A stretch of DNA of 62,552 bases, the filler included, from Atractiella rhizophila (Eukaryota), in NCBI GenBank assembly GCA_021432655.1. It is 19 parts of 19 records of this genome, joined end to end, with 100 filler letters (N's around TTAATTAATTAA, not from the genome) between each part and the next. Parts side by side here need not be neighbours in the genome. Positions count along the whole stretch, not along the records: positions 29,975 to 33,392 come from MU272540.1; 18 more parts are not named here. One strand, 5' to 3'. Made by a program: the position numbers and the translations under genes. Under the pieces are notes generated by a model. The model worked only from the letters and a program-made list of their open reading frames with translations, had not been told where the DNA came from and made no database searches. Shown piece after piece: positions 1 through 62,552 of this stretch (its first letter is position 1; each line of letters opens with the position of its first letter).

Positions 1-2225
1 CTGTTCTTGATCCAACCACATCATTCTTCACTTCCTATCCCTCCTAATACGAACACCAAGTAGGAATTCCATTGGTCCAAGGTCTCTGAGCTTGAATCGC
101 TTCCCTAACTCCATCTTGAAGTTCTCTACAGCACCCTTGGATGTGCTAGCGATCGTAATGTCATCCACAAAAACCAGGACAAGTACTTTAATGTCCCCCT
201 TTGAGTAAATCCACAGACTAGATTCGCTCTTGATCTTCTTAAATCCCATATCAACGAGTTCCTTATCGAGTTTCTTCTTCCATTGACATCCTCCTTGCCT
301 TGTGCCATAGATAACCTTGATTAGCTTCAGAACATGCTCTGGAGGACCCTGTGGATGACCTTCTGGTTGTTGTGCATAGACTTCTGCATCCATATCACCA
401 TTAAGGAATGCTGTAGAGATGTCCACTGACTCCAACTCCATGTCCAAGACACAAGCGAGCGAAAGAATCATCCTAAGCGTCGCCCATTTGGCCGTAGTCG
501 AATCCATGGCGTTGAGAGAACCCCTTGATGACGAATCTGGCCGAGAGATGTCAACGAGTATGGTACTCGTGGGTACTTGTGCCACAGGTACCCATGCACA
601 ACAAGTTACAAATCAGCTGCAGAGGGTAAATTTTCATCAGGGGTACCCGTTCATGTTCCCTGCTACGTACCTAAGAGTACTCATGAGCATATGTCCTGAA
701 ATGGCAGGCACCCGTGGGGTACTCGTTTGAAAGAGTTAAAGAGAGTTTTATATCAATTTTTGATCTTTTTCATGTTCAAAATGGCTCTATCTGGCTCTGA
801 GATACAAGTAATAGTGGTGTTTAAGCCATAAGTAATGTATAACAAGTCATCTATGTAAACTAATGTGCCTAAACTGTAAAATTATGTTGACGAGTTGAGT
901 CTAAGTTAATACAAGGTTACCCATGAGTAGTACTCATGAGTATAAGGGTACCTGTGTCAAAGGTCACAACAAGTTACAAATCAGGCTTTAAGCTGATCGA
1001 TACTCGTGAGTAAGGTTACCCATACTCGTGAGTCCTACTCGTTGGCATCTCTAATCTGGCCTTGAAGCGCTTAATAGAACCATCCGACTTCTTCTTAACC
1101 GCAAACACCCATCGAGAACCAACGATTTTTGCTCCTTTAGGCGGTTTAATCAGAATCCAACTCTTGTTGTCCAAGTGAGATTGAATCTTCTTCACTGTCG
1201 CTTCATGCCATTCCTTTGCATTACAGCTTGCCATCGCTCTTGAATATGACTGAGGAACCTCGTTTCCTGTTGCTGCACTCATGGCATGCTCAGTGACAAG
1301 CATATAGCCATATTCCATCACCTCTAGCTCAGTGAGGATGTCACATTCCTTCACCAGCATCCCAAGCTCATCTGCTGACCCTTCATCGTTGTTTTGTGGC
1401 GCTTCTGGTCTTAAATCTGTCTACAGGTCGTCCTCTACTCGTAGAATAAATACTTGAAGGCCTGGTGACAGGGGGAGGTGTTGAAGCTACTGGAGGAGGT
1501 TGATCTTGTGTTGTTGGATGAATCTGGAGGGGCATCTGGAGACTCTGAGAATGTAGGCATGTGAACTCCTGTCCAAGGATCTCTCTGCATGGTGTACTGA
1601 CGAGGTGGGGGTGTCCTAGGGCGTTCAGGCATGAGCTGTAGGGGTCTGAAGACTGTTCTCTTTCTTCTTCTTCTTCTGCTTCTTCTTCAATCTGAAGGCG
1701 CTGAAATCGATTTAGAGACTGTATTGGGTTGTTCCTGAGGTGTAGGGTGTGCTCCTGACCGCTGAGTCCATCCATCTTCTTCTTCATCATCCTCTAGCAA
1801 AATTCTGGCTGGAGGAGCGGCTGGAGCATTATTCTGTCCATCTCCCACCTGATCCTGACGCTCCTTCCACTCATCAAGCGGTCCCTGTGGCTCTTCCAAT
1901 GTAATCTTCTCCTTCCTGACCTTACTGAGCATCTCTCTCTCATCAGATCTGGCAACACCTTGAATGTAGACCTTCTTTCCAACAGGATTGAGCTGATTCT
2001 ACCCAATATTTCCTTCTCCCTAGTCTCTGCTGACTTGTTGAAGACCCTGTGCTGCTTCCCAGCTAGACATGGCTCGCAAATAGGGTCTGGATCATCCTCC
2101 AAGTCCAAATCATCGCATTTACAAGCTCCTTCCTCTTCAGCCGCTTGATGTCCTCATAATTAAGATGTCCAAGTCTTCTGTGCCACAGAGAAGCATCCAT
2201 GGGCAGTGTAGAAGCATTTCCAGTG
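1..2225 (-). mobile_element. Decayed Ty1/copia LTR retrotransposon (pre-integrase, RT), integrase core deleted
   Basis: LWHRRLGHLN and CEPCLAGKQHR (GAG-pre-integrase/zinc finger, ~2050-2200). RT motifs GSRWVFAVKK, RFKAR, VDISTAFLNG and FVDD in ORFs 1016..1360 and 28..585. Frameshifts; no DDE core. Confidence 0.9.
543..1053. mobile_element. Non-autonomous hAT-type MITE (511 bp) inserted in the copia RT
   Basis: TIRs GAGAGATGTCAACGAGTA (543-560) and TACTCGTTGGCATCTCTA (1036-1053). 8-bp TSD ATCTGGCC at 535-542 and 1054-1061. Many TACTC(G/A)TGAG and GTACCC subterminal repeats. Excision restores KARFVIKGFSQRHGFDY. Confidence 0.88.
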
Positions 2226-2313
2226 TTTGGTCACTCTCAGTCACTCCTTAGTCGCTTTCTAGCTTTCCTCAAACGTACATTACTCAGCCAATATAAGTCA
2301 AAATTAGTTGCGA

Positions 2314-2828
2314 TTAGCCAAGTCTTGTATTTACATGATTAATCGAAATCAATGCATAGATTATAAAAAGAGAGATCCGTAAAGTGTAGGCACGAACATA
2401 TGTAGAAAGCGAGACCGTGAGTGGTGCTTGCTTTGGAATCTGTATCAGCGAGAGTGGAAGTACTGATAAGTCCTTACTTCTGTCAATTCTACGCAGGAGC
2501 TGGCAGGTAAGGGAAGACAATGTCCAGAGGTACTTGCTCCAGCCCTTTACCAACCTTGCGCCAGAACTGCAGTGCATGAATACGTATGATGGTCAGTGTC
2601 ATGTTCTGTTTCGAGCGCAGGCGAAAATCGACTTTCCTGCTGCCTCCAGTCTCCTAGCAAAGAGTACTCTGCTCTGATAGCTCTGCGGGCCTCTTTTGCT
2701 GACTTTCCAGGGTTCGTAGCTGCCCATGAAGCATAATGAGCATTCTCGTAAGCTAATCTAATGCTGCTATCAGGTAATGCACAGTAAAAGCCATACTGGA
2801 AAAGGCTTACTTTCACTAATCTCCTCAT
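2314..2828 (-). pseudogene. Remnant of a non-LTR retrotransposon C-terminal zinc-binding (zf-RVT-like) region
   Basis: VKVSLFQYGFYCALP resembles the zf-RVT K.KLF.W......LP motif, and ETEHDTDHHTYSCTAVLAQGW resembles ET..H....C.....W. Frameshifted. Confidence 0.4.
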
Positions 2829-3498
2829 GCTCCATCGAGACTATTCACTGCCATTAGATCCATTTGAGGATGAATATGAACACACACAGCTGCCTCCAGA
2901 AACATCTTCACTGCCATCCACTGCTCTCTTTCCTCTTTCACATTCCCCACGTCCTCCCGTTCCAAGTCCAGAACCTACACCATTCGTCATATCTAACCCT
3001 CCGCCACCACCTCCACTCACAATCGCACCCACACTCCACCACCACCTCCAATTTTGCTCACACCCACTCTTCCACCACACATCACGGTCGCACCGGTGGG
3101 TTTCTGAACTCTCGGAATCGCGACAGAAGGGAGCTTAGAGGTGGGATCGATCCGGGAGGTAGATTGAGCAATTGGGTTAGAGAGGTGAGGCTGGCAGGAG
3201 GTGGTTGCTCACTGGTTGGAATTTGAGTGGAATGTTCCATCTTACATGGAGAGCAGCTAATTTGACAAGATGACAGACAGACCTGCAGTTGCAATACATC
3301 CGACTTGTCTGCTCTGCAGAGCAGCACCAGACGTACTGAGTGGAGAACATGCAGAAATATCAGGTTGGAGATAAGAGCTGGGCCACACGGTTTTCTGAGA
3401 AGCGTGAATGTGTGACGCTATAAGCAAATATCAGTCAAGGCAAAAGAAGTGCGAAAAGACAACCTTCTGTTTCAAAAGCTGGATGTCCTATGATTGGC

Positions 3499-3598
3499 NN
3501 NNNNNNNNNNNNNNNNNNNNNNNNNNNNNNNNNNNNNNNNNNTTAATTAATTAANNNNNNNNNNNNNNNNNNNNNNNNNNNNNNNNNNNNNNNNNNNN
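3499..3598. other. Artificial contig-joining spacer (N44-TTAATTAATTAA-N44), first of 18
   Basis: Identical 100-bp spacers with stops in all six frames start at 3499, 7091, 10671, 12079, 15646, 19213, 22778, 26335, 29875, 33393, 36908, 40400, 43889, 47366, 50819, 54266, 57703 and 61136. Confidence 0.98.
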
Positions 3599-4592
3599 TT
3601 CAACTGATCCGCTACCTGGGAACAATCTTCGATGATTGCCTTCACAGCGACTTCAATCTCGCGTTTGGTAGGACCCCAATTAACAGCCGGAGCAATCCCG
3701 ACCCCAGAGACGAGACAGACGACCTGGCTCCCTTGTCCCCATATGCGATTTGCCTCGTCAACCGCTATTGCCGCTGGGTTATTGTTCCCGGTGGCGACAT
3801 ATTCCGTATTGTCGATGACGATAGGACAAAAGAATTGACGTGCAGAGGAAGTCACTCTTGCTGCTTCCAACACCGTACATCGTGCAGCAGAATGAACTGC
3901 ATTCTTCCCTCGTACGTGCGCATCTCTGTTGAAACAACTGTGCTTGATTCGTACCTGGACAGAACAAAGGTTCTACATCTATCCCCAATTGCCGCATCCT
4001 TCATAGGGAGTTGAGAGGACGATATCAACCATGGAGTGTGCCAGGTAATGACTCCTGGCGGACGGCTTCAAGCGTCTTTTTAGAGTATGCGTCGCCTTCA
4101 TTCGAAAGTGGTGCTCCCTCGGAAAATATGTCCTGCACAATCTCTTCGTACTCGCTGATGGATTGTCGAACAGTGATACCCAACTTTCTGAGCATGAGGC
4201 CAATCCACCATACCGTGGAAGTGCCGCAGATGAGATCGAAAACATCGCACGGCCGGACTTCTTCTCCTTCCGGAACGTTGAGAATATTTCCAACTCTCCT
4301 TCGGGAACGTTGAGGATATTTCCAACCTCGAGCATGTAAAGCGTGGAGAAGGCACAGATGCCGCCGTTGTCGATAGCGAGGATTCGGAGTCCTTGTTCGT
4401 TCGTCTTCTTGACATTGTCAGGGAATTTGAAAACTTGACGGTTTGAACTTGGAATGGGCTGGAGGACGAGAAAGGTGTTGGGGTAGCAGATCTAGAGGCA
4501 ACGGGCGATGCAGTACGTGATGAAGAGTGAAATTTTTGAGCCAGAACTGCCGCTTTGACATGGAATGGGTTGAGTTGAGAGTACAGCTGCAA
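3599..4592 (-). pseudogene. Patatin-like domain pseudogene, paralog of the NLR at 29975-31796
   Basis: Across frames it reads KKTNEQGLRILAIDNGG, VRPCDVFDLICGTSTV, EAARVTSSA and NNPAAIAVDEANRIWG, collinear with ORF 30744..31904. Frameshifts include a 32-bp duplication. Runs off the contig end. Confidence 0.85.
4264..4327. repeat. 32-bp tandem duplication causing a frameshift
   Basis: CTCCTTCCGGAACGTTGAGAATATTTCCAACT followed by CTCCTTCGGGAACGTTGAGGATATTTCCAACC. Confidence 0.9.
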
Positions 4593-5166
4593 TACTGAAA
4601 GATTTTGAGCTCCGATGCCTTCATTAGGGCGAGGATCTTCTCACGAATCGGCGCTGAATGTGTGGTCGTCGTCATACAAATTTCAAGGGTCTTCATGGTT
4701 GCCGGGATTTGACGAAGAAGGCTGAGGCGTCCATCTTAGAGCACGAGATGAAATCGATGAGATTGACCCAGAACCCCTTGTTGAACATGACATGCAACTG
4801 AGGAAATGCATCTCAGATCTGGACTAGAGCTACCAGAAGGGAGAGCGGCCAAAGAATACTTGAAACTGCCTGTGAAGAAGAGAAGAAGAAACAAGGAATA
4901 CGGAATACAGTACAGCTACATTTCAATACAAAGATCTGTATGTACGAATGCATGAAAGAAATCTAGACGAACTTGAATGTGAGGATGTGAGGATAATAAA
5001 AGGGAAGGAAGCTTGGGGCGACTTGATCGATTTGTCCACTCGCAAGATGGAGGAACAAATGTTAGGAAAATGAAGGATGGCACTATGAGCCATTCAGCAC
5101 TGAACTCTTGTCTAACGGGTTGAAGAGGGTCCTAAGAAGAAGTAGGGTTGTGGATAGGTTGAAGTT

Positions 5167-5400
5167 ATGCTTCCGCTTGAGCCAATGGCGATATGTAGGC
5201 TGCACATTATGGAATTGACGAGGGAGAACATAAAATTTATCCAACCAACTTATCCCTCATCTCAAGGTCGACATGCCAAGGGTTACACAGGACTGGAGAC
5301 TCTTCTCCGATCGTGCAGGACACTTCAAGTCGACACAAAACACAAAAAACTTAGGGACAGTCCGATATCTTGCTCTCTTTGACAGTGTGAGAAAGATGCA
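5167..5400 (+). pseudogene. Degenerate MULE-like transposase fragment
   Basis: IKFIQ...LETLLRSCRTLQVDTKHKKL aligns by eye with ISYIQ...LVKLLDKAKKFQVDATFKRI in ORF 52928..53206. Confidence 0.3.
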
Positions 5401-7190
5401 GTCAGTGTTCGCCGATGCAGACAACGCTGGGTTCCCAGAAAGTTCTCAAGACTCTATCTACCCCACATCCCAAAGATGCATCGACTTGAGCAGGCTGTGG
5501 GAGAAGAAGTTCTGGGCATGATAAATCTTGTCCCAGGGGTAGTTGAGAGGGATTGGATCCTTGATAAGGTATGTCTATGTCTTGTCTCAAGATCTACACC
5601 GGTTTATGTTGATGACCTATGAAGTTTTACAACCACGTAAAGTTCTGTTGCGCTCCTCAAATGAAGTGTATTTGTGACCAAAAGCGGCCCACATAGCCGG
5701 ATTGGATGCAGTGTTTCATCCATTTCCCAACTTTCATTTCCGAAGTCAACTGTTTTGATTCTCGGCACTGTCTCCTCCTTTCACCACCTGGCCAAGCTTT
5801 TCCTCAGACCAGTATCGATCTGCTATGGCTAGCCCTTTTTTCCAGATCTTATCAAGCGGAATGGAAGCAGGACTGGTGAAATCAGGTGGTCTGGAGGGGT
5901 TCTCTGAGCTTTCACGCGAAGAGGTTCAACAGAAGGCCAAGGGACGGCTTGCTGCTAGTCAGCGCTGTCTGGTGCTTGGAAAGTACCTTGAACAGTCACG
6001 AATACGAACTATCCAGTGAGTGTCCATATGGGGTTTACTGAGACTGCTAGACACTTCTGCAGAACCATTATTCTCTTTTGCCGGAATTTGAAAACTACCA
6101 GCATACCCACTTATACGGCTACGTTTGCTCTATCCCTCTTGGGAACTGCCATCCGTATTTCTCAGCTGTTAACACTACACAGGTTAGGCGAGGACGAGAA
6201 TTTACGTTCGTTCTCTCACTGTTCCTCCATCAAGCTTGATGTGACGAGCAGAAAATGCCACCTGACGATCCTGCTCTTCCAAGGGGAAGGAACTCGCTGA
6301 AGCGGCAATGGCGCTTCGAATCTTCGGGATTGTGTGCTTCGTCAGTGGTTATTTTGCTTCACCTTTGCCCTTTGTGCTGAGAGATAAAAAGCTGGACTGG
6401 ATGTCAGCGACGACGGCAGATCGAGCTTACCTCATACACCCGTGCCTAGTCGACTCTGAGCCTCCAATGAATGTGAATGACAACTCTCTCCCCCTCATGT
6501 CTTCGTCAGTTACTCGACAACCCCCTGAAGTCCTAACCGATGTGAGTTACGAGCGCCTGATGCTGGTGGCGGCGAGAATGATGCAAAGGACGCATGAAAA
6601 TGTCCTTTGTGCATCAAGCAAGGGACCAGGATATCATGTCATTCTTTTGCTCGATGATGTATGGCACACCCACTTCCTTCCTTATCTTGCTGATTGGTGT
6701 TGCTGTGGTCACACAGCAATATCAGGACATATTAAGCCATCTCCCGTCGGAGCTCACAAATTTACAAACATCAAATCAGTCTCCTCTTCTTCATTGGTAG
6801 AAACGTACATTCTTCATTACCTGTTATGGAATGCAACCCAATCCTGACCGCTATTACAGACGGGTCTCAATATATGGTTCTTGCTTTACTTTTGGTGTCT
6901 AACTGTGGATACAGACTGACAGGAATGCGTAAATAGATCACTACCTAGTGATGAAGCTCCATCGACCTTTTGTTCCTTTCTTCAAGAGTACACGGCCGCA
7001 ACATGGATACTCCAAGGATCAGTGCATCAGGTCGGCAAGCGTTGTAGTCTGTTCAGTTTTTGAGCTGCGAGGTGGGCGTTCACTTCTGTCNNNNNNNNNN
7101 NNNNNNNNNNNNNNNNNNNNNNNNNNNNNNNNNNTTAATTAATTAANNNNNNNNNNNNNNNNNNNNNNNNNNNNNNNNNNNNNNNNNNNN

Positions 7191-7390
7191 TTTCAAGGCT
7201 ACATGTATGGCTCTTAGGCTATTAGAAAGTGACGAAGAAGGGGATTATTGCCTCAATGAAGCCAGCACAGTCAAGAATGGCTTTGGGATGCGATCTCTGT
7301 TTGTCTACATCCTGCTATTTGGAGTCACCAGCGAACCTAGAATATTATGGGACAGCCATCATGAGCAACTCAGTGATGATTGTAAACACT
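7191..7390 (+). pseudogene. Helitron Rep-helicase fragment (region upstream of the PIF1 helicase)
   Basis: CLNEAS...MRSLFVYILLFG..SEPRILWDSHHEQLSDDC matches the Helitron EA...LR.LF..IL...P..LW......SDD motif. Truncated on both sides. Confidence 0.7.
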
Positions 7391-10300
7391 GGGGGTTCAG
7401 TGATGATAAGGCCAGGTGTCCTGGTCAGAAGACACAAAAGAGCAAGGGAAAGGAGTGGCCATCCAATCAAGCTTCCAAAAAATAAAGAGGACCTAAAAGT
7501 AGGAGCATTTTATAAGAAGCCAAGGGCATATGATAGTTTCAGAGTAATTTACGGTCGAAAAACATGATCCTCCAATTTGACACAATTGTAATGCCGCTCC
7601 AGAGGATGAAAGTTGCCAGGTTCCACACTTGATAATATACATCAGTGCCAGTCCTTTCCAAATGAGGCCATTCCAGCTATTTCTTAGCAACTCTCTCAAA
7701 CGAGTTTTTGTTCAAGATTTACAATCACCTAAAACTTACTGGAACAATACTGGGTAGAGACACGACCAGGGTTCCGATCATCTTCAGTCCAGGAGGTTCA
7801 ATAAGAATTCACTCATTCTTCTGGAAAACCAGGAACCTAGGCACAGGTTACTTGGAACAATTGAACTGAGACGATTCTGGTATATACCTCTTTGGTGCTT
7901 TATTATGTGTGGACTGCTTCAGATGGTCTGGAGAGCAAAAATATAGTGAGGCTGTCATCGGAGCTACTATCAAGAGCTCCAATAATGGATTAGCTGTTAT
8001 AAGTCCCAAAATTCCTATTGTGAAGCATGAACAGTGCTGAAGGGAAATATGTCTCTCCTACCAAAGTCGAAAGTGTCAAGGAGCGGTCAGGATAATACCA
8101 GGAGCAACAACAGCTGTCATTAGAGATGGAAGGATTTATTCTAGACAAAGTGAAGCGTGTGTGGAGCCTTTAGCAGAGTCTGGAAGGAGACTTAGAGGAA
8201 TTGCACCCATAGATTGTGGCTGGCAGGATTTGCAGAGTCGATGTGGCCCACATCCAACCATTTCAAGGGGATGTGTCCTAATTCTTAGATGGCTCAGTGG
8301 ATATTTGATGAAAGATCAACCAGGGCCAAGGTTAATTCTGCTCCACATACTGGCAAGTTGACCTGTCATTACACAGCTTCACGTGGCCAGAGCAGAATAT
8401 GCTAACCACAGAAGAAACATATCAGTAGCAGAAAAGTTTAAGAGCTTAATAGGCAAGAAAAGTGTCAGGAGTGACATAGTAAGATGTGGAAGAAAACTGA
8501 AGATAAGAACCATCAATCATATACCACCTTTAGGAGTGATCTGAGACCAAAATAATGACTTGCTCTACAAACCTGATACAGTCTTGACATGGCAACGTGC
8601 TTGCATAAATTTTGCCTTTTTCAAAGCAACTGAAGGCAGGCCAATATCTTCTAATTCGGGAGGAAGCCACACATGCTTATGCGAAGCTACCATTTGTTTT
8701 TCACATCTAGAAACAGGTGTTGTTAAATATGGCAAAAGTTCGTTCGGAAAGAAAGGGTTACCTTTCGAGCCTCATATGCTGTAGAACTCAAGCGCCTGCG
8801 AGCTCGTATACACAGAGGAGTGGTCTAATCGATGTCAACAGCTTGATTAATACCTCTGGGTACAGCTAACTCAAAAGACTTACTGAATGCTCCTCATCGG
8901 TGGGGGGCCCAGAGTCCATATCCATCTCCTAAGCACTTTAGTTAAGATCTAATCAATCAGTATGCATCAGGGACACACAGATTTGGAAGGAATCCAGCTG
9001 TCTTGATCTGGTTTCTTCTTCCATGCCTGATTCACAATAGCCACAAGAGGTTAGGAGATTCAGGGACATAGACTCCTCTGCTCCCTATCAAGCCATCAGT
9101 AATGGCATTCCCACTGAACCACAACACTCATATTTCGCTCACTCAGTATCCTCTACCACTTAGCTAACTACCACTCACCAAGGAAACTGTGCCCTTTGTC
9201 GTCAAAGGTTATTTGTGATTCAATGCACATATAAACATTGTTGTTAAAATCCATGGATGCAAAAAATTTAAGTTCCCAGAGAGGATAGATTTGGAATCTG
9301 TTGTTGATAAAGTCAGTATGGTTAACTGAGATGAAACACAGAGTAGCAACTTGGAATGATGAATGGTCGAGATTTGCTGAAGAATGTGGTTCTCAAGCTG
9401 GAATGGCCATTAGAACCAAAAGGTTTGTGAAAGCTGAGAGCACGCACATTCAACAGTTTTTCTGGCTTCAGGCCGCTCATCAACTGACTTAGTTCCTTTC
9501 CCTTCTTTTTTTCCAAAATAGTCAGCACCGAAGACATATTTAAGAACTTTTCTTCGTTGGTTTCTTCACATGAGTCTGGTTGAGTCGAGAAGTGAGCTCG
9601 GCAGTGAGCAGAGTGGTGTGACAATCTACCAAAATGGTTGGCAGACGATATTTTTGCTGAAGCAGATACACCTTGTGTATACATAATAAACACCCCCCAG
9701 CCTCCCTGTTGCTGGGCAAAATTAGTCTGACTTGTGAAACCTCATAAAGAGAAGACTGACGCTCCCAAGACTGTCTCTTGAAGAAGCTTGATTTGTTTGC
9801 CTTAGGCTTGGAGATTGACAGATTCAAAATTGCCGTCATCTTTAGCTATCCTCAGCAGCACTGAGCATATTTCCATTCAGGTAGCAGTAATGTAATGTAA
9901 TGTGGTGCTTTTTTAATGTAATTTAGTGTACTTTCTTCTCCCATACTTTCCAATACAAAGTAATGGCATTAACATTTCCAGAATCCTGGACTAATGCCTC
10001 CTAATACATAATAATCATTTCTTGCATATCACATGACAGGGCATGGCACTGAGCTACCCGGCTTTTGCTCCGATCTGTTCTTATTTCTGGTTGAATAGTC
10101 TTGACAACGGAGCCTCCAAGTTAATTCATACTCCTTCACTCCAAGAATCATGTTCTGCTGGGATCTGATGCAGCCCCTACACTTCCAGCTTCCCCTCTTA
10201 TTGCCGGCTGCAGACTAATCAAAGCTCAATTCAACTGGAAGTACATGCTGTTTCCAAAGATTTCGGACTGAACTTGGTGACAGGACACAATAAGAGCCGT

Positions 10301-10770
10301 CGTCAACGTTCAACATGCCTGCCAGATTGCAGGGTGCACAGACGATGGATTTGATACGGTCCGTCAGGAACGGAAGACGACAGAGCAAACGAGGTGGACA
10401 ATTCGACATGGAACCGAACCAACAAACAAACACCTTTTCCTACTGAATACCCATGTCATTCGGAACAGTGCTCTCCTCCAAAAGTTTCTCCCATCTATTC
10501 CCAAACTCGACCGGAAAGCTATTGTCCTTGAGGGTATCAGAAAGCATCAAGAGTCGAAAACCAGTCCAAAAGAATGTGAGGGAAAGTCTTGCTCGTCCAT
10601 CGACTGCTCTGCTGAGGTTACCTTGTTTCCAACCTGGATTTGAAGCAGACAGCTTGCCAGATGAAAGCCTNNNNNNNNNNNNNNNNNNNNNNNNNNNNNN
10701 NNNNNNNNNNNNNNTTAATTAATTAANNNNNNNNNNNNNNNNNNNNNNNNNNNNNNNNNNNNNNNNNNNN

Positions 10771-11481
10771 AACCTCTCCGACTCGGATGGGGTTTTTAAG
10801 CCCAGCTGGTTCGAGAAGCGGCTGATTCTGCGGAACAACGCTGTGTCCCACATCTCCCAACTCATCGCTTCAGCCTTAGAGGAGGTATCTCGCCAACAAG
10901 GATACTATGCTGTTCTGGCGAGAGTGGGAGATGGAATATTTGCGAAGAAGACGGAAGAATACATGGATAACCTTTTCACTCGAATCGTGACCTTAATCTT
11001 GGTGGAGGAAGGAAGGGAAAGCGCGGCAGAAGAAGTGCTCCTTCGTTTGCGGAAGCTGACAGAGGAACCGAAGCGACTGTCTAAGCAGCTTCAAGTAGTC
11101 AACAGAGACGAAAGTGGTGGAATTCGTCACTGTAACTACCCTCTCCATACAGATCCAGCGCTTCATGTCTTCAACACACCCCTCTACATGGCAACAGATT
11201 CCCGATCGCCAAAAACCGATCCAAACCTCTTCAAATTCTTTCGAGCTTTCCCATGCACGTTTACATTGGGAGATTGGGATGGAATGAATGTTGGGATAGC
11301 TGAATTGGCTGCTTGGAAAAACGTTGATGGAGAAAAATTGGGTGGTTTCTTCATCCCCATGTTAGATTCGATGGTAGCTGCGAGGGGGAAAATTGCAATT
11401 GGAACGCAGGGAAGCAGCTATGGTGATTATGTCGAAAAAGTATTACATCCTGCTGTTGGTGCAAAGCATCCTCTAACTTGA
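10771..11481 (+). CDS. O-fucosyltransferase-like (GT-B) glycosyltransferase, C-terminal part
   Basis: Frame open from the contig start. Motifs YYAVLARVGDG, LYMATD and LDSMVAARGKIAIGTQGSSY resemble the POFUT/O-FucT GDP-fucose-binding motifs. Confidence 0.65.
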   Translation, partial: NLSDSDGVFKPSWFEKRLILRNNAVSHISQLIASALEEVSRQQGYYAVLARVGDGIFAKKTEEYMDNLFTRIVTLILVEEGRESAAEEVLLRLRKLTEEPKRLSKQLQVVNRDESGGIRHCNYPLHTDPALHVFNTPLYMATDSRSPKTDPNLFKFFRAFPCTFTLGDWDGMNVGIAELAAWKNVDGEKLGGFFIPMLDSMVAARGKIAIGTQGSSYGDYVEKVLHPAVGAKHPLT

Positions 11482-14400
11482 ATTCTCACGCTCGTGTCTG
11501 ACGTCTGACACGCTGTATTGAAAACACTCAATGATGCCCTATTGACAATTGCAGCCAGGAGAGCTACATGACTCCTCTTGATTCGACGAGGCATATATTG
11601 AGCCCAACACCCATGTCCTTCGTTCCCCTGAAACGTGAAGGACCTTGAAGAATGGCAGCTACTACGCATACCGAACCTCAGCCAGATGATGAAAGTCAAG
11701 GTTCATGTCTAAAATTTGGCGGTCTCAATCAAATCTTGCTATCATAGGGATGTCCTGAGACCTACTTGCTGCAAATGTAACGCAGCGTGTTATTGACGCT
11801 CCAGGTTTCAAGCGCGTCTGAAGGCATGCAAACAAGGTCAACCTGTTGCATTAGCGTTGCGCTAACATGCGCCGACCTGCGCCCCTTAAAAGCTTTGCGA
11901 ACCCTGTTGCCGAAATCTTCTCCCAACCTCAAGAAAAGCCCTATCGTCGCTACAGGACTTCTTCTCGAGCCTTATAAACCCCCGCACAGAACCATCCTCG
12001 CCTGGAACTCTGTAATTTAAAGCAAAAATGAGAGAAGTCATCTCGTGAGTCCCAAGTTTGATTTTTGATGAGAACGGTNNNNNNNNNNNNNNNNNNNNNN
12101 NNNNNNNNNNNNNNNNNNNNNNTTAATTAATTAANNNNNNNNNNNNNNNNNNNNNNNNNNNNNNNNNNNNNNNNNNNNCCACATTCCCTGTTGGCGAAAA
12201 GGTCATTGTTTCCAATTCACGATACAACAGCAGCATCACAACCGGACCTCGGAATCTGCCTCCATTGCCTGCGCCACGTACTTCGATGCGGATTTCAACG
12301 TGAACTGTAGGGCCGGACGACTCTTCCGACCTGAACGTGCCGAAGGAAGGAACTTGGAGTTCACTGGGAGTATTTCGATTTGAGTTTTTCTTGATGAGAA
12401 ACTTCACGATTCACGACTAGCTCCATTATCGCCCGCTCGTTTCAACTATGAGATCGCAGCTCCTCTTCAAATAAAAGACCCTACCTTGGAATAGGCCAAC
12501 TTTTGGAGAAGCCAATGCATGAGGCCACTCAAATCTTTGACATCCCGACGAGAACTTGCAGTGCTGACAACGTGGGACGACGAAGACGTGATGACTGGCC
12601 AGGAATTCAAAATTGTCATGTCCGGTGGTACCTGCCTGTTTTCCTATTCCTATATGTCGTTGATGGTTTGAGTAGATGGAGGTGTTGGCAAGATTTCTTT
12701 GACTCTTCAGTTCTGTCATGACCTTTTTTGGTTGGGGTCAAAAGTCACAATTTTTCGACACCAAAAATCTGTGTTCCATTGAAGGAGCCAGTAAAGGTGT
12801 GACGGGCGACATGCTAGCTGTAAAAACAATACTCTCTACATGCATTATGCACCGTGGAGGTGGATAAGGGATGCGGAAGAAAAGGAAAACTACATAGTAT
12901 CTCTGAAAGATCATCTGTGGCTAGGGAAATGAAACAGTGAAAGGAAAGACCGCGAAAGGCTGACGAAAATGTATCAATTTGAATTGTATAGTTGAAAGTC
13001 ATTGAGGAAAGGAGTTGCCTGCAGATCAACGAATACACTTAGGCATCTTGAAAAAAAAATAGAAACGCACCGTTCTGAGCTTCCATGTCGCGAAGAATCT
13101 CAGCAGTCCTCTTAACGATGTCACCATCAGGGAGGGCTTCGGTGCTTGACGGATCAAGGAAGAAAGCTTTCAGATTCTCCCATGTTAACAGTTGAATTCT
13201 TCCGCCAAGAGCTCTTGCATAGACATAAACTCCTTCTGGGGCAATAGAAATGCTTGACGTCGCTCCTTTAGCCCTATATCAGCGGGTGATACATTGGAAC
13301 GTGCAGATGCATACCTAAATGATTCCTATCCATGTTCACGTCGGTATGTATCACTCTTGTTGGAGAGATCAAGACACAAGCAGGTTCGCACGCTTAAAAG
13401 CTTTTCGGGAACGTACGTGCCTTTCTCTGATGATGAGTTTCTTTGGCTGAGTGAGTGTGTCAAATTGTAATTTGCAAAATTCGCGTCGCCCGTAGTTGAC
13501 GTGACGAGGCAAACGATGAGTTAAATCGCAGACACTTGGATTAGGTTAGCTGGCTTCATCCGCATGTGAAAAAGGACAAAGGGTGATTAACAATCTACCA
13601 GGGGGAAGTAACAGGATCCTGTTTGGTACTCAAAATCATTTGCAATAATAGACATTTGTTCATTAAATTTAAATTCTGAGACAATGGATTAAACTTTTCA
13701 TTAGTGGACTTGACGTAAAGGCAGCATGAAAGAGTTCACCTTTCAATTTAGTTGTGCCTCTGTCAGGTGTAGCTGTGTACACAATCATCACCTAACCTGT
13801 TCGCGATCGATATGAGATTATCGGCAGGTGCGAACGACTTGAACGCGGCTAACGAGCTTCTTGGGCTTCAAAATGTGTGAAAAATCCCTTCCCTATTGAT
13901 CTGAATCGCCCGAATTGAATATTGATGAATGCTGCTGGTTGATGATTCCGCTGTTGATTATGCACCGAAGATTCTGATTTGAAACGGTCACACCGCTGAT
14001 CGTCGCTCTCGGCATCGCCTCAGGTTTGCAGAATCTGCAACGGCCGGCCTACTTCTGAAGCTAAAGAATGCAGAAAATCTCGGCGTGTGCGGCTCTACAC
14101 AACAGCAACGAGACATATGGGGTGTAAGAGGAGCGACGTTTTCCTAAGTAGAAACCTCGATTGTGCTCTCAGCAGTCAACAATCGAGCTGTTTCATCTTA
14201 CAAGCCCTCAAATTGTTCAAGAGTAGATTGGGTATTGTTGTGAACGCACCAATGAGAGCGTTTGCGGGTTCTAACTTGTAGCCCAACTGGCAATACAGAA
14301 CATTTTAACATTTGAAGAATTAGATCCAAAAACCATTCAACGAGTTCCCACTTGTCAGGGTAATTGTCACTGGTCACATGGCATCAATTCAGAGCCTCAT

Positions 14401-16690
14401 GGTAACCCTTGGCATCCTTGACAGCAAGTTTGTCACTCTCCCGTCAGCGTGACATAAACGGCAAGCAGACACTGGCAACGATTAAAGCAAGGAAGATATC
14501 CTCGCCAGCATTGCATTGTTGAGTAGATCTGCTCATGGGTATCATCGCCTTGTATGATGGCGACGTATAACAGAGCTGCTCACTTTGACACGTCACACCC
14601 AGCAGAGTCACGACAACAAATAGTGCACGTCTATCAAAAGCAGACTAATAAGCACCATAACCCACAAACTTCTCTCTTAAAATTCCCTCCGTTCCCAGAG
14701 TTGACGCTGACAGCATCCAAACGGAAAGTCGTGAATCCGACAGCATCTGAAGTTCTGAAGAGGGAGTAGGGTCCAGAAATTATATGCAATAGCATCTGTG
14801 AGCGAAAGGATTTAAATGGAGACGGCATGTAGATAAGCAGCATTGACATCCAGCCGGATAACTTGAAGCAGGATTATGTAACATCATCTTACCTTCCCTG
14901 CTGTTTCATTAAGATCAATATTCGAGTCTGTGCACCGAGTCGTCTTTCCATCCTTTCTATCCTTGAAGTCCAGCAATGGTACCTCCTCTTTTTCCAGGCT
15001 AGACCTCATCCTCACGGTCCCACGTCTCAGAATAATCCTCCTCCTGGGCCCCATCAACCCTCAGAATTTCTTCCATGCCTTCTCGGCACGCAATCGCACC
15101 TCCACATCCAATTCCTATGCTGCTCCTTCCGAGAACGTCACTCTCTCCTCCATCATCTGCGGACACCCATTAGAATATCTCCAATGGGTTCCTTCCGAAG
15201 AGGTCGAACGAAGTCATGAATTAGAAAAGACCGGCAACAGCGTGGAGAATGGAACGGGGAGAGCGTATGGAGTACAGGTCGTTATTTCTGCAGTTTCAGA
15301 GAACCCTGAAGACTCCCAATCCACCACCAGCAGAGGCGATGGGATAGCAATTATTCTTTTTTGGGAAGATGTGGTCCAACCTGAGTTCTCAATCCTCTTA
15401 TTCGAGAGGCTTGGAGCACAGGGAACAAGAGATTGTGTTTTGATGGTGAATGCCTCATCAATTACATCAGAGATGCTGGGCTTAAGTTCTGATCACTGAA
15501 GCGCATTCACTGTCGGAAACAGTCGCAGAAATTGTGTTGTCGCGGTGTGGTGGTCATATGGGCTTGAGTAGCACTCGTGAATCATTGCCTGCTCCATCCA
15601 ATCCAAGCACATTGATAAGGTGTTCCTCTTGTTGTGATCAATTATNNNNNNNNNNNNNNNNNNNNNNNNNNNNNNNNNNNNNNNNNNNNTTAATTAATTA
15701 ANNNNNNNNNNNNNNNNNNNNNNNNNNNNNNNNNNNNNNNNNNNNCTATTGCACAATCCTCCGCTGAAAACGTTGGTCTGGACGCAATAGTTGATCTTCA
15801 GACTCTCGACCACTTTTTTCAGCTTCCTTTCATTCCCAATCTGCTCATGACGAATACCAGTAGCTCTTAATAGTCACATTAAGAGAGATTCGCATACAAA
15901 ACATTCAGTTAGACGCAAATCGCAGCATCATCTTTGCCCACCGAGTCACCCCTTTGACCCGAGAGCTGTAGTTATTCGACTCAAAAGAAGAAATTATCCC
16001 TTTTTACATGGAAGCATATCCTTGCCCAACTCAAAAGTGATAAAAGCGTGAATGTAAGAACAAGGCAAGATGGGCTTCATTGTGGGTATGCTGCACACTC
16101 GTTCTGTCGGGGCTGATAGATACACTTTCTGTCCCGAAGACCTCTCCTTTCGAGAATAAATAGCGGCAGCTTCATTGACATGACCAAAAAGCAATCGATA
16201 CATAATGAAGGAAGATATTGAACCTTCCGCTTTGTCACCGCTACATATGATAATACCTATTAGGACAAGCCAAAGACGCGCATTTATCGTCGCCGCCGTT
16301 ACTGCGAATTTGGAGAGTAGAAAGACCTCCAGTGCTGTCGGTCCAAGTTGCTATTTAGCACAAGGAAACTCGGACGTAGGAATTCTACGATTATGATTCA
16401 TTTTCTCCTTTTCTTGCCCATCGCAACGAGACTTTTCAACTGCCCTTACGAAGACATGCAATGCCCCCGTCCCTCTACTGCATACGCAACATGACCTGTC
16501 ATCCAACAGGACAGCAAGGAAGCCAAAACCTTTCATTCGTCAAACAACGGCTGAATTGTCATGCACAATCAACTCTGGGTTCAGGATAAGAGGTTAAGGT
16601 GCAACTCGTCTCGACAGTGGCATGTCAAATAGCAGCAAAAAGGGGATGAAAAGGTTTGTCAAACAAAACGATGCCGAACGAGAAACGCAC

Positions 16691-17000
16691 CAGGATCAGT
16701 AGCTGGATACTCCATTGTCTCTGTCTTTGGAGCGATGGCGAGCGCACTCTTGTAGGTCTCATTGGCGAGGATAGCATCATAGATTTTCTGTGCCTCCGAG
16801 TCGCCGGATACGATTTTTGCGGTTGTCACTTCAACCCAATTGGTCATTTGGGGTTTTGAAGGGAGAGAAAGAGACGTACGAGGGACGGGAAAGAGGTCAG
16901 CGATGGACGTTGCGTGTGCGAGGGCTTGAGAGGAGTCGAGCGCATCACCGCATTGTGCGTTGACTGACGCGAGGAATGGGAGGAGGAGAAGTGGGAGCAT
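16691..17000 (-). pseudogene. First exon of a secreted chitin-deacetylase-like gene; downstream exons not found
   Basis: Signal peptide MLPLLLLPFLASVNA. TAKIVSGDSEAQKIY...YPATDP resembles basidiomycete CDA N-terminal regions. A GTGCGT donor follows, but no CWWT or FDDGP exon is visible. Confidence 0.45.
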
Positions 17001-17481
17001 TCTCGTTTCTTTACGGTTGTTTTATTGAGGTTCGAGGTGAACTAGCTGGGAGGCAAAGAATGAAAAGAGTGTGGTGAGTAGTCCCGCTCAGCTGATTGTC
17101 GATTCTCGCGGCGAAGTCGATGTGGCAGAAAGGGAAAAAGGGGAGGGTGGGAGTTAAGGGCCATGAAAAAGGCTTGGAGGGAGCGTCTTGGCTGCATTTC
17201 TGTGACGAGTTATTAAGCGAAAGAAACTTGGCGTTGGTTGCATTTCACTTTCACGTGGCGTTTACAGATCCCCTTGTTTGATGTTGCGCACAATGACTCG
17301 GAACCTGCTCAAGTCGAATTCGAAAAAGTAGTGTCAGTGTCTGGGCATGCCTCCCATTGAAGGCGGTAGCTACCGAAATGTGGATGCGGCAAGTGATGGT
17401 GTGAAGTCAAACTGCGCTGCATGCTGTCCTTTATCGTAGAATCCTCTTGTAACGCTTGGATTAATGATCTTAAGTTGTGCA

Positions 17482-17554
17482 AATCGATTGCTGATAGGTG
17501 ATCAACTTGTCTACTAGAATCGATTGCTGATAGGTGATCAACTTGTCTACTAGA
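17482..17554. repeat. Perfect 36-bp tandem duplication
   Basis: AATCGATTGCTGATAGGTGATCAACTTGTCTACTAG, two copies. Confidence 0.95.
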
Positions 17555-19312
17555 CTCAGCACGTAATATTCGAATTTTGGCCCATATATAGATGGACATG
17601 GCGCTCCTAATCGACGTCTTGACACACAGAAATATCAAACTCAGCCGACCATCTCCTCCATCGATCCTCAGTTTCTCGCGCAAACCACGAAAGGAGCAGG
17701 TCCGTTCCACGAACCGTCATTCATATCCACGATACCAGGATATCTCTTAAGCTCAGACAAGGACGCCTTACAAATACATTGTTCCTGACCATTTTACCTT
17801 CGAGACCTCTTCCATTCAAGGTTGGAGGGTGACCATCACTCAGATCTTCTGCAGTGGATACGCTACGGTGAGGATTCATACCAAGATGAAGGCGGCACTT
17901 TTCATTCTCACCTTTCGAACAAATGATTCGGGATGGGGTTTTCAACAGCTCTTTGTTGAACCGATTCGTCCAGAGACCACGCCAGGGACCACAGTCTCCA
18001 CCGTTGAGGGCCAAGGTAGATGGCCACGCTCAACCTGCTTTGACTACGAAAATCTACAGTCACTTTCATTCGTTGGTAAATTCAGTCGAGAAATCGATAT
18101 GGCATCGTGGGGTTCCTCACTTCGGTTTTGAAGGTTGTCTGAGCTTTTACTACGTGAGGCTGTAGGTGTCAGCAATTTGTTCCTTTGATACTATCGAGGA
18201 CACCGCAACTGAAGGTCCTGCGTGGAGACTTGGTAGCATCCAGACTGCGAGCTATGTGCCAGGTCAGCTCCGTATCGATTACATACCCTCAAGATGTGAG
18301 AATTTTTCGTCACAGTATGACCGACGGTCAGAACGTATGTGGTGGACCATACTCTGAACCTCTGAGCCACTGTAGAGACATGTCATTTTATCCTCTCAGA
18401 GCCAATAATCGGATGGTTATGCAATTGGAAAATGGAGGATGGATTCTATCTGTGGATAACGTGAAAAAACAAGCAATGATCATGACGACTGCGACTAGGT
18501 TGGATTGACAATCGCCTCCTCTTCAGCATCGCGGACATTATCGACAAATTCAACAGGCTCGTGGGTGTCAACGGGAGGACCAGAAACGACCTCATATTTG
18601 AGTCTACCGTAGCATTCAACAATGACCAACGCTGTCGAAACCGCTATACCGTCCCATTCAGCCTTTGCTGGACATAAATATATTAGACATACCCGTGTAC
18701 AGTCCCAGAAAGGAGATGTTTGAGATGTTAAGCAGGGGGAAAAGCGCAAATGCCACCACAACTGCCAATCGTATGACAATTCGTACCTCGCGAGTTAACA
18801 AGGACGAGCCTGCGGCATCAAGACTGCGATGCAATGCCCCAATGATGGTCATGCCTGCACAACAATCAGCATCTACCGACACAATAATGTATGAGGCGAA
18901 CTGAGTAGAGCAACGCTCAGGCTTCCTCCATAATACCTGCAAACCTCATCAGCGTTCGGTTTGAAGGCAGCAAAAACACTTGCCATCTCACTCCTGAGCT
19001 GGACTCGCCTTCCACGACCAAGACTTTTAGGCCTGAACTGGCAAGGATCTGGTTTCGATTGAGTCAAATCCAATCTCGGCGATTCGCAAACCCACCAATG
19101 AGCTAACGAGGGGGAGATGTGCATGTGTGAATGACCATGAGGTGAACCAATGGCGTCTGCAACCCTTCTAAATACTAGATGCACCCAAATGTCAAAGCAT
19201 TACCTGAACGCANNNNNNNNNNNNNNNNNNNNNNNNNNNNNNNNNNNNNNNNNNNNTTAATTAATTAANNNNNNNNNNNNNNNNNNNNNNNNNNNNNNNN
19301 NNNNNNNNNNNN

Positions 19313-19761
19313 GTGAAGAAGAGGATCAGAGAGCGGGGAAGGAGCTTAAGGGCATGGGTTCAGACGAAAATGGAGAGGAGTATGGTGTTCTCGTTGATCT
19401 CCCATTGCGTGAAGGCATTGAGGATAGCCTCCATGAAATTGACCGGTTCTCTGCTATCAAGCTCAAAAAGGACCCTGACCCTCTCAAATGGTGGAAGGTT
19501 AGATGCCTTCTATTTTCTTTATTCTAGTTACTTAATTGATGCTTTGTTTAGCAATATGAGGATTCATATCCCATTCTACAGTTCATTGCCAGAGATCTTC
19601 TTGCAATACCAGCCTCAACAGCTGGTGTTGAGCGACTTTTCTCATGGGCAAAGTTTATCAATACAAACCAACGAGGCTCAATGTCAGCGGAAACTCTTTC
19701 AGAGACCATGACAACGAAGGCATGGTTAATGCAAGGTGTCAAGAAACCGCAGATATGGTGA
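19313..19761 (+). CDS. hAT transposase C-terminal dimerization domain (spliced; intron 19498-19551)
   Basis: DPLKWWK|QYEDSYPILQFIARDLLAIPASTAGVERLFS...RGSMSAETL is the canonical hATC motif. Stop codon at 19759-19761. Confidence 0.9.
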
Positions 19762-19934
19762 CTCCATTTTTTTCTGTTCCGTATGCCATATACACCGTAT
19801 ACTGTACCTTCTGTACCAGTAAACATTTTGGAAATTAACTTCATTTCACTTCCATACCCATATCGCTTGAAAAGAAGCATGTATAGCCAGTATTAGTACT
19901 GCAATACCCATATACTCTACAGGTGGGAGCACTG
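19313..19934 (+). mobile_element. 3' end of a hAT DNA transposon with right TIR
   Basis: CCGTAT/CCATA subterminal repeats follow the transposase stop. The segment ends ...GGTGGGAGCACTG (reverse complement CAGTGCTCCC, a hAT-like terminus). Confidence 0.6.
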
Positions 19935-21367
19935 CCACAGACGGGACGGCTTCTGACCCCGCGGCCTTCCTGAGGCTGCAAAACGAATTTATCGATTATT
20001 GGGTATATTTTCTTCTACGATTTTGAACAGGAACTTACCTTTCTTCCAAGGTCAACTTCATCAATAAAAGACCCCAACGGAAACACAGGTAAGCTTCATT
20101 ACATCTCTTCCATACTTCAATCGACCACTCGATGATCGGGTCTGGCCTATCAACAGTGCCAGCATGGCCTTCGTACTCCACCGGCCAGGATATCCAGTTC
20201 ACTGCTGTGAACTGCACTGCTCCTATCAGTGATGACTTCAGGAAAACAGCGACTACTTTGATTGCTGGCAATTCAAGGAAAAACTTCGATTCACAAGTAA
20301 CTCCAACCGTGAAATGGTGAATAAATTCACCAGTTACCGATAATGAAGATCGTGAAGAATTTGGTTGACGAAACCATTCTCAAGATGAAGAAGATGGTGT
20401 CTCAAGAAATCCGAGAGTGGGGAGTGAGAAACCTCATGGCTGGACATAAAGTCTTTCGTCTTTATGAGGGGGATGAGAATGTAAGAAGAAACCTCATTGC
20501 TGTTTTTGAACATGCTGCAGGCAACTATATCGACACGAAAGTGGCAGCTAGAGAGCAGAAGAGGAGAGAAAGGTCTACTTTGTCCTCTTGATCTTAAAAC
20601 ACAGCTAGTTGATTGATTCTTTAACAGAACACATCAAAGGATGATGACGAGGACGAAGCTGAGGATGTTGTCACCTCCACAGGTTTTTTGCGTTGTCTTA
20701 CAACATGTTCATTTACTGATGGTATGAGCAGTTCCTCAAAAAATCAGATCACAGTCCCCCAGAACCATTGTCATCCTCCACTACCACTGAGGTACCAGTC
20801 AGAGAAGGGTGTGTAGACTTGCTTTTCCCATAGTAATCTTGAATGATCACTTGTGATAGGAATGATATGATAGCTGCTGAAGGTCAGAACACTCCAGCAG
20901 GTGGTCGTCAAAGTGAATCAACTTGAGAGTCTCAACCTTCAACCAGTATGATGCAGGCTCTCTTAGCAGGGATGACTGGTGCAGGGATTGAAGAAACCAA
21001 CCCGACCGTCACTCCTTCAACCACGACCAGCAAAGCAGTAGCAACACAGCACGCGCGATAGCTAGCGGCAATGAAGACAACTTAGCAACAAATAGTAGCG
21101 ATGACGATGGCACTATGGTTTCGCATGCCCTCACTTCTCATCTCATTGGCACTCGTGTGGACAATATAACTTCTAATACGACCAAGGTTAGAGAGACAGG
21201 AGTTGCAAGCAGAACCAGAAAGAGAAAGGGAAGAGAACAGGAGGGGATGTAGAAGGTGTTAGTAACAAGAAGAAGAAGAAAGGCGCAAAGAGCCTCAGAC
21301 ACTTCGAGTCGTGACAAGCAACATTAGTTCCCAAGACAGTACGCCGATCCACATTTCCGTTACCACT

Positions 21368-22560
21368 CTAATGAGTAAGGATTGCCAGCCTTGTATGAGC
21401 ACTTCTGAGCAACATAAACATAGTTAGGGAATCGTCTAAGCGATGGTATTCGGCAGGCTTTGTTTGTGCATGAACAAGACCAATTCGGTATTCTTTGGAG
21501 AGGTCAAGAGGGAAGGCTATGATTATCTTCTTTAGGTGATTTAGCAAGCCATGGTATTGGAGGATGGTGAATGAAAGACAGGGAGTTGTAATTGTTGACA
21601 TGCGAATTGTTGCATCTCCGAATGCCTGTAGCTACTTGCAAACAATCCTGACTCCTTCCCAATCAGCTTCAGACAGGTATTCATCCTCGTCCAGTTCATA
21701 ATGTTTGTAGTATCGGTCAATAGCAGGTCTACATCTGTTAGCTAGATCCAACATCTCATGGGTTGAGCCCAACGAGTTCGGACATTGAGAATCAACATTC
21801 TTAGTATAGTGTGGGACATACTCTCTAGCTCAGTTAAAGCTTTCTCAAGCTCCTGGATCCAGTTGTTGCGACGATTCGGGAACTACGGATGCCTCTTATT
21901 AAAGCGCAAAGCTGACAACTGGGACTGAGATTCACAATTTGAATGGAAATGGGAAGAAATGACAGACATACTTTAGGGATAGCACCCTTGAAGGCACTGA
22001 TCTCATCCTCCAAATACTCATCCTCCACCCTTTCCGCATCATTGTGAACTGCTCCAACTTTCTCTGATACGCATTCTTGATAACTTTTTGTTCACTTCTT
22101 CCTCTTTCCATCAGAATCAGGTTTAGCCCACACTCCAAGGGAATTAAGGACAGCAAGGACATCAAGATAGATGATGTGGGGGAAGCATTGAATCCGTCAC
22201 TCCTTTGTATCAAATGGAATGCCTCAAGAAGCACATGTACTAGAGGTAGTTGAGGAGGTCATCAAAGTGTGGATATTCGACAAGCTGAAAAGGCTGATCG
22301 ATGGTTATGAAAAAAATTAATCAATAAGTTTTTGAACTTTGTCTGGTTGAAACCCTGTAACCGAGAAGTAAAAGTCATGTACGATAGAGAGAAGGATGAA
22401 GTACCTGATCTCCGAAGCGAGCCATGTCCTGCAGCTGGTCAACCGGTGAACGCTGAGGATTTTTTGTTATTGTATTGTTGGAAGTTGTCTACATCCAATT
22501 TCAGCTTCAGCTTCAGCTTTCGGTTAGTTCAGCCCTTCTTGACGATCTGCAGGAATCCTA
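21368..22560 (-). pseudogene. Decayed hAT transposase
   Basis: IDQPFQLVEYPHF, LCALIRGIRSS, NVRTRW/STHEMLDLA (DV.TRWNST-like), LSEADWEGVRIVC and FGDATIRMS...PCLS, with stops and frameshifts. Confidence 0.75.
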
Positions 22561-22877
22561 TACTCTAAGATTCATCAGTTCTTGGCATGAGTCATAAGAC
22601 ACACTTTTGAGCCCTTACACCTCCCTCACCATATACAATAGATTGAAATGTATTATACCATCATATCCCATATGCTTGCCCCTTTCTGAACCTGCAAGGA
22701 AATTTTATTCTGAAAAGGTTGAAAAATGCGTTTTGTACTGGACTCGAACCCTTGAAAGCAAGAAAATAGCCAACTCTNNNNNNNNNNNNNNNNNNNNNNN
22801 NNNNNNNNNNNNNNNNNNNNNTTAATTAATTAANNNNNNNNNNNNNNNNNNNNNNNNNNNNNNNNNNNNNNNNNNNN

Positions 22878-23117
22878 AAAGGTCTTGAAGACTGGAAGGA
22901 TGGCACTGGGCCAGGACGTAAACTTCCGGCAATGACGAGTAGTTGGGCAAAGAGGTGCACGGCTCTTCGGAAGACAATTGACGAGCGCAAAGATGTGGAC
23001 GTCATTCGGGGCCAGTTGTATGAGTTTGCGATGTTGAAAGGAGGCTGGGATCGAAAGGAGAAGGAGAGCCGGATTGGGAGGATTACTACACGATGGAGAG
23101 TGATGCGGCGGAGGTAG
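22878..23117 (+). CDS. C-terminal fragment of a possible GCR1_C-like (Crypton-associated) protein
   Basis: Open from the contig start. EDWKDG...LPAMTSSW...RK...RK loosely matches the GCR1_C pattern EW..G...P......W...RK. Confidence 0.25.
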   Translation, partial: KGLEDWKDGTGPGRKLPAMTSSWAKRCTALRKTIDERKDVDVIRGQLYEFAMLKGGWDRKEKESRIGRITTRWRVMRRR

Positions 23118-23760
23118 CAAAGAGGATTAAAAGTATGCCATTCATTCTTGTGCATATTCAACATTCTCACTCGCTTTCTTGTCAAGTATTGGCATAGAGC
23201 GGTGCGACTTGTACATAGAATCGCTTGTATATGATCATTCGGTATATAACATTTTATTGTATCTTTCCTAGCAGTCAAAAAGCGCGAAAGCGAGCAAGAA
23301 ACGGAAAAGGAGGAAACGGTTTGGCAAAGCCTCCACCCAGGCTTTATGTCGCCTGGAGGAGTCAACATGTGTTCGAGGAGGACCATGGAGGCTGCTGGAG
23401 GCATGGAGGCGAGGGAGGACCGCTGAATCCGCGTCCCTCCAGGAGGCGAATGGATTCCTAGTGCCCGCCTCCAGCGGCCTCTAGATTCCTGGCGCGTGCC
23501 TCCTATCTGGGGGGCTTCCCTCAGCTCCCTCGGATGCCTCCTCGCCCCCTCCGAGCGGCGAATTGAGGAGAAAAGACATTTTACTGATGCTGGTGGACGA
23601 GCTCTTGCAAAACGCATGAGCACCAGTTTACGATAATAATGTTTGTTTTGTGCAGAAGCTTGAAGCCCACGACCCGCTTGCCCATATAGTGCGCAAACAG
23701 CAATTTGTTCCTGCAACCTTTAGGAATTGGTGATCACATACATACATGAGCATGAGTTTA

Positions 23761-25001
23761 CTACATAATACCCAGATCTTTGCCTTTCACCGGCATACTT
23801 GATTCATCCTTTGCTTCCTCCGCCACGACCGCAATACCTTCATCGACAAAAAGAGTTGTAGTCCAGCTGACGATATAGAGAGCCCATCCAGTGGCGGCAA
23901 GTACGAAGCCAGCAAGGGCGAACGCCACCTTGCTTCTCTGCGGAATGTTAGGATGTGACGCGACTGAGGCTGCAACAGCTGCCGAAGCGACGAAAAATGC
24001 CGAGTAGCGTTTGAGGGAGCTGATTCTCCTGAAGAAATTTGAGCGATTAAGATTTCGCGATGACCAGTCTGATGGGGCGATGTCGAGTATAAGTCGTCGC
24101 ATTTTCTTCTCCAAGATTTCGACGAAGATGCCAGAAATGAAGAGAAGGCAAGATGCGAAAGCTGTGACTGTTGCGGAAACGGCAAAGCCGCTCCTGACCT
24201 CGATAGAAAAGGTTGGATTCGCGGCGACTGAGACCGCAAGAGCGGAAAAAGCGAGAGCAGGATTGAAGACCTTCCTCACTTCTCGCAGGCGTCTGGCGAG
24301 CTGTGTTAATCGCAAGTATGCGTCATAACGGGCTGAAGCATTGGGGATCTTGCCACCGTTATCCTGTTGGATACGGTGACGGCGCTCCAATAGCTCAGGC
24401 CGTCGGACTGAAGTGAAAGTGAGGCTGCGATGCACTAAATAAACCTTTTCTTCCGCGGCATGATTCAGACGATCCAGTTGGAAAAGGTCTGAAATTTCCC
24501 CTCTTGCAACAACATCTTCACTTGGGTCCTCGCAAATGACCTGGAACGACGATCGAACGTGAAGATCCGAATTTTTAAAGTTGGTGTAAAGGATGTTGAG
24601 TTCAAAACGTGCGAGGGGATAAGTGTAATCATCGTATATTCGTGAGGCGTCGTATGTCACCGACCTTTCACTTCCATCTCGGAAACTGATATGCCACAAT
24701 GACTGACTCGTTGGGGAATGGTATGACAAAAACTCCTGTCGACTCATTGCTTCTCCATCAAGTCCCAAGAACACTAGAAAGTTCGCATTCAGCATGTCCA
24801 AATGCAACGAGAAACGGATGTACACAGCGTCTTTCGTGTTGTATCCTCTGCTTTCAAGCTAGGAGGTAATCCGTTGAAACTTGCTGTATCCGTTGAATAT
24901 GCGCTTGTAGAGCTTGTTGAAAAAGCGTTTGTCAAGTTTTTGGCGCCAGGGTCGACATGTTCCTCCTCAGTCGGACCTGGTGACTGTTGTGAAAGTGGCA
25001 T
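23761..25001 (-). CDS. Orphan membrane protein with a tandemly duplicated two-TM hairpin (2 exons; intron 24774-24823)
   Basis: ATG at 25001; a 50-nt GT-AG intron with a GCTGAAT branch site joins it in frame to ORF 23761..24825. Four hydrophobic helices in two similar units. Confidence 0.7.
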
Positions 25002-25635
25002 GTGGTGTTGAAGTAGGTCGAGAGGGTCAATCAGCTTTCGAGAACCGCGGAAAAGGTGAAAACAGCTTGACAAAGTCGTCGCTCTAACCCCTTAAGTAAG
25101 CACATTCGTTTCACATACAGGATGACTGGTGAAGAGCTACGTACAAAAGGAGGAGCAGAGATGAACCTTTAGAAAGGGATGGAGGATACTATCTTGAAGC
25201 GGTCAAATAGTCTAGGTTGCCTGTGACGGCGACCGATTAGCCAAAACCAGGTGTCCAACGTTTAGCGTGGGACTGCAGGGAACACTCGAGGAAAGGGTTA
25301 GGAGAAACCTGAACAAAGAAGCGAGAGAAGATAAGAGCGAAAGAAGTGATGACACATGATGACAAACTGGCCCATGACCTTCTCATGGGCCGTAAGCTGT
25401 CGCAAACGCAAAACAGTTGTCCGCCATGACAAGGTCAAACATTGCGCGCTTTATGAGAAGGCCGATCGCCACAACCCCAGGCATTCTTCGTCCCTCAATT
25501 CTTAGGTCCTTTAGCATCTGCATCCTCCACCAAATAAGACACAACGATTGGCATTGGTGTCCCCGAATTATACGATGTGGGCAAGTAATCCCACTGGGCG
25601 ATTTAGAGCAGTCCATTTGAGGGAGGTGAATTACT

Positions 25636-26334
25636 AAAGAGGTACACGGAAGGCAATAATCTGACTGGAGCCTAAAGTTTTAGACTCCGGACGATCCGTC
25701 CGTTACCTCTTGATATCCCCATCATTTTTAACTACGTAAACTCTTAATCCTGAACGAGTGCTAATTGCCAATGATATAGACCACTGTTCTCTGACAAAGA
25801 GCTCCCCCCATTACCCACATACACCTGAAGACATCTTTCCTGTTGCCCTTGTCGTTATCCTCATGTCCTCCATCTTCATCTCTACCTCTCACTTCAGCTC
25901 TCTCTTAACCAATCTAAGCATTGTCTGCTTTCGCACACGATGTGGGAAAGGCATGAGCTGCAGCTAGTACCTGTCGGAGTCTGCATTAGAAAAGGAGCAA
26001 GGTGATTGTAGGTGATTGAACCCATGTTGCAGCCTTTGGCTAGCGAGGACAGTGAGCTCTTTCATCAGATGGGACCTGCGTGGTGTTGACGCATAAAGCC
26101 GTATCCTTATTCATATCATTTGCTTCCTCCTCTTTGTCCATATAGCTGTTTGTCCGCATACATAAAAGGAAAGGAGCCGCTCTTTGGTGAGTGAATAAAA
26201 GTGAATGAACACGGAAACTATGAGTTCGTGTAGGTTGGTGGGTTGTATCACATTTGTTGAAACGGGATGGATCATCCGGAGCCTAAATTTGTAGGTTCCG
26301 CGCAGGTTCTGTTTTGCCTCGTGTTGAGATCTTT
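25636..26334. mobile_element. Old non-autonomous element with long (~80-115 bp) degenerate TIRs
   Basis: Left arm GGAGCCTAAAGTTTTAGACTCCGGACGATCCGTCCGTT versus the reverse complement of the right arm GGAACCTACAAATTTAGGCTCCGGATGATCCATCCCGTT. Similarity extends to the contig end; no coding capacity inside. Confidence 0.6.
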
Positions 26335-26434
26335 NNNNNNNNNNNNNNNNNNNNNNNNNNNNNNNNNNNNNNNNNNNNTTAATTAATTAANNNNNNNNNN
26401 NNNNNNNNNNNNNNNNNNNNNNNNNNNNNNNNNN

Positions 26435-27707
26435 GCTCATAGTTTAGTAGGAACGGTGAAGGATGGTCTTTACGATGTTGGGGACGAAGAGTTCAACGTC
26501 CGACCCGTTGTCGAGGCTGCAAAGGTTGTTCTCAGCAAACTTAACGATGAGGAGCGTTCCAAATCAAGTTCTCACATCGACTCGCCGGATTGGAGGACAT
26601 GGTCAAACCCCGAATTTTTACTCTCCGATAAGGGAGTGCGGTTGGAATTTCTCGAGGAGGGAAAGAGGGATAGTATACTTGAACTTCTGAAGGCAAGTTT
26701 GAGTGAAGAGGGTTGGGTGAAGGCGAGGGAGGCAATGAGGATCAACGGATTTTTGTCAGTCCTTCCTATGGAATCTTCTTTTTGCGTTGTGGGTGCTGAT
26801 CTTGCATCGTGATATGGCAGGGGACAGCTGGTCAAGGGGGAAAAAGTGATGAACGAGCACTCATACAACTTTGCCCTCTTCGGCGTACCTTCGGAAGACA
26901 GACCATGGGGCTACACATTCTACGGTCACCATCTCTGTCTCAACGCTCTTTTCTACCGAAAACAAATGGTCCTAGCCCCCTGGTTTACAGGTGCAGAACC
27001 GAATGCAATTGATGAAGGGCCATGGAAGGGGATTCAGATTTTGCACAGAGAAGAAGAGCTCGGACTGCAGTTGATGCAAAGCTTGAACACAGATCAGAGA
27101 GAGAAAGCGGTCATCTATAAAGGTCGGTCTGCTGAACGGGGAAGAGATTACAGCTAATTGAAGAAACGAGACAGAATTGAAAGACTCTAAGATGCCGCCG
27201 GGGCGATGTACGCGTTTTCTGTCTCAAGCAAATCATTGCTGATATTTAGGAGCAGGGAACCATGACGATCAACGCCACCTGTGTGGTGCATACCAAGACA
27301 ACCGGATTGTTCCCTACGAAGGCATACCTTACTCTTCCCTTTCCTCAACCCAGCAGGACCTTATCAGATCTATCATCAGCGAATACCTCTTATACCTCCC
27401 GCTGCCCACACGACAGTACCACATATCCCGCTCCTTGGCTTATCCAGACGAAACGTATTTCTCCTGGATTGGGGGTTGCGGTCCGGATGATGCGTTCTAT
27501 TATCGCGTACAGTCCCCGACCATCGTCGTAGAGTTCGACCACCACTCTGGTGTCTTCTTGACTAACACCGAGCCAAAGAAGTTCCATATCCATACCTTGT
27601 TGAGGATGCCAAATGCTGGCGACTATGGGTTGGCGCTGAGGAGGAAGATTGGGGCAAGACAGAAATTGTTTAAGGCATGGGAAGCCGAAGATGTGGGCAA
27701 GGTGTAA
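26435..27707 (+). CDS. DUF3500 domain protein, spliced, 5'-truncated
   Basis: Motifs WRTWSNPE, GHHLCLN, PWFTGAEP, FYYRVQSPTIVVEFDHHSG and HIHTLLRMPNAGDYG; short GT-AG introns. Confidence 0.85.
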
Positions 27708-27875
27708 CAAGTCTAACCGAACGGGAACGTGGGTTTTGTGTGTTTTGTTGGGTATAAATGAATGAATGTACTACCAACGATGAAAGCTGTAACAATGCAA
27801 CCCATTTAAAAATACAATAGCAATACGAGACCTCGAATGCAAATTCCAGAGTTTTGTTCAAGAAGCGCTGTAGAG

Positions 27876-29874
27876 TTAGTCAACAATCACAGTCCGTTTC
27901 CTTCCTTCTTCCACCTCATCTATCTTCGGACTCTCAACCAGTCTTTCCTCAGGCTCGCCAGTATCCCCAATTGCAAACGCCTCTTCCTCTCTCATCAACG
28001 CTTCACCCTCACTTTCTTCGACTCGTCTGCTTTTCAACGGCAGGCGAGCGTACATCCGTTCCTTCTTCTCCCTCCGCTTCGCCACTCTCCACCTCAAAAA
28101 CGCCACGAAACCTCCACCAACAATGAAAATGACAAACAGTAGTGTTAATGTTCTCCGTGGACCATAATACGCCTCGTGAGCCTTGTAATATGTGTCTTGT
28201 TCAACATTTCCTGTTGTCACGCTCTCAGACGAAGCTGGAGCGGCTACAGCAACACTTGAACCGTTCGGTGTGAAGGCGCCAAGAACCACTTCGTCGCCGT
28301 CTCCTATTCGAGAGGGGATGGTGGATGCTGGACCAGCAGATACCAGAGGATCAATGCCAATAAAACGCAGGAGCATGTCTTGCGCGACGGTCGGGAGATC
28401 CTGATAGCACGGATTCAGGTCAGTAAAGCAAAGCAGGAAGGGGAAAGCTTGCCATTGGAACCATATGGCCCGCACCAAAAATGCGCACAAGGCTGGTCGC
28501 GATAAATCAGTAGTCGGACAGAGGTATCGAAGGAGGGAAACAAACGAAAGGCCCCGCTCCTCCCTCCATGTCCCAGCATCCCTGTCTTCGACCCTCCATT
28601 GGGCTTCCTTACTTGCATTTGACCAGCCTGTGGATCCTCCCCATTCAAGTCGATCAACCATATTCCTTATGCCAGCCCAATTACACATCAAATCTTGATC
28701 GCCAACAAACAACAAGATCTTCATGCTCTGTAGCAGAGTTGGGAGGAGCTTGACAGATGGAGGGGAGTGAGGGGACCAGAAATGTTCCGAAACAGTGTTA
28801 TTGCACTGTTCCCACTTCGCAGGTAGCTTGTGATTGGCGTGCAAAGCTTTGGCAACATCTTCGGTATCAAGATATGGCTTGACCCATTTAAGAGCAGGAG
28901 GGAACTCCGTGCCGCATCTTTCGAAAACTTTGACGTTGTAAGCCGACATGCAAAGACCCTGTTTTTTGGTAGCTCCTTCGACAGCTCCTAGCACCGTTTC
29001 GCAGATATCTTCAAGAGCACTCAACGAGTCCCCTTTCGCTTCCATCGCTGCCTGACATCGAAGAACAGTCTTCTGGACGCGCAGCTCTTCGCGGCTTCCA
29101 CTCTTAATTATCCCCATCTCTTGCAGGGAAGAAAGGTATGACGGATATTGTGTGACAGGATCGAACCATCCGTTTCCGATAATAAGACCCATCAGAGGAG
29201 GTTGAACGAGAGTCGACAGTCGAATCGCATCGGCAATATATGGGATGTATTGACCAGCGTAAGACTCCCCTGCGAGGTAGAGATGAGCCTTTTCGTATTC
29301 CGGAAACACATCGTAGAAGTTCCGTAAGAACGTCAGGACTTGATCTGCAGCCTGAGGAAGCTCTCTAATATCGTCGTTGTGATTGACGTAGCTGAACCCG
29401 GTACCTGCCGGTTGATCAATGAAGAGGACATTTGCATACTCGTTCCAAGCTCCCACAGCTTCAGTTAGCTTCCCCGTTTCTGTCACGCGCCAAGGGCCGA
29501 TCTCCATGAACATACCATCCTCGCTTGAGCAGCCTGATGTCATAAATTGATGGACGTGCTGCGGGAATGAATAGGAAACATACCAGGGCCACCTTCAGTA
29601 TATTTCAGTTGCGACATGTGATCAGCAGGGAGGAGACAAACCATTGAACCAAATGATTAGCCGCTCACGTTCCGCGATATGCTTAGCTTTGGCGAGAATG
29701 AAGAAAAGATGAGCATCGTCTATATCTTCGGTGTTGGGAGTCGTGCTGACGGCTGAAAGATGTCCAGCATACAGTTGTGGCGGGTTGGGGATGTCCGGCT
29801 GAAATGGGAGGGAATGAACGTAAAAAGAGGACGAGGGTGGAGCTACATGATTTATCATTCACTGTCAGATGGGA
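27876..29874 (-). CDS. KEX1: Pheromone-processing serine carboxypeptidase Kex1 (S10), spliced, 5'-truncated
   Basis: Motifs WFNGGPGCSS, FIDQPAGTGFS, catalytic GESYAG, GDQDLMCN and GAGHMVP. C-terminal TM helix and acidic cytosolic tail. Confidence 0.9.
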
Positions 29875-29974
29875 NNNNNNNNNNNNNNNNNNNNNNNNNN
29901 NNNNNNNNNNNNNNNNNNTTAATTAATTAANNNNNNNNNNNNNNNNNNNNNNNNNNNNNNNNNNNNNNNNNNNN

Positions 29975-31796
29975 TAACAGAGTGGAAATACGTTTCGTCG
30001 ACTCTGCATTGGCGCGAAGAACAAACAGCTTGATTGACAAAGTGTGATGATCCAGCTTGGCGAAAATGGTTTTGAGTAGCGGTTCCACACAATCCTCTTT
30101 TCCCGTGTACAGGTGGTTGAACAGCTTCAGCAAGGCTGTATCGCTTAGGCCGCCAATCGACAGCTCTCGAAATTCCACATCTGTGACGTTCACTCGATAG
30201 ATTTGATGTCCACGATGTGTCACGATGAGAATAGAGCCTGAGGCATTGCAGTCTGAAAGAATTGTCTGAAAGAATGACTGCAAGTTGTTTGCATCAGACT
30301 GTGCAGGAGTTTCGAAATTGTCCAAGATAAGGAGACATTTGTGACTCTTGAAATATCGTGCAACAGCACCGAGTTCAGTTTCTCCAGATCGAGGAGCTAT
30401 TGCGAAGACCTGCCTGCAAAGCTCTCTGGTGAGAGAAGAAAAAGTAGAGAAAGCATCGCATCGAGCCCAGAACCGAAAGTCTTCCTCCTCGCCATTCGCA
30501 ATGGTCGTGAATGCGTCTTTGACTTCCTTCGCATGCAAGATTTGTCGAGCCACAGTAGACTTCCCATTGCCAGCGCCACCAATGATCGCAAGATGGTTTT
30601 TTTCTGTGACGATGCACTTGATTGCTGTGCGAACTTCATCATGTCTTCCATAACAATCACCTGTATGAGGCAACGGAAGCTTTCTGGGCACAGCAATGCG
30701 TTGTTTACAGCCTACCAAGAGCAAGTCAGCATGCTGCCATCAATTACGCAACAAGGAGAATACTTTGCACGAGCGACCTCGTCGCGGATAACACTTCATG
30801 ATTCATTGCCTCCATGTATGCCCTCGTGCAGCCCACAACGTCCTCCTTTCGCTCCCATTCCTCCCACTTGAAATCTCCAAATGTATCAACCGAGAAGCGA
30901 TGATAACAATGACCCATCTCACGGTCCTGCATCTGCACCTTCACATACTTTGAAACGTTCATGCAATTCGCGACTATCGCCTTCAGTGCTTCTTGGACGT
31001 CACCCCGAATGTGGCTCAAATTGACAACCGGCGCAACTCCCGAGCCGAGAGACACAAGACAGGCAATCTCACAGCTGGGTCCCCAAATCCGCTTGGCTTC
31101 ATCGACGGCTACCAATGTAGGGTTGTTGGTGCTAAGCTGAACATAGCCGGTGGAATCTTCGTTCATGGGAGGAAAGAACGGAGGACAGGCAGAGGTAGCT
31201 CTTGCAGCTTGCCAGACGAAATATGAGGAAGCGGATCGAGAGGCAGATCCAGCATGATGAATGCCGTAGGTGCGCATCTCCGTGGAAAAGACAATGCTGG
31301 CTTGATAGCTAGAGAGGACGAACGTCTTGCACCTATCCTGTGGAGAAGGGTCCTTCATTGGAAGGGGCTTTGTGGGATCTTCAGGTGGGGGGGTGTGTCG
31401 TTGGATGATGGAAATCAAAGTCTCTTCGAGCTTCGTCGCCGAGAACAAGTACTCCCTACTGGGATCCGAATACTGTTCAACAAAGCCGTCTCGCGCGATC
31501 TCTTCGTACGCTGTAATGCACTGACGAACTGTCATCCCCAGCCTCCCGAGCATAAGTGCGATCCACCCGCCAGTAGAGGTCCCACAGATGAGATCGAAAA
31601 CATCGCAAGGTCGAAGCTCTTCATCTTCCGGTACTTTGAGAAGATGTGCGGCTTGACGCATGATGGGTTCGAGCATGTAGGGAGCTGAGAAAGTGCCAAC
31701 ACCCCCATTGTCGAGAGAAAGGATCCGTAGTCCGAGCGGATTCGTTTTCTTAATATTCTCAGGAATTTTGAACACCTTGACGGAATTCGCAGACAT
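29975..31796 (-). CDS. Fungal NLR: N-terminal patatin-like domain plus STAND (NB-ARC-like) NTPase; intron 30712-30763; 3'-truncated
   Basis: Patatin motifs LRILSLDNGG, FDLICGTSTGG, AARATSA and NNP. A 52-nt intron joins it in frame to Walker A GGAGNGKST, Walker B LLILDNFE, IVTHRG and LDHHTLSI. Confidence 0.88.
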
Positions 31797-33965
31797 GTAG
31801 CGCAAAGTAATGGATAGCAGGATGAATCTCCAATAACAGCGATTGGTTTCGTGGTTACAGGTGAAGGAGGAAGGGACTGCCTGAGGCTGGTACAATCTAG
31901 TCAACTCGATTAGCCTTGCTTCTATACGTTACTTGCATACAACATAAATGAATCCAACTTTGTGCCGTTGTCCTCGAGTTAATATTCAAGAGACCAATCA
32001 ATCGCAACCTTGCCAAATGCAGTTCTTTGCTGCTCTGTTCGTTGCCTCTGTGCCGTCACAAATGGCACTGTACCCTTCTCTGAGCCGCACGTGGAAGCTC
32101 TTTCCGTTGTTGAATGAATTAAGTCTTGTAAATCTTTTTGGAACTCTGCCAGCGTACGTGCGCTTTGGAAGCGACGAGATGAAGAAAGCCAAATCGTGAA
32201 TGCTTCTTCTGTATCATTTAAAGAGCAGATTAAGGACAACGGTGAAGCCATATCGCTTTCATTTCTGCGTTTTTCCTGCTGCGAACCGAGCAAATACTCA
32301 CCTCTGAAAGAGAATGTACGATCTCTCCAGCTCAGATGCAATGGTCGCTGAATGTTGCAATGTCCCAAATAACTCTTTTCCAATTTTTCCAGACTCCTTG
32401 AGCTACCCTTGGACTTTCTCGCTAAAGATTCAACACTCCATACTTTCATCGCCGTTTCTGCGCTCCACAACTCAACTGACCCTAACTCACTGCGACGTGT
32501 GAGGCGTGAACCCTACTTCCTGATTCGCCTCGCCTGCTTCTGCTACGGCGAATCCTATGAGGAACTCCAGTTAGCCAACCCTGCTTCGTCCAGCAGCCAC
32601 TGCTCTTTCCCTTGCTTATATGTTCCTGATTCTTCTCTGATCGAATCGCTGGCACTCCCGATCGCACGGTGTTCCCTCCATCAGGCGATAGGATCGAGAG
32701 TTACTAGCACTCGTGCCTTGAGACGCTTCGGGTTAGATGGGTGAGGCGCTGGTCGATATCATGGGTTGACAAAATATTGGAGTCAAAAGGAGAGGAGCGT
32801 TCGAGGCGGTAAGCATCATGGTTAGCTGCTAGATTTGGATCAGGTCAATTGTTTGGTTGCTTCATCATACTTTGGCAATTGAAAGCATATCCAAATATCA
32901 ATAAGACTAGGGGGACAGAGGCCGATCAGCACAATTTCGTTATATCCTTAGAAGAGTTGAACGCACCTCTTTCTCCGATCGAGTAGCACTTTCTTCAAAG
33001 CAGCCGCCAACTGAACCAACTTCTCCCCCGCTCAGTTCTTTTCAACCCCTCCTATCGATCCCCCTCCACCCATCTTCGAGCACATAACCCCTGACTGTTA
33101 TCCCTCCTCCTGACGCCGATTCTTTAAGGGAAAAGAGTGGGGACTTAGCAGAGTGCGGTTGATTTCGGTAGACCACGCGCAAACGTTGGAGCTTTGATGG
33201 GTGATTTAGTGGAATAGGACTGACGTCCTGGCGGATGATCGTGGACGAAACGCAGGGAGGACATCGATTCTTCTTGAAGCGATGAGAGCAATGGTTCTAG
33301 CGGCAAGTGAGCGTAAACGTGCATCCTGCGATATGAAGCTAGCAAGGTCAATGTAACTCCTGGTATACAGAGATCAAGATGATAGAAGAACCNNNNNNNN
33401 NNNNNNNNNNNNNNNNNNNNNNNNNNNNNNNNNNNNTTAATTAATTAANNNNNNNNNNNNNNNNNNNNNNNNNNNNNNNNNNNNNNNNNNNNTTATTTTC
33501 CTGTGTGGACAATGAAACATGTTGCCAGGCGAACCTGTCCTCACCCAACCACGTCTTTCTGAGGTTGCTGCCATTCACTGGACAGCCGTCAACAAGATCC
33601 CGCAAAGGCTAACCATCCTCCCTCCTCCTCTGCAGTTGTCAAGCAATCCCAACGGACGGAAATCAAGCGAGTCAGACGAAGGACGACATGCCAAAGAACC
33701 CAAGGAGATATTTACACTGCCAGAGTGTGATGCCGCACGAGCTGAAGAACAGAGCACCCGCCGCCTTCCAAGTTTGTCAGAGGTGGTTTTGCGCTTCAAT
33801 TTTGAGAAAATTTGCAGCCAAAAAACGGGTCGAAACTGGTCGACCAGTTTTATCGCCGACCAACGTTGACCAACTCCGACCCCTTGGGCGACGGGTCTGC
33901 TGGCAATTTCGCACGACCAGTTTTGAGACCAGTTTTAACTCAGACAGGCGCGGGACTCTCGGAAG

Positions 33966-36160
33966 ATGGGTCTGCTCAAGTGCTGTCCATCGATTTCGAT
34001 GCCCACGAGCCAGAGTGCCCCCTTACCCCTCATCCCGAAGTTACTACTCCCCCAGCCAAGCAACTCCGCCAATCCCTCTCTAATAAGACCGACTCCAAAA
34101 CGGCTAGCCAGCAGTTGCAACCATGACAGTCAAATCATTCCAGCGACAGAGAATGAGGATGCCTACGAGTTCGTCTGCGGCGATATGATGGGGAAATACG
34201 CAACATTGTCTGTGGACAAGTTTCTACAAATGCTGCCATCGTGCGGAGACCTACCAGACTGCTCCCACCCAGCGCCCGATGTTTCAGGAGTTGAACTCAC
34301 TCACTACGACGCCTTCGTGAGCGCATTCTTCTCTTAGAACTTCCTTTTTCATATTTACGGCTTTAGATAACGTTCATGAGGCCTTTCGTCAATGAAATGT
34401 GGGAGCTCGTGAACACTAGCGGCAAGACCGATCGAGATTTCTCCAAGTTGATGGGGTCGGTGGCGTTAAACCTGATATAGTCCTCTATTGTTACCTTGGG
34501 GAGAGCAAGACGGTCATGAAGAGAGCGGAGTCGTTTGGTGAGTTCAAGAGGGTACGCAAGGATGAGCCCTTTCGCGATGAGAAGGGTGGCAAGGTGCCAG
34601 AAGGCAACTCACAGGCTGCAAAATTGGTGCGCGGCCAACTTACCATTTACAGCAGCGTTGTTCTTTCATCGCAACAGAGAACGAGAAGACTAGTCTTCTC
34701 GTTCTGTGTTCGCGAGCACTCCGCTCGCCTTCTCTGTCATTCTCGTGCCGGATTCCTAGTGACCCCTCGTTCGACTGCGTTACGACCCCCCACTTCTGCC
34801 AATTTTTTTGGCGCTATACGCACGCGGACGATGCCGAAAGGGGACATGATAGAGCCTTCCCGAAGATGATGACCATGCCGAAGAGGCTAAGGCGAAGCTC
34901 AATGTTACAGCTGGTAACCCGATCTTCAAGGTAAAGGTGGAAAAACAAGGCGTTCTACCTTATATTTCACCACAATCAACCTATCGGTCGAGGAACAAGA
35001 TGCTTCAGGCTTACGACCCCAAACACAAACGCCTCGTCCTCCTCAAAGACACCTGGCGACGATCTGAATACCTCTCCGCAGGTTAAATCTACGCCGAGCT
35101 GCACCGACACAAAGTTCCAAATATCCTCCAAGTTGTTGCCGAGGGCGAGGTTCCGGGCAAATTCCAACGCGCCAAGCTATCGATGGCCGAAAGAGACGAA
35201 CCTGAGCTGGTACACTATCGAATTGTTTGGGACAAGGTCGGACGCCGCTCAGCAAATCCAGAACTAGTTACGAGGAAGGGATTTTTAGACGCTTTTGAGG
35301 GTGAGCTGCTCCTGTCTTCCCGTGAAATGAATATGATGCCTCATAGTTAGTACACAGCTCACTATGCAGCATAAAGAAACCTCAAAATGCTGCCCCGTGA
35401 TGTCTCTTTCGGGAACATCCTTCCTGGCCTAATTGAAGATGGGCTAAAGGGTTATTTGATTGATTGATTTGCGACAAAAACAAGCGAGCCCCCTACTTCC
35501 CGAGAGCGAACAGTACGCGTTTTCTGGATACTCTCGTGCATCCGGTGACTGTGCGACAGGGCACTTATGAGTTCATGTCTCGTCGACTCTTAGAAGAATC
35601 CTCTCAGAGGAGGATGTCCCCCACGAGCCCGAAGACGACATTGAGTCGTTCATTTACGTTCTGACCTGACGGTTATATCACATGCACAAAATGAGTTGAC
35701 CGATGCTGAACATAACCGTCTTCTTTCGCCTCTTCAACAGGATGCATAGTGACGTTGGGTCAACGGTTGCCGGTCGACAGGGTATCATAATGGGTGATGC
35801 TGACTACCTCAAGGTCACTACTAACGAGCTTCAGCAGCTACTGGGGAAGATCTTCCGAAGTCTTTCTGACCGTTTGGCGCTCGCAAAGATCTTGTTGATC
35901 AAATCCTTGATGACTTGCAGGACTATGAAGCGCCAGAGAATATAACGGAGGTGGCTAATGAGAGGGCCGACCAGAGGATTGCTCGAACGAGTACTCACAA
36001 GGTTATGTCGAAAGGTTTACTGGAGGCTCCTAAGGACGAGAAGGGAACGTGGCGAAGTCGGACAGACGAAGCAATTGCTCGGGACAATGTTCTTTCGAGT
36101 AGCAAAGAGGAAATGGGTGGCCATGGAAGCAGATGGAAACAAGAGGCTGGGGAGTTCTAA
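33966..36160 (+). pseudogene. FunK1-type fungal protein kinase pseudogene
   Basis: VRGQLTIY, GRGTRCF, LLKDTWR, RDVSFGNIL, GYLID, GTYEFMSRRLL and DDIESFIYVL, with multiple frameshifts and stops. Confidence 0.85.
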
Positions 36161-37007
36161 TGCTTGATAGTGTCCAGGTTGTAAATTTCATCGATGTCGA
36201 ATGTATTTATATGCACTTAAGTGAATACATTACCTGTAGATCGTGAAACCGATTAAGTAAATAAGCAATGGGTCTCGTACTTGCAGGACAGTTTGTTTTT
36301 ATATAATCAATAAAGCTGAGTAATAAAGAAGCGCAATCAGAAATAAACAAGCTTTAAGCACGCACTACACGTCAAGAAAGGGGGGAGGCGGAACAGCTCC
36401 TGTGATGTCGTCAGACCCAGTCTGAGCGCTCCGACATGCGACTCAATCAACCAACCACCATGTATTTTCACGAGGAAGAGCTCCAAGTTGGAGCGCACAC
36501 AAATCGCCCAATGGATCGACAGGCAACTTGTAGCGTTTTTCGCACAACGCAAAATGCTAATTGCTCCAAATAATCAACAAAATATGAAAATGGTCTGTCA
36601 ATATTTGCCTCTCGTGCGAAAATCATTAGAAAGTACTCACTGCGCGTTTCTCGGATGGGCTTTTGTTGTTAAATTGAAACGCACACCCTGCAACACATTG
36701 TTGGAAACCGACAAAGTCGTTGGTTGTGTCATCTGGGTCACAAATTCTTCCCCTGACTACACTTGTATCAGAAACAATACACTTGGTCCGATCAGACTGA
36801 CCAGATCGAACATAAGATCCTTTCAAGAAAATGAGAGGAGTGTCGAAATGCTGAAGTCAGGTCAATTTGTGTGCACCAAAAGGAAAAACACGAACAGAAA
36901 CATCTTCNNNNNNNNNNNNNNNNNNNNNNNNNNNNNNNNNNNNNNNNNNNNTTAATTAATTAANNNNNNNNNNNNNNNNNNNNNNNNNNNNNNNNNNNNN
37001 NNNNNNN

Positions 37008-39546
37008 TGAGGTGAGGGGTTGTCCGAGAATTGGGCGACTTGGCTGACGGCGAATGCAAGGTCCGGTCGTGTCGCTATCATGAGATAGAGGAGGGAGCCG
37101 ACTGCTTCCCTGTACCGACCGTTCCAGGATTTTGGTATGTGTGTTCCTTCGTTTCCGCCTTCCCCTTCATTCGTGGCTGGTTCTAACTTCCCTCCAAGCT
37201 CGAATGGCGTTGCGGCGGCGTTGCAGTTTTTCATTTCGAACTTCTCCAGCAGGCGCTCTGTGTAAGCTTGTTGATCGATGAAGATTCCGTCGTTAGACTG
37301 TGTGATGCGAATGCCTAAGAACTGGTGAGCTCTTCCTTCGTCCTTGAGTTTGTAATGTTTCTGAAGTGCTTCCTTCACAGCTGCTGCTTCCTCATCATCC
37401 TCAGCCATGATAAGGATGTCGTCGACATATAGTCCTACGAGTGCGTACTTTCCTGTTTTCCCATCTCGTCTCGTGTAGATTGTGGCTTCTGACATGCTTT
37501 GTGTGAATCCTAGACTTCTCAATTTTTCATCGGCGTCCCCGTTCCAGACTCGTCCGCTCTGGTGGAGGCCGTAGACGCCTTTCGTCGCTCTTATCACCCA
37601 ATCAGGATGTTCTGGGTCTTCCCAACCAGGAGGTGGTCGAAGATAGACCGGTTTCTCAAGTTTACCATAAAGGTAGGCCGTTGATACATCTACCATGTGT
37701 ACTGGCCACTTATTCTTCGCTGCAATGGATAGGATAAGGCGAAACGAGGGCATGGAGAGGACTGGGGAGAATGTCTCGTCGTAATCAACACCTTTGTGCT
37801 GTGTGTACCCTTGTGCAACTACCCTTGCACGATATCTGACAGTTTCTCCCCCTGGACCTAGTTTTTCCCTCAGCACCCATCGTGACCCAATCACATTCTC
37901 CCCCTTTGGCAGCGGTACCATCTCTCCAACGTCCCTTTCCCTCCACGACTCCCTTTCCTCGTTAAACGCGGCTTGCCATTCGATGGCATTCGGACCAGCA
38001 ACGGCCTCTTCGTATGTCGGAGTGAGGTTGCGAGAGGAGGAGGCGACTGTGATGCGGGCTACTGCGTCAGATAAGGGTGAGTTGCCGAAATACTTTGCTC
38101 TATTGTCTTTCTGAGCTTCCGCAGGTGTGCGCCGTGTGCGCTGTGGGCGTTCTGGAGGCGGCGGCGGTTCTGTTCTCGCTTTCGACGGCCCTTCGGTGAG
38201 TTTCTCCCCCTCATTCGGTTGTTCTCTTGTTACGACTGGAATTGACGTTGTTTCGGGAACAGGAGGGTCCGCTGGTTCGCTCGTTTGGACTTCAATTGGC
38301 TGTAGGAGTGTTGCGGGGTACGTTTCGTCGAAAGCTCCCCCCACAACTTCTTGGGGAGGTCGGACGTGTGTAACGTGGAGCGGATGAGGGCGGCGATTGT
38401 GAGATTGAGGCGTTCGGCAACGCCGTTCTGCTGGGGTGTGTAAGCAGCTGTGTGCTCATGTTTGATGCCGTGCGACTTGAGGTATGTCTTGAACTCATTG
38501 CTTGTATATTCGCCGCCGTTGTCTGATCTTATCGTTTTGATCTTCAGGCCAGTTTCGAGTTCGACCTTCGCTTTGAATTCCTTGAACGCGGAGAATACAT
38601 CAGATTTGTACTTCAGTAAGTAAATCCACTTTCTTCTTGTTGCGTCGTCCGTAAAGCTGAGCCAGTATTCAGCTCCTCCGAACGATTTGACGGGCGCAGG
38701 ACCCCATACGTCGGTGTGAATCAGTTCGAGCTTCTCCTTTGCGCGTTCGGTAGGGCCGGAGGGGAATGGGAGCTTTCGTTGCTGGCCAAGGAGGCATCCA
38801 GCGCACGGTGAGTGGTGATCCTCCTCTCCTATCTCTAGCGCTCTAACCATTTCCTTTTCTTGTAGAAGCTTGAGGCTCCCGCTTCCGATGTGACCTAAAC
38901 GGCAGTGCCAGACGTGCGAGGAGGCAGGCTTTGTGGCAGCGGTAAGGTTTGTGCTTGCACCGTCGTTTGTAGTGATTATTGATGCATCTAGCCTTCGCAG
39001 TCCACCCTCTGCCACAATCTCAGCCACCACCGTACCATCTCCCTTCACCACATTTCCTCGCCTGTGTGCTGAGAACACGACGTCGAAGCCTCGAGCATTC
39101 AACTTGTCGGTGGAGAGGAGAGCACAATCGATTTCGGGGTCATAGAGAGTGTCAGTAATTTCAATTTCTCTTTCTATTCCTTTGATCTTTGTTAATGCTT
39201 TGACAGTGCCGATGCCAATTGCTTGCGTGACGACGCCGTGGGAGGAGTGGATGCGACGTGTGTGGGGCTTGAGTGAGGAGAACCAATTTGCGAAGGGCAC
39301 GATGTGGTCCGTGGCAGCGGAATCGACATAGATCCCATCACGGTGTGTCCCTTCCCCTGTAACCGTGTGGAAAGCCTCTGAGATCTTGGCTTCTCCAGGC
39401 TTCTCTCCTCCTTCTCTCTTCTTCTTGCGGCAATCCCGCTCCCAATGTCCCTCGATGCCACAGTAGTGGCACTTTCCCCGCTTCTTCTCGCTCTTTGACT
39501 TCACTCCGCCACTCCCACCGTTCGCTTTGGTGAAGTGCTTCCCTCC
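37008..39546 (-). pseudogene. Copia pol (zinc knuckle, protease, integrase, RT) with a deletion-frameshift near 38335
   Basis: ORFs 38230..39504 and 36956..38344; integrase LWGE is joined directly to FDET. Confidence 0.88.
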
Positions 39547-40242
39547 TCACCATGTTTTCGTTACTAACGCTTCTGAGGTAGTCTTTGACTCAGGATTCCT
39601 ACGGTCCGCTTCGAGCAGGAGATGGGAGGCGACGTATGAGGACGTGAAGTCGGAGGTGGCAACGGTGTTGAAGGAGGAGACGACTTCGATCCAGGATTGT
39701 GGGAGTGAGATAAGCAGTAGCATGGCGATATCATCATCGTCAGTCTTATCTCCCATCGCTTTCAACTCCTGTCCCATGGTTCTGATTTGGTTTATGTGCT
39801 CCTGCATAGATTCACCTTCAACGTAACGCGCTGTGTAAAGCTTCTGGCGGAGCAGTACACGCGCTTGTCGGTCCTGAGTCTGGTAGAGCTCCTTGAGCTT
39901 GTCCCAGACCTCTTTCGGTTTCTCAACTTCGATATCCCGGATGTCAGTAAGTATGTGGTCCTTGCATGCTTCAATGACGATTGAGTAGGCTAGGTATGCT
40001 CGCTTCGTCCAATCCCTCTGCAACGCTTCGATTGTGTCGACCCTCGCGACATTCTCCGGTTTCGCAGCCTCCGCTCCCTCGAGACTCGCTGGCTTGGGAT
40101 CCGTTCCTGCAACGATCCCCCAGCAGTTCCTTCCGAGGAGCTTAGCCTGGACTCGAAAGTACCAGGTATGGTAATTCTCCCGTCCTTCGAGTTTCGCGAT
40201 AGTCGATGCAGCAATGAACGATGTGTCATTACCTTCAGACAT
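39547..40242 (-). CDS. Copia gag (UBN2-type)
   Basis: LEGRENYHTW, VWDKLKELY and LLISLPQSW motifs. Confidence 0.85.
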   Translation of the reverse strand: MSEGNDTSFIAASTIAKLEGRENYHTWYFRVQAKLLGRNCWGIVAGTDPKPASLEGAEAAKPENVARVDTIEALQRDWTKRAYLAYSIVIEACKDHILTDIRDIEVEKPKEVWDKLKELYQTQDRQARVLLRQKLYTARYVEGESMQEHINQIRTMGQELKAMGDKTDDDDIAMLLLISLPQSWIEVVSSFNTVATSDFTSSYVASHLLLEADRRNPESKTTSEALVTKTW

Positions 40243-40288
40243 CCTGGGCTCGTGAAGCGACGGAGAACTTGGCTAGATATGAACGTAG

Positions 40289-40300
40289 CTCTCGCTACCA
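40289..40300 (-). promoter_or_regulatory. Primer-binding site (tRNAiMet-like) next to the LTR end at 40303
   Basis: Minus strand reads ...TTTGTCA-AT-TGGTAGCGAGAG. TGGTAGC is complementary to the 3' end of initiator tRNA-Met. Confidence 0.7.
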
Positions 40301-40499
40301 ATTGACAAATGTATTAGCGCTGCGAAGTGCGAGATAACAGTGAATATATGTGTTGCATTTAGTATGTAAGGAAACTACATTACCTGCGAAGTGCGAGATN
40401 NNNNNNNNNNNNNNNNNNNNNNNNNNNNNNNNNNNNNNNNNNNTTAATTAATTAANNNNNNNNNNNNNNNNNNNNNNNNNNNNNNNNNNNNNNNNNNNN

Positions 40500-41428
<929 letters not shown>

Positions 41429-42349
41429 ATTGCAGTTGCTTGAATTCGCAGAGAGTTCTACTTGTTACGAACATACCTTACATTTCATTAGATCGAAATA
41501 AATTTGCTCATTACAGTGGTTCATTAGAGAATGTTTTGTGAGCTTACACAAAAAAAATCACAATCCTAACTGATTTTCGTTATGTACAGAACTGGTTTAT
41601 TATGAGCTACTGATGACCAAGTCAGCAAGGAAAACTTGCCATTATTTCCCCTAATGAAAGCATCTCCGTACCTATTCTTTACTTCCCCATTCACAAGCTC
41701 TTCTGTCTGTTCTAAAGCAATGTTCATGTAGCCGTCGAGGCAAGATAATGTGCCTTCAAGGTGCGTGAATTGTTAGTAGGTCCACAAAGAAATGCAATGG
41801 ACTGAACCGACCTCTGTAATCGACCCCACTGTTCAGGCGCACAATTACCTGGTGCCCAACGACCTGGAAAGAAGATTAGCTGGTCAGCGCGTGTAAAAAT
41901 GCACAAATCGCACATTTTTCAAAAAATCAGAGGGTGAACCAGAGGCAGCAGCTGCATTTTCACTCCCATTAGCAGCTGACATTTAGACAATCGATATTGA
42001 TATTCGAGAGCCGGGCTTGCACAGATGCTTATGGTTATCGACCTTGAAGTCGAGGGCAGAGTTAAGGGTATGGACAATTCGAACCTTATTGCAACTACTT
42101 CATTCGACATCACATCACTGATGTAAAATCTGATCTTCAGTGTGCATAAAAGGTTCAGTCCAATGCACATACAGCTTTCTACCTTGCAGTGTTATGTCTT
42201 TTCTCACGTCACAACTCTTGACATCCTATTGCATTAAAGACATTACTACTTTTTACTATGCCATGCAGATCAACAACTTCCTCAATTATCTAGACTGCAA
42301 ATGAAACCAAAAGTATCCTTCAAACAAGCACCAGATCTGACCTTTCTTC

Positions 42350-43850
42350 CTAATCCTTGGGGATGACGATGGTTCGACCCATTGTAGCATGCTCAATGTA
42401 AATGTCGTCCGCTGGGTGACGATAGAGAGGTTGTTTCAGCCTCTTCTGATCGAGGAAGTGCCTTTACCATCCATGAGCAACCAATCCCAAAACAGAGCGA
42501 GAAACGCACCCTATGAAACCCGCGGATCGACCGAGCACAAAGAGTCCATTCAACACACCAATCTTGGTGTACTCGTCGGCTTCCTCAGGAGTGAAAGCTC
42601 CAGAACAGCGCAAAAGATCAACGAAACAAACAGCAATACAGCCATCAACATTCAGACTGTGAACTCGTCAATAATGTGAAGGAGCTGGTGAAAATGCTTA
42701 CATCAAGGTATCTTTCTTGGAGCTGGTGACATTCTCAACGGCCAAAGCGTAGTCGAGCATGTCTGTCGAAGGGAAATGCTTCTTAACATACGACTTCACA
42801 AGCTCCACTCGTAAATCTGGGTTTGTCTTTGACTTGATTTTGTGGCCAATTCCAGGAACTATAGGTGTCCTTTCAGCGTGCATGTACGGAATGAAAAGTG
42901 CGTGAAAAACGAACTGAGTTTGTTCTGCCGCCTCATAGAGTCGACAAATTCACGTGGAGTAAGTCCAGTGTCTTTGGCATTGGTGAATTCACTGGCAGCA
43001 CCATCCAAAGCACCTCCGAATCGATCACCGATGGTGAGCAAACCAGCGACCAAAGACGAAACCAGGTCCTTTCCTGCTCGAGCAGTGATAACCGTTGTCA
43101 TGGCACCAGAAACAGCAGGTCCCTGAGTTATGAGTCAGCAACATCCACGGTAGTATTAACCAGTAAACATACGTGATCCGCCGTCAACATGAGAACCATC
43201 TCCAAAAATTTGCGAGCGTAAGGAGGCAGCAGCCGCTTGAACCACAGGAGACTGACAACACCACCAATACCAATATCTTCTTTGAAGACGTCTGAAATCT
43301 TCATTCCAGCGTAAAGAAGTTCTTGACCCCGCTCGTCTGAGATGGTGGAAATGAACGAAGCTGGACGCCTGATCATTCCTAGCTCCTGAGCCCACTTGTA
43401 ATCCATGGGAATATGAGGAGGTTCCTTCTCGGGAAGAGGTGTTATCGTTCCATCAGCAACTAGAGTCTCGTACGTCTCATTGATGGCTTGCATAAAGTCC
43501 TCAAACGTATCCGGAACAACGAATCCTGCCTCCCTCATGGCCTGGTTCTTGGCCTCAGCTGTCTCAAGATCCGAATTGGCCATTGATCCAGCATGTCCGA
43601 ATTGAACGTCGGTGGCGAACATCTTTGCGCAGGTTCCGATTGCCCAGGCGACAATAGGTTTGGTTATCTTTCCAGACTTGACAGCGTCGATAACACGGTA
43701 CTCTTCAATGCCTCCCACTTCCCCTAGCAAAACGAGCATCTTGATGTTGGGGTCAGCTTCGTATCTGAGGAAATGGTCGATAAAAGTGGTTCCGGGGTAG
43801 CGATCTCCACCAATGGCAATACCTTCGTAGGTACCGTTGGTTGCTACCAT
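42350..43850 (-). CDS. ACL1: ATP-citrate lyase, C-terminal portion, spliced, 5'-truncated
   Basis: [19 protein letters not shown] (phospho-His), [31 protein letters not shown] and LNVDG; ends RHPADDIY...PKD-stop. Confidence 0.96.
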
Positions 43851-44060
43851 GGACAGTTAACTTGTGTTTTCAAGGGACGCAGCTACTCNNNNNNNNNNNN
43901 NNNNNNNNNNNNNNNNNNNNNNNNNNNNNNNNTTAATTAATTAANNNNNNNNNNNNNNNNNNNNNNNNNNNNNNNNNNNNNNNNNNNNCTTCAGAGGGAC
44001 AAAATAACATGTTCGTTTGCTTCGCCTTCAGTAAGGAGAATAACTAATGCTAATCCTAGA

Positions 44061-44282
44061 ATGAGTAGGGACTGGCTCGGCAACTCGTGGGGAAACGACA
44101 TCCTCAACGGACCTCAAGACGAACTGCACGAACTGAACGAGTTCGACCAGTTGGAGGACAATCAGCATTGGATCGAAGATCCCAGCGCGAGCGCCAGCAA
44201 AAAGAGGAAGATGAGCTCCGGAGCGTATGAGTCGGAGGGCATCCCAAAACATAAACCTAGGCTCGAAGTTGTCGATGACTGA
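44061..44282 (+). CDS. Terminal exon of a hypothetical protein
   Basis: Preceded by a CTAAT/CTAG intron end. Acidic sequence with a KKRK NLS-like motif. Confidence 0.4.
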   Translation: MSRDWLGNSWGNDILNGPQDELHELNEFDQLEDNQHWIEDPSASASKKRKMSSGAYESEGIPKHKPRLEVVDD

Positions 44283-44479
44283 GTGAAACACGTCTCGATC
44301 TTTCGGTATTCTTCTCGTCATATTTTTCATTTGGTTAGACCCAGCTTCGAATTATCTGAAGATTCACCTCTGTAATAATAGTCGTCAAAGAATGAAATAT
44401 TGTACGGTCTGTTCAATGTTGCATGTTAACTCTGGAGTGCGACACAGACTCATTTTTTTGTCACCGTGCAGGCTCTATG

Positions 44480-45739
44480 TTACATTTTTGCAGAATCGTA
44501 CTTGTAAAATCCTTCCCCTGACTTCTTGCCGAGTTTCCCCTCTTTAAGCATCTGCGTCATCCATTACTTCAGCAACGGCGAGAAAACTTGCATGGTACGT
44601 ACTTGTTTCAGAAGAGGAACAGGCTCTACAAAGGCGACCCCGATCTCTCCTTGTCGCGTTTCCGCCCAATTTGACGCGATGTAGTCCACTGTATCCAGTC
44701 CTATCAAATCGGCGAGAGCCAATGGGCCCATTGGGTACCTATCGAGGTAATTAGCAGCAGTTGGCTGAACAGGAATAATATCTGACCCAGCACCAAGGCG
44801 CATCGCAATGTCGATGTCTTTTGCCGTCGCATCACCCCTCTCAACCATGCGCATCGCTTCCAGAAGGTACGGGATGAGGAGCCGATTGACTATGAATCTG
44901 ACATTCCATATTCCAACTCTTCGTTAAAAGAATCACCAAAACAGAGAATGGATTCTCACCCTGGCGAATCAGTGCAAGTTACAGCCGTCTTATCCAGTCG
45001 TGAGCAAAGGGCAAGCAAAGTTTCGGTTACTTCTGGATCGGTCTGGGCTGTTGATATGCATTCTACGAGCTTCATCTGAGGTACCGGGTTAACTGGATCA
45101 GCGTTAGTTTTATCCACGGCGAAGAAAGAGACATACAGAAGTGTAGGCCTGCAAAGTTCCTCCTCCTCTCTGAAGGGAGGACGTCGGCCATTTCTTCTAT
45201 ACTGAGGCTACTAGTATTGGAAACGAGGATGACGTCGTTGGAACAAGCTTGGTTGAGTTTAGTGAACAACTGTCGCTTCGTCTCCATATTCTCCACCACG
45301 GCTTCAAGCACCAGGTCGACATTCCAAAGCTCCTCATTTCCTTGATTCACAAAGTTGATATTGGAAAGCGTGTCGCTAATAAATTTCTTTTGGTCATTTT
45401 CGGAGTCGGTGTGCTTCTTGCGAGCAGTGCGAGAGAGGGAGTCGTTGATTAATGAACGAGAGTTCTCCAGCGCTTGTTGGGAAATGTCTGACAGGTTCAC
45501 CTACTTCTCTATCAGCTTCTCTTGCTGTATTTAACAGAACCTCTGACTTTAATACCACTCTGTGCTATCACTTGACATATTCCGGACCCCATTAGGCCTC
45601 TATGAAGGATATATGGTCAGCTTGAAGTTGGGGGCACATCACTCATGTGTCATGCTTACCCTCCAATTACAGTTACTCTTTCAATATTACGAGGAGCCAT
45701 GAGTCGAGCTGAGCTGTGGATTGCTCTCCGAAGTAACAT
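44480..45739 (-). CDS. HADH: 3-hydroxyacyl-CoA dehydrogenase, multi-exon, apparently complete
   Basis: VTVIGG..GLMGSG Rossmann motif, [50 protein letters not shown] and [11 protein letters not shown]; ends SAKM-stop. Confidence 0.93.
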
Positions 45740-45935
45740 GTTATGGTTCTGTCTTACAAAACAAAGCTTCGCGCAGCGAATGGTATCTGGTGCAATTTAG
45801 GTTATATCAAAGGGTTTCTCGCAGCAAAATGGCCGGAAATATTGTGTAGCTGTACGTTGCCCGTGTACGCGCCTTCGAGAAAGGAAGTCAACTTCAACAA
45901 AGGATCCTTAAGCACACAGAACACCCACCAAAGCC

Positions 45936-47365
45936 ATGAGCCAGGCCGCAACTGCCCTTCCTCCCGCAAACGGCACGTTTTCGTATTGCATCCTTGTCCC
46001 TACTTCGAACTGATGACTTGTCTGCAGACCTTCCAGCGACATGGCGGTTCCTTGTAGAGGGAATAGACCACATCATGACGCGGTTGGAGGAGGGAATGAG
46101 CTATGATAAATATATGCAACTCTACACGTGAGTTCCATGCATTTCCAGGCTTTTCTTCGACTTAGATAAGCTGAGCTCATGCGATGCGGCACAGGGTGTC
46201 ATATAACTACTGTACAAGCTCGAGGATGAATCAGGGGAGCATCAACGAACCACTGGGCCTATCTCATGCTGCTAGAAGTGAGTCTTCTCTTCACTGTTGA
46301 TTCTTGGGTGCCGTACTGGCAGACGAGAGCAATCGCATCCGTTCCATCCTCTGATGCTTGGAGAACGGCTTCTGATTGGCTGTGGGCGAGCAGGTGGCGC
46401 AAATCTAATGGGAGCGGACCTGTACGAGAAGGTCGATAACTACTTTGTCACCCATCTATCACAGGTTCGACATCAGACTGAAGATCTGGTTGACGAACCC
46501 CTACTCCAATTTTACACCAAGGAATGGCAGCGGTACACTACAGGAGCCAACTACGTCAATCGTCTCCTCGCTTACCTCAACCGTCACTGGGTCAAGAGAG
46601 AGAAAGATGAGGGAAGGAGGAATGTCTATAACGTTTATACGGTCCGTCTTCCACTTGTCAGCAGGGTACAGTGTTTCGTAACGCGTTGGATGTCGGGCAG
46701 TTGGCATTGGTCAAATGGAAGGAATGTCTCTTCAGACATGTCCAACAGAGTTCGAAACTTACAAAGGCGATTCTTAAACTGATTGAGAAGCAACGTAACG
46801 GCGAAGTCATCGAGACGAAGCTAATCGAGAAGGTTATCGATTCTCTGGGCAAGTCTTCCTCTTCCTACATAGCAATGCTTCTAATGTAGACGCTCAATGC
46901 AGTTGCGTTGGGTTTGGACGAAACCGACACGAACCGTCAGAATCTCGAGACGTATCGAGATGGATTTGAGAAGCCATTTATCCATGAGACAGAGGTCTAC
47001 TACAGGAATGAATCGGAGAATTTCATCTCTTCTCCGGGGAATACGATTACGGATTACATGATCAAGGCAGAAACAAGGCTCAAAGAGGAAGAGGATCGTG
47101 TCGACAAGTACCTGCACAACTCGACACGGAAGAGCGTTCGTCAACCCCTTGTATTGTTCGCTGTAAATAGCTCGCTCACTCACATTGCAGCTGGTCACGA
47201 CCTGCGAGACGGCGTTAGTCAAGAATCATGCTACCAAGATGCAAGAAGTCTTCCAGGAGCTTCTCAATCAAGAGAAGGAGGCAGACCTCAACCGAATGTA
47301 CAACCTTCTCAATCGCATCCCTGAAGGTCTCAATCCACTACGAGAAATCTTTGAGACTCATGTCA
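45936..47365 (+). CDS. CUL1: Cullin-1 (Cdc53), N-terminal part, spliced, 3'-truncated
   Basis: YMQLYT.VSYNYCTS, GANLMGADLY, YLNRHWVKREKDEG, LIEKQRNGE and KAETRLKEEEDRV. Confidence 0.95.
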
Positions 47366-47465
47366 NNNNNNNNNNNNNNNNNNNNNNNNNNNNNNNNNNN
47401 NNNNNNNNNTTAATTAATTAANNNNNNNNNNNNNNNNNNNNNNNNNNNNNNNNNNNNNNNNNNNN

Positions 47466-47707
47466 GCATATCCTACTCTGTGTACTACAGGTTGAGGAGG
47501 CGCCTGAGTGGGAGAGAAATTCTGTGTGTCCGGGTCTTCTATCGTCCAAGCAGAAATGGCATATTCCATTCGTGGCTCACGAACCGCGTATCCTACTCTA
47601 GGTACTGCTGGAGGATGAACCTGAGGGCGAGAGAAGTTTGGAGGATCGGGGTCTTCCATCGTCCAGGCAGAAATCGCATACTCCTCTCGTGGCTCCTGAA
47701 CCGCTGA
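47466..47707 (-). repeat. Coding tandem repeat of ~117-120 bp (~40 aa)
   Basis: AVQEPREEYAISAWTMEDPD...RVGY and AVREPRMEYAISAWTIEDPD...RVGY; a third copy starts at the contig end. Confidence 0.85.
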
Positions 47708-49358
47708 TCCAAGAATGTGGTCTACGGCTTGAAGATGAGAGGAAGAATCTCCATATGGTCCGAATCCCCCAGCAGTTGACTTGGTTGAATGTCGACTTCG
47801 TTGTCCAGGAACGGATATCGGTGGAACGGCCGCTGCTGGTTGGACTGAAGTAGAATCGGTCTGATTTAAGCTGATTCTGTGGTTTGGTTCCCATACTTCC
47901 TTCGGCTGACTGTCAAAACCAGAAGCAGACGCCAATTTAATGAATGCCTCTAATGTGTAGTATGCGTCGTTGCCTATCCATCGCTCAATTTCTGTTCCCA
48001 CCTATCCAGTGGAGATGTGTGCATACCGGCATTGTGCATGTTGTGCGTCCGTAGACCTAGAGCTTTACATATCCGCTCTAATCCATGTCTACAATTCTTC
48101 ATGCTTTCCTTCTCCCATGCTGCAAACAGCCTTTGAGTATCCACGAGGACGGCATCAGCCGGCGGCGCGTTGTATTTCTCTGCGAGTTTCTGCTCTGTCG
48201 GAGAGATAAGGCCACTCTCTGGATATCCTAGTTTACGAAGGAGGGAACGCTCTGCGATGTGGTCATGCACGATGAACAAAGGCGGATGACGGATGCCCTT
48301 GGACTCAATGAGGGAAGCCTGGACGTGTGAATGAATCAAGGAGATGATTTCAGAGGCCGGTAGAGTTTCTGAAAGTCCGAATGCGAAGCCCTGACTTGAA
48401 CCCTGAAGGCAGCGAGAGACAAGACAGGAAACGACGGACATCGCGATTGTCCTCCACCCACTTCCCATTGCGCTTGTTCGCGTGCTCCTTAATGACTGCT
48501 TCGATTCGTGAAAAGAAGATAAGAAAATGATGAAATGCGTACTAAAATGCTTGCTGAACCTCGTCATCCTTCCTCCCTTAGAGTTTGGCTCTATGGTCAG
48601 CGAAGCTAATCCCACCTCCGTTAAGATCTTATTATCCATCTCCCATGCCTCGATATCCGTTGCTATGAAAGTACCGCCTTGACCTTCAGCAGTAGCCCTC
48701 TGCCAGGCTTCTCTCACATATATCAAATCGTCCAACGGATCCACCTGTGACATATGGTCGGGCCTGTCCTTACCTTGCTTTTTCTTGGTCGACGTGACAA
48801 GGCTTTTATTCTTTGATGGGTGGCGCTTGTAAAATTGATCGATCTCGGATTGCGTCGTGAAAGTGATAAGTTTCAAATCTGGCAAGTCGCTGGAAGGTAT
48901 AATATTTGATGTCAAAGTGCCTTCCCTGACCTGCTCGTCTGGAATCCTCAAAATTCGGCCCGCCAACTTGACGATATTTTCAAAGTCCCTCTTCGCAATC
49001 CACAATACTTTCTTTCCTTCGTTTTGAGGATGGTTCCACTGTGGATGCACAGGTATGGAACTCTCCCAGAGGGTCAAAGACCACTTCCCCGTTTGGGAGT
49101 CTTGCGTCGAAAGAAAAGGACGCGGAGTTGAAATTTTTGACTTGTTTTTGGAGTCGAGGGGTGGAGAATCACCATGACGCGGGAAGTGTTTGAGGGCTTT
49201 GACGAAAGTTTTAGAGTGTGCGATGCCTGCGAATTTGTGGGGGAAGACTTTGAAAGCTGCCAACGTCCAGCAAGGACCATCAATGCCATGAGTGATCCGA
49301 AAGTGGGCGACTTACCATAGAAATACTCAACCAGCATTTCTCCAGCTGATGCTTGCAT
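47466..49358 (-). CDS. Gfd2/YDR514C-like (QIP-related) DEDDh RNase H-fold exonuclease with C-terminal repeats, spliced
   Basis: FIATDIEAWE, LTEVGLA, VHD, DTQRLF and LERICKALG..HNAG|NDAYYTL, the last joined across an intron. Confidence 0.8.
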
Positions 49359-51164
49359 TATTATGATTAGCGCGTTGGAATGATACGAAGAATGCGTACA
49401 ATCAAGGGTGCATTCAATCAGTCATTCCGTTGGAGATCATTTTGCGTCCTGTCGCGCCCTTACGTTACCTTTCGGCTTTCGGCAAGTTCTAGCTCGAAGT
49501 TCATCAACATCAACCAAACAGGAACCAGGCAAGAAACTTAGAGATCAGACGAACTTGAAGAGAGTGAGAAGGTGGTTAAATTGTATCGGTAGTTGTCGAC
49601 AGCACTTTAGCGACCAAGAAACCGAGGAGCCTGCAAGTATTTCACGCTCAAGTCTCTAACATCCAACACCCACCAAGAAGGCTCTGGAGTAAGGGGAAAG
49701 GTCATCAGAGGCGTGTAACTAACCTGAAAGGTATCTTTACTCGCCTAATTGTAAGACACCTTACTCATATTGGCTTTTCACAGACAGCTTTATCCATGGT
49801 CTTTGTTGCAATGGACGCAGCAAACGTCAACGGGAAGAAGAGCGGAAAGAGGCCAGCGGACGCTGCGATGCTAGCAGCACAAGGGAGGATGCCTCCAGGA
49901 GCAAAACGCCCACGGACCAATGTGAGGGACTAGCTCCAATTGCGATTGAATGTCTAACTATTTTCGTCGGCGAAAGCGTGCCTGTGAGCAATGTGAGTCG
50001 GATATCCACTTCCCCCGGGCATTCAACTCAAAATTAATCTTCTAGGCAGAAAACAGAAATCGAGATGTGAGCCGAGCGCGTCAGTCAGCAAGGCGTGCCA
50101 CCGCTGCTTCACCCTCACAATTCCATGTTCCTTCCTTACTCTACCGGACGAGCCATCAACCGCGGGATCTTCCCCTCCAATCCCACCTTCTACCTCTGAC
50201 CACAATTATTCTCTTCCCTCTTTTACTCCCGAATCACGGCAAGGTCTTGTGGATATTTTGTGGAGGGATTCTTCATACCGACGGCTGAAAGTGGGTCCTG
50301 CGCCAATACCCAACAAGCTAGATGATTGACTATTGCATCAAGGGCGAAGAAGACGAAGATTCAAACCCCGATACGAGCGATTGGGCGGATGTACCTACTC
50401 TTCTCAATGGTCTTCTACTCCGCTTCGAGACTCAGCATATTAAACAACCAGTCAAAGCTGTAGAAGGGGGACCTACACATATTACAGCTGAACGGCGAGC
50501 ACAATGGGATGAAATGTGTGTCAGATCTTCAGCCGTGAGTAACAATGCTCAAAAGTGCATCCCAGATATGAGCAGCTCTTTTCACCTCTATTCAGCGCTA
50601 GCTCAAAAGCTCAAGCACGCGCGCCGAGTCCTTTTTTACAAGCTGTCCGACATCTGCTTGCTTCACAGCAATGCACCAACGCTACAGCTGCTGAGACGTC
50701 TTTCTTGACCTCGCTGGTCAATCAAGGCGCTTTTCGAGCAATTAGCGCAAACCCTGCCACATTGAACGAAGAGGAAGTGTTGGATATCATCAAGGTGGGT
50801 CATCTGCACTTTCCAGGGNNNNNNNNNNNNNNNNNNNNNNNNNNNNNNNNNNNNNNNNNNNNTTAATTAATTAANNNNNNNNNNNNNNNNNNNNNNNNNN
50901 NNNNNNNNNNNNNNNNNNTTGCGCGTTTAGTTTCCTTCGAGCACTTTCTGGAACTGTGGCCAACCTTTTGCCACAGGGATCTCTCTGTTATAAAAGCTTG
51001 TAAACCTGCAAGTCCGAGACTGTTATCTCGCACTTCGCAGCGCTAATACATTTGTCAGATGATGAACGAAAAGGTCCCATTTCTTAAGAGTTTGAATAGC
51101 AATTCTCCGTTCTGCAGACACTGCACTCCCAAGAAGAAGATCTAAAGCAACAGCTGATCTCCTT

Positions 51165-51997
51165 CTAATTCATTCTGATACCGACCCCGCAAGTGAGTAA
51201 CCATAACTTGGGCCAGCATTGAACCATCCTGATCCACAAAGCCAAGTACCTCCTCCAAGTGCCGGACACAGGTACTAGAACTGAGAGGAAACAGACACCA
51301 CATGCACAGAGTCCATTGAAGCCAAAGGTCCCAGCCCGCCACCTAATCCCAAGCCTGCAATCCGCAGAGTCTTCCGTAAGTAGTACCCTGTCAAGAAGGG
51401 AAGTAGGGGTCCGCTGAGAGGATGAGATGTTGGAAGCTAGAAAACCCAGCTGACGAGGATCCTGGAGGTAGGAGCAGCGAAGACGACGAAGGAATGTGGA
51501 GAGTGAGAGGATGTCGTTGGGATGCTGAGGGTCGCGCTCAGCCTCCACTGCATCCAAATAAGACTTGTAGTGAGGACAATGTTGGATCAGTGGGATAAGA
51601 GGGTGTGAGCCAGGGTAGGGAGAGGTGATCAAAGAATGAACAGGGTTAACTGGGGAGGAGTTGCGAAGGTGATGATTGAAACCAAGACCCAGATGGCGCA
51701 GGCGCTCAGCAGGGGGGAGGATACCAGAAATTGAAGCGGCAACCTTCCACCTATTGAGAGGCAATCCTGTCACCCAGCAAACCAGTGACTTGATGAGGCG
51801 GATGTAGAGGAGCATGGCCTCACAGGAGGCCCGAGTGTCCAGCTTGCAAGCAGCCAATAAACTAGTCCGCCCGCATAGTCACCAATAGGCTGTACAAAGG
51901 TCCGATAAACAGTAAGTCGAGTTAGAGGGTGCCAACTGGAGCCAGAGACCATAAGATTTTTCAAGAATGCGTCCATCTGATGAATATGATGAGACAA
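51165..51997 (-). mobile_element. 5'-truncated LINE, post-RT C-terminal region of ORF2
   Basis: TRLTVYRTFVQPIGDY thumb-region motif and IRWRAGTFG...CACG. One frameshift near 51860. Confidence 0.7.
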
Positions 51998-52303
51998 TTA
52001 GGTCAGCATTCCAGGTCACGCCAGGCTTGTCTCAAAGAGTGTGGTGCTTACCCACATTTATCCTAGTTTCTACTTGAATTGTGTCCAAGATCAGAGGTGC
52101 TACGGTAAATGCCCTGGAAAGATCGTGCTCAAGAAGTACAATCCTGCCGTACTGTTCTTTTCTTGGGAGGTATGTTGGCATTGATTACTTTACGATAGAC
52201 CCTGATAGAGAAACGAAGTGGGAACAAGTGGGAACTGTTAGGCTGCACTTTATGGTCACCTGGGAAGGGGCACATCAACCTTAGCGTTCCTGAAGGAGTC
52301 TAT

Positions 52304-53460
52304 GTGCCAACGCTGGAGCGTCTGATGGCTGGAATGAAGGCTGCACCACAGAAGAAGCCAAATTCAAAGGCTACGGTGATGTGCCATAACGTGGTTAATG
52401 CGTCCTCCAAACAAAAGTTTTTCGGAAGTACTTTAGCTTCTCTCTTGGAATTAAAGGGTGATTATTCAACAACAGAGTATGCTCACGTCAACCCTTTGAC
52501 AAGACAACCATTCAAGTCAAGGCGAAACGACCATTTGTGGAACGATTGGAGATACCGCACTAGTCATCCAATGGCGGTTCATCCCTGCATTGCAGACTGA
52601 TCTGGCTGAGCACGGGATTTTTGAGGTATACATTGGATTGCACGATCATGTCAATCCTATTCCGCTCAAGTGGGGGTTGAGCAACCAAGCCCTTCTGCAG
52701 AAAGTGTCAGATGCTGCTGGTGGTCTTGGGATCACAGCGCGAAAGCTGCAAGCAAGTGTGACTTGTTCTGAAATTCCTAATTTCAAAGCTGCAACCACCA
52801 CTGTGGTTACCGATGGACGGCCACTTGCCAACATCCATCCAGCCTTCAACAATGCCGACAAGATCAACTACCACCTCAAGAAGTTGGAGAAGAAGAACTT
52901 TCCAGCTGGCACAGATCTTCCCGGTACGTGCCTGATCAACCCAACGCATCTGTAGTGAAACCTGGTGAAGGTATTGTCGCCTGGAAGATGAGTTCAGCGG
53001 CATTGGAAATCTCCTATATTCAAGCCATTACCACTTCGGAAAATGGGGACGCAGACAAAGTCATCTGCATGCTCCCAGAGCTCGTTAAACTCTTAGATAA
53101 AGCAAAGAAGTTTCAGGTGGATGCCACCTTCAAACGCATTGCTGGACAGTGGGAGGAATGGGAAGTAACAATTTGGGATCCCCGCCACCAACAAGGTGTG
53201 TTATGACTGCATGACATTTTACAGGTGACATGGATGATAACTTGGATATAGCTGTCACCATTGCCTGCATTGTTGGCAAAGGTAGTACCAACGCCGATTA
53301 CTATGAAGACAACTTCGAGATACTCTTCTCAAATGTCGAACAGCTTCTTTGTCGGAGGTTGTGGTTCAAGTTGATTGATGGAGAAGGCATCATAGGAATT
53401 ACTAGTGACCCGTCAACACCTCAAATTCTTGGATGGGCACAATGACAGCGGACTCAGTTT
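52304..53460 (+). pseudogene. Decayed MULE/Mutator-like DDE transposase
   Basis: C...H.H.P zinc-finger-like HDHVNP, FQVDATFKR (first catalytic D) and IIGITSD (second D). Stops and introns. Confidence 0.55.
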
Positions 53461-53519
53461 TCGGAGAAGGCAAAGCAGCTTACCCTCGAAGGCATCCGCA
53501 CATCTTTTCACAAGCTCAT

Positions 53520-54265
53520 AGCTAGATCGAAACTCACCTATTGGGCGTCCCACCTTGCCTATCATGAATTGATGGGTACCCTGCATCATTCACGATTCAG
53601 GAATGGCGTCGTACGGTTAACTAAGAGAACTTGCAGTACGTTGAGTAGTCCGGGGTTATGACTCTGACGACTTCTGCCATTTCCCAATGAATCAAAAGTC
53701 CTTGCGATTCTGCTGGCTCGTCGTTAGATGTTGATGGTGGATGTTGCCTGAGGAAATATCGCGGTGTAAGATGCTCGTCCTCTCCATGCGGCTTCGTGAG
53801 CTGTGTGCTGGTCAGACACTGGTCAGACAAACAGTAAAAAGCGACAGAAACATACCACAAACAGCGTCACAGACTGCATTGACCATTTCCCAGCTGGATG
53901 TGAAGGAAGATAGACGGTATCCGATCTTGTCAGTTACCTGAACGTAACGTTGCATCGTTAGGCGATAAGGCTCCTCGATCTTCTGGAAGTCGCCCTCAAT
54001 GTCGTAGTCGTGAAGCATGGCGGGAACGTTTGCAACATTTAATTTGCGAAGCGTGTCTCCTTCCTTTTCGTACTCCATCTTCCTCCAGATATCCTTCAAA
54101 AGTACAAGCTTCTTTAGACGAGGGTAATAAGCGTAAAATCATTTCGTGCTACGACCGACAGGATACATGCGAAAGTCGGTGAAAGGTTTCGAGACGTAGT
54201 AGCTCGCCAAACCGAACTTGACGACGTACAGTGGATCGTCAGCCCCAAGGCTAAGGCGGTCCCTT
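53520..54265 (-). pseudogene. Second FunK1-type kinase pseudogene
   Basis: VGRSTK, VLLKDIWR, EGDTLRKL, IGYRLSSF, YRDISSGNI, GLLIHWEMA and GTHQFM. Confidence 0.8.
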
Positions 54266-54365
54266 NNNNNNNNNNNNNNNNNNNNNNNNNNNNNNNNNNN
54301 NNNNNNNNNTTAATTAATTAANNNNNNNNNNNNNNNNNNNNNNNNNNNNNNNNNNNNNNNNNNNN

Positions 54366-56562
54366 GAGACAGGGAAGGGAGCAACAACCTTGCATTTGGG
54401 GATGTTGAGCTTCATTCCATTCCGATCAGACCAGTCGCTAACCAAATCGAGCTGATCCTGGCCTTCCTCGACGGTTTCGGGAATGCAGGCAATATCATCG
54501 GCAAAGGTGGGGGCAGAGACAAGGGAGGACACATTAGAGGGGAGAGCAGGAGGGGAGTGTGAGGGTGTTGGCTGAAAAGGAAAGGCATAGAGCGGGGGAG
54601 GAGCGGGTTGAGAAGACAGACAAGCGGGTCGATGAAGAGCTCGAAGAGCATGGGGATGATCGGACCGCCCTGTGGGTACCCGCGGTGAATGGCGATGGGA
54701 GGCTGGCGCTGGCCGTTCACGATGATCGTTGCCGACGCATTGTGTGTGCAGAGCTGCCAAACGAGCTCGCGGATAGCTGAAGGAGCACCGCAGGACTTCA
54801 AGTTAGCGTCGGTAATGTCGTGACGGACTGACGGTAAGGCGCGTTCAAAGTCCAGGAAAATCGCTATGGGTCGCTGACGGGTTCTCGCGGCTGAGTCGAC
54901 AATCAAGAGGTTAGATAGGCAGGAGAACCCTCTATTGAACCCAGCTTGGGCCATATGAGTGAAATTCCAGCTTAAGGGATCCTCGCCAGAAATGGTGGGA
55001 AGGAAAAGGATTTCCCAAAGACGCCGAAACATAACAAAGAGGGACGGGGGGCGGCTATCAGCAGCGGTTGGAGGACGACCCTTGCCTTTTGGGATGAAGG
55101 GCATGACCTGTTCACCCCATCGTGAAGGAGTACGACGAGTAGCAGCAACCAGGCGAAATAGGGAGAAGAGGTGGTCAGCGAGAGAAAAGAACCCGGTGGG
55201 AGCATTCTTCTTCTCCCCATCAGAAGAGAAGCATGAGAGAGTGGCGAGTAGGCGAGCATGGACACCGTCAATGCCGGGAGACTTGCCCTTGGGATAGCGA
55301 GCGAGAGCGCTTCTAATCGCTGAAGAGGTGAAGAGGTGGCCTAGGCCCCAACACTGTTCATCGAAGATAGGACCATCGAAGTGCGGGCGATCAGGAGGAG
55401 GCAGATTGCTTTCGTAAATGTCGCTCCAGAGCTGAACCGCTTCATCAGCAGCAGTGAGACCGCTTAGAGCCCCAGAAGGAGACGGGACAAGGAGGCGTGG
55501 GCTACTGCGTCCGGATTTCTTAAAGAGGCGGATAGCGGCTAAAGGAGAGCGAGAGCGGGAGATTTCGTCGAGAGCAAAGTCGGGGTTCAGCCGAACAGCT
55601 GAAGCGTTGTATTCGCCCAGAACCGAACGAGCAACTACGTTGACAGCGTTGAAGACCGCCGAGTCTGCATCATCCACTATAGCCTGCAATTTGTCACCTT
55701 CTCCAATACTTGCCGCCGAACGAGCCAAGGTCCAGCTTTGTTGAAGAAGAATTTTAATGTCCCGAGACAGTTTCGCGTATGCGTAGAGAAGGACCTCGGA
55801 TGCAAAGGGGATATCCATATTAGAGATGCAGGGGCGGGAAAGTCCAGGGTCCGTGTGGAGAGGGCTAAGATGGAGAGAAAGCTGCGATAGAAGGAGGGGA
55901 TGGTCGGAAGAGATAGACAGGCAGGACTGATGGATCAACGATAGGGAGTGGACGGGGGTAGAAGGAGAGGAGAAGATGTGATCAAGAGGATCGGGGAAAG
56001 CTGCGAGGATGGAGTGAGGAGGTACTACATATAGGTGACGAATTGCCATCCAAGTAACCAGAGAAGAGACTCGATCAGGAGGAGACACGATTGAGCCGTG
56101 TACAGCTGCTCCAAGTCGAACGTTGAAATCACCAGTGAGTAAATCGACAGGAGGGAGTTCGGCAAGGAGTTGCAGGCAACGAGCATTTGAGTAGGATGGA
56201 GGGAGGTAGACAAAGGCAAGGCGCTTTCCAGCAAGCTTCACCCAGACCCAATTAACACCCGCAGAAACACCCTCCGAGTCGACACCAGACTTCAGAGAAC
56301 GGTCAATGAACTGAACTACCCCTCCATTCTCATGACCAATCTCCCTTCGTTCTGCCACCTCCGGTCGCTTTGAGCCCACCAAAAAGTAAGGAGAGGAACA
56401 GTAAGCTGAGCGGGACTGAATGAACCAGTCCTCGGTGACTGCTAGCAGGCCACAGAAGGAGGAAGAGAACCACTGCTGAGCAACGGCCCACTTCTCCGAT
56501 TGTAGACCACGCATGTTCATTACTGCGAGAGGGACTTGAAGAGACGGAGAGCTGGAACTCAT
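54366..56562 (-). CDS. LINE ORF2: APE endonuclease plus reverse transcriptase; frameshift just before FADD
   Basis: APE motifs NMRGL, TEDW, VYLPP, GDFN, LDHIF and SDH. RT motifs KSPGIDG, QAGF, FLDFERA and GYPQGG. FADD and LNIPKC lie in another frame (54314..54760). Confidence 0.9.
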
Positions 56563-57638
56563 TGAGGGGAGTCGGCAGCCAAGCGTGCATCGACATCCAT
56601 CTCGTTGTCAACCGGATTGTCGATCAGAGTCTCGCTCCCGTCGAGACGGAGATGAGCGAAGTATTCCTTTGTGGCCATACTGGCTGTGGAGTCCTTCTGC
56701 GTAATCCTTCGAAGACGGGATAACCAATCTTTCCGAATGCGATCAACGACGTCCTGGGGAGCTTCGGGGTTATGAGGCTTGCTAGGATCATAGTTTGAGA
56801 CGACAATGACCTTGCTGGACGTCATAATATCGAGGAAAGTCTGGACATAGCTCTGATCCATTAGGATTTCGAGAGTGTCCCTGCCAACCCAAGAAAGGTG
56901 AGCGATGTTGACAAGCCTAATCTGAAGGGCTCGGAATGTCTCTCTGATCTTCCTGTATGCCGACCATCTGAGCTTGACATAAACAGGTTGAAGTTTATCC
57001 GCAGAAAGTGCAGGGGGAGAGGATTCCGAGGGAGGAGGTCTGCGAGGGCCAGGGACAGGGCGCAACTCGTTGAGAAGTGATTGAGCCCGCTCGCGGTCGT
57101 GGACTGGGATCTTGTCGAGGTGGGCTTGCGCGATGGCGGCGTAAGTAGGCTTTTTAGGAGGGGCTGGTGGGGAAGCAGCAGTAGAGGCTGGTTGGAGGGG
57201 AGGGGTGTGAGCAGCCGCAGCTGTTAGCACGTTGTTTCTCTCCATCAGCTGCTTGTGAGACGACTTCATTTCCTCGACATCCTTCGTAAGGGATTTCACA
57301 TGTGACAGAAGCTCGGAGAACAGATCCCATTGTCTATCAGCATCTAGTGAAGCAAAATGCTCTCTGCCCAACTCCAGAAGCTCCAACTCCTCTCCACTCG
57401 TCACCGCCTTCCTCTTCTGGGTTTTGGCCTTCTTTCGGGGGGACGCACCAAGCAGGGATGGAAGTCCATCACCCTCTTCCACCCGAATCCTTACCTGGAT
57501 GCCACCATCCGCCACATTAGCAGTACCCAATCCAGCTCCCTCTGTCATTTCCAGCTCGCCTACGCCACCGCCACCGTTGTTTTGTGTGAGAGATGAGGAC
57601 ATCGACGGGGCGGAGGGAGGCCCTCCATTCGTCGACAT
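56559..57638 (-). CDS. LINE ORF1 protein (coiled coil, no zinc knuckle)
   Basis: Intact 359-aa ORF directly upstream of ORF2, with a coiled coil, a PTYAAIA motif and an RRM-like central region. Confidence 0.8.
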   Translation of the reverse strand: MSTNGGPPSAPSMSSSLTQNNGGGGVGELEMTEGAGLGTANVADGGIQVRIRVEEGDGLPSLLGASPRKKAKTQKRKAVTSGEELELLELGREHFASLDADRQWDLFSELLSHVKSLTKDVEEMKSSHKQLMERNNVLTAAAAHTPPLQPASTAASPPAPPKKPTYAAIAQAHLDKIPVHDRERAQSLLNELRPVPGPRRPPPSESSPPALSADKLQPVYVKLRWSAYRKIRETFRALQIRLVNIAHLSWVGRDTLEILMDQSYVQTFLDIMTSSKVIVVSNYDPSKPHNPEAPQDVVDRIRKDWLSRLRRITQKDSTASMATKEYFAHLRLDGSETLIDNPVDNEMDVDARLAADSPQ

Positions 57639-57900
57639 TGTAAATTAGAAGAATAAAGTAGAATAAGTTGCTGGATGTTGTTGGAGAGGATGCTTCATAC
57701 CCNNNNNNNNNNNNNNNNNNNNNNNNNNNNNNNNNNNNNNNNNNNNTTAATTAATTAANNNNNNNNNNNNNNNNNNNNNNNNNNNNNNNNNNNNNNNNNN
57801 NNCATTGAACAGCGAAGGGTTGACTGGCGGAAACCATGCCTTTGGTAGAGAAGACGACGGAGCGTCTCGAGTTGAAAGCGATGTTTGGAGGAATCGATGA

Positions 57901-58211
57901 TGTTGAACCTGAGGTTCATCAGAAATGATGGTGACAAAAGATCAATGAATATTACATGACTATATGAGACAGGAGGGCTTACCTGAGGTTCATCAGAAAT
58001 GATGGTGACAAAAGATCAATGAATATTACATGACTATATAAGACAGGAGGGCTTACCTGAGGTTCATCAGAAATGATGGTGACAAAAGATGAACCTCAGG
58101 TAAGGTGAGAATGCGAAGTAAACTACGGGAGCGGACGGAACAACAATACGAAATGCGGAAAGAGGCGTAAAGTGAAAGCAGATCAGCGAGAGTAACAACG
58201 ACAGTTCAACA
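57901..58211 (-). repeat. 3' LTR (311 bp) of a copia element, containing a 74-bp tandem repeat
   Basis: Termini TGTTGAAC...GTTCAACA, preceded on the minus strand by the purine tract GTAGTGGGAG. 74-bp units start at 57907, 57981 and 58055. Confidence 0.85.
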
Positions 58212-58335
58212 CTCCCACTACGTACGCTACCGATAGAAAACAGAGAGATGGAAAATGTAGTCGGAGATGGTGTCAGATGCTGGGATGGGTGGGACGGTTT
58301 GAGAAATGGTGTGTGATCAGTATATGAAACTTGTT

Positions 58336-61135
58336 CTATGAAAATTGTATCCGTTCTCCTACGTCTCGTACACCCATAGCGTGGATGCATTGATGGAAAG
58401 CATCCTTCGATAACGGTTTTGTCAGGACGTCGGCTATTTGATGCCGTGTTGGAATATACCGTAGGATTACGTTCCCTTTCTGAACGTTGTCTCGTACCAT
58501 GTGATAACGAAGCAAGAAAGGCTTGCTTTGTGCATGGTGCACTCCATTCGTTGAGATCTTTATCGCGGCTTGGTTGTCTTCATAGACAGTGGTTGGTGGG
58601 ATGTCTTCTCCATCAAGGACGTTGTGAACGCTTCGAAGCGCGTCCAATTCTGAGTAGAGGCCTCTTGTCCAGAGCAGGTCAGCAGTTGCTTTGGCAGCGG
58701 CCCCATACTCTGCTTCTCCGGAAGACAATGCAACTACTGTTTGAGGTTTTGACTTGAAGGTGATTGGTGCGCCGCAAAGCATGGTGAGGCGGCCTTCTTG
58801 GGACTTGAGAGAAGGTAGGAGAGAGGCGAAAGAGGCATCAGCGTATGCGTGAAGGGGGCGACGATCGTTTCCGTTGAAGAGAAGGCCTTTGTTCGAAGTG
58901 GCGCTGAGATAACGAAAGATTTGTTTTACGGCCTTGAAATGTTCTGGCCCTGGATTGGCTGCGAAGCGTTGGACATTTGAAAGGGCATAAGTGATATCAG
59001 GTCTTGTGCAGACTGAGAGCCAGTTCAGGCATCCAGTTGCTTCGAGGAAGGACCACTCAGGTCTGTTTTCAAGTTCCTCCTGAGTCCATGTGCCGTTGAA
59101 AGGCTCGAGTTTGATTTTGGGATTTGCCGGTACGCTGGCATAGCTGTTTGTGAAACCGAACTTTTCCAAGATAGTCGCGGTGTAGACTCTTTGAGTCAAG
59201 CTTATCGTGCGTTCCTCCCAATTTCGCTTTACTTCCATCCCTAGGAACTTCCCCACCTCTCCTAGGATGCGCAAGGCAAACGAAGTCCCAAGCTCTTTTT
59301 GGAGGGCTTGGACGGTTATTCGATCTTTACCAAGAAGGAGAGTGTCATCGACATAGACAATGAGAATATAAAGCTTCCCCCCTTGCTTCTTGGTGAAGAC
59401 ACAGGAATCAGACCAGAGTGGTGTCCAGCCCTTTGCAGTGAGGTCGCTTTTTAACGTGTCGAACCACAGGCATGCAGCTTCCAGCAGCCCGTACAACCCC
59501 TTTTTGAGGAGGTAGACCTTTCCTTCCGTTCCTGGTTTTTCTAGGCCCGGGGGCTGGCGAATGTAGATTCGAGTTTTCGAGGTGTCAATGGGGGAGTTGA
59601 GGAAAGCAGTCTCATAATCAGCTTGATAGATTGCAAGATCCTCGCGTGCTGCCAGAGCGATGACTCCACGAATGGTTTCCCCACTACTGACAGGCGCGAA
59701 CGTTGGGTTGCCTGTCGGAGCTTGAAGATCTCCTCTGACGCAGATACGGGCTTTCAAGCTTTCCAGCTTGCCGTTGATGTCGTATTTGTGTCGAAATGCC
59801 CACATCAGCAGTGTTGCAGTCTCGCCTTCTGGGAGATCAATAGGTTCTCCTTCTATTGTTTTATTCAAAAACTGCTTCTCCCACTCCTTTCGACATTCCT
59901 CCAACCATTCCTCCCTTTCTTCACTTCTCAACGCTTCCTTCAGACTCCTTGGCTCGCGCAAGGACCATCCCTGGTCTTGCAGGGCTCGGGTGGAAAACAT
60001 GTAATCAACGGTATCGGAGAGACGTGAGGAAGGAAGGTTATGGGTACCGTGGTGACGGATGGCTTCACGCACATCCTTCTCAGTGAGTTCTTCGACTTGA
60101 ACCGCCGTAGGAGTGCTGATGTTAGGTTCAAGGGTTTCAATGGAGTGAAAGGCACTCTCCTGTTGCGCGGGTCTTACGTCCACCACTACGTGCTTGGCCC
60201 CACTGCAACTGCCCGATTTTGATACTTTGGAAGCAGTTACGCTTCCTTTTGTTTCGCACGGAGTGGTAGCAAGGCGCAAGATGTCTTTGTGTTTCGAATC
60301 GACAACGTACTCGCCGCCGAAAATGTGTTTATTTGGAACTCTCACTCGTGTGGAACGACGAGGTTGAGGAGGAGTCTGTGTCTGGGGTTTGGATGCGACG
60401 GTGGGAAGAGAGGGTGGTGGGGGGCTGACATTGTCTCCTTCGGTTTCGGTGCGTCCCGTTGTTCTGTCAGGAGAGAGTTGCTGATGGAGAAAAGGGTCAC
60501 TTTCCTGAACAGCGGGTCTTACGTCCACCCCATCGTGTGTAGCGCCCTCGCAACTGCCCGTACTCAAGTTATCTCCCACGACATTGGTTCCCTTCGCGGT
60601 TTGATTGAGAATAGATGGCGTTGGAGCGATAGTTTCCAAAGAATTGGGAATAGGAGGAGCTCGTCGTACTCCTGAATCGGGAAGACTGGGATCGGAGGGT
60701 AAGTCTTGGGGGAACTCATCTATGTTTTGTTCTGACAAGAACGTGTAGTCTTCAAGTCGATCCGACCCAGTGCGTCCTTCAAAGTAGCTTTCAGCGAAAA
60801 TGACGTGACGTGCACGAATCAGTCGACGTTTCGCTGGATCCCAGCATCGATGCGACTTGAACATGATGTCCGGGCCCAGGTAGATGCAGCGAACAGCCTT
60901 GTCCTCCCACTTCCTCCGTCTCTCCTCTGGGATCAACGCCCATGCTGTACATCCGAACGTTCGCAGATATCCGACTGAGGGGAGGGTACCTTCAAGAGTT
61001 GTGAGCGGGATTTTTCCTTGGAGAGAGGAGTGGGGTATTCGGTTGTGTACGTGCCCAGCGAAGTAGAGAGCTTCTGCCCAGAATGCTAATGGGAGTCTTG
61101 CATGGTACAGCATCGATTTGGCGAGGTTACGAAGC
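58336..61135 (-). CDS. Copia pol 3' half (integrase C-terminus/SH3, RT, RNase H), uninterrupted
   Basis: 925-aa ORF with FWAEA, LRTFGC, ADYETAFLN, LYGL, YVDD, TRPDI, SSGEAEY, EDNQAAI and ADVLTKPL. Confidence 0.95.
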
Positions 61136-61252
61136 NNNNNNNNNNNNNNNNNNNNNNNNNNNNNNNNNNNNNNNNNNNNTTAATTAATTAANNNNNNNNN
61201 NNNNNNNNNNNNNNNNNNNNNNNNNNNNNNNNNNNACTTCCTCTTCCCCCTC

Positions 61253-62376
61253 TTAAACGACCCCTCTGGTCGATACGTCGCCATCTGCTACGGTAATCAG
61301 CGGTCTCTCGACCCTGACTGACCGATTAACTCTGGCTTCCCTAACATCTTCCAGCTTCCCAAACTTCGCTTTATAACGTTCCAACTCGCTTTTGAGGGCT
61401 TCTGAAGATGTTCCAGGGCAGTTGGAAGCGACATGACCCTTCTTGTGGCAGTTGAAGCACTCCACAGGTGGCCAATCCCTTCTCCCAGATCCCCCACCAT
61501 TCCTTGCACCTCTCCCTGTAAGGATCTAAGGCTAGGAGTGGTTGGTGGTCAATAATGAGACATTAGAGAAGTATAGAGAGACATACCTAGGAGTGGTTGG
61601 TGGTCAATAATGAGCACCAACACTCCTAGGCAGAACTAAACTACATAGTGATGACTCATACGAGTCATAAGAGTCATAAGAGGCAGATGACCAAAACAAC
61701 ACACTACAACTAACACTCCCACGTCCTACAGGACGTCCCCTGTTGCTGCTGGACGCCTGATTCGCCATTTGGGTGTTTGAGATGGCTTCCTCTGAGTTCC
61801 TGGTGGCCTGAACCGAGAAGAAAGCTTGTTTAATCAATCTGAGATCAGTTGAGGTCATCAGGGTGATGTTTTGGACGAAACTGGCATATTCTGGGCCCAG
61901 AGAGCAAATGAGAGCGAAGGATTGAAGGTCCTCCTTCAAATTATCGAGGGAATAGTCTTTGGACAGCGTATTGGTGAAGTCCAGAAGGAGCTGGTCACTT
62001 CTGGCACAGAGGGTGACCAGGGATTCATCTTCTTTCTTCTGGAGAGCAAGCAGGGCGCTTAGGGACGAAAAACGCGTGGAAGACCTCTTCTGCTGGTGGA
62101 TTTCTTGAAGGGTGGACCAGATCTTGACTGGATCTTGAATGACAGACACCACATGAGCCTTCTGGGTGGATTCCAGGCTGAGGAACAGCATTCCTGCCGC
62201 TTTAGAGCGCTCCTTTTCCCATTGCTTTCCCTCCTTCAAATCAGCAGGCTTCTTCTCCTCTCCACACACAATCTCCCATAGCCCCTTTCGCATTAATTCA
62301 GCTTGCATATGGATGCACCAGGTGCCATAGTTCTTCTCTCCAAGGGGGTGATCAAAATTTTACTTTCTTCAGACAT
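61253..62376 (-). pseudogene. Copia gag interrupted by a solo LTR
   Basis: KNYGTW, LWEIVCGEE, IWSTLQEIH and CFNCHKKGHVASNC. A 1-nt frameshift lies in the C-run near 62345. Confidence 0.85.
61517..61715. mobile_element. Solo LTR (199 bp) with a 5-bp TSD
   Basis: Termini TGTAAG...CTAACA. TSD CTCCC at 61512-61516 and 61716-61720. Removal restores the gag frame GRGRGARNGG...CFNC. Confidence 0.9.
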
Positions 62377-62552
62377 GGCGATAAAATTCGAGTTTGGATC
62401 GTCTGATCTTCGTCGAAATGGGGGGATAGGGCCTTAGGAGGGTCTCGATTATGATCCCAACGTCTTGAATCGATTGGACAAAGGATGGCTGAGTGGTCAA
62501 AATTTTCAACCAAGTGGGTGGCAAAATTGAAAATTGCAATTCCAACTGATCT

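Follow-up and report, generated by a model that had tools for sequence, protein, structure and literature searches.

A patatin-headed NOD-like receptor gene of Atractiella rhizophila belongs to a paralog clade that has deleted the catalytic Asp-Gly

The minus strand of the stretch of Atractiella rhizophila DNA analysed here (62,552 nucleotides of joined contig parts, hereafter the window) carries a NOD-like receptor gene that is expressed and correctly spliced, and of which the 5′ two-thirds is present (Table 1). A total of 588 codons is open over two exons. The frame starts with the ATG at 31796 and runs through the whole of a patatin-fold head (P0001) into a STAND NTPase domain (NOD; P0002), which is cut where its 3.4-kb contig begins, position 29975 following directly on an N44-TTAATTAATTAA-N44 linker; past 29976, one contig of the public run X3 extends for 326 more letters. 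The 52-base skip between head and NOD is seen in a 322-nt X3 contig that is one letter off the window, where the shorter flank of the joint has 150 letters and the depth is 233.8, and a mismatch-free 322-letter X3 contig crosses the leader-intron joint. X3 is not recorded as RNA, and its RNA nature is inferred from such intron-less contigs; the gene is read as expressed because both introns are absent from contigs that otherwise show only 0 to 1 mismatches. In the spliced model, an in-frame stop 204 nt upstream of the ATG rules out an N-terminal extension through the upstream exon, and the leader has an out-of-frame upstream ATG at -248. In X4, a root metatranscriptome, only 6 contigs match, at 90–99% likeness (5 of these at 90–95%), and they support no statement on habitat or expression.

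Table 1. Features of the receptor gene, and of a second family member, in window coordinates
Feature	Position	Strand	Basis
Second family member, decayed P0003-like copy	3601..4730	-	tblastn, 64-81% identity
Exon 2, STAND NTPase (NOD), P0002, cut by contig end	29976..30711	-	open, 244 codons
Walker B-like LILDN	30317..30331	-	sequence
Walker A / P-loop GGAGNGKS	30557..30580	-	sequence
Patatin/NOD intron, 52 nt, GT..AG, phase 1	30712..30763	-	sequence and X3 contig joint
Exon 1, coding part, whole patatin-fold head P0001	30764..31796	-	open frame, 344 codons + 1 base
GYVQLSTNNP (residues 217-226), catalytic Asp-Gly deleted	31119..31148	-	alignments
EDS, Glu213-Asp214-Ser215, beta-hairpin turn	31152..31160	-	AF2 model, alignment with P0050
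Nucleophile elbow GTSTG, Ser74 (residues 72-76)	31569..31583	-	sequence
Altered Gly-rich/oxyanion loop DNGGVGT (residues 29-35; canonical DGGGxRG)	31692..31712	-	sequence
Clade-specific N-terminal motif VKVFKIPENIKKTN (residues 6-19), ahead of strand 1	31740..31781	-	clade alignment
5′ leader intron, 405 nt, GT..AG, donor GTGAGT	31897..32301	-	X3 joint 31896>32302
Upstream non-coding exon of transcript, observed extent	32302..32457	-	X3 contig

A preliminary description of the locus had a patatin domain joined through one intron to an NB-ARC-like NTPase. The one-intron fusion stands, being spliced in X3, but the label for the NTPase is only approximately right: P0002 scores above the cut-off for NACHT (34.4 bits; cut-off 26.7) and slightly below it for NB-ARC (22.5 bits; cut-off 23.5). 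Over 243 residues it is 47% identical to the NOD of a 1235-aa paralog, P0181, which continues past the NOD into 5 stretches of TPR_12 repeats, and by analogy with this paralog TPR repeats may lie beyond the contig end of our gene. The C-terminal repeats that had been expected are thus present in P0181, but no TPR continuation of the gene was found on the other contigs of the window.

The head itself is a patatin by both fold and profile. P0001 matches Pfam Patatin (PF01734) with an E value of 5.6e-13 and 50 bits (cut-off 27.7), in an alignment that reaches only to profile position 177 out of 191, short of the DG motif. Its AF2 model (pLDDT 90.2, pTM 0.91) aligns in VIA-align with patatin 1oxw/4pkb (patatin-17) over 298 residues at Z 33.4 and an rmsd of 2.5 Å, with iPLA2-beta at Z 31.6 and with CapV/CapE at Z 28–31; CapV/CapE are also the best Foldseek matches (TM 0.72–0.73), and a search of the ESM Atlas returned generic fungal patatin clusters alone (scores 0.95–0.96). 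A review (PMC12871566) gives patatins three catalytic motifs, a Gly-rich loop, GXSXG and DGA/G, with the Asp as proton acceptor. The head shares its fold, the GXSXG elbow and the NNP cap with patatin-17 and iPLA2-beta/PNPLA9 (PF01734, PROSITE PS51635) but differs from them in lacking DGA/G and in having a non-canonical Gly-rich loop.

DGA/G is removed by a deletion. Gln220 occupies the Asp position and the spacing from Val to NNP is 4 residues, against 6 in the canonical motif; phmmer aligns the DGG of both iPLA2-beta and CapV with a gap or insertion, and a MAFFT alignment with canonical relatives has a 2-column gap at the DG site, so the absence of the catalytic Asp reported in the preliminary description is confirmed and turns out to be a 2-residue deletion. 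The model is confident across the site (pLDDT 93 for residues 211–220 and 91 for 221–230). That an assembly error or a small unrecognised intron masks a normal DGG here, a concern raised at the outset, is a notion to which we give practically no credence: none of the 9 indels listed for runs X1–X4 falls in exon 1, no splice joint of these runs lies inside the patatin frame, residues 200–230 of P0001 contain no D-G-G/A motif, and the identical gap is present in 16 independently annotated paralog proteins.

It had also been proposed that the Asp of the EDS sequence a few residues upstream might act as an alternative acid. In the AF2 model, EDS forms the turn between strands 211–213 and 216–219, and in the canonical sister P0050 the equivalent turn is Asp228-Asn229, with Asp228 as the counterpart of Asp214. 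Since Asp228 coexists in P0050 with the true catalytic Asp234, Asp214 is an ancestral hairpin-turn residue, one that probably lies far from the catalytic Ser, and we reject it as a substitute. Lys16 and Lys17 were likewise considered as possible Ser-Lys partners and set aside, as they would come before strand 1 begins, at the end away from the loop. They belong to the VKVFKIPENIKKTN motif, which is missing from canonical relatives and in which, within the clade described below, K16 and N19 are 100% and K17 94% conserved.

The deletion is not peculiar to this copy. All of the paralog rows that cover the site (17/17) lack the DG, and at the Asp position, 100% Asp in the canonical set, they have A (11), L (3), Q, T or S. 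The deletion-bearing paralogs fall into one clade (SH-aLRT 98) nested inside an Atractiella-only group (likewise SH-aLRT 98), the other members of which, P0050/P0273 and P0134, are all stand-alone patatins that retain GxSxG and the DGG Asp, with a DSGG loop in P0134. The clade is a monophyletic, genome-specific expansion with at least 17 members. These are true paralogs: an S10 peptidase encoded on a neighbouring contig matches an A. rhizophila protein exactly, except at one intron left unspliced. Its ancestor deleted Asp-Gly, turned the first Gly of the oxyanion loop into Asn and lost the loop Arg, and it retained the Ser elbow and nearly all of the fold-defining residues. Because all 17 covering paralogs share the DG deletion, the motif change is not single-copy decay, and the opposite outcome, paralogs that all keep DGG, is not what the genome holds. 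A metagenome scan with the clade alignment gave 80 loci, with best segment identities of 23–51%, and no clade member. The family also includes decayed copies, namely P0136 and the second copy in the window; in the latter, query-consecutive tblastn pieces lie in three different frames and GTSTVWW stands where GTSTGGW is expected.

The nucleophile motif, earlier described as intact, is GTSTG as stated, and the Ser equivalent to Ser74 is present in 18/18 clade rows that span it; the elbow FDLICGTSTGGW, AARATS and NNP, too, show little or no variation and are retained in 18/18 rows. The oxyanion loop is altered, again as first described: DGGGx(R/K)G is gone, with G30, R34 and G35 all changed in the clade, Asn30 in 17/17 rows spanning the loop and Arg34 retained in just 3/17, and the five variants listed at residues 30–34 among the DNA runs are all synonymous. 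Across the head, the clade retains 40 of the 50 sites whose conservation among 141 canonical homologs is at least 90%, and the 10 that it has lost (G30, R34, G35, Y97, I194, W195, A203, A204, the Asp and T252) fall mostly within active-site motifs. Per-site entropies of the clade correlate with those of the canonical set (Spearman 0.58, 311 sites). Clade-wide loss of catalytic residues is thus combined with a conserved fold core, as in a pseudoenzyme. Among the best-supported 40 of 239 letter differences, in which alleles are mixed with paralogs, 31 are coding and 15 of these are synonymous, where the expectation is 23% (binomial p 0.002); for exon 1, the same best-supported 40 of 239 give 12 synonymous among 22 (p 0.0015). 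These patterns suggest that the head is maintained under purifying selection.

They also bear on whether the copy is a dying, truncated relic in a repeat-rich, poorly assembled region, with motif changes that simply reflect decay. The surroundings would suit such a relic, the contig being unplaced, 3.4 kb long and set amid retrotransposon fragments; P0001 is not among the annotated proteins, where its nearest match has 56–60% identity, the other copy in the window is frameshifted, and an out-of-frame ATG precedes the start codon. But a relic would hardly be expected to keep 588 codons open in two exons with a canonical intron, to have both introns removed in transcript-like contigs, or to show an excess of synonymous variants (among the best-supported 40 of 239 differences); moreover, the truncation is that of the contig, beyond which X3 goes on, and the supposed defects are clade-wide and predate the radiation of the clade. 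We regard decay as very improbable.

The reading that we favour, with moderate confidence, is that of an NLR head, conserved though it lacks the Ser-Asp dyad, that acts by binding rather than by canonical hydrolysis. Since the proton acceptor is missing and neither a conserved acid nor a His is apparent in its place, the canonical Ser-Asp acyl-hydrolase cycle would be unavailable and presumably lost; if the head is nevertheless maintained by purifying selection, then a non-hydrolytic use would follow. Such a head may be a lipid- or membrane-binding module or a partner-recruiting signalling head, brought into action by NOD oligomerisation, and would not be employed as a phospholipase of the PLP-1 type. 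In this sense the catalytically altered NLR effector of the preliminary description survives, in that dyad loss is family-wide and the fold is kept, but without the acid that it had sought in EDS.

The retained nucleophile is a reason for hesitation. Outside the clade, 43 of 48 dyad-defective homologs have replaced the Ser, 39 of the 43 with Gly, and against that background the retention of Ser74 hints that this residue may still do something. It could be that the head remains an acyl-hydrolase or acyl-transferase in which the DG Asp is not needed to activate Ser74, this being done by another residue or a bound partner or with help from the substrate, and in which Asn30 and the loss of Arg34 mean a changed substrate with the chemistry retained. 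The near-invariance of Ser74, the elbow, AARATS and NNP is consistent with this, as is the purely synonymous variation at residues 30–34 among near-identical copies, and the polar residues newly conserved in the clade, H296, R155, E173 and K286 among them, might supply candidates for such a role. However, three catalytic elements are altered together (Asp deleted, loop Arg lost, loop Gly replaced), Ala or Leu fills the Asp position in 14/17 clade rows, the active-centre flanks A203/A204 and T252 are relaxed, and the sole nearby Asp, Asp214, is the ancestral turn residue. On this evidence we consider continued acyl-hydrolase or acyl-transferase activity rather unlikely.

The closest functional precedents for the gene are PLP-1 of Neurospora crassa, HET-Z1 of Podospora anserina and VIC2 of Cryphonectria parasitica, all allorecognition NLRs of the patatin-NB-ARC-TPR type. 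Cell death of the PLP-1 type depends on phospholipase catalysis and also on a polymorphic partner, SEC-9; the sequence of the Atractiella head speaks against canonical catalysis. Our gene is like them in its N-terminal patatin head and P-loop NOD, with TPR in the paralog P0181; it differs from PLP-1 in that the Atractiella head is without the catalytic Asp-Gly and the loop Arg, and from the PLP-1 type in a NOD that is above the cut-off for NACHT and slightly under it for NB-ARC. PLP-1 is the one studied patatin NLR, and the death that it triggers reportedly requires the enzymatic activity of the head, according to a review (PMC12881547) and a preprint (10.1101/2022.04.03.486892). Dyrka 2014 (PMC4986451) gives a mean of 1.7 patatin NLRs per species, as compared with at least 17 paralogs in A. 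rhizophila. Here, then, is a root endophyte in which at least 17 paralogs, expressed or conserved, have deleted the proton-acceptor Asp and preserved the remaining head. Either the Ser-Asp dyad is dispensable for signalling or killing by patatin heads, or these receptors rely on other executors.

CapV and CapE, the best structural matches of the head, are CBASS patatin-like lipases activated by cyclic nucleotides, and their structures have been solved as dimers and filaments. They are immune effectors turned on by assembly, but unlike the head they retain the Ser-Asp dyad and are free-standing. A more speculative idea, which we think quite doubtful, is that the Asp-less heads serve as non-catalytic nucleators: once clustered by NOD oligomerisation, the pseudo-patatin heads would act as a template on which the stand-alone, dyad-intact patatins P0050, P0273 and P0134, their nearest kin in the genome, form CapV/CapE-like assemblies. 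If so, sensing, by an expanded NLR family, would be separate from killing, by a few active lipases, and the arrangement might be viewed as a parallel, built on lipases, to NWD2/HET-S or to plant sensor/helper NLRs. Plant sensor/helper NLR pairs, with their degenerate executor motifs, offer an analogy, as do the GxGxG-bearing pPLAIII patatins of plants: a receptor may stay useful after duplication though its killing module degenerates.

A literature search over a limited set of main texts gave no report of dyad-less patatin heads in fungal NLRs, and none was found in the text of PMC9815663; the NLR tables of Dyrka 2014 and Wojciechowski 2022 may be relevant here. Our census suggests that dyad loss extends more widely: 60 of 222 scorable close fungal homologs are without the Ser, the Asp or both, and if this pattern holds, fungal NLR heads named "phospholipase" from the domain alone would need re-reading. 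Among the other dyad-defective patatins the Ser is missing from 43 of 48, as GxGxG or GxNxG, whether or not the Asp is missing too; in this they differ from the Atractiella clade, the only multi-member group in the census sample to keep the Ser while deleting Asp-Gly. Dyad-defective patatins occur in Termitomyces, Mycena, Flagelloscypha, Puccinia sorghi, Rhizoctonia and Orbiliomycetes, and several of the dyad-defective homologs are of NLR length, with TPR or ankyrin repeats.

The gene on the minus strand of contig 29975-33392 is of an already known kind, the fungal patatin NLR, and its Asp-Gly-deleted head is a real feature, a variant of that kind. In the literature searched, no report was found of a conserved, expanded head that has lost Asp-Gly and keeps its serine. 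What the window contributes is an apparently expressed member of the family, a comparison with a canonical sister and a site-by-site conservation test. The head (P0001) matches Patatin in Pfam (E 5.6e-13, 50 bits against a cut-off of 27.7). The preliminary description had it joined through one intron to an NB-ARC-like NTPase; the fusion to a NOD, the P-loop NTPase module of NLRs, stands, but the NOD part (P0002) scores slightly below the NB-ARC cut-off (22.5 bits against 23.5) and above that for NACHT (34.4 against 26.7). The motifs are as first read, with DNGGVGT at residues 29-35, GTSTG at 72-76 and GYVQLSTNNP at 217-226, and in phmmer alignments the DGG sites of iPLA2-beta and CapV fall on a gap or insertion in the window protein. 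In P0181, a full-length A. rhizophila paralog of 1235 aa, a terminal BAG-domain match (E 3.5e-9, residues 1128-1171) lies C-terminal to the TPR repeats.

Word-index searches gave 42 longer and 88 similar-length relatives, and an exhaustive profile-free search gave 4217 proteins at E <= 0.001, 38 of them at E <= 1e-30. All named matches above about 40% identity are from A. rhizophila, a root endophyte of the Pucciniomycotina, and the proteins of this species are same-genome paralogs of the window gene. A two-residue gap with no Asp at the DG site (for example, YV-AIGNNNP) is found in all 17 rows of the clade that cover the site, so that a single decaying copy among paralogs keeping DGG, the outcome held to be damaging in the preliminary description, is not what the family presents. 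In P0007 the deletion at this site is larger. At the position of the lost Asp the window protein has Gln, and 14 of the 17 rows have Ala or Leu. Asn occupies position 30 in each of the 17 rows covering the Gly-rich loop, only three of which (P0053-P0055) retain the loop Arg, while Ser74 is retained in 18/18. Maximum-likelihood analysis of 52 domain sequences, hand-picked from 268, splits the clade off by a single branch (18 rows, SH-aLRT 98) and places it within an Atractiella-only group (22 rows, SH-aLRT 98) whose other members are P0050/P0273 and P0134, with GxSxG and the DGG Asp kept, plus the degenerate P0136. P0050 (378 residues) and P0134 (323 residues; Gly-rich loop DSGG) are stand-alone patatins with no further Pfam domain. 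The simplest history is that an ancestor lost six bases in one deletion and the family expanded afterwards; this expansion is unusual in itself, given the average of 1.7 patatin NLR heads per species stated by Dyrka et al. 2014 (PMC4986451).

Decay does occur within the family: in a second, P0003-like copy in the window, consecutive parts match P0003 in three different frames, GTSTVWW stands where GTSTGGW is expected, VGNILNVPEGE is present as a short duplication, and the contig ends within the copy. For the clade, conservation and single-letter differences point the same way, to selection acting on a changed protein rather than to decay. Of 50 positions conserved at 90% or more in a reference set, made up of the 141 homologs that carry each of the three canonical motifs, the clade retains 40. 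The ten lost are G30, R34, G35, Y97, I194, W195, A203, A204, T252 and the Asp that aligns with residue 220; most of them belong to the Gly-rich loop, C.IW.AARATSAAP block, DG site or GTG turn. Per-site entropy in clade and reference is correlated (Spearman 0.58, n = 311). Among the 40 listed of 239 single-letter differences from the window, a partial sample picked by support to which these statements apply, 31 are coding and represent alleles or near-identical copies sampled by the DNA runs. Fifteen of these 31 are synonymous, against 23% expected at random (binomial p 0.002), as are 12/22 in the patatin exon (p 0.0015) and all five at residues 30-34.

A DGG hidden by an assembly error or an unrecognised exon, another refutation foreseen, was not found: none of the nine indels listed across the four runs falls in exon 1, and none of these runs has a joint within the patatin frame. 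In the public run X3, a 322-letter contig bridges 30710 to 30763, skipping 52 bases with one mismatch, and a second contig bridges 31896 to 32302, skipping 405 bases with zero mismatches; the first joint matches the predicted coding intron, the second an intron of the 5' leader. Since neither joint is seen in the DNA-type runs X1 and X2, we infer that X3, whose library type is unrecorded, is transcript-derived, and on that footing the gene would be expressed and spliced as modelled. In the spliced model, an N-terminal extension is ruled out by an in-frame stop 204 nt 5' of ATG 31796. Translation may be held back by a further ATG at -248, which is out of frame and begins a 170-codon reading frame that overlaps the true start. 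Over window 32636-33392, X3 contigs also reveal a pair of short plus-strand introns with GT..AG ends, so a divergently transcribed gene lies upstream of the NLR; Pfam gives no match for the longest frame of this gene.

Features of the gene and of other contigs in the window
Feature	Position	Strand	Remarks
Exon 1, patatin head (P0001)	from ATG 31796	-	344 codons; ends at GTATTC donor
Basic motif	31740-31781	-	residues 6-19
Coding intron	30763-30712	-	52 nt; CTGAC branch-like site, TAG acceptor
Exon 2 (P0002)		-	after the 52-nt intron; 244 codons open up to contig end
5'-leader intron	31897-32301	-	405 nt; X3 joint
Upstream leader exon	32302-32457	-	
Introns of divergent gene	32842-32903; 33153-33209	+	GT..AG; X3 contigs
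Second patatin-family copy, decayed	3601-4730	-	P0003-like, 64-81% identity
S10 serine carboxypeptidase (KEX1-like)	27879-29594	-	one unspliced intron; contig 26435-29874, 3440 bp
Copia-type gag-integrase frame	38233-40272	-	
Reverse-transcriptase frame	54415-56607	-	

AlphaFold2 models the head with a pLDDT of 90.2 (91-94 near the deletion) and pTM of 0.91, from a 92-row alignment. The top Foldseek matches are CapV, CapE, iPLA2-beta and patatin-17 (TM 0.61-0.74), and VIA-align gives Z 33.4 against patatin (rmsd 2.5 A, 298 residues), 31.6 against iPLA2-beta and 28-31 against CapV/CapE. The model of the canonical sister P0050 (pLDDT 85.9) bears on the suggestion that the Asp of 'EDS' might serve as a substitute acid. 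The compared stretch is IEV-DN-TLYVD in P0050, followed by a GGM turn and GTNNP, and MNE-DS-TGYV in the window protein, followed by QLSTNNP; Asp214 thus corresponds to Asp228 in the hairpin turn of P0050, a protein that has its true catalytic Asp234 as well, so that Asp214 is ancestral and the suggestion loses its footing. By this correspondence, Asp214 would sit a strand-length from the active site. Before the first patatin-fold strand lies a strongly conserved, clade-specific basic motif, VKxFxVPENxKKxN, absent from canonical relatives.

Patatin catalysis, as set out in the review PMC12871566, takes a Gly-rich oxyanion loop, GXSXG and DGA/G together, with the Asp as proton acceptor. Because two of these three elements are altered or removed in the window head and the site has gained neither a conserved acid nor a conserved His, canonical hydrolysis has probably been lost, judging from sequence. 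On this reading the head would have been retained in order to bind lipid, membrane or another protein, and NOD oligomerisation would deploy this binding module. The main rival, in our estimate unlikely, is that Ser74 remains the nucleophile, aided by unseen help; the altered loop and missing acid weigh against it, and its best argument is that the Ser is never lost in the clade but is lost in 43/48 other dyad-defective homologs. A bolder idea, and a distinctly improbable one, is that the heads act as nuclei on which the intact stand-alone patatins assemble, which fits with these patatins being the closest relatives and with CapV/CapE having been solved as filaments. Dyad loss itself is clearly recurrent among homologs, despite a census sample skewed to relatives of the window protein and including some uncurated gene calls: of 268 aligned homologs, 222 could be scored at both sites, with Ser and Asp both kept in 162, Ser only in 17 (12 clade members, P0136 and four others), Asp only in 17 and neither in 26. 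Losses were found in Termitomyces, Mycena, Flagelloscypha, Puccinia sorghi, Rhizoctonia, Orbiliomycetes and others.

Short contigs of 90-100% likeness are stacked on window 29976-33392 (3.4 kb), 486 from X1 and 255 from X2, about one third in each of the bands at least 99%, 95-99% and 90-95%. This stretch must have many near-copies or alleles, and their abundance likely explains the assembly break here. The window is a pseudo-molecule of 19 contigs in roughly descending size, one measuring 1.3 kb and most about 3.4-3.5 kb, connected by regularly spaced N44-TTAATTAATTAA-N44 linkers (window 3499-61235); since the linkage is artificial, "genes" on opposite sides of a linker are not genomic neighbours. 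The S10 frame is identical to an A. rhizophila protein in every letter except the unspliced intron. The copia-type gag, integrase and reverse-transcriptase fragments on other contigs are typical of unplaced repeat-rich scraps.
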